From Dimorphilus gyrociliatus (Eukaryota; Animalia; Annelida): 64,000 nt of DNA. This document shows, in pieces, positions 1 to 64,000 of this stretch. The position numbers were made by a program, and so were the translations under genes. Each line of letters opens with the position of its first letter. Within the stretch, counting starts at the first letter, position 1. The notes under the pieces were generated by a model. It did not search any database. It had not been told where the DNA came from and saw only the letters and a program-made list of their open reading frames with translations. The DNA lies in contig CAJFCJ010000018.1 of assembly GCA_904063045.1 (NCBI GenBank), forward strand, positions 1 through 64,000, read 5' to 3'.

Positions 1-288
1 GATATAAAAACGAGAGAATAAAGTGCATTTTAAAACAAAGATATCGATTGCCTATCGTTGTATATATTCAGTCTTATTAATGAGTTTCATGTATTTCTTA
101 ATTGTAAATGAAAATACTTTTCCTTATTTTATTGACACAAAATAAATTTTCTACTAGAGAGAGGCATCTCCAAACTAGTTGAATAGTTTATCAATTACTT
201 CGTAATTGTTATTAATATTCAAGAAAACTATTAAGAAACTATACTAATATTTATCATTATTCGACTTATCATTAATTATTTATTTCAG

Positions 289-985
289 CCAGCGAGAGTG
301 GCATTAGTGAAGAAGACGAAGACGTCTCAGTATCCGTTGTTTTAAACGGCGAAGAATATGATATGACTTTCGTCGATGAAGATGATCCCGATACAGTGGA
401 GGAAGAGAGATTGAAAAGAGAAAATATAAAAGCTGTTTTAGTTCTACTTTCGGTGACGGACCGCTCGTCATACTATGAAGCAGATCGAATGTGTAGCGAA
501 TTATGCAAACGCTCTATTCAAGTTCCCATTGTTCTAGTAGCTAACAAAATCGATCTTGTACGGAAAAGAGTCATCCACTTGAATGGTAAGTAAGAGTTTA
601 AGGTTAATACATATAGAAAAAAAATTAATCCTGCTCATTAGTCAATAACAGTACATTTTCTAAAAGTTACAGTCACCTATTATATTATTTTACTAAAGTT
701 TGTTCCTTTTTCCTACATTGCTTTGCACTTTCTCACGGTCGCCGTTCCGTCATCATTGAATATTAACATTCAATAGAAGGAAAGAATCTTGCTCGTTATT
801 ACAACTATAAATATACAGAAGTGTCGGCAATGTTGAGCCATAAAGTTGATGATCTTTTAATAGGCCTACTAAAGCAGATAAAGACTTACGAAAAGCGACA
901 AGCTAATAACGCCTGTTGCTGGACATGTTTACAACAGGCTTGGAAAAAATTATGTGCTAGTAACGAGAACTTATCGGTACACTAA
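289..985 (+). CDS. RGK-family (Rem/Rad/Gem-like) small GTPase, last two exons (289-585, 777-985); 5' exons lie upstream of the window
   Basis: Spliced translation ...VSVVLNGEEYDMTFVD...VPIVLVANKIDLVRKR...EGKNLARYYNYKYTEVSAMLSHKVDDLLIGLLKQIK...ASNENLSVH*. Contains an NKxD G4 motif, an E(T/V)SA G5 motif and an RGK-like C-terminus. The GT-AG intron 586-776 joins in frame. Confidence 0.8.
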
Positions 986-1076
986 TAAAACAAATAACTC
1001 AGGAGATCAATGTCTGTGGCAAACAAACAATGTCCAAACATTGAACAGTCTCATTTTGCAATACAGCAGCGTGAAT

Positions 1077-1499
1077 ATGAGCAAGTCGGTCGATTTTATA
1101 GCTAACGCTATCCAACGAGAACTATCAACATCCTCCAGACGTCCTTCGGCTGTATTTGAGCAGTTAGTAACCATGGAGATATTAGAAGAAGTGCCAGATA
1201 TCTATTCTTCTACTTTCCGGGCCGAAACTCTGCGAACTGCGTTGAAAACGTCTTCACGTCGAATTCGACGCTTCGATTCTTCGGATGAATATCGAACATT
1301 TACTAAACACTTATACAAGGTTCAAACTTTTCCTACTTTAGTTAAAATTGATCGAGCACCTATCAAGAAGGAAACTTTGGTGGAACTATCTAAACCTCAT
1401 TGGGCTAACTACAGAGGGAAAAGCGTCGCCAGATCTTTGACCCAATTAAGGAGACTGAGCGCCGACGAGTATTCGGCACTTGTTCGACCTTCTGAGTGA
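1077..1499 (+). CDS. Orphan 140-aa basic protein (MSKSVDF...RPSE), single exon
   Basis: Open frame in AT-rich DNA with a first ATG at 1077 and an acceptor-like TTTTGCAATACAG just upstream. No family recognised. Confidence 0.5.
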   Translation: MSKSVDFIANAIQRELSTSSRRPSAVFEQLVTMEILEEVPDIYSSTFRAETLRTALKTSSRRIRRFDSSDEYRTFTKHLYKVQTFPTLVKIDRAPIKKETLVELSKPHWANYRGKSVARSLTQLRRLSADEYSALVRPSE

Positions 1500-2216
1500 T
1501 AATTCCTTTATATTTTATTTCCCATTTTTCTGTTCGTTTTTGTTATATAACAAAAATCTGCATAGGCCCATTCACTAAAAAACAATTGGACGTTTTCTTT
1601 TATTTCTTCTATTGTATATAGCAACGTTGTTGACGACAGATGTCACTTGTTGACTCTAATTATTATACGCCTAAACGTATGTATTTACACACAGTATTTA
1701 CTTTTTAATATTTTTATATTTTTCTGAATTATTTTTATAAAATGGAAAAATAAAAAAAGAGTAAAAGCAAAGTTTATTTAGCATTTTTTTCGAATTTATT
1801 CAAAGTCGAATCGTAATCCAATAGAAAAACTTCAAATTACTTCTTTTCCCGCCAAAATCATCAATTTTTTCGTATGCTTAATATATACGAACAAATTTAT
1901 TCTTACTGTCTGCAAATTGTTCTTCCGGGTTTGATAACAAGTCTGTGTATATCCAAGAATAACTTATATATTCTATTACTTTAACAACTTCGGAAGGATT
2001 TAGATCAAGGTAATTGATTTAGAAAAATTAAAAAAGTTAAAACTCGTGAGGCGATTCAGTAAAGAGTGGTGACTACAGTCTCTCTGCTATCACCGGATTT
2101 TGAGTCATCAAAACAATATATATATATCTTAATGCATGATCAAAAAGCTTGAGTGTCACATGCGAATAAGATATCTTACATTTTTATAAGTAACGTATAT
2201 TCCAGAAAGAACAAAA

Positions 2217-2891
2217 ATGCCATTTTCATCTCTTTTTGGGCGGAAGAAAACCCCGCAAGAAATGCTTCGTCAAAATCAACGAGCTCTCAATAAAGCTATG
2301 AGGGAACTTGATAGAGAACGACAACAGATGGAAAATCAAGAAAAAAAAACTATAAATGAAATAAAAAAGATGGCTAAAGCGGGTCAAATGGACTCTGTAA
2401 AAATTCTCGCAAAGGATCTTGTTAGAACTAGAAGATATGTCAAAAAATTTATGGTTATGAAAGCTAACATTCAAGCCGTTTCTCTAAAAATTCAAACTTT
2501 AAAGGCCAATGATTCTATGGCCACAGCCATGAAAGGCGTAGTAAAAGCTATGATGACAATGAACAAGCAAATGAATCTGCCTCAAATTCAAAAAATTATG
2601 ATGGAGTTTAGTAAAGAGAGTGAAATGATGGAAATGAAAGAAGAGATGATGAGCGATGCTATCGACGATGCTATGGGAGATGAGGACGACGAAGAAGAAA
2701 CTGACGCCGTTGTTGGTCAAGTTCTCGACGAATTAGGTTTACAAATCGCCGATGAAATGAAAGATTTGCCTTCAACAAGTGGATCCATAGCAGCCGGAAC
2801 CAAAGCAAAACAGCCACAAGCCGCTGCTTGTGGTGCCAACGACGCCGATGCTGATTTGGAAGCAAGATTAGAAAACTTAAAGAGACAGTAG
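2217..2891 (+). CDS. CHMP2A: Charged multivesicular body protein 2a (ESCRT-III, Vps2), intronless CDS
   Basis: LFGRKKTPQEMLRQNQRALNKAMRELDRER, KANIQAVSLKIQTLK and the C-terminal MIM DADLEARLENLKRQ. Confidence 0.96.
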   Translation: MPFSSLFGRKKTPQEMLRQNQRALNKAMRELDRERQQMENQEKKTINEIKKMAKAGQMDSVKILAKDLVRTRRYVKKFMVMKANIQAVSLKIQTLKANDSMATAMKGVVKAMMTMNKQMNLPQIQKIMMEFSKESEMMEMKEEMMSDAIDDAMGDEDDEEETDAVVGQVLDELGLQIADEMKDLPSTSGSIAAGTKAKQPQAAACGANDADADLEARLENLKRQ

Positions 2892-3470
2892 CAACTCCTC
2901 AAAAGGCTTCAATTGTAAAATCTTTAAGCACTGAGGTTTTATTTTATGCTTTATTCTTTTGTATAAATTAATAAATATATTGTAAAATTACAAATTCAAA
3001 TCGATGAATTATGAGTCATTTTATTATTATTCATATTCATGAAAAGCGTAAAGAACGCCAAATTTACTCATAGTTTTGAAATCATTCATTCGGTATATTC
3101 TACATTTACAATCCTTGTCTTAATGAAATTCTGAATCAAACTGACATTACTGAAAAGATATGGATTTGAACTTACAAAGTGATTATCTGTAAATAAAAAC
3201 ATTAAAAATTTCAGGATGGTTTTTTAAGTGGATGATTTTTAAAAATGGACAATATATTTTATATTGATTGTTTTGTATGAACCCGAAATTTTGCTAAGAA
3301 GAAATCTTTTGAAGGCAACTAATGGTTCTTTGAATAAGACGGATGATGTCACGAACGGTTATGGTTACGCTATAGCTATAGTGACTTATATAAATGAAAT
3401 AGATTAATGTATTTTTTTTACAGGTGATTATTTCCTACGTTAAAGTCAGAGAAATTAACGTCTCAAAGTT

Positions 3471-4150
3471 TTAATTTTTCCTTCCTGCTCTCCTTAGCTT
3501 TTCTTCTTGAACAGCTGCCTTAGATGCAGCATCCTTGGCTTTTTTCTCTTCTTCTCTCCTTTTAGCGGCTTCTTCTCTCTGCTTACGAATAAGGGCTAAT
3601 CTGGCAAGATCAGCTCTAGCTTCATCAGTTTTTCCCTCAGCGTGTAATTTTTCATAGCGTGATCTCGCTTGCTGCTTTTCAAGTTCTTCTCTCTCTCTTC
3701 GAGAGAGTTGTGGTTTTGTAGAATCAATTTCGTTTAGTTCGGTTGCTTTTCTATGCTGACGACCTGATACTCTATTTGGATTATGAACATCAATCACACC
3801 TTCAACACCCTTTTTCTTAGAATCATCATCAGAGCTTTCCTCCTCAGACTCATTCGATCCTTCCTCTTCAATATCCCCTCTTTGCTCCTAAGATGCGAAT
3901 TCAATATATTTATGTTACATCACAAAGTTACAATCTTAATCACTCTATTTCAAAGGTTAAGAAACTTACTCTCCAGCTCCTTTCTTCTTCTTCCTGTTTT
4001 CGTTTATGTTCCAGCTCTTCTGGATTTGTAAAGTGTCGTCTTGCACCTTTATGCGAACCACGTTTTCCTATAATGATTTGTTTCTTTATTAACTGATAAT
4101 GAGAGCTTTTAGGTAGTTTGTAACAATAATTACTTACCACCACGGGGCAT
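3471..4150 (-). CDS. PDAP1: PDGFA-associated protein 1 (HASPP28), 3 exons (4150-4138, 4067-3970, 3887-3471)
   Basis: Spliced [22 protein letters not shown]...[15 protein letters not shown]...[12 protein letters not shown]...EQ-type [24 protein letters not shown]; canonical splice sites keep the frame. Confidence 0.93.
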
Positions 4151-4709
4151 GTTGGATTTATTCAACTATAAGATATTAAATAGACAACAAAGATATATAT
4201 AAATTGATAGCTGTCGCGTATTGCAGTCAGTTGTGACAGAAATCTGACGAGCGATAATATGCACTTTTCTAAAGGCCAGTTAATTTCCGGTTGACCATAA
4301 ACTGGCACCTGCTCAGTTTTATCATTGAAAAGCAAACATTTTCAGGAGAGAAATACAAAGTTATAAAGAGCTATATTTTTATATCGAAAGAAAACTGTTC
4401 ATATTTTGACTTTATTTTGATACTAAACTTCTTTCTGAAAATTAGTTAGTGTTGAAACTCAAGATATGACACAATGAAAAAAATTATTGAGAAAATCTGA
4501 TTGTTTAACTGCCTTAAATAATATATAGTGTGTTTTTTTAAAAAGTAACAAGTATATTATTGAAACATTAAAGTAGATCTTTTTTTTTTAAATGCTTTTT
4601 ACGCCATCTGTTGTATAAAATTTTAACGGGCGATATTAAGAAAGCGTATTGCCATTATCGACATATTGCGACTGAATTATTTTAAAAGTATATAAATCTT
4701 ATCGTTATA

Positions 4710-5371
4710 ATGCCGAAGGTGAAGAGATCACGAAAACCCCCACCCGAAGGCTGGGAATTAATTGAACCTACACTCGATGAATTGGAACAAAAAATGAGAG
4801 AAGGTAATAAAATTCATGCTTTATCGATCACTTTGAATATTATTTGTTATATTTTTGTAGCTGAAACTGATCCTCATGATGGCAAAAGAAAAGTAGAAGC
4901 TCTCTGGCCAATTTTTAAAATTCACCACCAGAAATCTCGATATCTATATGACCTATTTTATAAAAGAAAAGCTATTAGTCGAGGTAAGAATAATTCTGTT
5001 TCCAATTAGGCAAAAATCAATTAGATTGTTAAAAATCAAAAAGGAATTTTGTTCTATGTTTTTGTTAAGTTTTATCATTTTTTTATCTCTTTTAGAACTG
5101 TATGAATACTGCTTGAGAGAAGGAATTGCTGACCAAAACCTTATAGCAAAATGGAAAAAACAGGGTTATGAAAATCTATGCTGTCTTAGATGCATTCAAA
5201 CCAGAGATACAAATTTTGGGACAAATTGCATTTGTAGAGTTCCTAAGAACAAATTAGAAGAGGTATACTTTTTGTATTTTACTTTGATAAAATAAGCTGA
5301 CTAAAAAAACTATCTTTCAGGGGAAAATAGTCGAGTGCGTACACTGTGGGTGTCGTGGATGTTCTGGCTAA
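4710..5371 (+). CDS. BUD31: BUD31/G10 spliceosomal protein, multi-exon
   Basis: [59 protein letters not shown] and the terminal [11 protein letters not shown]. Confidence 0.97.
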
Positions 5372-5778
5372 ATTTTTTAAAACTTGTATCAAAAGACGTA
5401 TGTGTCGGTGTAATTAAAATTTTTATGTATATGTAACAAAAAAGCGTCGATTTCATGATTCATGCTTATTAGACGCTTTTGAAGGTTAAATATTGTACTT
5501 GTTAGTGCATAATTGAAAATAAACGTTAAAGTTCTTTAACCTAGAGGTAATTTTTTCTTGAAAACTAGCTCTATTTCATCTTGTCTTTGCACATGGAAAT
5601 TGTACACTACAGTGTATATAAAATGAGTTTATGCTTTGAACAATGTTATGAATTATGATCCGCTTATACAAAACAAGAGTGGATTGAAAGAAAATTTGTT
5701 GTCATAGAGACAACGAATAACGCCAGAGGTCGTCCTTCGTTGCTGAAAAGGGCGTGTTCTTGAAGATGAAAGCTAGTG

Positions 5779-8700
5779 ATGAAGACTCTTCACGTTTTCT
5801 GCCTGAATTTAATTCAATTTTTTAATGAAGCCTTATTGTATAAGCTCCAATTCAAAAGTGACGCAATTGACATAACCAAAGGTTTTGTCAAATATATACC
5901 AGTAGAAAGTAAGTTTAATGCTTATTAAAATATATAAAACGTTTTAAACTTTATTAAATGTTTCTCCAGTAAGTGTAACATATAATGGCAGCGAAAGAAA
6001 TATTCCAGCAACAAATAGTTATATATTCGCTAAAAGATTTAAAAAGAATTCTACGAGTTTTGCAAGAATGACAAATTTTAAATATATAAAAGTATTTGAC
6101 AAAGACGACGAATCATCTTGTTACTCTTTCAGGTAAAGAAATATATTTACGAAATACATTTATACATGATAAATATCAGACAACAACAACAAAACACATA
6201 TTACAATTTCTATTTATCTTTGAAAATAGTTAATAGTTTATAAATCAACTGAAAAAGTCATTAATATTTCTTATTTTCAGTAAAGTGAATCAAATTTGAC
6301 ACGTGAATCCGTATATTTTATTTCAAATATCACTAATATTAGTAATATTAAAAAAATGAATAATAGCTGAATAGCTATTACACAAATCAAACGGAAGTAA
6401 GGGAAGAAGTTCAAAAGCACATGAACAATGTATTTTCTTTATGAATTAGTTTTTTTTTATAAAGCCTAACAATTATGTAAAACTAAGCTTGATAACAAAC
6501 AAATACTTGTCTTTTTGTAGTTCTTACTGTTTTCTTTCTAAAGCAAAAATTAATTTTCAATGGTTATTTTTAGCGCTAAGATAAAGCTTCAAGCGGGAAT
6601 AAATTATATAACGGAAGATTATACATTATGCTCCCGAAACGATAGCTGTATTGAAATTTTCTCCAACTCTTCCAAACACATTATAAACTCTTCAAATTAT
6701 CCGAAAACTCAGAGTTGCCTCTACATCCTAAAAAATTTACCACATTACACACTACATTTACAGGTAATTATTTAGAACTGTAATACGTTGTTAATAATAA
6801 AAAAAAGTGTATTTGTTTAATTAAAAGTATTAAAAAGACTTTTATAAGCATTCTAAACGTGTAATTAATAGATGATTTATTTTTGGTATGAAACTATTTT
6901 AGACGTACTAAGCTGATGAATAGTTTTATATGTACTTTCAATAATTGTTACCATTACGTTTAACTTGTGCTTTAATATTTATATTACATTAAAAAAAGAT
7001 TGTAGATATCACTTTCCTATACATTTCATTTTCCTATGCATTTCTTCTTTCTGTCCGTGTTTCATTAATATTCTTAGTTTTATTGGCAAATATTACAAGC
7101 ATATTTTATTTCCTATTAGTTTAAAGATATTCAACTTCAACTTAAGAATAATGACTGTAAAGATTACATTAGGCTCTCAAGTTCCGAGTTGTTTCTTAAT
7201 GAATCGTCAAAGCTTTGCGGAAAATTCCATGATATATGGCGCTATTTCAGTTACACTGAATATCCTTATTTACTTATTGAATTTTATAGTGATAGTAAAA
7301 GTAAACATGTTGGATTTTTCGCTAAATTTTGGAGGATTAAAGAAGATTTTAGTAAGTAATTCTTATATTTATCTTTAAAAAAAAAAAAGAACAGCTACAT
7401 TGCTGGATTTTTTTTTGTTATTCATAGATTGTTCTAGGACTATTATACTTAGCAAACGATCCATAAACTTAACAAACGATATGCCTCCAAGCTTTTCCAA
7501 TTCTCAATGTACAATAACTCTTATATCTCAACCAAGATTTAATATCTTTATAACTTTGAAATATTTGTATCTGAGAGGGAGTAATGATGAATTAGTTATT
7601 ATTGATAAAGAAAATAATCAACGAAAACTTAATAACAAAACCAAAACTTTCTCTGCTTTGTCAAACTCTTTTAAAATTATCTTCCAATCTACTACTCTTC
7701 AAGATTCTTTAGATTTCCACATTGAAGGTCATTTAATACTGGAATGCTATGATACAATCGCCGGTTATAGAGGAACAATCAGCTTCCCCAACTATCATCT
7801 CGAAAAATCTCATCATAGAGGCTGTTCTTATATTATTAAATCAAATAATTCTAACCATCGAATCGAACTTCGATACTCTAATCCAAACTTATCCGAAGAA
7901 AATAGAATGTATCTGTTTCTACTTCAAGAATATATAGAAGTGCGATCAGGAAAAAACCAGGCTTTAATATTCTTAACAAATTCATCTACGCTTAAATTTT
8001 TATACTTTAAAAATGAAACGAAGTAAGTGTGAATTATTGCATTTTTTAAATGTTTTCTTCTATTTTACTTTGTAATTTTCCAGTGTAAGGGAAATATTCT
8101 ATTCATAATTTTTTCTATATTTTTAGTATTGAGGAGCAAGAGAGTATTATTGCCTATTGGAAATTTACTAAACTGGGATGCCCTCGAGATTGGGAGGAGT
8201 TCGATGACAGTTGCTGGAAAGTATTTACAGAGAAGCTCAATTGGTTTCAAGCGAAATCGAAATGCGAAAGAAACGGTGGATTTTTATCTGAACTCACTAA
8301 TTCCCAAAAAAATAGCATCGTCATTAATTATCTCTCCAACGATATCATTTTTCGTCATAATCATAGAGAAGCATTCTGGCTTGGGATGAAAAATAAAAAA
8401 TGGTTAAGATGCCAGTCATCTATCTTTCAGGACTGGTTTCCTGGAATATTAAATTCTGGATTCTCTAAAGAACCAAGCGATGATGGATTAAGGTTTGCCT
8501 ATTTGCCTTTTATTGAATGGTATTCTAATTAACTATTGTTTATTATTTAATTGCCATATGCAGCGGAGATCACTGCTTAGAACTAAGGAAAGAGTTTCCG
8601 TCAAGAAATCAATCTCTCATAATGAATAGGTATTACTGGGCCGATAGAAATTGCCAAAATACTAAAAATTTCTTTATTTGCGAAACGATTGTTAAATTTG

Positions 8701-11279
8701 AGGATGTTGATAATATGATTTGCTATTTGAATATTCTTATTGGAAAGAACCAATCATGTATATTTACCATTCCAAACTCTCAAGAATATGATGCTTGTAA
8801 ATACGCTGCAGACGATCAAGAGGGATTACAGCTGCAATTTAAAGTCCATAGCTCCCTAATAAAGAAAAAATGCGAAGTGTACATTAAACCTAGAGATAAC
8901 CTTAGACAATCTGCTTCTGTCAATAGTACTTCTAACAGCAAAAGAGTTCCTCGTTTGTTTTCTGTTAAAAACATCACGAACGCCCTATATCTTTCTAGTT
9001 ATTCTGGGGAGAATGATGGCTTCCGTGCATTAACCTTTTTAAAAAATGATACAGTAATTATAAAACTAAACGTCTACTTAAGTATTAAAAAAATTTAAAT
9101 ATTCATGATTTATTCTAAATAGTTTCACAACTACTGTATCTAGGAAATTCTCGATCTTTCAACTTCTTTCGTCTTTGTTACCTTCTACTCGATAAACTTG
9201 AATAATAACTCCTGCGATTTTCTGGATAGCCAACTTACGAGACTGAATGATAAGCAGAGATATACAATTGAAGTAGAAGAATTGTCAACTGTTCATTTAA
9301 AATTTGATATTCCGAGTGCGGACTCTAAGAAATATTGTTATTTTTGTAAATTAACGATATTCGCACAAAATGAAGACCGTTCAATAGTAGCTGGAAAATT
9401 TGTTCAGGACTTGTATATCACAAATATGATTGGAACGATTATTGTTGAAATTTTAACTGATTACAATGAAGACTTTAAGTTTTTATCTTGGGAACAGTAC
9501 AGATATTCATCAATTTGTAGAGATTTAGTGGTCTCTGACAGGATTGTAAATATAAATAGAGGATTATATGTTCCGCATTCTTTATGTTGTTTCAATTTGA
9601 AAATTAACAGCCGAGAAGATTATCAATTGACGTTTACACAGATTTATTTGTTTCCTAAAGATTCATTGGATAGTTTCGTTCAAGTTAATAATAAGCGTAT
9701 TTATCCTCCTCCTAAAATTGTTGTTGTTAACGATCATGTTCGAATATGTACCCAGTCTGCGGCATTTGAAATGACTGTAGCAAAAATTAATAACTCCATT
9801 CAGGAGGACATGTTTGTAGACTCTAACGAAGAGAAGTATATCCATGGGATTGTCAGCATGAATGTTAAAAGAAAAATTCAGAGACGTATTGTTATCAGAA
9901 CAAGACTTAAGCATAGATTAGTTTTAACAAAGATGAAATCTATTAAGGACAACTTGTTTTTTATCGATCAATTTACTCCAGACGATGAACATTCTACCCC
10001 TCTGACTAATAATACATCTTATTTGCATGAAGTGGAACTCAAGTTTGTTGAAGAAATTGGTAACAGTTTAGATAATTTTACTGTAAGAGTGGAATCAATG
10101 ACTGATAACGAATTTGAAAAGAAATCTATGCGTCATTTTAATATAAGTGTTGGAAATTGCAATGAAAATCCATGCAAAGAACCAGCTACGTGTCAGAATT
10201 ATTCGACATATTCAACTTGTAAATGTTCTGCGGGCTATTTTGGTCTACTATGCTCTTGGTCGCATTGTTCCAATAGCCCATGTAATAATAGTGGTAATTG
10301 TACAGCAACAAGTGACAACGATTTGGGATTCTTCTGTAACTGTCCTAAAGAATATTTTGGAAGATACTGCGAGCAGACTTCGAATATGTGTAGAAAAAAA
10401 CGTTGTTCAAACGCTGGTGAATGCAAAGGAAGAAATGAATGTATTTGCGATAACAGACGAATAGGGACATCTTGCGACCAATTGAAGGATATTAGAAATT
10501 CTGGAAAAGATCCCTTTGTAAAATTATTACAAGAACCATTTTGGTTTGGTATAGTTGTAGTTCTTGTTCTATCACTTGCTGCCGCCTCTAGCTTTGCCCT
10601 ACGTAGAAAATGTAGTAAACAAGCCGATAAATTACGAAAGAAAATCATACTTTATTGGAGATCAAGACACTCTAAGAATTTTGAAGTTGAATCCAATCCC
10701 GAACAGACAGCTTCAAAAAGACCGTCTTTTGAATATTGGGATAGATGTTCTGTTGTGTCTCAAGAAGAAAGAACGTCTGCTTTTCCAAATGTTTTCAATT
10801 TACTACAATCGTGGCAAGACAGTATTGTAGTAGAAGAAGTACCTCAACCAACGGCTGAACAACGTCGAATTGAATTTGTTGATGCTGTTAGACGGTCCAG
10901 AATATCTAGTGTTTCTACAATTGATAGCTGTGACTCCTCCAGCATTGATAGTAGACGGAGAAAGCGAAAAAGATCTAATCGAAAATCTAAAACGGATTGC
11001 AGTAGTACCGATACCGTAGATAGCAGAAAGTTGAGAAGACGAAAAAAACAACCAGCTAATCGGAAGTTGGTCCGAAAAACAAAAAGTTTAGATTCAAACA
11101 ACGAAAGTACAACAAGTGGCTTTGGCTCCGATCGCTTGGCAGAAGTTGATAACAAACAACCTTTAGTGAGAATGTTAAGCATGATAGCAGACGAAGAAGA
11201 GCAGCAGAATAAAAGCATCTTTTTCTTACAGGACCGTCCACCAATTGCACTTTATGGTGAAAGAGTGACAGAACTTTAA
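5779..11279 (+). CDS. Type I membrane protein with several CUB-like domains, a C-type lectin domain, 3 EGF repeats, a TM helix and a long cytoplasmic tail; 5' exons uncertain
   Basis: CUB-like exons (NSSNYP..CLY; DCKDYIRL..LCGK..IEFYSD..GFFA; GTISFPNY..GCSYII). CTL exon at about 8127-8490 (CPRDWEEFDDSCWKVFTEKLNWFQAKSKC...FWLG...EPSDDGL) continues GDHCLEL...YWADRNC..KNFFICE. The 9198-11279 exon carries EGF repeats (CNENPCKEPATC..C.C..GYFG..C), the TM segment FWFGIVVVLVLSLAAASSFAL and a tail ending VTEL. ATG 5779 is a tentative start. Confidence 0.8.
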
Positions 11280-11648
11280 TGTTAAAAATAAAAGCACAAA
11301 CTTCTTCTTCTACAACTAAAGTTACTAAATGTTTATGCCACAGTGCGGCTCTATATGTTGAATTTTATTATTGTCGGCAAAATTTATTAGTTATTGCGTA
11401 AGAAAAAAATACTGCAATACAATTGTCACCTTTAAGAATCTTTTCTCTAATTTAATAATTCAAAAAAAGTAGTATATCACATAAATTTTAAAATAAGTTT
11501 TGTGAAATTTTAATACTAAAATTTTTACCGGTTATTACGATAATAGGAGAAACCGGTCGGTTTATTAGTATGGCGGAACCCATGCAGTAAATCAACGATA
11601 AGCTGTTGTTCGATTTGTTAAATATAGAGAGAAGTAAAAACTATAACA

Positions 11649-13013
11649 ATGTCAGGTGATATGGAAAAGTTTGATGGAATGCTCCTAACTATGGCGCAGC
11701 AATGTGACGGAGGCATTCATGAGGTATTTTTCGAGAAAATTCTAAAAGAGGAATGACGAATGAGTTTTCCCACAGGTTTTTGATTACATATTTTCATTTT
11801 TGGCAAGAAAAACTGACTATTATACTGGCGGTAAGGAAGGAGAAGCTCAAAGGGTAAACTATAAAACCAGTCGTAAATAAAAATTCAGCTATAATTGTTT
11901 GTTATGTCGTTTATCTAGATTTTGTTGGAAAAATTTAAGAAACATCAGAAGGGTGCATTGCAGCGAGTAGCCCAAGAAAAGGAAGAGAGGGAAGAACAAG
12001 AACGTCGTAGAAAAGAGAGGCTGAGGAAAAAGCAAGAGGAGGAACAACGAAAGGAGGCACAGATACAAGAAGTAACTGATGAAGAGGCTGCTAAAATTCA
12101 ACAGGAAATAGAGGAAAAGGTTTAAAATTTTTTATTTTGACTCTCGTCTTATTAACTATAAATAACGTCTTACAGAAAACAACTAAACAGGAAGAACCTC
12201 CTAAGGAAAAAAAGGTATTTTCAATATCAGAAACTAAACTTGAATTTAAGTAAACGTTATACTTTCATAGGATGAGAGCGATGAAGAGGACGAAGACGCT
12301 AAAGGAAAAATTAAACCTAACGCAGGAAATGGATGCGATTTAGAAAATTATAAATGGACTCAAACACTATCTGAAGTCGAAGTTAGAATACCTTGTAAAG
12401 TCAATTTTCCTGTTAAAGGCCGTGATGTTATCGTTGAAATCCAAAGACATGTTTGTAAAATATTTTTAAATGAACTTCCTTTGAACGAAAAATTTAAACT
12501 TCGTTAACAGAAACTAAAAGTTGGTTTAAAAGGCCATCCTCCGATAATAGAAGGCGAGACATATGCAGAGTTGAAAGTTGAAGAATCGACGTGGTGCATC
12601 CAAGATCGAAAGGAAATATTAATAAATATAGAAAAGGTTAACCAAATGGAGTGGTGGAGTAGGTTAGTAAAAACTGATCCAGAAATCAACACCAAGAAAG
12701 TACAGCCAGAAAATTCGAAGGTATCTCATTTTCATATTAAAAAATTGTAACTCTAAGTATTGGTAAACTATTTTTATGTTCAAGCTATCGGATTTGGATG
12801 GCGAGACAAGATCTATGGTTGAAAAAATGATGTTTGATCAAAGGCAAAAAGAGATGGGATTACCTACATCTGATGAACAAAAGAAGCAAGACGTGTTACA
12901 AAAGTAGGTTTAATAAAATATACAATTTTGTAAAATGGATTAATATAAATATTTTTAATAGATTTATGAAGCAGCACCCTGAAATGGACTTCTCCAAGTG
13001 CAAATTTAATTGA
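11649..13013 (+). CDS. NUDC: Nuclear distribution/migration protein NudC (CS/p23 domain co-chaperone), multi-exon
   Basis: [75 protein letters not shown] and [16 protein letters not shown]. Confidence 0.96.
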
Positions 13014-13244
13014 AGCTATAAAAATATCAAATTTCAAATAGCTGCCTAGTTGTTTGATTTTGATTTAACTCTTGTGAACGATCAATTAATTGTTATTCTC
13101 ATTTTCTAACGGCTTTTCAAAATAAAATAATTAAAAGCGGATACGAATTTACTTTTATTTTTATCATTTTTACTTCTGAAGGACGATTTTCTTTTAATCG
13201 AAACGACAAACTTGTTTAACTTTCTTTCAACTAGTCAGGCTATT

Positions 13245-15038
13245 TTAATTGGTCATGTTTATTCTTTTTCGTACAGTCTGCTTCAAATGGCTTTGAAACT
13301 CTTTGTCCGCTGTGGACAAGTAACTAGGAGTTGAATGTCCTTGTTTTGTTTTCTTTTCTGTTGGGCGTTGCAGTTCTTGTTTTATTTTCTCTAATATACA
13401 GCCCTGACTAGGGCATTGAGGATGACAATTTCCAGCTGAGAAATTATCATATAAATCAAATTCGATTACATTTTCTGGAGAACTCTTTCCAACTCTTTCG
13501 AGTTTCTTTGATCGACGTGAAAAGGTCTTATGATGACGTCTTTCTTCGTCTTTAAACATTTTCGGAAGTTTATGACATTTTAATCTCCTTCGTTCACTTT
13601 CGGACTGTTCAAAACAATCTTGTTCGTCCTCTATATCATCAGAGTAATCTGATGGATTTTTTTCCAAAGTGTAAATATCATCACATTCAAACGGTTTATC
13701 CGAATATGCATGAATGTAATCTTGGTTTTTGTCGAATTGAGCGTAGGAATCGTTTAGTTTATCCATTACATGACTTAGAGTTGAGTGATTCAAGTTACTA
13801 ATGTTATCTATTTGAAAACATTGTATTGGAGAATTCTCTCTTGTGCGTGGAATTTGATTTTTTCCAAATCGAGATTTCTTAAATGGTGTCGACGAATTAC
13901 AAGCATTAATATTTTCGCTCGATAAGTCAGTATTTCCGGCTTTCTTTTTGTTTAAGTCTTCTGAAATGTATTCACGGTTTAAAGGACGATTTACAGATGT
14001 CAGAGCAGGCTTTTGATATTTTGAATTTTCTAAAGTTTCATTTGTGGAGGTGTCACAAGTCGAATTTTCCGTATAACTGTATTGTGAGGGATTACTACGA
14101 ACTTCATTTTCTAGATTTTTAGTTTTTGATAGCCTATCGTATTCTTCTTCATTGTCGGGCGCAGCTGAAGAACTATCATAACAGTAGGACGAAAACTTTT
14201 GTATGAGGTCTGAATTCCTCAAGGTGTGTGGTTGAACTTTTTCTAAGTCCTCGTTAGCATAATTAGGCTCTAACTGTTTTGCCGATTTCATAGATGTTAA
14301 TTCATTTTCCATTCTAATTGATCTGCTTCTCTGTCCACTACTTCCGTCTTTTGAATTCGAGTAGTAACTGGTAGTCTTCTTGGAGCTTTCGTAAATGCCT
14401 TGATTCCTACTGTCCATTGTTCGAAAGTCATTCCTACTATCCGAAGATATCTCTGGTACCGCTTCCAACTGCATACTGTGGGAATTTTTATTTTGAGATT
14501 CTTTATGTGATCTATTAGGTGATGAGGATGTTTCGTTTCTTCCTCTATCAGCAGATAGAGTAGTATCTTTGCAAGTGTCTGATAATTTCTCCTCGTTATT
14601 TAAGGTATCATTTTCATCAAGCCTCTCTTTTTTAATTTTATTATACTCTTCAAACACTTTTATAATGGCATCTGCTAAACACTGTAAATTGTCAGTTAAT
14701 TTGATATTTAAGCATAGAGTAGTGCTGTTATCAAAATCAATCTTTATGGTATTATCTTCTCTTTCTTCTTCTTTAGCAGATTTAGTTTGCATTTTAATAT
14801 TTTTAATCTCTTTTTCGCTCTTAGGTGACCATTCTTTTGGGATTTTATATCGACATTTACGCGAATCTAGTACTGTTTCGGGTAATTTACTTAATAGTTT
14901 TCCGCATTCATTTAAGAATTTCTTTTTTCTTTGAAGACTGCCGGAATTGCTTTGTTCAAAATATTCTAGTTCATTAAAACAGGAAGAGTTTTTTTCTTGG
15001 CTATGATTCATAACTTCATTCTTTTGGAACATAATCAA
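13245..15038 (-). CDS. Orphan ~590-aa Ser/Asn/Glu/Lys-rich, probably disordered protein, single long exon
   Basis: A 1.8-kb stop-free ORF in ~70% AT DNA; no recognisable domain. The true start is uncertain. Confidence 0.75.
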   Translation of the reverse strand: MIMFQKNEVMNHSQEKNSSCFNELEYFEQSNSGSLQRKKKFLNECGKLLSKLPETVLDSRKCRYKIPKEWSPKSEKEIKNIKMQTKSAKEEEREDNTIKIDFDNSTTLCLNIKLTDNLQCLADAIIKVFEEYNKIKKERLDENDTLNNEEKLSDTCKDTTLSADRGRNETSSSPNRSHKESQNKNSHSMQLEAVPEISSDSRNDFRTMDSRNQGIYESSKKTTSYYSNSKDGSSGQRSRSIRMENELTSMKSAKQLEPNYANEDLEKVQPHTLRNSDLIQKFSSYCYDSSSAAPDNEEEYDRLSKTKNLENEVRSNPSQYSYTENSTCDTSTNETLENSKYQKPALTSVNRPLNREYISEDLNKKKAGNTDLSSENINACNSSTPFKKSRFGKNQIPRTRENSPIQCFQIDNISNLNHSTLSHVMDKLNDSYAQFDKNQDYIHAYSDKPFECDDIYTLEKNPSDYSDDIEDEQDCFEQSESERRRLKCHKLPKMFKDEERRHHKTFSRRSKKLERVGKSSPENVIEFDLYDNFSAGNCHPQCPSQGCILEKIKQELQRPTEKKTKQGHSTPSYLSTADKEFQSHLKQTVRKRINMTN

Positions 15039-15359
15039 AAAATGTATTTATATTTTCCAAAAAGATAATGGAATTGTTCTAATTTATGCAATTTTTTTTA
15101 TGTTTATAAATAAAGATGTCTGTATATATAATTAATGTTTTATTTATAAATCTTTAAAAACCTTAAATGATGTGTTAAAAAAAGAAAATTAGGCATCAAT
15201 ATAAAGTTTTTTTTAAAGATATTCTATAAAATTTTAATATTTCTTTTTATTTCCACTGATTAAACCTTTTACTTTTCAAGAAAAGTCACTATCTATGATC
15301 AATAATATATAAGACATTTTCGAAAAGCTATAAATATCTTCATGTAGATGGCAGCTGCC

Positions 15360-15389
15360 GTCACATGACCCTCTCATGCACCACGTGAT
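15360..15389. promoter_or_regulatory. Paired E-box/CLEAR-like sites between the orphan ORF and the PLEKHB-like gene
   Basis: GTCACATGAC (15360-15369) and CCACGTGAT (15381-15389) in the divergent intergenic region. Confidence 0.45.
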
Positions 15390-15859
15390 ACTACAAACTG
15401 TTTCCGGCTTGTCGTCAAAATAAGATACTTGATTATTGGCAAATTGGCAATTTTTTTACATAGTTATTTAGTAAACAAGGTAACGTATTATCTTATTTCT
15501 TTTAATCAACAAAATAAAGTTAATTTATTCTATACTATGTAGAATTATCAATAATCTAAAAATATTATTCATTTTTTCCAAAATTATTCAATCTAACAAG
15601 TAATATACGACATATAATAACAAACTACAGGTTACATAGTAATAATTATGATATAATATAAAAAATTGTAACGAAACAATTTTAATAAATTAACGTAGAA
15701 AGATTTATTTTCAATTTTTTTGAAAAATTATTCAAAAGAATATTATGTTTATATAAATATCTAATCAATTAATTTTAATAAGTAAAACTATTATAAATAA
15801 TATTATTATTAATTAAAGACAATTTTTCAGACAATCGAGAGAAAAACTAGACTGGAAAT

Positions 15860-17746
15860 ATGTCAATTATAAAACAAGGATACTTAGATAAGTACTCTAG
15901 TAAGTTTTTCGTTATGCCATATTTAATTTCAAACTGAATGTTTAATTAATTGATTAAATTAGCTGAGGCTATTTTTTTATGTTATTTACAGAGGGTTTAG
16001 TAAAGAACGAATGGAAAAAAGTATATCTAAAATTGTATTCGGACTCTTCTTTATTTTGGTACAAAAATAAAGATTCGCCAACATCTGCTGGAAATGTAAA
16101 ATTATCGGTAAGATTATTTTAAAACACATCTTTAAATCTATATGAAATCAATATTTAATATAGGAGGTAGCAACATTTATTGCCGTTGGACAGCATTGTT
16201 CAGCCATACCGTTTAATCCTGAAATACCTGCGGGTAAAAGTATTAATCAGATGATTGCAATTCCATTGGAACCTAAGAAGAAATCTAAAATATTCTTCTT
16301 TCTTGCTGATGATCAAAAATTATTTGAGTAAGATATTCAATTGTTTCTTAAAATAGTTAATTTTAAATTTGTAAATATTTGATAATACAGTGAATGGTGG
16401 AATACCATAGTATCAACAGTAAGTTAATAGTTTTTTTTTTATTGTTTCCCATATGATATTTAAGAGATTGGAAAGCTATTTCCTTGAATATGATCTTACG
16501 AAAACCTACTCCATCCTGCTTCTTTGTTTACAACTGATAATGTAGAAAATTTACTTTTTATCAGCTTCCTCCACCTCCACAATCAAATCAGGGGACTAGT
16601 GCACCAGCGAGTTCTATTGCATCTGCACCTCCTCCGTATAATCCTAATGCAGGTGGAAAAGCCCCGTATCAGCCTGCTCCAAGTTCTATGCCTCAACCCG
16701 CTCCGATAGGATTTAATGTCAATCTTGGAGGAGCAGGTATGATAAAGTCATGGATTTCCGTTTAAAAACTATTTTAAAATAATAAATTAAACTTATTAGC
16801 ACCTCCTCCACCTGCCCCTGCTGCCCCAGCTCCGGCTTCAGGTAGCGCAGCGCCAGCGACTGGATCATACCCAAGACAAACTACAAACTATCCTAGACAA
16901 GCCCCTCCCCAACAAGGATATTATCCTCCAGGAAGTTATCCACAGCAGCAACGTTAGTAATTTTAATTAAGCAATTTTTTTGATTCATTACTTAGAATAT
17001 CTTTTTATCCAGCGTATAATCCATATCCTCAGCGTAAGATTTTTAAGACTTTTTGAATATTGCAATTCTGAATAATAACCACTAGTTGGCGCTTATATCT
17101 ATTATGCCTTAGTCTTTTATCTAAAACGAAATGAATGTTTTAAAATTAACATCTCTGTTTCCAGCACTTTTTTTTCTAACTAATATTTAATGTTAATCCC
17201 TTTTCTTGTTAATAATATCTAAAATTGACCTAATTTCAAGCTAATTCAAGTATATTTTCAATATTCTATTTATAGAACCCTACTATCCTCCTGGTCCACC
17301 ACAAGGGCAATATTATCAGCAACCAGGTGATTATTGATAATTTTCTTTATATTGCTCTTTTTCTAATCGTTGTCAATTATAATAAAATAGGGTATAGCTA
17401 TCCTCAGCAGCCACATCATCATCGACCAAGCCATCAAACAACCAATGTCGGTTAGTATACTGTATAATACATTGGGGTAGCTCTATAAATTTCAATCTCT
17501 AAATATTTGTTTCATACTGAGCACTGTTTTCTTTTAGTATACGTTCAGCAGCCAGTTGCTCCTGTACATCACCGAGGATACGGTGGTGGAGGTTATGGAT
17601 CCGGTATGGGAATTGCTGGTGGAGCCGCATTAGGATTTATGGCTGGAAGTATGATGGGAAGCCCTTTCGGATGGGGTGGTGGCTTTGGCTTCGGTGGAAG
17701 TTGGTCGTCCGGAAGTTGGAGTTTTGGTTCTTTCGGATGCGATTAA
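15860..17746 (+). CDS. PLEKHB2: PH-domain protein with a Pro/Tyr/Gln-rich linker and Gly-rich hydrophobic tail (evectin/PLEKHB-like), about 10 exons
   Basis: Spliced MSIIKQGYLDKYSKGLVKNEWKKVYLKLYSDSSLFWY (PH strands), EWWNTI (PH helix Trp), a PPPY motif, and a tail GIAGGAALGFMAGSMMG resembling the evectin C-terminus. Orthology is not verified. Confidence 0.65.
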
Positions 17747-18926
17747 TGTATACTTTAAAATGACAACATTTCCTTTCCAAGTTTAATGATGGATAACCGT
17801 AAAATTAGTCTATTTCGACTGAGATTAACTCCTTCAAACCGTGACGCTTTCCTTAATAATTTGGCAAACGATATCTATACACAATATAATGTTGTCCGTA
17901 GTGAAAACGTTTTCATTCAGTAAAAAATAGTTGCAAATGATTAAAGAAAAAAATCGTAGTTAGTCTCTCCCTTTAACATGACAAGACAAAGAGTGCAGAT
18001 CTAAAGGAAAAAAATGCATCTGAAAACTTTTCACTTGATATTAAATGCATTTTTCTTGCAAAAAAAGAATTTCTAAAATACTTAAAAATACTTAAAAACA
18101 AAGATTAGATCTGATCTATTTTTTTTTCTTATAATTATTCAGCATAATCGGTTTGTATTCACATCGTTAGTTGCATGTAATTTTTATAGAATAAATGAGT
18201 GTTGTCCTACTTTTGAAAAAATGTATACATTACCAAGTTCATTTTTTGATATCACTTCAATACAGTCAAAAATATCATGCACGGTTCTGCCTTTTATAAA
18301 TATCTTATCTTATCTCTGTTTAAGGAAACTTCTTAATGTTTAACATTATTCCTATTATTATAATAATAATTAAATTTTCAATTTTAATAGTAATTGAACT
18401 ATTTTTTTTAAGAGATAAGAGAGTAAAGTAAGAAATGACATTCGATCAATAAAATATTTGCTCTCTTCTTGTTAATACTATTAAAAATTTAGCCTATTAT
18501 TAATGTTAATACGTTGTTATTTCTATTAAATTGAAAAATCGAACACGTTGAAAAAGCATTTTTCGTTAATCTACAATTTGCTTAAATGATTTATTAAACA
18601 AAAAAAATGTTATTAAATGAAACCTTTAACAAGAAAGAAGGGCATAAACACTGTCATTAAAGTATTAACATTTCATTTATTGGAAACCTTTCGATACGTT
18701 TTGAATGTGTAAATATCAAGTTAACTATTGATTTTCTTTCTCTTGATGATTATATTTTTGGTAGTTTAAAAAAAAGATATTAACTATGATTGAATGCCTT
18801 ATCTGGTTTCAATACTGCACAGAAATGAAAGAAAGATATAAAATAAATTTATAAATGCCAGAGATTTACATGAAAAAAAAAAGAGAAAAGAAAATAATAA
18901 ATATAGAATTATTAAGTATGTTTTTG

Positions 18927-21313
18927 TTAGACAGTTTGAAAAATTGCTTCTAACATGCATTGTTTTAAAGCATCTTTATAATTAATCCATCTTTGCTTGT
19001 CAAAAATTCTTCTACTAGCTTCTTCTTGTGTTAGATAGTCTTTACAAAATGTATCAACTTTCAGCATAGCGTTATTATTTGCGTATTGAAGGAAGAATCT
19101 TTTATGAACTCTAATAATTTCTGCACTCTCCGATATCAAACTTATTAATTCGCCACTTTTTACCTTCTCTTCACTTCTCATATTACTTATATAGACACCT
19201 TGTTGTCTCATAAATCTATTAAGTATATCGTCTAAGCCGAAGACGTCACCAGCTTTCAATCTATCCAATTCAACAAATGTTTCTTTCTTAGAATAATCAA
19301 TTTTGGATTCTTTGGGAAAAACGGACGGTAAATTAGTTAATTGAGTCTTTTCTCTAGTTAACCACAGCGAATGTGTTAATAATTCGTCTTCAGTGATTGA
19401 TTTTTTTGGAATATTAATTGTTGGTAGATACGATAAAGGCTTATTCTGTTTGTTGCTATTATTCTCTCTTTTATTATCGATATTGAGTTCAGTTTCTAAA
19501 TTTCTACTACTCTTTGCTCTTGTAGCTGGTCTAGACAGGGAGACAGACATACGTCCATTATCCAAGCCTACATCTATACCAATAGTTTGAGCTAGTGGAT
19601 TAAAACTTATTCCAGGAGATAATCGAGTTAATTCCATATTGTTTAACTTTTTATTTTCTCGTTGTCTCCTTGAAGTACAGTTTAACATGATATCGGCATG
19701 ACTAAAACTTCTACCTAGACCCAGATTTTTTGATTTTACTGCGGCGACGCTATTATTAGGAACTTGAAAAATTTGCTGATATCGCACGACCTTAACTGAG
19801 CCAGTTTTAACGACGTATAGCCAAGAAGTTTTAAGTGCATTTTTAACAATAACATTACCAGAAGGAAAGTAGTTATATCTAATGCAATCCAATTCCTCTT
19901 TAGCTAATTTTTCACATGGTAATTCGGATAAAAGATTAATTGAAGATAAAAAATCTGTTGGTACGTGATGGCAAGTTCTCTGCAGGTATTCAAACATATC
20001 GTAATCCAAAATTAATACTTCTAATTGACCTTTTGCGACTAACGTTACATCTCTTACATATCTATTCCTCAATTCTTCTACGTTTGTCATCATACCTTTA
20101 TGCAAATATCCTAAAGACTTTGAAACTGTTCCCGATGCCAAATCATAATCTTTAATTTGATGAACTGAATAAAGAAAGAATCATATATATCCGAAAAGGA
20201 AATATCGTCTAAAAATATATTATTATACTTCTGCCTGATAGTATAAAGTAAAGCCTATTCGGAACAGATCCTTGATTAGCCACAATCCTTCCATCCTCGT
20301 ATCTATCATAAGCGGCATTTCTAGCCATTTCCATTTGATTTTCATCCGGAAATAGATCTTGAAATGCTTTAGCCGCTTTTAAGATCCACAAGATCTTTTG
20401 AACAGAATTATTTTCCCTATACTCTGGTTGAGTAATTAGCGTCATTTGCAGGTCATAGCCAAGCTATTATATTCAATATAAAGAAATAATAATAGTCTAT
20501 CCTTGTATTATTGTAGTTTAATATTATTGCTTACACTTGTACGAGCACTGGATACAATTTTTTCCTCAGATTTTTGAACCTTCTTCCTTCTTCTTCTATT
20601 ACTGGTTGGTTCCTGATAGAACTTTCTTCTATATTTCATACACTTAACAATGAGAAAGATTTTTCTTATACACCATATCAATTTCTGCTTAGCCTGTTTG
20701 AATATATATATATACTGTCTATATTAGTATATACTAATATATATATATATAGATATGTATATAGATAGATAGAGAGATAAATATAATATTTAGCTTAGTA
20801 AAACAAAATTATCTCATTTAAATATATAACCTTCCAATTTTTCCTTCGTAATTCCAATAATTCCGCATCAGACATATTCTCATATTTTTCAATCATTTTT
20901 CTCTGACTAGGAGAAACTCTGTCTAGAACGTGTCTCTTATCAGGCCTAAATTTTGTCATTCTCTTAACTTCATCTAATCTATCTTCTATCTCTTCGAATG
21001 TCTTACTCCAGTCTACAAAAATTTACGATAGATATTTAACACTCTCAATTCAAGTTTAAAAAATTAGCTAGAGTTAATCGCTATAGCAAATACTAAGCTA
21101 AGGGAAAACTTTAAGATGAATAGCAACGCGTCCCTGGCGATAGATTTAAGATGAGGAAGCACAATCATTTATATTGCTTATCATATAAGAGGAACTTGGG
21201 AGAGATGTTTGAATTTTCTACAAATACATACCCTCTGAATCTTCAATATTTCCGTTGATTAGGGAACCATGAGCTAAAGCGAAGTTCTTTACTTTCCTCC
21301 ACTTGTGAGCCAT
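18927..21313 (-). CDS. Protein with two cyclic-nucleotide-binding domains (CNBD2-like), 5 exons
   Basis: Spliced start MAHKWRKVKNF... First cNMP domain YDRYEDGRIVANQGSVPNRLYFILSG...LEVLILD; second domain GNVIVKN...WLYVVKTGSVKV...RLKAGDVFGL. Confidence 0.8.
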
Positions 21314-22088
21314 AGTTATTTTCTAAAAGAAGTTTTTTTTCAGGAATTTCAACCGGAGAAAAAATAAATCAGACCTGTCTAGATTGTGTAACGATGTTAT
21401 CTAACGAGATTAGATAAAAAGTTGAGTCAAAAGGTAGCAATAAATCACAAGCATCGCTAAAACTGAAACTAGACAGCTAAACCCTATTATGTTCATTACT
21501 CGAAAAACCTGAAATATTTTATTTAAAAATATTGCTGCGAGTTTACGAATGATTTATGTTTAACATTGAAGTCTCCAGTATTCAGTTGCCAATGAACAAA
21601 TGCTAAATTGAAAGGAATGTTTTCAGTTCTATTTACACTATTTACAATACTCTTTTATCGTTCAGTCGGATTACTTAGGATTAGTTAAAAGTAATAAAGA
21701 AATCAATTCGACTTTTTCAAAAAAGAGAAGTGTATTTATGTAATTTTACTCTTTCTTATCTAATGTTTTTATCGTATTTTTTCAATTTTTATTTAATATT
21801 CTCCCCAAGATTTTAGCGCTACAGCCCGAACTTCTTTGAAAGAGACAAAGATGTCCTTTTTCTTACAAGATAGGAGTGTTATTATTAGAGAGTAATCCTA
21901 TTGGCAGTTTTGCTTATATTGCTGATATACAACTTATTATATCGATAATCCGTCGATAATGCGAATGAATACCATAATTCACACATTTTTTTAATTGTTG
22001 CTAACTATATCATTATATTAACAAACTGACGAAAATAAAGTATATGTTTGTCCCGGATAGACGCTAGGCATAACTTTAGATTCCCAAT

Positions 22089-23128
22089 TTACTTTTCTCC
22101 AATTTGTAGATAGGCCTTCATCAACCTTATAATAGAGTTTAACACTATTAAATTCTCTTTATAAGTTATATGACTTACCATTGCAATTACAGCCCTTGTT
22201 ACTGGAGAAATATGTTGATCGTTTTTTATTTCTTCTAGCGTAATCCACTTACAGTCTTGTATTTCTCTAGTACAATGTTGAATATCCGTTGTAATTGGTT
22301 TCAAATGACAGATAAAATACAAGTCCGATCTATTTTCATGGAAAAGTCAATTATAATCTTTAATAGATAGAAAGTTTCAGAATAACTGAAAAGTCAGTCA
22401 CCTTCCCCAAGCACCCGGAAAAGAGTGATGCTGTCGAAATGATAATATTCCCTGAAATTTTGCTTGGATATTTGTTTCTTCGTAAACTTCCCTAACGGCA
22501 GCATCTGCAATATCCTCTCCAAGATCGGCAAGACCTCCGGGTAGTTTCCATCTTGAAAATGAATGCGTTTCCGGTCTGTGCTTGTCTTTGACAAATAATA
22601 TTTCTTTCGATTCATCATTTACAACACACCCTAGAGTTTTCAAAAATTAGACTTTTAACAAAACTGTTTAATTGTTGGCTGGGAAAGCAGAAAATAAAAG
22701 TGAGTCACTTCATAATTGAAGAAGAAATATATCGTACCGGCAACTCCGACTTGGTGTGAAGCAAAAAGAGGAATAGAGGAAGAAGTTGATAAGGTTTTTA
22801 TTAAAGTTGCATTATTCTTTTCAGCATGATGGAACTCAAAACCTAGCTCGGCTGCCGGAGGAATTAGAAAACTTTTTGAAATTGGCAAAGACATCCAACA
22901 AGCTATGATACCAGCTCTACTATAATCTTCAACATATCTACTTAATATTTTTTTAAATGAATTTCTTGATGTATCTTCAGGCAATGGAGATAAATTTACT
23001 GTGACAGCTTTATATTTATCAATTCTGCCTTGCTTGAAGCACTCGTTTATTAAATGATTCTGACTATCAGAGCAATACTGGCGTTTGGCAAATTTGCATA
23101 ACTGAGAGAAAGTTGTGAAACGACTCAT
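22089..23128 (-). CDS. NUDT6: Nudix hydrolase 6
   Basis: N-terminal GFEFHHAEKNNATL..L, FASHQVGVAG, the Nudix box GGLADLGEDIADAAVREVYEET, and SFRQHH; 3 exons. Confidence 0.93.
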
Positions 23129-23738
23129 AATGTGCTGAGACGAAAATACAGAATCCAACGAAAATTTCTGCAAAATTTAATATCTTTAATTTCTTATGCG
23201 TTCCTTGCACATGATGTAAAAATTTGATTTACATTTTCCAAAGTGCTCACCGAAAGTTTATATTTTCAAAACGTATTTAACAGAGTAGCCACTTGATAAA
23301 GGATTCTATAAAGAAACTCGCTGTAGATAACAATAGAACTCAGACTAAAAAAACTCCTGTAATTGAATTTTGTAAAGAGTAATCTTTAAATACCGAATTT
23401 CTAAATCAACATAATTAAATCTCTTTTAAAAATTAAATTTTTTTAAGTATAACTAAACACCATAAATAACCTTTTTAGGATGAGCGATAATATCAACAGC
23501 TTACTTAATTGCAAAGTAATTCGTATTTCTACAAGCAATTTATAAGTATAACATTTATTATAAAAATTATTTTAAAGGTACATTTCGCTTTAAGTAAAAA
23601 AAACTTTAAACATTAAGGTCATTTTGTCGGATTGATCGTTTTTTAAACAGTTCAAAACTTGCGCCGTTGGTGGACTTGTCGAGTGACTGTTAAATTGGAA
23701 TTGATTTTGCCCCAAGAATCATATTCTTTTCATCAAAA

Positions 23739-25110
23739 ATGCAGGGTTTGGGCTCAAATAAACTATTTATTTCAAACCCTTTTGAGGACTATTCGACGAA
23801 TAGCGATGTTGTAACTTCTGATGGAGAAGTATATTTAATACATAAGCATATTTTCATTTCCATACTGATATTTAATATTTTCGCTAATAGCTTACTCTCG
23901 TATTTAAATCTCAACTTGAAAAGTTTATATCGGATACTTTACTTCTCCTAGAAGAAAAATACAACTCGGACGAAATAGACCGTCATGATAACAGCGTTTA
24001 TACAGGAATGAGTGGAGTGGCATTTTTATACATAAAATTGTATGAATTGGGAATTAAACCTGATGGACTTGAAATCGCTTTGAAATATGTAGAGAAATTT
24101 CTTCGCAGTATAAAAGTACGTTATATAACTTTCTTATGCGGAGATGCTGGACCTTTAACAATAGCTGCTTATTTGTATTATAAATTAAATAAAAGCGATG
24201 AATTTCAAATGTGTATTGGACATTTATTATCAGCGGAGGAGGAAGCTGTAAAAAGATCAACTGCCGATGAGCTGTTATATGGCAGAGTTGGTTATTTGTA
24301 TTGCCTTCTCTGGTTAAATAAGAAAATAAATCCAGAGCCAATACCCCAAAATCTTATTCAAAGAATTGTCAAATGTGTAATCACTAGCGGTTTAAATTAT
24401 GAAAGAAAGGAACAGTATCTGCCTCTTATGTATGAGTGGTATCAGGAACAATACGTTGGAGCCGCTCATGGCTTGTCTGGTATCGTTACTTTACTTTTGA
24501 AAAGTAATTTTACTGGTAAGTAGACTTTTAAATTATGATTAAATACTGTATTAAAAAATTCTATTGATATGAAGACAAAGAATTAATGGTCCAAGAAATT
24601 GAGGGATTATGCAAGCTGAAATATCCATCGGGAAATTTTTTCACATTACTACAATCAGAGGCAAAAGAAATTCTGCACTGGTGTCATGGAACTCCCGGAT
24701 TTACCTTTATGTTCATTGAAGCTTATAAGAAACTAGGGGATGAAAAATATTTAAATGAGGCCAAACTGTGCGCAGACCGAATTTGGGAGAAAGGAATTCT
24801 AAAGAAAGGCTATGGACTATGCCATGGCACAGCTGGAAATGCATATTCTTTATTAGCTGTTTACCAAGCGTCCAAAGATATAAAATATCTTCACAGAGCC
24901 GCAAAATTTGCTGAATTCTGTTTATCATATGGCACTCATAATTGTCGTATACCCGACAGACCGTATTCTTTATTCGAAGGTAACTTTAGATTAAATAATT
25001 TATATTCATAACCTATGTTTCTTTTAGGAATGGGTGGAACTCTTTATTTTCTTGTAGACTTTTTAAAGAATTATGAAAACGCCAAATTTCCTTGTTTCGA
25101 TGACATTTAG
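23739..25110 (+). CDS. LANCL2: LanC-like protein (LANCL family)
   Basis: YTGMSG, FLCGDAG, DELLYGRVGYL, GAAHGLSGI, WCHGTPG, GLCHGTAGNAY and PDRPYSLFEG; zinc-ligand Cys/His motifs are present. LANCL1/2 paralog assignment is approximate. Confidence 0.93.
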
Positions 25111-25168
25111 AGGTTCATCCAACGAAAGAAGAAAAGGTTACAGATAATGAGCTTTTTTTTCAGATATA

Positions 25169-26551
25169 CAGTCGCGATATTAAGTAATTATAACAAGAGT
25201 AAAAATGTCTAAAAATCGAAATATTGTGTTTTACAGATAAAATGTATGGTTGTGAATATTTTTTTCTGTACGATAGATGACTTGTTAAACATCATGCAAA
25301 ATTTCAGATAAATATCTATATTTTAAGAATCAGTTTTTCACTCTTTTTTACAATACTATGAATTTAGGTCGCTATTAAGTAATTATAACATCATCTTTAT
25401 GACCTCATAATTATGAGTAGTATCATTGAAAAAAAAGTGGCCTACAAAAAATATTGTTCCCCTGTTCTACAAAGAATTCAGAACATTCAATTTATTTTGG
25501 AATAATTAAAAAATGCGTCGCCTATCTCTTGAAATCCGCAAAAGTATCCTGAATCACCTGGGAATGCCGAAGATGACGATTTGAAGCATAGCAGAAAAAT
25601 TTAATTGCAGCCCTGCGACAGTGCAGAATATAAAGAACAAATTTAAAAAATTTGGAACAATAAAAGATTTAAAGAGATCTGGTAGACCACGCAAAATCAC
25701 TAGGAGGATGGAGTTACAGCTAACAAAATCATCAAGATCGAATCCAAAATGGACAGCTAGACAAGTTCTAGAAAATTCAGCTGTTCCAATAAAGATTTCT
25801 TTATCAAGCGTAAAAAAAATTCTCTGCAAATACAAATTAAATGGGAGAATTGCTGCTAAAAAGCCAGCTCTAAATAGTAAACAAATTAAAAAACGAATGC
25901 AGTTTTGCAATCAAAAACTGAAATGGAGCTCAAATATGTGGAGAAAAGTTATATTTAGTGACGAGAGCAAAGTTGAACTCCATCCTCGTCGAAGGGAATA
26001 TGTGAGGAGGCCAGTTGGTACTAGAAATGATCCAAAATACACTACCAAAACTGTGAAGTTTGGTGGTGGTAACAGAAGAAAACTATGCTTAGGCAACCTA
26101 AAAATATAAAAGAGCTGTGGGAAATTTTTAGGGAGGAATTCTTCAAAATTTCTAATTTCGAAATTCAAGCATTATATGCCTCTATTGAAAGAAGGCTAAA
26201 TGCAACAAAAAAGGCACGGGGTAAGCAAACAAAATATTAAAACTAATAATTTTGCCATATACAATTGTATACCTATCTGAAAATGCATAAATAAATTAAA
26301 ATAAGTACTTTTCATGAACTCGATGGATTTGTTATAATTACTTAATAGCGACCTAAATTCATAGTATCCTAAAAAAGAGTGAAAAACTGATTCTTAAAAT
26401 ATAGATATTTATCTGAAATTTTGCATGATGTTTCACAAGTCATCTATCCTATAGAAAAAATTATTCACAACCATACACTTTGTCTGTAAAACAAAATATT
26501 TCGATTTTTAGGCATTTTTACTCTTGTTATAATTACTTAATATCGCGACTG
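25169..26551 (+). mobile_element. Tc1/mariner (IR-DR type) DNA transposon, non-autonomous deletion derivative, 1383 bp
   Basis: TA target duplications at 25167-25168 and 26552-26553. 222-bp terminal inverted repeats at 25169-25390 and 26330-26551 (about 10 mismatches by hand count), each with TATTAAGTAATTATAACA at its inner and outer end. Transposase remnant inside. Confidence 0.96.
25513..26240 (+). pseudogene. Disrupted Tc1 transposase
   Basis: MRRLSLEIRK...TI*SIAEKFNCSPATVQNI..KDLKRSGRPRK...VIFSDESK...TVKFGGG, with an in-frame TGA at 25582. After FGGG the sequence jumps, in another frame, to the Tc1 C-terminus KNIKELWE...RRLNATKKARGKQTKY*, so the second D and the E of the DDE triad are deleted. 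Confidence 0.93.
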
Positions 26552-26762
26552 TATTTAGAAAATTTTCTCTTTTAAAAAGAAAGTATTACATAAAGTGAAT
26601 CACACGGAATATGTATAACGTTAACAGTATAATTTGAAACAAATAAAGCAATACTGATTTTTTTTCGAAAAGAACACGATTTCTTTTAAATACAGAAGAA
26701 AATTCATAGAGAAAAAATTGAGGTCTCCAAACGAGGAACGAATCATTTTCCTTTCCAAAATA

Positions 26763-29700
26763 TCAAACAGACCATTGCTCTATTTATTATTCATATTGTT
26801 ATTCTTTTTTATATTTTACGTCTGCCAGTAATGTGAATTTGACATCCACTTTCAAAAGAAAGGGGTATATATCCATCTACATTTGGCGATACATAACAAA
26901 ATTCTGTTCCTATTTGTCAAATAAAGATTTATTATAATTAGTATTCAAAGTAATGTGCAAAGAAAGATTTCACTTACCAATCATAATTTCTACATTAGCT
27001 AAATTAAAAACGTCCAAAACTGCGGCATATTTTAATTTATCGCCGTCTAATAGGAAGTTCTTAGTAATAGTCTGCGTATCGGAATGAAGTGTAATATAAA
27101 CAATGGGAGGCGTTGACAAACTTGGATATGACATTGAATCAAATGATTGGTATGGTCTGGAATTATTATCAAGGAATTCATTTGGAGATGCATTTGATGT
27201 GGAGTGAGATTCCTTTAAATAAAAGTAATACAATTTAAATTATGTAACATTCAATATAAGCACGTAGTCTTTCTTTTTACCTCTTTTGGTCTAATATTCT
27301 CTTTCCAATCGTTTGTTATATCTTGTATTCCTGAAAATGAATTAGTGGCTGCTTCTTCCATTCGAGAAACTGGAAGAGTGAGATTGTTCATTTTCTGGGC
27401 TTGTATATTGTTGTAAGGATTTAAATTACTCATTAAAGTTCCTGGGAGCATTTCGTAACTTTTACTACTCTCATTGAAAAAAATTTGACCGCTGCTCATC
27501 ATATTTTGCATTTCAAAGCAAGGAATAGAAGCAGAAGGGGAGTTTCCTACAGATAATGTAGGAAAATGTTGATTTACATCCATTGGCAATGCTTTAATAA
27601 CGAACATAAGAGTTTTAAAACAAATATTAATTAATTTTAGAAATGATAACACTAACTAGCATAATTTTGATATTCAAATGGAGTTGAATAAAAATTATTT
27701 GGAATAAAAATTGTATATGGAGGTTGAGACGGACTTGCAGAGTTTTGAGAGATAGAGACTGGAGAGTTAGTTCGATTATCGTCATTTTCTAATCGCTCTT
27801 TTAAAGGATAAGAAACGAATTATAGTCTTCGTTTAATGCTACTATAAAAACAGACCTTGATATACGAGTAGTTCAACTCTAATCGAGTACTTTCCCAAAA
27901 TACTAAATTGAAATGATGGCTGTTCTTCTTCACAAATGGCATTCAGTAAAAGAAATTGATTATTTTCATCGGATAGTTTACATATTCCTTTCGCCCTTTC
28001 ATTTGTATTTAGGCTGAGACAAGAGTTTTGAAATATTTTATCGGCGTCTTTGTTTATCCGAAATTGGTATACTTTCGAAGAAGCATGTCCAGATACAAGA
28101 ATACAACCCATATTTGTACACTCCAAAATATCCGGTGTTAAAATGTCAGTTAAATTAAACGTACTCAAAATAGTTTCTTCTATAAAATCGACTAAAATTA
28201 CTTGGGAATATTTTTCAGTATTGCATTCGGTTATGCATAAACTTTTGAGTTTTTCTGCAATAGAGTCGTCTTTTCTCTTGAATCTAATAATACTCGGATC
28301 AATATGATCTTCCTGTGTTTCGTCTTCCTTATCTTCCAATTTCAATAAGCACTGCCGGTCGTTGGCTTTAGTTTTTAATTGATATCTACTAGTACATATT
28401 AAGTATCTTTCGTCTTGGCACTTTAAGGCAATAATTAACGTTTCAATGCTTTAAAACAAGAGAAAGATTATTAGTTAAAATATTAAAATTATAGAAAATT
28501 AGTGAATTTATTACATATCCAAACAAAAAGTTCGAACAACGTATTCCGTTATTTTTTCCTTTATATTTTTCCAATGATAAATCTACAAAATACAATAAAA
28601 AGCAATTAATTAAGAGCTGTCTATCTTAAAATATAAAAATATCTACATACTACTATGTTACTACTACTTCCAATGATGAAATAGTTTCCTTTAATTGACC
28701 AACATCCGCATTGCATTGGAGCTGCATTTTCACTGAATCAAAAAAACTTTCAAAATAAACTTTGCATTTATTAGATTAAACCTAATTACTAACCTTGAAA
28801 ATTTTGGATCTAATGCTAAACTAGCAGGTTTATCTTGGCCTACGTTATTCAAATATATCGTACTATAAAACTTTGAAATTATGCAAACAATATCCAAAAA
28901 AGGATGCCAAAGAATTCCATTTAATAAAGATTTAGAATTAATATCTCGACAGTTGTTAACATAGTAATCCAATTTTTTCCCCTCTCCCGAAATTCGAATA
29001 CTCTTTGTAATTATAAACAATTTTACAACATTCGGACATTGAACTGTAATAATTCTGTTGTTTGCATCTATTCTGTAGCCCCATAGAACAGCGTCGACTT
29101 GGCTGTAAATGAAACAAGGTAATTAAAATAAGAGGATAAGTTTAATATATCTTAAGATACTAGTTTAACAAAAATGCATTGAAATGCATTCTGCTTGCGC
29201 TTAGCAATAATTGACTTAATGACATGCGCAGATGCAGAAGGTAATAAAATTCAATAGTATCGCATTACGTCGTGATAATAATTTGTTCGTGATAATAAAG
29301 CACACCCATATTGGGTGTAGATTTATATTCTCTTTATGGTTAAAGAGTAATATTTTATGCAAAAAAAATAATAAAAATATCACATAATTCTTTGCAGTAC
29401 GAAAAATAGATTCAATTTATATGTTAATAGTATTTATATTCAAAAGTCAAATCTTTAACAAGATATGAGAAAGAAAGAATGAAATTTTAATTGATAGTTA
29501 TAGGATCTAATTATCAAGTATTAAATTACTGTTACTGGTATGCCTATATGTCTACAATACATATAAATATATATATATATTAGTATATATATATTGAGAG
29601 AGGGAGAGAGAAAGATATATATGGTTTTTTATTATTATATGCATTTAGAAGTTTATATTATGTTATTTTAACAATATACTATCACAGCATAATATATTTT

Positions 29701-30176
29701 TAGAGTCTTGCTAGGTTATATTAATTTGTATGTACTTACTCAAGTTGCATCAAGGTTTTGGTGAGAAATCTTTCTAAACATCTTTTAATAGCTTTAATAC
29801 CACATATGTTTACATTTCGTCCATCAGTCCATAATAATCCATGTTCTTCGCAAAAGCCTATTTATTAAAATGATTTTTTGAATATGTTTTCCTCTAGTTT
29901 TGACCATTCTAAACCAAACTACTGAAAATTCTACAAGTTTCTTAAATAAGAAATAGCTTTTACAGTTATTTATTAAGGAAAACAAGGTAGTTACATAAAA
30001 TGCAATCATCTATGGCTTATATTATTTAGGTTGAAATTTGTCAAAAACGTTACGTAACTTGAATATTGATTATATTTAGCAAAAAGGATTGGTTACAATT
30101 TTGAAATTAAACACTTACCAGATGCTAGATAATTGATTCCTGCTCTTGCCAAAGAGGCTGTTCCTAAATTCATCAT
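26763..30176 (-). CDS. WDCP: WD repeat and coiled-coil protein (WDCP/C2orf44) homolog, multi-exon; last exon tentative
   Basis: Spliced MMNLGTASLARAGINYLASGFCEEHGLLWTDGRNV; GILWHPFLDIV; MQCGCWSIKG; ILTPDIL..NTNERAKGICKL; DGYIPLSF. These parallel recalled human WDCP motifs (HGLAWTDG, GCVWHP, CACWTQDG, ILVPDL, ERPKGICFL, EGFIPLTF). Confidence 0.8.
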
Positions 30177-30488
30177 GGAATGATTGATATATATTAAAAT
30201 TTAATCTTTATATCAGTTTGTTAACATATTCTTCATATTTGTGAGAGTTATAGCGACTTGCCTCTTCAATCACGATCTTCAGACGTCCTGTCGTCTGCTA
30301 AAAGTTTACAATCCGAAAATGAGTTTTAGTATTTTTATGTTACAATCTAGAACTTGTCCACAAATCAAAAAAGACTTTGATGAAAAAAATTTCTTTATAT
30401 TGTTTATATGAAAAGAAACTTTTAATCTACACTTTAAAATATTTAAATACACAATAGACGTCGCTGGCTGCATATAAAGATCACACCA

Positions 30489-30512
30489 TCACATGACGTT
30501 AGGTCACGTGAT
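30489..30512. promoter_or_regulatory. Paired E-box/CLEAR-like sites in the WDCP-STARD3 bidirectional promoter
   Basis: TCACATGAC (30489-30497) and GTCACGTGAT (30503-30512), about 170 nt upstream of the STARD3 ATG. Confidence 0.5.
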
Positions 30513-30678
30513 GATCTGGCTTTGGGTAACAAATAAATAAACAATACCTGTTTCCTACATTAGAACAGACACAAATAATCAACCAATATCTTTTTCTGAA
30601 GATTAATATTTTTTGCCTCTTAGCTTGATACAGAAAATTTTATGATTGAACTCCATAAAATAGGAATATACTAACGTT

Positions 30679-32826
30679 ATGAACGATAATAGGAGGAGAG
30701 AATCACCTATATTTTTTGGAAATCATTTGAATCAGAGTTTGGAAAGATTAGTGTATGCAGATATATATAGTTTAAATAATCCTATGGCTAATACTCTAAC
30801 GTAGATAATATTTCTTTTTAGGAATAGCTCAACTCAAAGCGAAAGTAGAGTTGTTTGCTGCGGTTTCTTAACACCTGTTCGAAGAACATTTTGCCTATTA
30901 GTAACATTCGATCTCATCCTTACTTTTCTTCTATGGGTCATTTATACACAAGTAGTTGGAATAAAACCATTTCCAAAAGAAGCTTTTCGAATGGAAGTAG
31001 GAGAATATAGTTTCAAAACGTCCATGTTTGATATGATTGTAAGTAATTTTGCTATTTGAACAAAATTAAGCAAAAAATTACTATAATCTTTTTATTACAT
31101 AAAAACCCGCAGATGGCTTCTGGTAGTCGCTTTGTCATTTTGTTGCTATTCTATTTAGCAATTAGAATGAAAAATCCCTGGATTGTGGGTTTGACTACTG
31201 CTGCCACAACTGTATTCCTAATTGTCAAGATTTTTCTATTCAACTTCACAGTAATTATCCTTTTAATAGTTTACCAATGCATGATAACTATTTTACTTAA
31301 TAACTATCTAAAACTACTAATAAATAAATAATTTTTAAGGATATACTTATATATAATTACTTTACAGGGTTCTAAACAAAATGTTATAACTTATATACTC
31401 CTGCTGGAATCGTTTGTCATCGCTTGGATTGAAGTGTGGTTTCTAGATTTTAATGTTCTACCAAGAGAACAAAAACTCAGAGATAGAGGTATAGAAAAAC
31501 AATAAAACTCATACATATATTGTATTCCTTAAATCTTCGCCTTATTTAACAAACTATCTTTTTTATATTTTTCCCTCACATATTTGACTTTACGCTGCAG
31601 AACTGCTGAATGGTAGAGGTTTTTATTACTTACCATTCGTTTATCCTAAACAAAACATATAATTATCCTTTAAATTACTGGTAGCTTTTATAAAGATTAG
31701 CAGAATTATTACACGTGTTAGTGATAATTACTAACAAGTATTTAAATCACTAATGCTAAATTTGTTTTATTCCCTTTTTACATTAAGCTATGATAGAGTA
31801 GTCAAATTTATAAACTATTAGAGTATAGGTTAAAATTTATTTAAACGTTTCTGCAAGAATTTATTACATCTATGCAGAGAGTTTACCACATATGGCGGAC
31901 GAAAGATCAGCATTGTTACACCGTTACCTACGTGCCACTTCTAATTATGATGCAACTAGTGCAGATTTCTATTCATGCAGAGAATGGTATAGCCCAACAG
32001 GTTAGCTTAAAAAAGGTTTTTGAAAGATAGCCAATGTTTAAGTAGAGATAATCGACAAAAACAGGTTCTGATGATGAGGCAGAAGAAGCAGACTTAGACA
32101 GGACTATTGTTGGACAGGAGTCTCAAACTGAAGCAAAGATGATAATAAATAAAGCAAAAGATGCCTGGGATCGGTGCTGGGCTATTTGTAAAGATAGTAG
32201 TACTGCTTGGAAGACAGAAGGCAGGAATGAGCTAGCTACAGTTCACTCTATAATTCTGCCCGGCCTGGGGAAATTTTTTAAACTTGAGTGTCTTTTGGAA
32301 GCAGATGTAAAATTATTATTCGAATTACTAGTTGTTAGACTGGAAGAGACGCCAGGATGGAATAGTCAAATAATAGAGTGTCGAACACTCCAATCATTAA
32401 CTACCAATTCAGACATTACCTATAGTATAGCAGCACCTGGAGCTGGCGGAGTTATTTCTAGCAGGTTTATTTTCATTTGCTCATTAATTGATTAACATAA
32501 TAACGCTATTTGAAAATTTCTATCCTAGGGATTTTGTCAGTGCCCGATTTTGGAAATGGAAAGAAGGTTGCATTCTTGCAGCGGCAACAGCTGTTAATTG
32601 TAGCAAAGCACCAGTTAATAAATTGTATGTAAGAGGTGAAAATAACTTAGTCGGGTGGCTGTTGCAGCCGGTTACAGATGAAAGAACAAAGTTCGTGTGG
32701 CTCTTAAATACAGACTTGAAAGGATATATTCCAAAATTTACTGTTAATAAAGCACTGTGTGCTGTCATGCTTGACTTTATTAGTATGCTAATTGTCAAAT
32801 TGAATAGTTTAAAGAATTATGAATGA
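30679..32826 (+). CDS. STARD3: StAR-related lipid transfer protein 3 (MLN64): MENTAL plus START domains
   Basis: VRRTFCLLVTFDLILTFLLW and FKTSMFD (MENTAL); WNSQIIECRTLQ..DITYSIAAPGAGGVISSRDFVSARFW and YVRGEN...WLLNTDLKGYIPK (START). Confidence 0.93.
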
Positions 32827-33047
32827 ATGAGTTATTTTCTTCATATAGCGTTTTTGTTTCTATTTGTGAAATTATATGGAACGTTTTTAATTTTCAATTC
32901 TCACGCAAATGATTAGATACAAATATTTTTACAGTTGAACCTATTTCATATATTCGTTTAAAATTGCAAGAAATGCTTCTCCGTTTTGTTTAAATTATTA
33001 TTTTGATTAAGTCTAACAGATATTTGTTTCACACCGTCTTATTCTGA

Positions 33048-34185
33048 TCACGAAGATCGTTTTTTTAAATACCTAGAAAATGGGTTAGCAGGAATATAAT
33101 CAGATAATTTTTCAAATAGAGTTAGTTCTTCAATTTTCCACACTCCTACTCTTTTTTTAATAGCAATTCCCTCAGCTCTATTTAACCTTTTCATAAACCT
33201 TGCCCATATCGCATCATTTTCATTCACCTTTTTAGGAAGACCCAATCCCCTTTTAACAACTTCCTCATTGACGTTTACTATGAGCTTCCAAAACGAAGGC
33301 TTATGTAGTATAATGCAGTCCAAACTATTCGAATCGATTCTATTCATTAGCCTAAACCATACTTTTTCCGACATGAAATTGGATTTTAAATAGTTGACTC
33401 CTCCTTCTTTGAGGATTACACCAGCTAAGGAGACATTGAGCGATTTTGTATGATTATTCAAATAAGGAAGATGGATTAGACGTTGATGCTCTATTTTAAG
33501 ATTTCCAACTTCATCAATTGATCTAACAAATCCCTGATTGTTGAGTTTAAATTGGAAATGTTATTCAATAAATCAAATGAAAATTACCTGTAATTTGACG
33601 TGCCGGGTTATGAATCGTTCAGGGATTTGATTAGCACTTTTGAATTTCGTTAACTAATTTGAAAAATTGAATCTTAACACAACAAATAAATATTGAAGTA
33701 CGATTTATTCTCTCACCAATCTTCCACTTCTTCCAATTAAAATCAGACCTACGAAACCAGTAGCAGCAATTGTATACTGTAAGAAATAAACATGATATTC
33801 TTATAGTAAAACAATAGGCTTGTTGGTAGAAATCTTATATATAAGAATATTTATGATTTTCAAGCCTAAATTACAAATTGCTTTCATAGCTTTGTTATAC
33901 ATTTATATATTCTATAAAATATATGATCTAGCCTGATTGTGATTAAATGACTATCGATAAATTTCACTATGGATGAGAGATAGTCAAAACTAAACTGTTC
34001 ATCTTTGGTTTCCTACATTTGGATTCTATTTTTCTAGCTATTTTTTTAAATTGTACAATATTACTTGGAAAGATCCTATTCTGTTTCTTTTGTAAGAAGA
34101 TTAAGTTTTAAAACATTACTTTTGCTATAACACTTTTTATAGCTTCAGAAATGACTACTGTCTGAATATCTCCTCTATCGACCAT
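33048..34185 (-). CDS. C3orf33: C3orf33-like protein (SNase-like fold); 5' exon structure unresolved
   Basis: TKFKSANQIPERFITRHVKLQGFV..LKIEH..SLAGV..VWFRL..VNVNEEVVKRGLG..AE..AIKKRVGVWK matches the recalled C3orf33 pattern. ATG 34185 is tentative. Confidence 0.78.
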
Positions 34186-34928
34186 ATCAAGAGAGTATCT
34201 TGTCTACAGAGCTTTTACTTTGATAATTGTGTTCTCACTTATTAACACCATCCAAAACACGGAACTTGGCGAATTATATACACCAATAGATGGCGTTAAT
34301 CAAGAGATATTATATCATGCTAAATATAATAATTAAAAAAAAACCAACACTAATTAGTATCAATATGGCATTATTCTCTACTTAAAGGAGATCTAATGCT
34401 ATTTTTGGTTCAATATTCTCATATTTATAAAAAAAACTCTATTGATATACATGTTACAAAAGCATTATTTATTAAAACTCAGCAGTTAATTTATTAATAT
34501 TTGAAACATAACATAATCAATTTATTATTCAAGGTGTGTATATATACAGTAAATAGATATTTAAAACAATATTAACATGTTTTGCTTTCTTTTATCCAAA
34601 TTTGCAGAATATTCTTAGTTACAATTTAAATTTCAAGTTGTCTACCATTCATTCCATAAATTTCAGTATTAATATTTACTTAAAAGTTAATATATCATAT
34701 GTAAAGAGCATTCTCCTCATTGTGAATGAAATAAGAATTCTGTAAATTAATCAATGTTACCGTTTCCCGTTGTATTGATGAAAATTCCTAGAAAATATTC
34801 TGTTAGCGAACTGTCAATCCAGGTTCAACTTGGCCAAAAGGGTACGACATTAACCGATATAGAAAAATTGAAGGCGTTTATAGTATTAATATTTTTTAAG
34901 TGTAATTACGTTTTCGCATTTTAACGTT

Positions 34929-34934
<6 letters not shown>

Positions 34935-34980
<46 letters not shown>
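34935..34980. repeat. (AG)n microsatellite, about 23 units
   Basis: Direct reading of the sequence. Confidence 0.95.
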
Positions 34981-34983
<3 letters not shown>

Positions 34984-36048
34984 GAGAAAGAATATGGAAA
35001 AGTCAAATAAAATCCTCATTATTATTGACTTATTTCCTCTTTCCATTTGAAATAATACAAGTAGGGGAAAATCCTTAATACGATTTATTTTATTACTATT
35101 ATCTTTATTCTTATTTAACTAATTTTTTTTGAGTTTTTATACAAAAAGCTGACAGAGATGACGGACATAAGATAAATATATATATACAGCATACATAAAA
35201 AAGACTATTCGGTCGCATTATGGTCACACGGCATTTAATTACAAAGATTTAATAGTAAGTCTGATCCAGAAAAGTTATTCCCAGAAGTTAGTGATGATTA
35301 ATTGAGGAACTTTATTAAATAACAAACTTGATTAAAATTTAATCTTACCTTTATCTGGTAAATAAAAGCATAAAACCTTTAAAATAACATTTAGAATATT
35401 TATTTATTATTAAAATGTAAAATTGTTACCCAAAATTCGGACACTTCTCTCATACTCTCCTTTATTTGATCATTTTATTGTCCGTTTACAAGGGAAATGA
35501 CAATCAGTATAGAAATTAATCAAAAAATTATTATTATTCAAAGTTTAATTATGTTTAAAACGTATAAATTAAAAAGAGTTAATTATATCGCCAACCAACC
35601 ACCTGTTGCCTTTAAACCGGCAGGAAAATAAAGCAGCCAAAAATAACTTTAAGGATATAAGGAAAATAAAGACGGGGGAAAGCTTTAGATTTGAAAGACT
35701 TTCTATAGTAAGAGAAACTGGTAAAGAAAAATGAAATCTATTTGCAAGTTTTCTTATTTAGCGATTTTTGGCAAAAAATAAAATTCTATGACGTCATATT
35801 TTAAATCTCTTTTTATATATTATTGATATTTCTAAGCATCACGTAAAATGTTGTCTTAAAGTAACAATTATGGTTTTTACGATGTTCTATTGTTGTCTAG
35901 AAAGCTTTCTCGTGCAGCGGCGTACTTTTATTTGATGAACCATTACGGAAATTACACATAGGTAAATATCCAAATGACTTAAATAAACTATTAGATAGAA
36001 CATTACAAAGTTATTTACTATCATAATCGGGGTTGTATCATTATATCT

Positions 36049-36417
36049 TTAACCGTCTTTTCTTTTATTGAAGAAATTCGAACCAAAGTCTTGGAGGGAC
36101 CTCTTCTCTCCAAATCCTCTCTTATTATATATTTGATTTAAATAATCTGCCCATTCTCTCTTTTGGAAAATTGGAGATCCAAAATCTTCAGCGGACCATT
36201 TTTTATTAAACATTCCATTACCAAAGTCTTGAGCCGACCATCGTTTGTTAAACATTTTGCTACCGAAGTCAGTAGCAGACCATTTTTTGTTAAATACGTC
36301 TCCACCGAAATCCGAAAATGACCTCTTCTCACCAAATCCTCTTTTTACAGCGGCGGAAAATACCGGTGTAGATAAGCAAAGGAGGAGAACGATGGAGGCA
36401 AGTAGGTGATGGAACAT
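36049..36417 (-). CDS. Secreted multi-copy neuropeptide precursor (122 aa)
   Basis: Hydrophobic signal peptide (about aa 1-22) followed by 8 peptides separated by KR/KK dibasic sites. A splice acceptor TTTCAG lies 5 nt before the ATG. Confidence 0.93.
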   Translation of the reverse strand: MFHHLLASIVLLLCLSTPVFSAAVKRGFGEKRSFSDFGGDVFNKKWSATDFGSKMFNKRWSAQDFGNGMFNKKWSAEDFGSPIFQKREWADYLNQIYNKRGFGEKRSLQDFGSNFFNKRKDG

Positions 36418-39400
36418 ATTCTCTGAAAATCATTAAGCCTTGATCATATTAAGAGAATGGCCTAATTGTAAACTACAGATACAGACTTTAAAGAAGTAAA
36501 ACATCTTAAAAAATTAAAGGGAAGAGTATAAAGAGGTCAATATTAGCCTATTATGTTGAAAATTGGAGGTTTCAGGTATCTTTTATTAAACTATTAGAGT
36601 TTTCCCTTAATAAGTTTAGAAGCAAAATTAGTCTCCGTAGCCTGAATTTCAAAATATCCGACTCTATATTTCTTTAATTTACATAAGCCTTTTGCAAAGT
36701 AACAGTCGTAAATTAGAATTTATCAATATAATTTATATCAATCAATAGTTTTTACTTAATAAAAATTATCCTTTTCAATTATTGAATTCTCATTAAATTA
36801 TTATGAATACAGCAATGGAAATTGCGTGGCATTCCTTAGTTACCAGAAATTGTCTTATTGGTATTAAGCATACTAGAAATATCTTTATAATTTTACTAAT
36901 TGTACTCTAATTAAAGCAAATTGCTTCTTTAGATAAGCGAAGAAAAATTGATTTAGCTGCAGAAAAGAGCCATCTTCGTTAAATTTAATATATAGAGTTG
37001 TATCATTAACAAGACATTTCTCTAACTATTGTGAATTCGAAGTTAAAAACAATGAAATATGAAAGACTGCAAAGTACAGAAACATGTCAAGTATCTATCG
37101 TTCTATAAATAATCATCCATCATTTTAGATCACATTACTTCGTTCTTTTCTTTCAATTTCATATACCAATTGATTCGTTACAAGTTCTAGTGCAAAAATA
37201 TCCCTTTAAATATGGATAATAATGATTTTCTTCCATCTGAAAACAATAGTCGCGTTTATCCTTCTCTAAATGAATATATAATAAATTGTCAAATAGTTTT
37301 CATACTAAAGAAATAAGTGGTTTTCGAATTTTCACACTTTTTGCAGAAAATGCTTACATCTATATTGAGACATAAAAAAAAGAAATAGACAAGAGAGAGC
37401 AAGAGAGAGAGAGAGAGAAGGCGAGCAAAAAAAGAAAAAAAACAATTAACGCTTTCTCAATTCCTAGCCGAATCTGTCCTTTTCGCTGACAAATATTTTG
37501 GATTGATGAAGAAAGTTTCTTAGCTTACGTTACCACTACTTTATATTATTTCTTTATTTTTTTTCTTAGAACGCTCATTTAGTAAATTAATAGATGTTAC
37601 CACCCTGTTCCTATATTAGATTTTTACCATCTTTTTTTTCTTGAACTCTATATTATTTTTTTATTTTGTAGCCATAAATAGAAGAAAAGGTATTTTTCTT
37701 GATTATAATCATCAGGTAAAACTAATAAGGCAATACGAAGTGGATGATGGATATATGTGTTCAAATACAGTATATATATATAATGATAAAAAATATAAGA
37801 ATAGTTGGAAACTGTATAACCCCCTCCCTTCCCCATTCAATTATACATATGTCAAGTGTATCAACTTTCTTACTTGAGTCTAAAAAGCAAAGTTAACTTT
37901 TGAAAGAATATTTCAATATTTATAGAATATTTATTGTTTTCTTTTACATTGATATTGAAGATTATTTGGAGTTATATTATTATTGTTTCTATTATTAATA
38001 ATAAAGAAACTCTACTAACTATATGTTAGGGTGTTTTTTGTATTCAGTGAACTATAAGTTCTAATTGAAAGCTTAATACTTTACTTACTAGTTAAAAGAT
38101 GTCAACCTCATTGAACATTGTTTTTTGAAGAATACACTTAATTTCTATATGAGTAATAATCAATAAAGAAATAGCAATACCATACGGTACAAGTAACGAT
38201 TAAGTAACAAAAGAAAGATTTGTTTTTAATAAAATTAAATCAAGAATGATACAAGTATCTTTTGTAAGAGAAAACTTCAATGAACACATTTTACTAATGG
38301 AAGGGTTTTTTTTAATTATTCAACTAGCAATAGGCTGTTTTAATTATGTATTTTATTAGTCTAATAAATACTCACAGAAATTCCTTTCAAGGGAAAAAAG
38401 TGAATGGCTTGTAAATTTGATGTCCGTCCGAAGTTACGGCGGCAAATGACGATTTGAGTGCAGCATAAGCTTTAGCTCATAAATATTCATATCTTCATCG
38501 TCACTTTTTTTTCTTCTACTTATTTTAACGTATAATTTTATGGAATTAATTGAAAGTATAAATTATATAATATCTCTCATAGGAAAGAAAGTGGAATAAA
38601 CAGTATCAAGCGGCTAAAAAAATTAATAACAACTTTTTTAACTATAATCTTGATATATTTATGGGGCGTCTAAAAATTTGGCTCTTCTATCTCTGGAGTA
38701 ATAAAACATTCGTTATGTAGAGAATTCAGAATTAAATCCTCTATTAGTAGAATTTTTGTGGGAGTTTTTCCAATTTTTTTCAACTATTTTAGCATTATTC
38801 TACATGGAGAGAAAAATTTATAGACATCAGATGTCACTTGAATTTATGTAATGAAATAATTATAAACAACAGTTATTTACTATTTATATATAACTTATTA
38901 TACCCTACCATCATTAAGATTAAGCATACCTGGTCTTTCAACTCATACTTATATCCAACAAGAAAATACGAAAAGATTATAGAAAATTACGTTTTATAAT
39001 AAAAGAAAAACATAAACAAGATGCTTTAACTCTAAAGAAATTTATTAGACGGATAAAGGAAATTTTCTTTAAAAAAGAGAATCTACTTAGACTATATTTC
39101 GTGTCTAAAGAGAATTCTTGAGAAAGCTCCCACGCACCGGAAATAATTTGAAAAATCAGGTATTGCAAATTTTCGGCATTTTCCAGTTCTGTTTAACCCT
39201 TTTAGGAAAAAATCCAATAAAAAGAAACAGAAAAAGAGATAGGAGATAATGATTTATTTTCTAAAAAAGCATCAATATAATACATAAATTAGAAAAAAGA
39301 TTTATATAAATTGATGTTCTTTTAATATTTTATTAATAAAGTCGATGTTATATAATATATAAATTAGAAAACAAATAAACTAAGCTTAATTCTATTCCAT

Positions 39401-39831
39401 TTCAACATTCGAAGAATACTTTATCAGGAAAACCATAGAATATTGACAAGTTTTCTTACCACCTACGAAAGATTCGATACTAAAACCTAAAAATCGAATA
39501 AATGACAAGTATAGTTTTGTACAACAGTAAGAAAATATGGCTAATCGACGTTGGTTGAGGCTTAATAATCGATATCGCAAAAGGAAACCATTACAGGATG
39601 GCGTAATTTTTCTTTTGTAAAGAAGACATATAAATTAAGGTCATATATTATTAAAACTTTAACAGAAGGTTAAAAAAGATTTGGAATTATCGAAAAAGAA
39701 AATCAAAATCTGTTTTTTTTCCTGATAACCAATTCTCTCTCTTTGTATTTCAAGTCTGATATAAATCAATCTTGTAGGAGAGAATATCAAACTATGTTCA
39801 GCTTAAAAATCATACTAAAAAAAACGCGCTA

Positions 39832-39859
39832 TGCTTTCTGCTTTCTGCTTTCTGCTTTC
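39832..39859. repeat. (TGCTTTC)4 heptamer tandem repeat
   Basis: Direct reading of the sequence. Confidence 0.85.
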
Positions 39860-41852
39860 AGCAACAAGCACTTTAATTTCTAAACAATGAAAAAAATATC
39901 AAAGACAAACTCTTAAGATATTAAGATGCAATTACAAGTTATACTCTTTTAATCTAAAACTCTTTTTTTTTCTATAAGGCTAAAAAATCTCTCAATCTTT
40001 TCATTATGATAATTTTTGAGACACCTATCTCTAAAGGAGTATTATTCATATTATAATAAGTTAACGCTTTTGTCTCTTTCTCTTTGCTATCAGGAGTAAT
40101 GGAAGGTAGGATAGGAAATAGAAGCTAGAAATGGAAAGATTAAGATATTGCGAAAATGGTTCTTATTGAGACAAACTATTACACCGCCTGTAGCAGGTGC
40201 GACAACATTAATAAACCTCGTTAGTTTATAGTTTTCTCCAGATTATGTTCTTTTCTTTTACATATCCACCTAATCTATAAAGAAAATTGCGTATTCTCAC
40301 AGTTGTAACAGAAGTAAATGCTAGCACAAACACGTTCCATCCAAATAGTTAATGACAAAGACGTTGTTATTATGGAAATAACAATGAACAGTGAACAACC
40401 TACTACAACATAGGACAGGAAAAATACTGAATTGCTCTTTTATTATTATACCTATTTAGGAAAATATGTCAACTTTGTACAGAGAGACAAAGAGGAAAGA
40501 AACGAAGGGAGAAGGGTTGTGATTGCTATTAAAATGACAAGACTAAGCTAGCCTTTAAATCTCATGGACCATATTTTCCAACACCAATAGAAAAAAGATA
40601 AGAAAAGAAAATATGACATTGATAAACTTGCTTCTCGTAACATTTATTCACATATTTCTATAAGTTTTGTTGTAAGTTTCGCTTTTCCAGCAAATTCATT
40701 TCAAGCTTTGACCTTTCCATATTCTATAGACCAGAAGGTTACATTTGAAGAAAGCAGAAATGCTTGAGAAGGGTTTTAAAAAATCGACGCTTCAAAGATT
40801 CCCTTAATTTATACTACATATTTTCAACATCGTTTTTCCCCTATTTTCGTATTTCGATTTTTACAATGCTAAGATTATTATTTATAACTATCTGTCTTAT
40901 TATATCATATTACTAACTAGTTTTCTCTTAACTATAGATATTAAACTGTCACGTTTTATTCAGAGTAAATTGGAATAAACTACATACTGCTGAAATGAAA
41001 GGGTTTTCTTAAAGAAATAGTAGATATAGTTATACTTTAAAAATTTATAACTATTAAAAAATGTGGCAAGTGATTTCTTTAGTTCAAATAAAGAGTATAG
41101 ATCTTAAAGAAACTTTTTTCTAACAGACTAATGAATAGATAACTCTTGAAGAAAAAAAAACACCTGTATCTAATCAAAACTTTTCTTCTCTCTCTCTCTG
41201 TCTCTCTCTCTCTATCTCTATTCAGTTTTGTATGGACTATACAATAAAACTATAAAGGAATATTATACAAATTTCAATATTCCAAGAAATGCTTTAGATC
41301 TTATAATAAGCTTTATATAAACAGATTTATTTACTTTTGAATTTCTATTTAAAATCTCAGGATTTCTCATACATTTATCTTGGCACGGTAATCTCAACTA
41401 TCCATTATAGACTTATAAAGAAAACGCGATTTTCAAGATGAAATGAATTATTATTTAATCTTTTATTATAGAAAATAAGATAGGCTAAGGTCATCATAAA
41501 ACGTTGGGATTTTTTTTCACATTCTTCTATAATCATTGCGATAAACTTTAATTTATTATTAAGTAATCAATCTCTGGACCATATCTTGCCTTTTATATTT
41601 TTATTATTGGTTTATTTATATAGATGAATAACCTGTGTTATTAAGCTACAATACGATCTATATTATCACCTTATTTTGAATTTCCCGCCCTCAGTTTCGT
41701 ATTCTTATTGGGATATGACCATGAGAAATGAACTGATAGGTCACACCTCGTGTATTATCGTCAGTATATTTTGTTTAATTCCTATTTCTAGTGCTTTGAA
41801 CACGTTGACGCATAATAGTAATCGGATTCATTAATAGCATATTTGAGTAACA

Positions 41853-43546
41853 ATGGAAAAATCAAAACGTAAAATTGTTGTAGGATCTAGAGATAGCAAG
41901 GTGAGAAAGAGATTTTTAAAGCATATAGACTCTGAAATTCTAAACTTTCATTTTAACTTTCAACAGCTAGCTTTGATACAAACCAACTTCGTCGTTGACA
42001 GACTTAATGAATTATATAAAGATGTAGAATTCGAAATAAGTTCGTACGATTTATTTACGTCAATTTAAACCGTATTTATGAAATTATTATATTCATAATT
42101 AATAGAAACGATGAAAACAACTGGTGATAAGATACTAAACTTGGCTTTATCTAAGGTAATCAAATATTATTTTACCGCTACTTATCTACGAAAAAATAAA
42201 CTACTAAGTTTATAAAATTACTGTTTTTAGATAGGCCAAAAGAGTCTTTTTACTAAGGAGCTTGAATTAGGTTTGGATGATAGAAGTATTGATATGGTAG
42301 TCCACTCTCTAAAGGATCTACCTACAACTCTACCAGAAAACATGGTAATTGGAGCGATACTAAAGTAAATACAAGTTTCCTAATTCTATTATACTGCTCA
42401 TTAAATTTTTACTATCACTTTCTCTAATTAAACTATTGGCTAGGCGTGACGATCCACGCGATGCAGTTGTAATGCATCCAAAGCACTCAAATCTCTTATC
42501 TATTGGAGACCTACCAGATGGAAGGTATTGTAGACACTAGAATATGCTAATAATTCAACAGTAAATAATTTTTTTTCTCTTAAACATCTTTCATTTAGTG
42601 TCATTGGAACTAGTTCTCTGAGAAGAATTTCTCAATTGAAGCAGAAATTCCCTAAACTACAATTCAAGGATATCAGAGGAAATTTAAATACAAGACTTAG
42701 AAAATTAGATGATGCAGATGACTATGATGCTATTGTATTGGCACTTGCTGGTTTAGTAAGAATGGGATGGAATAAAAGGGTTTCTCAGGTAGTCTTTTTT
42801 AACATCAAGAAACTATATATCATACAACAAGCGAATACTTTCTCTTTCATACAGGTATTAGAACCAATTATTTGCATGTATTCTGTTTCTCAAGGTGCCT
42901 TGGCTGTTGAATGTCGACAAGATGACGATTATACACTTGATTTGCTTTTCCCCCTTAATGACTATCACACTTTGCTGAGATGTATTGCAGAAAGGTCTTT
43001 CTTAAAAAAATTGGTTAGTCTATTTTTCGAAAAAGCTAAAAACTTTACGCCCTTATCATTTTAATATGCAATATTATTAGGAAGGAGGTTGTAGCGCGCC
43101 AGTAGCTGTTCATAGCCAAGTTATCCATGGAACGTATAGTAATAACACGGAAAAAGAAGACTCAGTCAGCCTAACAGGAGGTGTTTTCAGCTTGGATGGG
43201 AAAGATTGTCGTATCCATTCTGTATTGAGCGGTAATATAAACTTGGATTTACTGGATGAACCAACAGGAAAAGTATAAATACATACATATATATTCATGA
43301 AAAGTGTTCTATCGTTAGTTAATTGAAACTGTTTTTAATACTTCACAGAGGTCAAGACAAACTGAAATATTTTCATGCGCTCACTTGGGAAGATTTGAAA
43401 ATAGAGAAAGAATTACTTTTGAAATTTGCGAAAAACTAGGCAATTCTTTGGCTGTTAAAATATTAAATGAAGGTGGTAAAAGTATTCTTGAAGCGGCAAA
43501 AGCTCAAACAAATCGGGAAATCAACAAAGTAGAAAAAGCCGAATAA
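41853..43546 (+). CDS. HMBS: Porphobilinogen deaminase (hydroxymethylbilane synthase)
   Basis: VGSRDSK|[63 protein letters not shown] and ERSFLKKL|EGGCSAPVA. Confidence 0.96.
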
Positions 43547-44169
43547 ATTAATTTATTTAAATGATGTCCCTAACCATATCCATCTTAAAAGCATTAACAA
43601 AAATATACTATTTGGAATTTAAGAAATCTTCGTATCAAATATCATTTTACGTGGTCTATACTAGTTTTACTAGTTTATAATTAGTTCTAGGACAAGTTTA
43701 TACTGTAGTACGTATCTTTCTTGGTGAACTTGGCGGATGTATAATTGAAAAAGAGTTTATCAGAAGGAGCACTAAGATTCTATTAATTTTCCTATTCTCT
43801 TGAAAGGTAATTTTTCATCTCATTTCGAATAAATTACAGTAAATCGATTCTAATTTATACTTATATTTAAGCTAGCCGATATATTTTTTATCTTTTTTAA
43901 ACAAAGATGGCGCCATATGTAAACATTATTGCGACAACAGACACGTTTTAAGTTATCCAGGCTTTTTTCATCAGTTAATTTCACTATTTTTTAAAGGTAT
44001 AAGATGCTTCATTTTTTAAGTTGGAAGCTATAAATAATTGAAAGTCTTAGTCTAATCTCATGCCATTTAAAAGATGCTTTCGTTGAGTACGACTAAAAAT
44101 TAAGAGAAAAAAGCCTGATTATATATTGACAAATAGTTAAGCCGGTATAACATAACATCCATATTGTTC

Positions 44170-45900
44170 AGTTTCTCCAAACCTTGACCTGAAATATATT
44201 AAATAATATATACCAATACAAAATATTTAGCTTCTTTCTTAGAAAATAAGATAATAAGTCTATACTTTAATACGTCCAAGTATCTAATTTGGAGTTCAAT
44301 ACTTCTTCCAATAACTAGCATACAGCATCGTTAGTTTCACTTGTAAGCTGCTTTTCATGTTTTTCTCATAAGTATTAGATTAGGGATTAAGTTTTTTTAA
44401 GAACCTCTGCAAACAAAAATTTAGTCGATATTTCGATAATAACAGCAATCCCTGCCTATGAATACCACTTTAACTTGCACAAAGCATCCAATGATAATCA
44501 ATGTTATTTAAAAACACTTTAGCAACGTATCAATAACAAATATTGTTGATTTTCATAAAGTTTATTGTTTTCAGATTTGGCTTTTGTGAGAGTAGAAATT
44601 CTAAATCATTATATGTACCAAAAAAGAAAGTACTTGTTGACAGAGAATGCACCTTAACTTAGCTTGTCTAAAATACTATTGAGGGAAAGGCGACTGTTTA
44701 TCGTTTTTAGAAGAAAAGCCACCCATTAAAGTACCTTTGAACAGGTATTCATATTTTTCGACTGTAAATCTATCAACGAGGTTTAAAGCAAAACATATTT
44801 GCCATATCGAGTAGTTTTGTCTATCTTATAAGGATATGTTTTCACAATCCACCTCTAAAGCCTTATCAATCGGCGTGCCAAATTTCACCAGCGTCATTTG
44901 CTCAACATCAATTCCTCACTTCCGGATACGTTTATCTTTTACAATGTCCTTTTGTCTCCTTTCTAAATCTTTTTATAGCGCTATAGAAAATAGTGATTTT
45001 GTCAGGAGAATTAGATGTTCCACAAAGACATCTAATTCTCCTGACAAAATCTCTACTTTATGTCCATTTTTCATCATTCTCTGCAACAACAAATCTAAAC
45101 TCCTACTCTTTTGACAGAAAATCATTAATTGATCAGGAGCTTCAAAAGAATAAATGTCAGATATAACATTGTATTTGTCTCACTTTATTATGAATTCTGT
45201 TTCACTTTCTCATTTGTACTTTTTGGTAAAAAAAAAAGAAACAAAATTGTATAAATCTTGGAGAGCAACGAAAGAAAGGGATTATAATTTACTATAGCTA
45301 AATCCTCTGTTTTTAGGTTTCTCTTTCTAACTAATAGAACTATATTTAGTACGAAATGTTTTTATGTCGTCTTTCTTCTCAGAATAATGAAAAAAAGTAT
45401 CTCGCACATATTTTACTGCAAAGCTACTTATGTCTAATAGGCAAAAAGTTCTTTCCCTATCCAAACCTGTATATGCAGAGAGTTGGTCATGATAACCTTG
45501 AGTATTGATCGAAACGTCATCCTTGTGCTAGGATGAAGATTTTTATCTTTTTAAATCAAAAGCCTTTGAGCCTCGACCCTAGTGAAGAACATCTCCAGGA
45601 GCTCCAATTATATTTTGAGCAGTCAACTTCGATCCACAACTCACTGTATATATTTACATAGACTTAATAAATCTAATTATAGAGACAACTCTCTTCTGTC
45701 ATTGTTTCAATTTATTTCTTCCCATTTCAATAACTAAAAAAAAAACAAAAATATAGTTAGATGGATAAGTAATATGATTGACAATACACCAGTTTTCATG
45801 TCTTTGTACAAATTTTTTAGCCGAAAATTGACATCTAAATCCTCTAAATGTTTTATGAATTTAACTATTTTTTCAAAGATTGTAATAATTTAAACGTTGA
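44170..45900 (-). pseudogene. Decayed genomic (intron-containing) duplicate of the neighbouring DDX19; limits approximate
   Basis: Colinear with 49720-51600 in both exons and introns (e.g. TTGCTCAACATCAATTCCTC, AGGTTTAAAGC, TTGAGCAGTCAA). Has small indels, a large exon deletion near 45200, mutated splice sites and no long ORF. Confidence 0.9.
44996..45050. repeat. Perfect 23-bp inverted repeat with a 9-nt loop inside the DDX19 pseudogene
   Basis: ATTTTGTCAGGAGAATTAGATGT (44996-45018) and ACATCTAATTCTCCTGACAAAAT (45028-45050) are exact reverse complements. Confidence 0.95.
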
Positions 45901-46594
45901 ATTTATTTGCCTAGAGATTGCTTTTAAGTTGTTGCTTTTGTAGAGATTTTTCCCTCTTATCTCATGCTATCACATCTTTACTGCTATTTGTTATGTACTG
46001 TATATACTGTATATACTATATATTTTGATGGATTTCTCCTGGTTTCACAATTCTCCATTACTTTATTTTACTAGACTTGTAAGGTTATGCCTATGTACTT
46101 CTGATGGGTCTTTCTTCCTTTTCTGCCTACAATTGTCTAAGTTCCTTAAGCTTAGTGATAACAATTAAGGTTACATTCTTACACGCTTCAAGTTACAGAG
46201 ATAATTGCTTTATTCCAACCCTTTCGGAATATAGATGGCGCAATTTATACACTTAAAACCTTAAAGTTATCTTTAGCACGCAATGAGAAATTCATATAAT
46301 TTATGAGAGACATTAATAAAAGGTTATATACTGGTAGGAGTCATCCACCTTATAGAAAAATTATAACTAACTTTAGAATTTGCTTATTTTGCAAAGTATA
46401 ATAAATTTACATTCAAGGCGTCCCTACATATTGTTAAAATAATTTTAGCGAATTATTCTGCACAAAGATAGATTTTTTTAGAATAAATTTGTAACTCTAA
46501 ATTGCAGACTGAAGACTCACAATTCTGCTTGGAATAAAACATTATGTTACATGAAACATTCGAATATACCAGTTTTCCCATGAGCAGACGAAAA

Positions 46595-49560
46595 ATGGCG
46601 GAGAAAGAAACACGTGAGGCTAAAAAGCCTAAAAATTCAATCATGAAGGTTTAAAAGCTAAAACAATTGTAAATTTTATACTAATTGAGAATGCTTTTGT
46701 ACTATTTTTAGAAGAGGAAGCGGTTTTTTGATTTTACCCAGAAAGAAGAAGATAAAAAAATAAGTGATCGTGTCGAAACTTTCGACTTAACAGAGAAGTA
46801 GTTAAGCATATAAAGTGTCAACGATATTACCTCAGACGAACTCTAGATCAAGAAAAGATAGTTTCTTTTACACATACCAAGAAAGTATACAATTTAGCCT
46901 ATCACGAACAGAAATTCTGAGTGCAGCAATGATGCTGAAGGCAATATACTGTACTATTCGTAGTGTTACAGCATTATATTCGAAAATTCTATTTCTCAAA
47001 GTCCAAAATAAGCTAAGGTCCCACAAGCAGTTAATAATAGACATAGACATAGCTCTAGTTTAATTCTGACGTTGCCATTTAGATTAATTTGGTTGTCTGA
47101 CCTTTTCTCTAAATTTGTTATTCCGTATTGTGTTCAATCACTTGCGCTAGAGTCATGAGAATGTCATAAGTAATTGAATTTGAGGTTATATCGTTGCAAA
47201 GTTGTTAATAACTGGAAGGATGATGTAATTTACTTGTAGAATTGACAAAAGAAGTAATGCCACCACGAAGAATTTCAAGGGGAAAAAGCCAAAAGTATTA
47301 ATACATTAAAATTTTTTTACTAATCTATATACAAAAGTGTTGTTATTAGTAACGGAGTCAATTAATCTAATTTTTTCCAAGTCAAACAATATCATAATTT
47401 GAAAATTAAATTAGTAAAAGTTATAAATTAAATAAAGTTTACTTCTTAACAATAGAAATTCTATCCATCCTTTTTTGATAATTGTTTTTCTTAGGATATT
47501 TTCGACGGTCCTGCTCCTTTATCGAAACATGCTGTGAATAGATATGCTAGAGGTCATGAAGTTGATGAAAAATCGGTTCGAACCAAATACAGAAAGGCGG
47601 AAATCATAAGCAATGAGAAGAAAATTTACTCAGCAATGAAAGATGCTGCAAGGGCAGAAATGCTTTTAAATGAACAAGCAGGGTAAGAGATATTAATTAA
47701 ATATGAAATGGCCATTTTTTTACATAATATTTTTAGACTTCTACTTACGATTTCCAAAAAAAATTAAGCTAATCAACTATGTAATTAGTCTCTTTACAGT
47801 GTAGTAAGCTGCTTTCGTATTCTTTTCCTCAGGTTTTTAGAAGCCGATGAAGGAGAACACACTAGCCAATATACTCAAGATGATATCACTAAAGTAGTCG
47901 ATGTACAAAGTCAACAGAAATATTTTGAAGTAAAATTAGAGAATTTCGGTCCGTATAGAATAAATTATACGAGAAATGGTCGATTCATTTTATTGGGTGG
48001 CGAAAAAGGGCATGTAGCTGCTTTTGATTGGCAAACTAAACAACTAACTTGTGAAATGAACGTCATGGAAACTGTTAATGACATTCAATGGTTACATACT
48101 GAGAATATGTTTGCTGTTGCACAGCGTTTGTGGACTTATATATATGACAATCAAGGAATCGAGATACATTGTTTAAAAGCTCTGGATCGTGTTTTACGAC
48201 TAGAATTTCTCCCTTATCACTTTCTTTTGGTGTCAGCAGTAAGTAGATAAATGTCCCTGATATATAGAGATAGCCAAAATATCTTATTCTCATTGCAAAC
48301 GAGATAAAAATCTTTGTACCTTCCTATTAATGGACTAATATTCATGTTACCTGACAGAATGAAAAAAGCTACTTATCCTACATAGATATATCTATCGGAA
48401 AAAAAGTTGCTGGATTTCCAACAGCTTACGGAAGATTAGATGTCATGACTCAGAATCCTTACAATGCTATAACTTTATTAGGCCATAGTGGGGGAACTGT
48501 ATCAATGTGGTCACCAAATGTTAAGCAACCCTTGGTAAAAATGCTTTGTCATCGATCGGCAACTAGATGTATATCAGTGGAGCAGAGTGGCCAGTAAGTA
48601 AATGATAAAAATTGATAACCCTCTGACACGAGTCTCAAACCGTTTCGTAACAATAGATATATGGCAACGTCTGGAATCGATGGTAAGGTCAAGATATGGG
48701 ATCTGAGAACTTATAAGCTGCTACACTCTTACAAAGTCGGTTCTCCTGTTTACGACTTATCCTTTAGTCAACGTAATTTATTGGCCGCCGCTGTCGGAGA
48801 CGTCGTTCACATATATAAAGACTCTCTTTCAAAAGAAATCGATGCTCCTTACATGTGCCAAAGATCACCTGGCTTTATTCGTAATATAGATTTTTGCCCT
48901 TTCGAAGATGTTCTGGGTGTGGGACACTCGACTGGCTTTTCTAGTTATTTAGTTCCAGGAGCTGGTGAGCCAAATTTCGATGCGCTCGAGGCAAATCCTT
49001 ATCAGACTAAAAAACAACGCCGTCAGGCGGAAGTGAAGATGCTTTTGGATAAGGTATATTTGTGTTCTTTACACGTATTGTAATTTCATTCCTCTGAGGA
49101 ATGAATTTTTCTTTACAATATCTATCTAACCTTCGTTGTATTTTTTAGATCCAACCAGACTTAATAAATTTGGATACGGCAGTTTTGGGAAAAGTTGACA
49201 GAAAATCGGCTCAGGATATTTTAGAAGAAAAAAAGAAATTACTGGTAAGGATAATTAATTAGATGGCGAATCGCCAAATGTCACGCATACGATTTTCTAC
49301 AGTATCTTAAGCCTGAAAAAGTCGATTTCGTTCCACGATATAAGAAAAAAGGCGGAAGTAAAACAGGAAAAATCGAAAAGAGGAAAAAGGGTGTTCTGTG
49401 GGAGGACAAGCGTAATCAATTGAAAGAACGTCTATTAAAGAAAAAGCTGAAGCTTAAAAATAATCAAACAAAAAAATTAAAGAAAAAAATACTTAAAGAA
49501 AGCAAAGTGGATACAAGGACTTCAAAAATACTAGACAGGTTCCAAAAGAAAGATAGTTAA
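46595..49560 (+). CDS. WDR46: WD repeat-containing protein 46 (Utp7/BING4), SSU processome
   Basis: [11 protein letters not shown]|KRKRFF...DIFDGPAP; [29 protein letters not shown]; MATSGIDG; [32 protein letters not shown]. Confidence 0.95.
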
Positions 49561-49684
49561 CTTTTTCAATATATGTATTGTACAAACATATAATGTACGT
49601 AAATATATATCTTAACCAAGTTTCTCGAAAATACATGTAAATTTCAAAACGAATAATAATTCATGTGAAACAATAACAACTTTC

Positions 49685-52472
49685 CTAAGCGTAGACAGGC
49701 AGTTGAGCCATTTCATCTTCATCTGCAGTATTCAATTTCTTTATCTCTCGACCTGAAATAAAAACGTAATATACAAATAGTGCAAAATATCCCCTATGCC
49801 TCTGCTAAAGAGATAGTGAATTTATATTTTGATACAATTGGGTATCTAATTTATAACTTCAATATTTCCTTCCAATAGCTAACGTGTAGAGCATCGTTAA
49901 TTTCATTTGTGAGCTTTGTAAGCTTTTCTCATGAGTATTAGATTAGGAATTAAGTTTTTTCAAGAACTATTGGAAACCAAAATTTAGTCGATATCTCGAT
50001 AATAACAGCAATTTCTGCCAATGAATACCACTTTAACTTATACAAAGCATCAATGGTAATCAATATTATTTAAAAACACTCTGGCGATGTATCAATAACA
50101 AATATTGTTGATTTCCATTAGGTCTATATTTTTAGATTTGGTTTTGTGAAGGGGGAAATTCTACTAAATCTCTTTGTGTACTAAAAAAAGTACTTGTTGA
50201 CAGAGAATGCACCTTAAGATAACTTGTCTTTCTTAAATATTTTTGAGAAGAGCAGGTATTAATCTCTTTAAGGAAAAGCTACGTACCAAAGTGCCTTTGA
50301 ACAGCTTCTAATATTTTTCGACTTTTGGTTCCATCAACAAGGTTTAAAGCAATACCACATTTGCCAAATCGACCAGTTCTGCCTATCCTATGAAGGTACG
50401 TTTCGCAATCAGCATCCCCAGCAGCATCTATCGGCATGTCAAAGTTCACAACAAGAGTCACTTGCTCAACATCAATTCCTCTCGCTGATACATTCGTCGT
50501 AATTAGTACCCTTTCGTCCCCTTCTCTAAATCTTTTAATAATGCTTGCTCTTTGTGTAACATCTAATTCTCCTGACAGAATTGCTACTCTGTGTCCATTC
50601 TTTATCATTCTCTCAGCCAATAAATTCGCATTCTTTCTTGTTTGACAAAAAATCATTGACTGACCAACAGTTACAGATGAATAAATGTCAGAAATAGCAC
50701 GATATTTGTCTTCTTGTCCTTGACAGTCAACGTAATACTGTTGAATATTGTCAACTGATTCTTCTTCTCTTTTCAAACGGATAATTATGGGATCTCGAAT
50801 GATTTTATTTGCAAAATCCATAACCGGTTGTTCGTAGGTGGCAGAAAAGAGTAGCATTTGACACTCTCTTGGTAAAAGTCTGGATAGTATAGAATCAGAG
50901 TTATAAATCTTGAAAAGAAAAATAAAAGAATGAGACTATAATTTATTATATCTAATTTCTTACTGTTTAGGTTTCTCTTTCTAACTAATGAGACTATACT
51001 TGACACAAATTTTTTTATTTTTTCGTCTCTTCTAAGAATGACGAAATAAACTATTTTGCAGATTTTACCTTAGGGCTACTTATTTTAATCAAGCAAAAAC
51101 TGGTTTCCATGTACAAACCTGTGGATACGAAGCGTTTGGTCATGATGACCTTGAGTATCGATCATAACGTCAGCCTCGTCTAGAGTGAAGATTTTTATCT
51201 TTTTCAAATCGAAAAATTTGTATTTTAGGCCCCAGTCAAGAACAGTTCCAGGAGTTCCAATTATTATTTGAGCAGTCAAGTTCGATCCACGATCCACTGT
51301 ATAAATTTGCAGAGTTAATAAATCAAATTAAGGAGACAACTCTCCTCTGTCATTGTTTCAATTTATTTCTCTCTATTTATAAAAATGATGTACAAATATA
51401 GCTGACCAGAGAAATAATTATAACACTGATAACGCAAGAGCTTTAAGGTTTTTCTATATGAGATAAAAACTTACATCTTTGGCCCTTAACAGCAAATATG
51501 ATTTCCAAGCCGGTCATGAATTTAGACATTTGCTCACAGACTTCGCCAATTTGAAGTGCTAATTCGTACGTTGGAGCAAGACATAAAGCCTGTGGATATT
51601 TTTCGCCAATATTTACACGTGTTAACATGGTCAAAACGAATGCAGCTGTTTTCCCCGTTCCACTCTGTGATTGTGCAATCATATTCTGATAGGGTTCAGC
51701 TAATAGTAGAGGTAAGGCTTTTTCTTGAATTTTTGACGGTGCATTAAATCCCATATCATATACTCCGCGTAAAAGTTCATCATTTCTGAAAGATCACAAT
51801 ATTTTGACTTTCTTGTCTTAGTTAGTCCTAATAGCAATTACTTATGTATTGCTACATTTAGCTTTGAAGAGCTTCTGATTTAGATAACTAGAAAGATGTA
51901 TTTTAACTTACAATTTCAGTTCTGCGAAAGAGCTAACTGAATACAAAGGCGAATTTGGATTTCTTTGAATAATTTCTAGGTCAGCTTTAACAGGTACTAA
52001 ACGAGATCGCAACAGTTTATTTAGCAGGGATAAGTCGGCTGAAGTTGCTCCTGAAATATATATTTATTAGATCATAACATTTTGGTTAATATAAAATGAA
52101 TTTATGGCCTTTCAACTTTTTTCCCTCCTAAATTTCATAAAGTGTGATATATTTACTATAATATTTAGTGATTTCTGATTGCCTAAGTCACACAATGCTT
52201 CTAAATTACGAAATGGTTATTTATATAGAGCATGCTTTGCACGCCACATTACCATCTTTTGTTTTATCCTCCTTCTCTTTGTTATCATTGTTGTCCCAAT
52301 GTCCTATTTCAAGCTTTCCACTCTCTTTTCCTTTGGGCTCAGACACAGCCGGCTAAAACGGAACGTTAAATAGTCGTTTCATACTTCTTCTATTATCACT
52401 CACCGAAGGTATCTCCCCAGCAGCTTCTAGTTTTCTTTGTTCTTCTTTCTTTACACTAACCGCCCAAGACAT
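49685..52472 (-). CDS. DDX19: DEAD-box helicase DDX19/Dbp5 (mRNA export)
   Basis: NPNSPLYSV, PSKIQEKALP, AQSQSGTGKT, LDEADVM, SAT, QTRK, RGID and YLHRIGRTGRFG; ends QLPVYA*. The last intron is 49753-50286. Confidence 0.96.
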
Positions 52473-53790
52473 TCTTGAAGTAATTTTCAGTAAAACTGTA
52501 GTTCTTAGGAATTTTAAATACTTCAATTAAGTAACTTAAATGTACTTTTTTCTGGCGGTTAAATATCAGAGAATATTAAGATCGGAATCGTTAATGATAC
52601 CGATAATCGAAATTTAGCAGTTAAAGGATTGGAACAAGACTTTTTCGGGTGAATCGATACACGCTCGAATCGTTTTCGATAATTCGATCAGCCAGTCAGC
52701 AACTGGTAGAGAAAGGTTGATTGCTGCATTCTGATAGGATAAAAATTCTTCCCCGAATGATCTGGTTCAGTGTTCAACACTTCGCCGAATCTTAGGAAGT
52801 CGATAACTGGAAAGGAATACAAATACTTTTTAAAAGAGTTGTTAGCAAAGCTACGAATTAAGTATTCTAGTTTACTTGCTAGCCTGTTAAATTACTAGCT
52901 TCCGCAGGACCTGTAAATCTTAAATGACTTGCTGATAACTTTTTTTGGAAATCTTGAAAGGTATTTGCCCAACCAGTAACCGCAATTTAAAAAGTCAAAA
53001 GACTCATCTGGGCGGTAAAGTTGAACAATAGGTCAATAGGATGGGTGTTTGTTTGACATTAAAATGACAAAGACATGTGGTAGAAACTTGTATAGTCTAT
53101 AGTAAAAAAGGGGAGTTTGTAATTTGAGCTAGTAAAAGGCAAATATAATGATAATTACGAAAACTATAGGCCTAGTATCAGAAGTATCCTTGTCCTTTCT
53201 TTAATTAGCTGGCCTTCACAATAGCTAGGTTTAATTTATGTCAAATATTTTTTGTCATATAATATAGCACTAAAAAAGAAAGGAATATGTTTCTGCCTTT
53301 TAATTTGTCATCCTTTAAAGATAGTTTTTGATTATTCGAAACCAACGCCTTTCAAGTCCTGTCATCTGGAGTTTTTTTTATATGTTTTGTACGGAAATGA
53401 AAAGGTTAAATACCTGATATAATAGAACAATTTGAATATTTGGAAACTCAACTTGGGAATACATTGATAGTACAAGTTATTTGTTTAATCTCATTTTTTT
53501 TAATAAATCATAACTGTATTTTATTATCGAAAAAAAAACGCCCTACATATATAATTATTCAACAAGAAAAGTCTTAAATGATAAAATCATTAATCGATTC
53601 ATTCAAGTTCGCCGTTTACGATCGGAGAAGTTTGAACATGTAAATATAGGTGTAAGTTGGATAAAAAATAAAAACAGATACATTACTTTCCATGTATACT
53701 TACAATGTTGGTATACATACAATTCGTCATTGGTATACACTCTCATACATACATACTCACTCAATCACTCTCTCTCACACACTCACACTC

Positions 53791-53814
53791 ACATACATAC
53801 ATACATACATACAT
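53791..53814. repeat. (ACAT)6 tetranucleotide repeat following a (CA/CT)-rich tract
   Basis: Direct reading of the sequence. Confidence 0.85.
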
Positions 53815-53945
53815 ATTTATGCAAATGGATATCGTATCCAAATAGCTGTTGTATACAGAATTTATTACAAGTATTATAATTTTAATGCATGCTATGTTTA
53901 AAGATATACAATATAATTTCGTAACTTTAAGTGGAAATGGCAAAA

Positions 53946-54293
53946 TCAGGAGTCCCTCGTAAAAAATATAAGAACAACAACCAATATTGCTATACTAGAT
54001 AAAGTTATACTAGTAACTGCTATAACCATGGCAACTTTCCCCCTCACTCTTGCAGCTTCCCAATCCATTGGAGCAATATGGCGACTGGCGCAAGAGAAAC
54101 CTAATGCCACTAAGCCTGAAAGATGAAGTATTATATTTATTGATCAGTCTGTACCTAGGCTTATAAAATGTATCATACCAATTACTGGGTTGATGATAAA
54201 AGCAAAAATGCTGATACATAAATGAGAATTTGGGCCAGTTCTGTTTCCGGAAATCGTAGTATGGCCCGAAGGCTGCATTACCATAACTGGCAT
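53946..54293 (-). CDS. CD225/dispanin-family small membrane protein, 94 aa, exons 54293-54179 and 54115-53946
   Basis: Manual splicing gives MPVMVMQP...PNSHLCISIFAFIINPVIG|LVALGFSCASRHIAPMDWEAARVRGKVAMVIAVTSITLSSIAILVVVLIFFTRDS*. The 63-nt GT-AG intron keeps the frame; two hydrophobic segments flank the D.E.AR loop. Upstream coding exons are possible. Confidence 0.75.
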
Positions 54294-57200
54294 GCTGCTT
54301 GTAGTTGATTTTTTCTACTTCTGTTTTAAAGAAAAAAACTAATTAGCGGAAAAAGCTCAAAACATTAACTATACGTAATAACAGTAAGAAAAATAATGAA
54401 AAAAGAGTGAGAACGGAATGATGAAATATGACAGAGCTCACAAAAATCAATGAGACCGATCGACGTTTATGTCTGGCGTGAAACGGGGCGTTTTTTGTCA
54501 ATTTATTATTCTGCTTGGATTTTACTTCTGTAACGGAATTTATTGGCACGAGGAACAAGATGCCAATATGCGGCCGAGAGATTAGATTGTTTCATTCACA
54601 AAGTGTATGCTAATGAGTTTGAGCGAATAGGATCGGGCCGTGCACAAGAATTGATAAAAAATTTCTGGCTTTCGCTTCATACTTCCACTTCACTTCCTTT
54701 TCTTATTTGGATTAAAAAAAATAGTCAGTCTTTCAACCAATTTTCCAGCTGATCTTTCTTACGGTTAATTATACAGTTGAAAGGAAAGCTTGTTAAAAAT
54801 AGGAAAAAGATTGCAACAAAGAAATTACATATACTGGTTGTAAGTAATGTAAGATGACTTGTATTTTACAAAGAATTTAACTTATTGGCCACTTTTCCCT
54901 TTTAGTTTTTCTATACGTTCATTATAAATCTCTTACCCCTGCAGCTATAAGCTACAATAAATCTTTTGTAATTCGCAAATCTCAATGGAACATCCGGCAG
55001 ATAAACTCGTTAACGCTTTAAAAATAGTTGTTCTAACTTTAAACGACCTTGGTTAGTAATACTACAGAATAGTATCTCCGAAAAAGCTTAACTTTAGACT
55101 ATGGTCAAAACATTATACATAAGTTTATCTATGCAATTTTTAGACCATCGTTCCAAATAGCCGTAATTCAACTGACTTAATAGCACATTTCGGCCCCGGA
55201 AGTACACGTTAATGGCAAAGGAAATATTTCAATGCCTTTCTAACCTTTAGAACTTTTCTTCAAAAGAAAACAGAAGAGAAAAAGAAGATTTACTACTCAA
55301 TCGATTTATTTTATCAGGGATGTTAGATTGATTTTCATTAAAGTTAGACGAAGCAAAGAGACATGATGTAATTGATATTAATGCTTTTAATGTAGGATTA
55401 TTAATAATTGTAGGTAATTTGAAATGATTGGGAAAAGCTTAAAGGAATAATGAGATATTCGATCTTGGACGTAAGCTAAAATTGATGTCATTTATTAGTA
55501 TCCTTAGGCTTAACAATATCCGTATGGCTATAGTTCAGCTCTCATCTATTAATTTTTGGATTCCGTCAATTCTTTGCACCTATTACAGCTTAGAAGTATT
55601 TTCTTAGCTGCTTTTAATGAGTTTTATAACTAAAATATGCAATATTACTTATTGTCTTAATGTGTGTTCAAATGAATTGCTATATGTCAAATATATTAAA
55701 ATATAGATGTACATGTGAATAGTACGCATTTACGGATAAGAATATTTTTAAATATAGAAAGGAAAAGAGTATAGATAGAACAATTTCAGCATGAGTTTTA
55801 TCGTTGATAAATATATCATCAAGCTATAAATTAAGACCGGCTTCTATCGCGTGACAACAGGAATAAATACTCGGCTAAGCATCAAGCTTTTCTCTTTGAT
55901 TATAAGTCTAAATTCGTTGTTTTGCTCCATCAGAAAATTCTTCTGTAACTCGAAAACCTCGGAGGGATGTATTCGTGAGAAAGCTCATTAACATTCCCTT
56001 TCGTGACATAATTAAGGACAAGTGGATATAAAGTACGTCGTTTATTGTTTTCTAAATCAGTTTTAACAAAAGAAAACCAGATAGGTTTTCATTATCCTCT
56101 TAAATTATAATTTTTGTTTCAGGTTTAATAGAAAATGGAGGGAGTCGAGAAGTTTGAAGGGTTAAAAGGGGACTGGATCTTTACCCTATTTATAGGTCTA
56201 TGGAAAATAAAGACGAAAAAAAAACAGCTTGTGCATTATTGAAGTCAGAGCTGGTTAAACAGTGTTTTTTCCTATTCGTACTATAATTTCAACAGGGAAA
56301 TCGTAATACTCTGGAAAAATTCAGGAAGATGCTCTTAACAATAAGAGCCTACAAACCCGCCAAGGTAGTGTAAATTATGAATAGCAACGACTGTATAAAT
56401 ATGATAAATCGATAAACTAAGAAGCTACATATCGTTTTAATACCTATGAATAGAATTGTTTATTTTAAGATATATAACTATATATATAAGTATGTGGGTA
56501 AATATATTACCTATAGACAAACACACACACATTTCGCCCACATATTTTATGCTTCATTTGTACATAAATTGCTATTGTAGATATATCCTTAAGCATATGG
56601 TATACATGTTTAAATTGTAGTGTTATTTTGATTTGAATGAATATAGACAAATGACACTCATATATACCCTAAACAGTTTAATACGATAAATAGATTTACA
56701 GGGTATAATACATATTGACATATATATATATAGATATATAGATAGAGATGAATAAATGGATGACAAGTCTAGTGTATATCATATTTAACATGCAATATGT
56801 ATTATATACATATATCTTAAGAAATTCTTAAAGCCTTATTGATCGATAGGAAAATCATTCATAATCATCCAGAGTTCACAACACACGCAGTGCAAATGTA
56901 CTTGTAAATGTTTGAGGAAGTTTAGCATATGTAAATATTTTCCTGGAGATGTTTAATTTGAACAGCGTCATCTATTAAAAATTTCCCACAACAGACAATA
57001 TTGGTTTTTTTATTCCGCTTTTGTGTTATTTATTTGTTTTTTCAATTGTTTTTTACCCTTTGACTCATATCTCGATTATCGTGTACCATTTATTGACAGT
57101 TATGAGAAATAGTCTTAGAAAAACCTTGTTTCGATTAACTTGTAAGAGACGCCCAACGGCTAAACTCATTAAAACTGTGTTGCAATTTTTTCGCCGAAAA

Positions 57201-59732
57201 AATATTACTGCCTTTGATCTCTGAAATTCTAAGCGTAATTCACTGAGAATGTTTGCAGTAGTTGTTCGTGACTGGAATACGACTAGGACTTCATCTATAG
57301 CTTGTTTACAAAGCCAAATTCGCTTAATTAATGCCTTCCATTAAACGCTCTATAAAACCGCTTCTGTTTTCTATGTAAATAAGCTGAGGCGTCGCGTTTA
57401 CATAGGAGGCCGTCTCTTACTGCAAAGAACCAGAAAATTTGCAGTTCTATTGCGGCTTGATTGATTGATGCGCGACGTTATCGGTAAGACGAGAGTGTTT
57501 ATGGGAAAAAAGTCAGTGTTGAATTTTGCAGAATCGTTTGGGAATTTTGCAGAAAAAATACAGATTTCAATGACGTCACCACATTAATTATTACAGACTA
57601 AGACGTGCGTCCTACATCCTTCGCTTTGAACTACTTTCCGGTTGTACTTTGTTTCATTGACAGTATAGATTACATAATTTCATAATACGTGTTAGTTTTT
57701 CCAGAAAGGTTAGTTTTTAACTTGATCATTGGGCCAATCTATCACTACTTATTAAGTTGCATGAAAGCAATACCATAGATTACTTTTTATACGAAAGGCA
57801 TATAGAATATATTTATAAAGCATGATTGTTGGGAAATTTTAACTTATTTATACAACAATATGCTCAGGCCAAGTTGATGCTTCCTCTTAGTCCTAACAAA
57901 CGACAAAATGTGTACCATTAATTAAAATTAATCTGTTGAGGACAGCATCAGACACATTCATTTCCCCTTCTATTTTTATAAATTCGTTTATTTTTTGCAT
58001 TAATTATTCGTAATCAGCAAAAAAATTTTCATTCCTAAATGATTTTAAGACTTATTAAATGAGTTTTATTAGAAATTACTTCTTTTCATTGGGGAGTTAT
58101 CATCTTGGGAAATATCAAAATCAGTTGTAATTATCTTTCTATGATAGATAGGAGAGAAAAGAAGAAATAGATTAAACTACTGGATGGGAAGTAGGATATT
58201 ACAAGATTCAATTATAACAACCTTTTACCATACTTAATTATCATTCAGCGCAACGGCTACGGAAAACTAGTATCAAATGAGAGAATGATAAATTATATAA
58301 AAGTTGCATCAATTAGTCACCGATTCACTAACTATTGCAGTGGTAAACGTAGGATACTGTTAATGACATCGTCAATCATATTCCTACATTAATCCATCTC
58401 TTATTGTCGGTTATGAGTACAATAATGTGCTAGAAAAATACACGATTGGGACGTGATTTATAACCTTAGAAACTTAACGGCGAGGCTATTAGGAATCGTT
58501 AACTGAAAGGAGGAGAAACGCTGAAAAAAATAGTACTCTTACGTAAACGTTGTTCGCCCGTCGCTCTAGAGTGGATAATAGGCTTAAATACTGAGAAAGA
58601 AGCGTCATATGTACTCATTGGTACTGAGTCGACTCCGTCTATTTTGTGTATGACGTAAAACTTCGTGACTGTAATGGAAATATGGAAGATTTGTCCGAGG
58701 TATGCCTTATTTTTTTGTTTAATCGATGCGCAAATCGATATTTTCGGGTGCGTTTTGATAAATCAGCTTTTTGTGTTTTATAGATGCAGATAAAAAAAAA
58801 TACGTCAATAATACAATGGGCTTTTATATAAAGAAAAAAATATATATGTTTGGATAGACAAATATTAATATATATATATATATATATATATTCTAATATA
58901 TACATCTTACTGTATAAATCTCTATTTATATGTACAGAATACATTATCTTGTATGCACTATATATTTGTTTATTGTGAGAGCACCAAAACCGTGCAATAT
59001 GTATATCACAATATCAAATATATAAAACATAGTGTGAATAAATATCTTAGAACACCTTCAATAAGAATTTATGTAATTTTCGTCGATTTAGATGAATGAT
59101 GCTTTTTGTAAACTCGTGTGTTGCTGCGCTAGTATGCTATTCGCGGAAACTACAGCGTTTTACTCTTTCCGCAATAGACCTTGGCCTATGATTCCTAAAT
59201 TCGAGAAAAATTTTATACGAAAATCGAGATAATATTACCGTAATGAAAGTTTACGTTCTCCTCTGTACCTTTTACTATCTGCATATACTGTGCGTGAGAA
59301 TATATATATATATAAAGCACAACATAAATGTTCGTTCGTGTGCAGATCTTTCATTATACCAATTATTGTTGTGGGGTTTATACTATACAATATCTAAATT
59401 ATATTCTAATACATTACGCGTATATAACAAAGTCTACGTACTTTATCTGATAGATGAATTTAAATTTTTATTACTTGCCCTATTTACGAATTATAAATAA
59501 AACAGCAATAGTTAGAAATAAATTTAAGCCAAGGAAGATTCTCTTAAATATGTTTCTTCTCCGACTATACAACGCATTATTCTAGCCTTTTTAGAGCCTG
59601 TATTAAAGTATCTTGAGTTGTACACATACATTTTATCTATAGTTTCATTTTTATAAAAGCATATATACTCGTTGTATCTTTAGGCATTGTGTAAGAACTA
59701 TATGTACCGAAACTAATGATAATTGTTAAAAA

Positions 59733-59735
<3 letters not shown>

Positions 59736-59770
<35 letters not shown>
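59736..59770. repeat. (TA)n microsatellite, about 17 units
   Basis: Direct reading of the sequence. Confidence 0.93.
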
Positions 59771-59772
<2 letters not shown>

Positions 59773-61675
59773 AAATAAAAAATATAGTTGTATATCGATT
59801 TTTACTTACCCGGAAAAGAATACTGCAGCAGTCCGAAATGCAATAAGTACGGTTTGTAATAAAGGGGCGTCGCGAACAGCGAAAAGACGCTTAAGCCCCG
59901 ACTGCAGCCAGTTGAGGCGCCATCTGGACTGAGTAAATTAATGAGCTTCGTAATATATTTTATTTTAAAGATCAATTTTGCTTTTGTTTTTTAAATAAAA
60001 ATTTATTTAATAGAAAAGAATACGTAATGATAAAAATTATTTTTATTCAGTTTAGATCAAACTTATTAATCATCACAGTACCAACTACAGATAAAATAAG
60101 AGAAAATTCTGCAGGTAGTATACTTGGGGAAGAGCGCCCTCAAACGTTTTCTCTATAATTTCAACGAACAGCGTCTAAAATTTCATTGCAAAAATACTTA
60201 TACTTGAAACATCTATTTACATATTATTAAACTCTTTTTATAAATGCAGACAAAAAATGTAGTTGCACTAATTAAGAAAGCATATTGATTTACTTGAAAG
60301 AGCCTATTCTCTTAATATGAGAAAAACGTATATTCCATTTTTATATAATTTACATGCCTTTTATCTAGAGCTTCCTAAAACTATTTTATTTGGTTCATAT
60401 ATGTATATATACAGTATACATATAAATACATATATATATATATCTGTATATCAACAACTTAAGTGAATGTTGTTTATAACCTTTTCATAGAAAAAAGTTT
60501 GCTTTGAAAAAATTAAAAAGAACTTAAGTTAATAAACAAAATGTTTTTCTCTGTAATAATATAATGAATCAATGAAAGTTCTCTCTTTTGTTAAATGATC
60601 AAGTAATAAAAGCAACCTTTTAATTAGGAAAAATAACATAACAAATAAAAGTTTAAAAAATCACACTTGCTTGTTTCGCGGTTAAAAAAAACTGTAAGCA
60701 ATAACTATAAAACGGAATCCTTGACGAGCAATTCAGAAATATGGAGCGGTTACTTTTGTGTGGGATACTTTTAAAGGTATTCCGAGCCAAGTGACACAGG
60801 GCTCCAATGAAAGAATTCTTCTATTATCTATTATTCTACAACGAAGTCTCTTATATAAAATATTAATAAAAAACCGCAGCCACATTGAAAGTTTGAATTC
60901 TTGACAATTCTTGTATCACAGGTATTTCAAGCTTCACAAAAGTATCTTCTCCAAAAACCAACAGTATGATTATAAACGATTAATTCGCTTACTAGTATAA
61001 TTAAGCTTGAAAGGTACATAGACATGTATATAAATATGCATATACATGTTTGTATACATAAATACAAAGTATACATGCAGTTGTATGTATATTTGTTTCG
61101 TGGCTGTAGGTACTTATAAAAATATAATGCCGTTTTTTTGCAAAAATAATGGACTTTTCTAGGCTATACACTCTCTCAAACATTCCTGATTAAAATATCA
61201 AATGCATCATATTAACGATGCATTATGCATTTAATCACAAAAAGAAAACATCCAACAACAGTTCTTCTTTTCAAATAACAACCTGCAGGAGTAAAGGCTA
61301 GCAGCAGTTGAGCAAAAAGAAGCATTCATGAAAAAATATCAGTCAATTTTCTGACAGATTGATGCAGCACAAATTTCAAATAGCACCAAAGTGTGTTAAA
61401 GTTTTCTTTTTTCAATCCATCTCAACAGTCTTATATATTAATACACTGATATGCGTCGAGAAGGTAGAAAAAAGACTGCTACTCCAAGGTAATTGGTAAG
61501 TAATTTTTTTGTGTTTTTTTTTAATTTTTGATCCGCAAAACTTCAGGCACTGAGATGATTTAAGTTATTATTTTTTGTAGAGTAGTAAAAAAAGTCAAAT
61601 GCTTTTCCTTTTTATCCATATTTACAAATATTCGGTGAAAGGGTAAGTTTAAAAGAGGTTGCGTTGCTTCTTTTG

Positions 61676-63876
61676 CTAGGATGTTCCATTGGAGTGCGAT
61701 GCGTGAGGTATATTATGGTTCGCATTCTTTAAAAATTCGATAACATTGTCTACTTTTGCTAAGCCTTCCATGAATGGTATTAAATCTAGAAGCTCCGTGT
61801 CACCTGAATCATCGAACCACGAAGCCACTGGGATCTGTGATTGAGAAAATAAAGTAGAATAAACTTTAATATGGGCATAGGTAACGTGATATGCTTCATA
61901 ATCATACATAATAGTTTCCTATCACGTGATAATTCTTTTCATTTTTGCCTCGTAACAACTTCGTTACAAATTTAATGATCAACGGTATTTAAATCGTTAA
62001 CAACATTTTTTAAAGCTTAATACTCTTCACTTGACTAAAATACGAGCTAATAAATCATTCTTTCCACTCACAGCATTATCAGGATGAAATAAGTAAGATG
62101 CCGGTGAATTATCGACAATAGCAATCTGTTCAATTTCTCGTCCTAAACGACTTAAATCTTTAACGTAGTTTCCGCGATGAAAGACACAGGATTCGCGGAA
62201 GAGCCTGGTTCTAAATACATCCCACTTGTCTAGCAGATCAGCAACGGGGTCAGCGTACTGAAACGAAATTTAAAGATTTATTAAAGAGATAAGACCAAAA
62301 GCCCTTGATTGGTAATCAAATTACTTTAGCTAGAGAGGCGGTAAAGAGGACACATTCGAAAAGTTGTCCCATTTTTTGCAAGAATTCATCCACATATGGT
62401 CTTTTAAGAACATAAACTTGGTGCACTGTTCCTTCGATATCTACAGGTACAATGAAATCCGCATCTTGTACGGGCTATAAACAAATATCTTGTTAGAAAA
62501 TTTCAACAGTTGATTCAGAGATAAAATTTATAGGAAGAAATTTTATACTTTAAAGGAGCTATGAACTAATGTCTCGTCCAAGTCTATAATTACACACTTC
62601 TTATTCGTATCATCTCGTCTCGGAGGTCCAAGAAGGGGCCGAATCTGACTCGGCTGTAAAATACGAAAAATCCCAGAAGTACAAACTGCAAAATATTTTG
62701 AGTAAAAACACCTACTGCTGCATGTCCATTTGGTTGATGTGTAGCCGGGTCGGGCGTTTGATTACGGCCCGTGCAGCAAGTAAATAGAGAACGCCAGAAA
62801 CTTCTACTTCTTGGTTTTGTCTGCTTTGGTGTTGTAGTAGAAAGTGGCACTATTAAAAAGAAAAACGGGTCATGAAGATAAAAACGAAGCATTTCTATTG
62901 TTTATTTATTAAACAATAGAACAATTTTTTTTATTTTAAAATATTCATAAAAATAATATTAAAAAAACAACATTTATTTTTGTATAAGATGCCTGCTGTT
63001 AAATAAATTAGAAGGGAAGGCCTAGTCTTGTATTTCATACTTTTGAAAGAAAACATCGCCTTAAAATTGTAAGCCTGCTCCTGACATATATATATATATA
63101 AGAATATGTGTCGCATAAAATAGATATTTGAATATATTCAATTGTTAAACTGTCGCGCAGCTAACTTAATATAAAGCCAATCGCTTTTATCGATTCTGGT
63201 GAACCTTCAAATATGTAGGCTCAATTTTTCACTGTGTTTATTCAAAGCGGCAGAATTTTTGCAAATAGCCTATAAACTTTTCATCCTAACTAATTAACGT
63301 AAGGAAAGCCATACATCAAACAATGATATGATAGTAATAAAATATAAAAAGGAAATAAGAAATTCGGCAAATTGCTATAGATCAAATAAAACTAATTATC
63401 TAATAGAACAAGCTATTGTTAGTGGTTAAATAAAATGAATACAACGTACATATGCTATTCGAAGATGGGCGTGGCGACGTTGCAGTAAAAGTTGGATATA
63501 ACTTAACTGGTGCGCTTAACATTTTAGTTTGAATTGCTAAATTGCAAATTCTAGCAATGCACCTTTATCATCAATCGAGTGTTATCTCAAAAAAGAGCTG
63601 TGAAATCAATAAATTCTTTCCTATCAGGTTCAAAATTCACTTCGACTGCCAGTTGATTGGCGCCTATTTTTGGAAAATTTTAATGAAAATACCCGATTTT
63701 CACTGCGAGAACGTATATTACGATTGAATTTTACATCTTATTTACACTTCTTAGCAAGTCAAACACTCCTAGTGCTAGGGTACGAACAAAATTAAGAAAA
63801 ATTTACTTGAACTTCCATATGGTCCGAACTGCTCCTCATCCCTATTCACCTGCGTTATAATGGACGTATTGTCCAT
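61676..63876 (-). CDS. CTDSPL: Small CTD phosphatase (CTDSP1/2/L family, SCP)
   Basis: [15 protein letters not shown]; LFTCC; [18 protein letters not shown] (DxDxT motif); VYVLKRP; [10 protein letters not shown]; [14 protein letters not shown]|IPVASWFDD. Confidence 0.95.
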
Positions 63877-64000
63877 TTATTCGATTATATCCGTTAGTAA
63901 ATTAATCAGTTTCCGAGCTATCAAAACAAACCAGAACGAAATTCAATATGGAGAAAAAATGGCGCATAAAAGTCTCCAGTCGATATGAATATTCAGTATT

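Follow-up and report, generated by a model that had tools for sequence, protein, structure and literature searches.

The open reading frame at 36049-36417, on the minus strand of the window (the whole 64,000-nucleotide stretch of Dimorphilus gyrociliatus DNA analysed here), is probably the single achatin-type proneuropeptide gene of this miniature marine annelid, published as DgyrP12689 'Achatin'. The gene is already known and its family is already named. What is undescribed is the atypical layout of the precursor, with five conserved lineage-specific peptides. A first-pass annotation of this DNA had left the precursor unassigned to any family. That description no longer holds. Supplementary Data 2 of PMC7854359 contains the entry 'TRINITY_GG_250_c0_g1_i1 DgyrP12689 Achatin', which is identical to our sequence in 122/122 residues and provides clear orthology to an already described precursor. 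The achatin label in PMC7854359 is a list entry derived from BLAST and cleavage-pattern screening rather than from a functional assay. The peptide list of the first-pass annotation had omitted two KR-flanked GFGE units, and these are the key to the identity of the gene.

Units of this kind are confined to the one locus. A degenerate coding pattern for K-R-G-F-G-[D/E]-K-R has only 2 matches across the 77.9 Mb genome, one at 36101-36123 and one at 36323-36345. Both lie inside the 36049-36417 frame, within 75 codons, and the reversed control gave 0 matches. No other achatin candidate was found in the genome with the KR-GFG[D/E]-KR scan or in the published list of PMC7854359. Nemertean achatin precursors contain a mixture of KRGFGEKR, KRGYGEKR and KRGFGDKR units, and a tick gene has been listed as 'Achatin-like (GFGE)'. 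In both the nemerteans and the tick, GFGE is accepted as a variant of achatin. The achatin type is represented by Achatina (GFAD), Platynereis (GFGD), Aplysia (GFFD/apALNP) and the nemerteans (GFGD/GFGE/GYGE). The Dimorphilus gene has in common with these a signal peptide, KR-flanked G-F-G-[D/E] and the lack of amidation. The achatin type also has one gene per genome, as is the case here, and in both a DY[LI]-containing segment is found directly before the KR-GFGx run.

To collect additional achatin precursors, JGI metagenome contigs were scanned for a pattern of two KRGFG[D/E] units in tandem; this yielded 25 animal-derived achatin precursor genes (L012-L036). Pairwise BLASTP of the worm precursor against the metagenome achatin precursors gave E-values of 1e-5 to 1e-2. 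A close family is formed by 13 of the 25 (alignment A3), in which a D and a Y show almost no variation eight residues ahead of the final KR-GFGD. When residues 90-110 of the worm precursor (aDYlNqiynKRGFGeKR) were aligned to A3 (vDYiNdeexKRGFGDKR) with hhalign, the two were found in the same register over 21 columns; the match is weak (E 2.4e-4, probability 44%) and is partly carried by KRGFG. The Platynereis achatin precursor has ...NDYLENLNNQ... ahead of a GFGD run. The Helobdella row of a published alignment reads ...SDYLRRQIY..., in OCR text that is partly unreliable. The 13-member metagenome family also has an invariant helical spacer (...ELERRLRQLQEARIAEAL...) between its GFGD runs.

No Pfam family was matched at E-values up to 10. 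The nearest clusters by ESM Atlas features are assorted multi-copy neuropeptide precursors (scores of 0.88 or less), which says only that the protein looks like a neuropeptide precursor. The ESM Atlas structure matches were set aside as meaningless at a pLDDT of 0.46.

The gene at 36049-36417 is real, transcribed and spliced. The coding sequence is an intact ATG-to-stop frame of 122 amino acids plus the stop codon, and the 77.9 Mb D. gyrociliatus assembly contains one copy of the gene. The Trinity transcript TRINITY_GG_250_c0_g1_i1 represents it in the data of the genome paper (PMC7854359). Further transcript evidence comes from three marine metatranscriptome runs (two, X6 and X9, from one study and X8 from another), whose contigs carry the joint 36422->38376. 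The joint defines an intron of 1953 nt (36423-38375) with GT..AG boundaries on the gene strand (CT..AC on the plus strand). Exon 1 is a non-coding stretch of 5' UTR that contains no ATG. Its minimum extent is 38376-38433, and the spliced contigs of the three runs cover 38376-38433, 38376-38427 and 38376-38402. Exon 2 (35909-36422, minus strand) is delimited by RNA contig ends at 36422 and 35909, and includes 5 nt of 5' UTR (AGAAT, with A at -3), the entire coding sequence and approximately 140 nt of 3' UTR. An AATAAA polyadenylation signal (TTTATT on the plus strand) is located at 35927-35932; an RNA contig ends 18 nt further on, at 35909, near which the poly(A) site would lie. One further run, X1 (2017), contains a single contig at 35175-36708 with a depth of 490, versus about 10 in the adjoining contig. 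This run was kept out of the expression evidence because its library type is not on record. If X1 is RNA, expression of the gene would be very high and part of the signal would be unspliced or read-through.

The first-pass annotation had interpreted the frame as a multi-peptide neuropeptide precursor of the prohormone-convertase type, an interpretation that our analysis upholds. The frame and the peptides that it described are present exactly as listed, both in the frame list and after dibasic splitting. The signal peptide that it proposed is borne out by a hydrophobic N-terminus, whose Kyte-Doolittle hydropathy averages 2.3-2.6 across residues 4-20. From the hydropathy profile the signal peptide spans residues 1 to about 21 (36355-36417), and under the -3/-1 rule it is probably cut after VFS or FSA. 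The precursor has nine dibasic sites, and splitting at these sites gives AAV, GFGE, SFSDFGGDVFN, WSATDFGSKMFN, WSAQDFGNGMFN, WSAEDFGSPIFQ, EWADYLNQIYN, GFGE, SLQDFGSNFFN and DG. The set thus includes two copies of GFGE, five xxxDFGxxxF[N/Q] peptides (hereafter DFG peptides) and one EWADYLNQIYN. None of the predicted peptides has a C-terminal Gly, so amidation is not predicted, as had been noted before.

All of the units are encoded on the minus strand. The first GFGE, an achatin-type tetrapeptide with KR on both sides, is at 36328-36339. It is followed by SFSDFGGDVFN (36289-36321), which is identical in a related species described below. The next three units are WSATDFGSKMFN (36247-36282), which differs in the related species by a conservative T to V change, WSAQDFGNGMFN (36205-36240) and WSAEDFGSPIFQ (36163-36198), the latter two identical in that species. 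The DNA of these WSA units is repeated in tandem, with a period of 42 nt, 2.8 copies and 77% matches. The first two are within the array, and WSAEDFGSPIFQ is mostly inside it (from 36179). EWADYLNQIYN (36124-36156) is a divergent unit that can nevertheless be aligned with the DFG units. The second GFGE, again with KR on both sides, is at 36106-36117. The last unit, SLQDFGSNFFN (36067-36099), is followed by KRK-DG and the stop codon, and reads SFQDFGSDVFN in the related species. The six long units share the template x-x-x-D-[F/Y]-[G/L]-x-x-(hydrophobic)-[F/Y]-[N/Q]-K-[K/R] (unit alignment A1). Chance alone would be very far from producing such a pattern: of 100,000 residue shuffles of the mature part, 0 attained 5 DFG, 9 dibasic sites or 5 junctions of F[N/Q] with a dibasic site. 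The combination of a hydrophobic N-terminus and dense dibasic sites is found in 1 of the 25 frames of at least 100 amino acids in the window, namely this one.

This layout differs from that of other achatin precursors. About 8-17 copies of the tetrapeptide are present in Platynereis and in the metagenome achatin precursors versus 2 in Dimorphilus, and with only two GFGE copies most of the Dimorphilus precursor encodes something else. Achatin precursors elsewhere have long acidic or helical spacers, whereas the Dimorphilus precursor, which is very short (122 aa), has six short dibasic-flanked 11-12-mers, five of them with a DFG core. DFG peptides are absent from the 25 metagenome achatin precursors and from the Platynereis precursor. 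The six peptide strings are not mentioned in the main text of open-text papers. One family of similar style was considered and rejected. Nemerteans and brachiopods have AxxxDF peptides (AKFNDF, ASWLDF; PMC8557429), which are likewise non-amidated spiralian peptides with A-x-(x)-x-D-F. However, these are hexapeptides ending in DF right before KR, while the DF of the Dimorphilus peptides is not terminal and has G-x-x-x-F-N after it.

The related species offers a view of selection on these peptides. The sole relative among 5.8 billion proteins in a word-indexed search is P0001, encoded on a 3.6-kb Logan contig (L001); a scan of the JGI metagenomes with the two-species alignment found 0 relatives. 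At the DNA level L001 matches the window in exon 2 (36428-35902, 79% identity, nearly coextensive with the exon as delimited by RNA) and in one downstream block only. When translated, the downstream block yields two conserved segments that belong to one adjacent gene of the same orientation. With microsynteny kept, L001 is the orthologous locus of a related species. In the window the two short coding blocks conserved with L001 are at 33926-34185 (minus strand), with 63% and 50% amino-acid identity; the gene to which they probably belong, as exons, lies downstream of achatin. A separate open frame at 32488-32826 (plus strand) contains …FVWLLNTDLKGYIPKFTVNKAL… and may be an exon of a START lipid-binding domain, which it recalls.

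Between the coding sequence and L001, 58 of the 122 codons differ and 49 of these 58 differences are synonymous. The corresponding values are pS 0.71, pN 0.044 and dN/dS 0.02, with synonymous sites near saturation. Both copies of GFGE, all of the dibasic sites and 3 of the 5 DFG peptides are identical in L001. The DFG peptides are as strongly conserved as GFGE between the two species, and are under strong purifying selection. All of the coding variants in the metatranscriptome contigs (10/10) are synonymous. The number of units is the same in the related species, which indicates that the array is older than the species split, at near-saturated synonymous divergence.

We read the DFG peptides as functional products because of this strong conservation and selection, and the conservation suggests that they are co-released signalling peptides rather than inert spacers. 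It is unlikely, but the most serious of the alternatives, that the DFG segments are mere spacers aiding folding, sorting or processing, with GFGE as the sole signalling product. The non-GFGD parts of other achatin precursors are treated as spacers, the published list calls the gene just 'Achatin', and the DFG peptides are so far predicted from sequence. However, spacers normally drift, and here dN/dS is very low, most of the DFG peptides are unchanged and every flanking dibasic site has been kept. The units are also regular in size, each is flanked by dibasic sites and they have been tandemly amplified, all of which is typical of bioactive copies. Finally, the DFG peptides outnumber GFGE five to two in the precursor.

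A second alternative, for which we see rather little chance, is that the DFG peptides are diverged peptides of the pedal peptide/orcokinin type and that the gene is a hybrid or a relative of the pedal family. The two groups do share a style. Pedal peptide/orcokinin precursors likewise encode tandem, non-amidated, dibasic-flanked peptides of about 10-15 residues, with hydrophobic-Gly in the middle and Phe or another hydrophobic residue at the C-terminus. Both pedal and DFG peptides are non-amidated, 10-14 residues in length and fit the pattern S-x-x-x-hydrophobic-G-x-x-x-F. An exhaustive phmmer search of 1.84 billion representatives recovered the pedal-type precursor P0007 (SLDSIGSSIFE and HFDSIGSGLV units) with an E-value of 7.5e-5. 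In BLASTP against P0007 the value is 6e-10, with SAEDFGSPIFQKR aligned with SLDSIGSSIFEKR. When P0007 is compared with the worm genome, the achatin frame ranks third (E 1.3e-3), behind two pedal peptide loci. However, P0007 was picked from 1.84 billion proteins for its likeness to the query, a score obtained in this way is no independent test, and the phmmer matches at similar E-values are to plainly unrelated repeat proteins (bacterial surface repeats and similar). Beyond P0001, the same search of 1.84 billion representatives returned no credible orthologue of the DFG peptides.

Direct comparison with the pedal peptides of the worm itself also argues against common origin. The mean best unit score barely exceeds that of shuffled controls, with z 1.9 (p 0.04) for pedal peptide 1 and z 1.5 (p 0.08) for pedal peptide 2, in keeping with the first-pass annotation, which had called the likeness to pedal peptide/orcokinin only loose. 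The DFG units do not carry the pedal motif x-[F/L/I]-D-[S/T/E]-[I/L/V]-G. The N-terminal x-F/L-D-S-I-G is absent from them, and D is at position 4-5, followed by F-G. Pedal peptide 1 (SFDSIGTSAFGGL) and pedal peptide 2/MLD (MIDSIGSSLL) of the worm have SFDSIG and MIDSIG, whereas the DFG units have S-F-S-D-F-G or W-S-A-x-D-F-G. In addition, GFGE is co-encoded with the DFG peptides, pedal peptide precursors lack GFGE, and pedal peptide genes are already present in the worm genome. The resemblance between DFG and pedal peptides is thus best regarded, from sequence, as one of peptide style, with homology not established. The pedal loci themselves were located in a six-frame search, with pedal peptide 2/MLD at G000:C1:3203104-3203430 (L003) and pedal peptide 1 at G000:C3:90290-90736 (L005); both open frames match entries of the published list. 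A cluster of precursors of the pedal-peptide-2/MLD type, with SLDTIGSSLFE, HFDSIGSGLV and WLDSVGSGLI, was also observed in ENA metagenome assemblies and is of animal source (P0007, P0010-P0014, L009).

That the gene is a lineage-specific new precursor rather than an achatin orthologue, with two GFGE units that arose by chance, is very improbable: the GFGE copies are few, the tetrapeptide is short and homology beyond it is weak, but the 8-residue KR-GFG[DE]-KR recurs at close spacing here and nowhere else in the genome, the DYLN-x4-KR-GFGE register agrees with that of other annelid-type precursors, and neither the genome nor the published list has a second achatin candidate.

EWADYLNQIYN belongs with the long units, and it is matched as well by the spacer that other species have before GFGD. 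Its DYLN-x4-KR-GFGE stretch corresponds to what precedes the last GFGD run in other achatin precursors. The long peptides may derive from the conserved 'DY[LI]N-x4-KR' spacer that precedes the GFGD run in other annelid achatin precursors. They would be a dinophilid-specific addition, mutually related as tandem 14-codon duplicates. The simplest history of the DFG units would be that a cleavage site arose upstream of a spacer element, which was then amplified. We put forward tentatively that the dinophilid achatin precursor was rebuilt in this way, with the DY[LI]N-x4-KR spacer cut and amplified into new DFG peptides that are co-released with GFGE and act on a non-achatin receptor. On the rebuilt-precursor reading, SxxDFGxxxFN and WSAxDFGxxxF[N/Q] would possibly constitute a new set of conserved, non-amidated DFG peptides, a proposal that we hold with similar reserve.

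The processing of the precursor can be outlined as a model. The 122-aa product would enter the secretory pathway via its signal peptide. Cleavage by prohormone convertases at the nine KR/KK/KRK sites would follow, after which a carboxypeptidase would remove the basic residues, as in established prohormone processing. Eight non-amidated products would be released: two GFGE, five x-x-x-D-F-G-x-x-(hydrophobic)-F-N/Q peptides of 11-12 residues and one EWADYLNQIYN. If Platynereis and molluscs are a guide, Phe2 of GFGE would be isomerised to D-Phe and the peptide would probably be active only then. The D-form of GFGE would act, by the same analogy, on an achatin-type GPCR. In Platynereis and Aplysia the achatin receptor is reported to be activated by the D-form only (PMC5747525, PMC10089201).

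The main value of this analysis is corrective, in that the gene is not to be counted as a newly found or orphan precursor. The first-pass annotation had raised the possibility of a new ligand family. For the precursor as a whole this falls away, as it is already achatin, but the DFG peptides may still be extra ligands. In this achatin precursor the tetrapeptide that gives the family its name is outnumbered. The five lineage-specific peptides, with a dN/dS of 0.02, are well suited as targets of peptidomics and receptor deorphanisation, in a nervous system that is very small and tractable. If the rebuilt-precursor reading is true, a new ligand family was born from spacer sequence inside an old neuropeptide gene. 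If the DFG peptides are active, the locus would show how extra ligands can arise from the spacer of an ancient neuropeptide gene.
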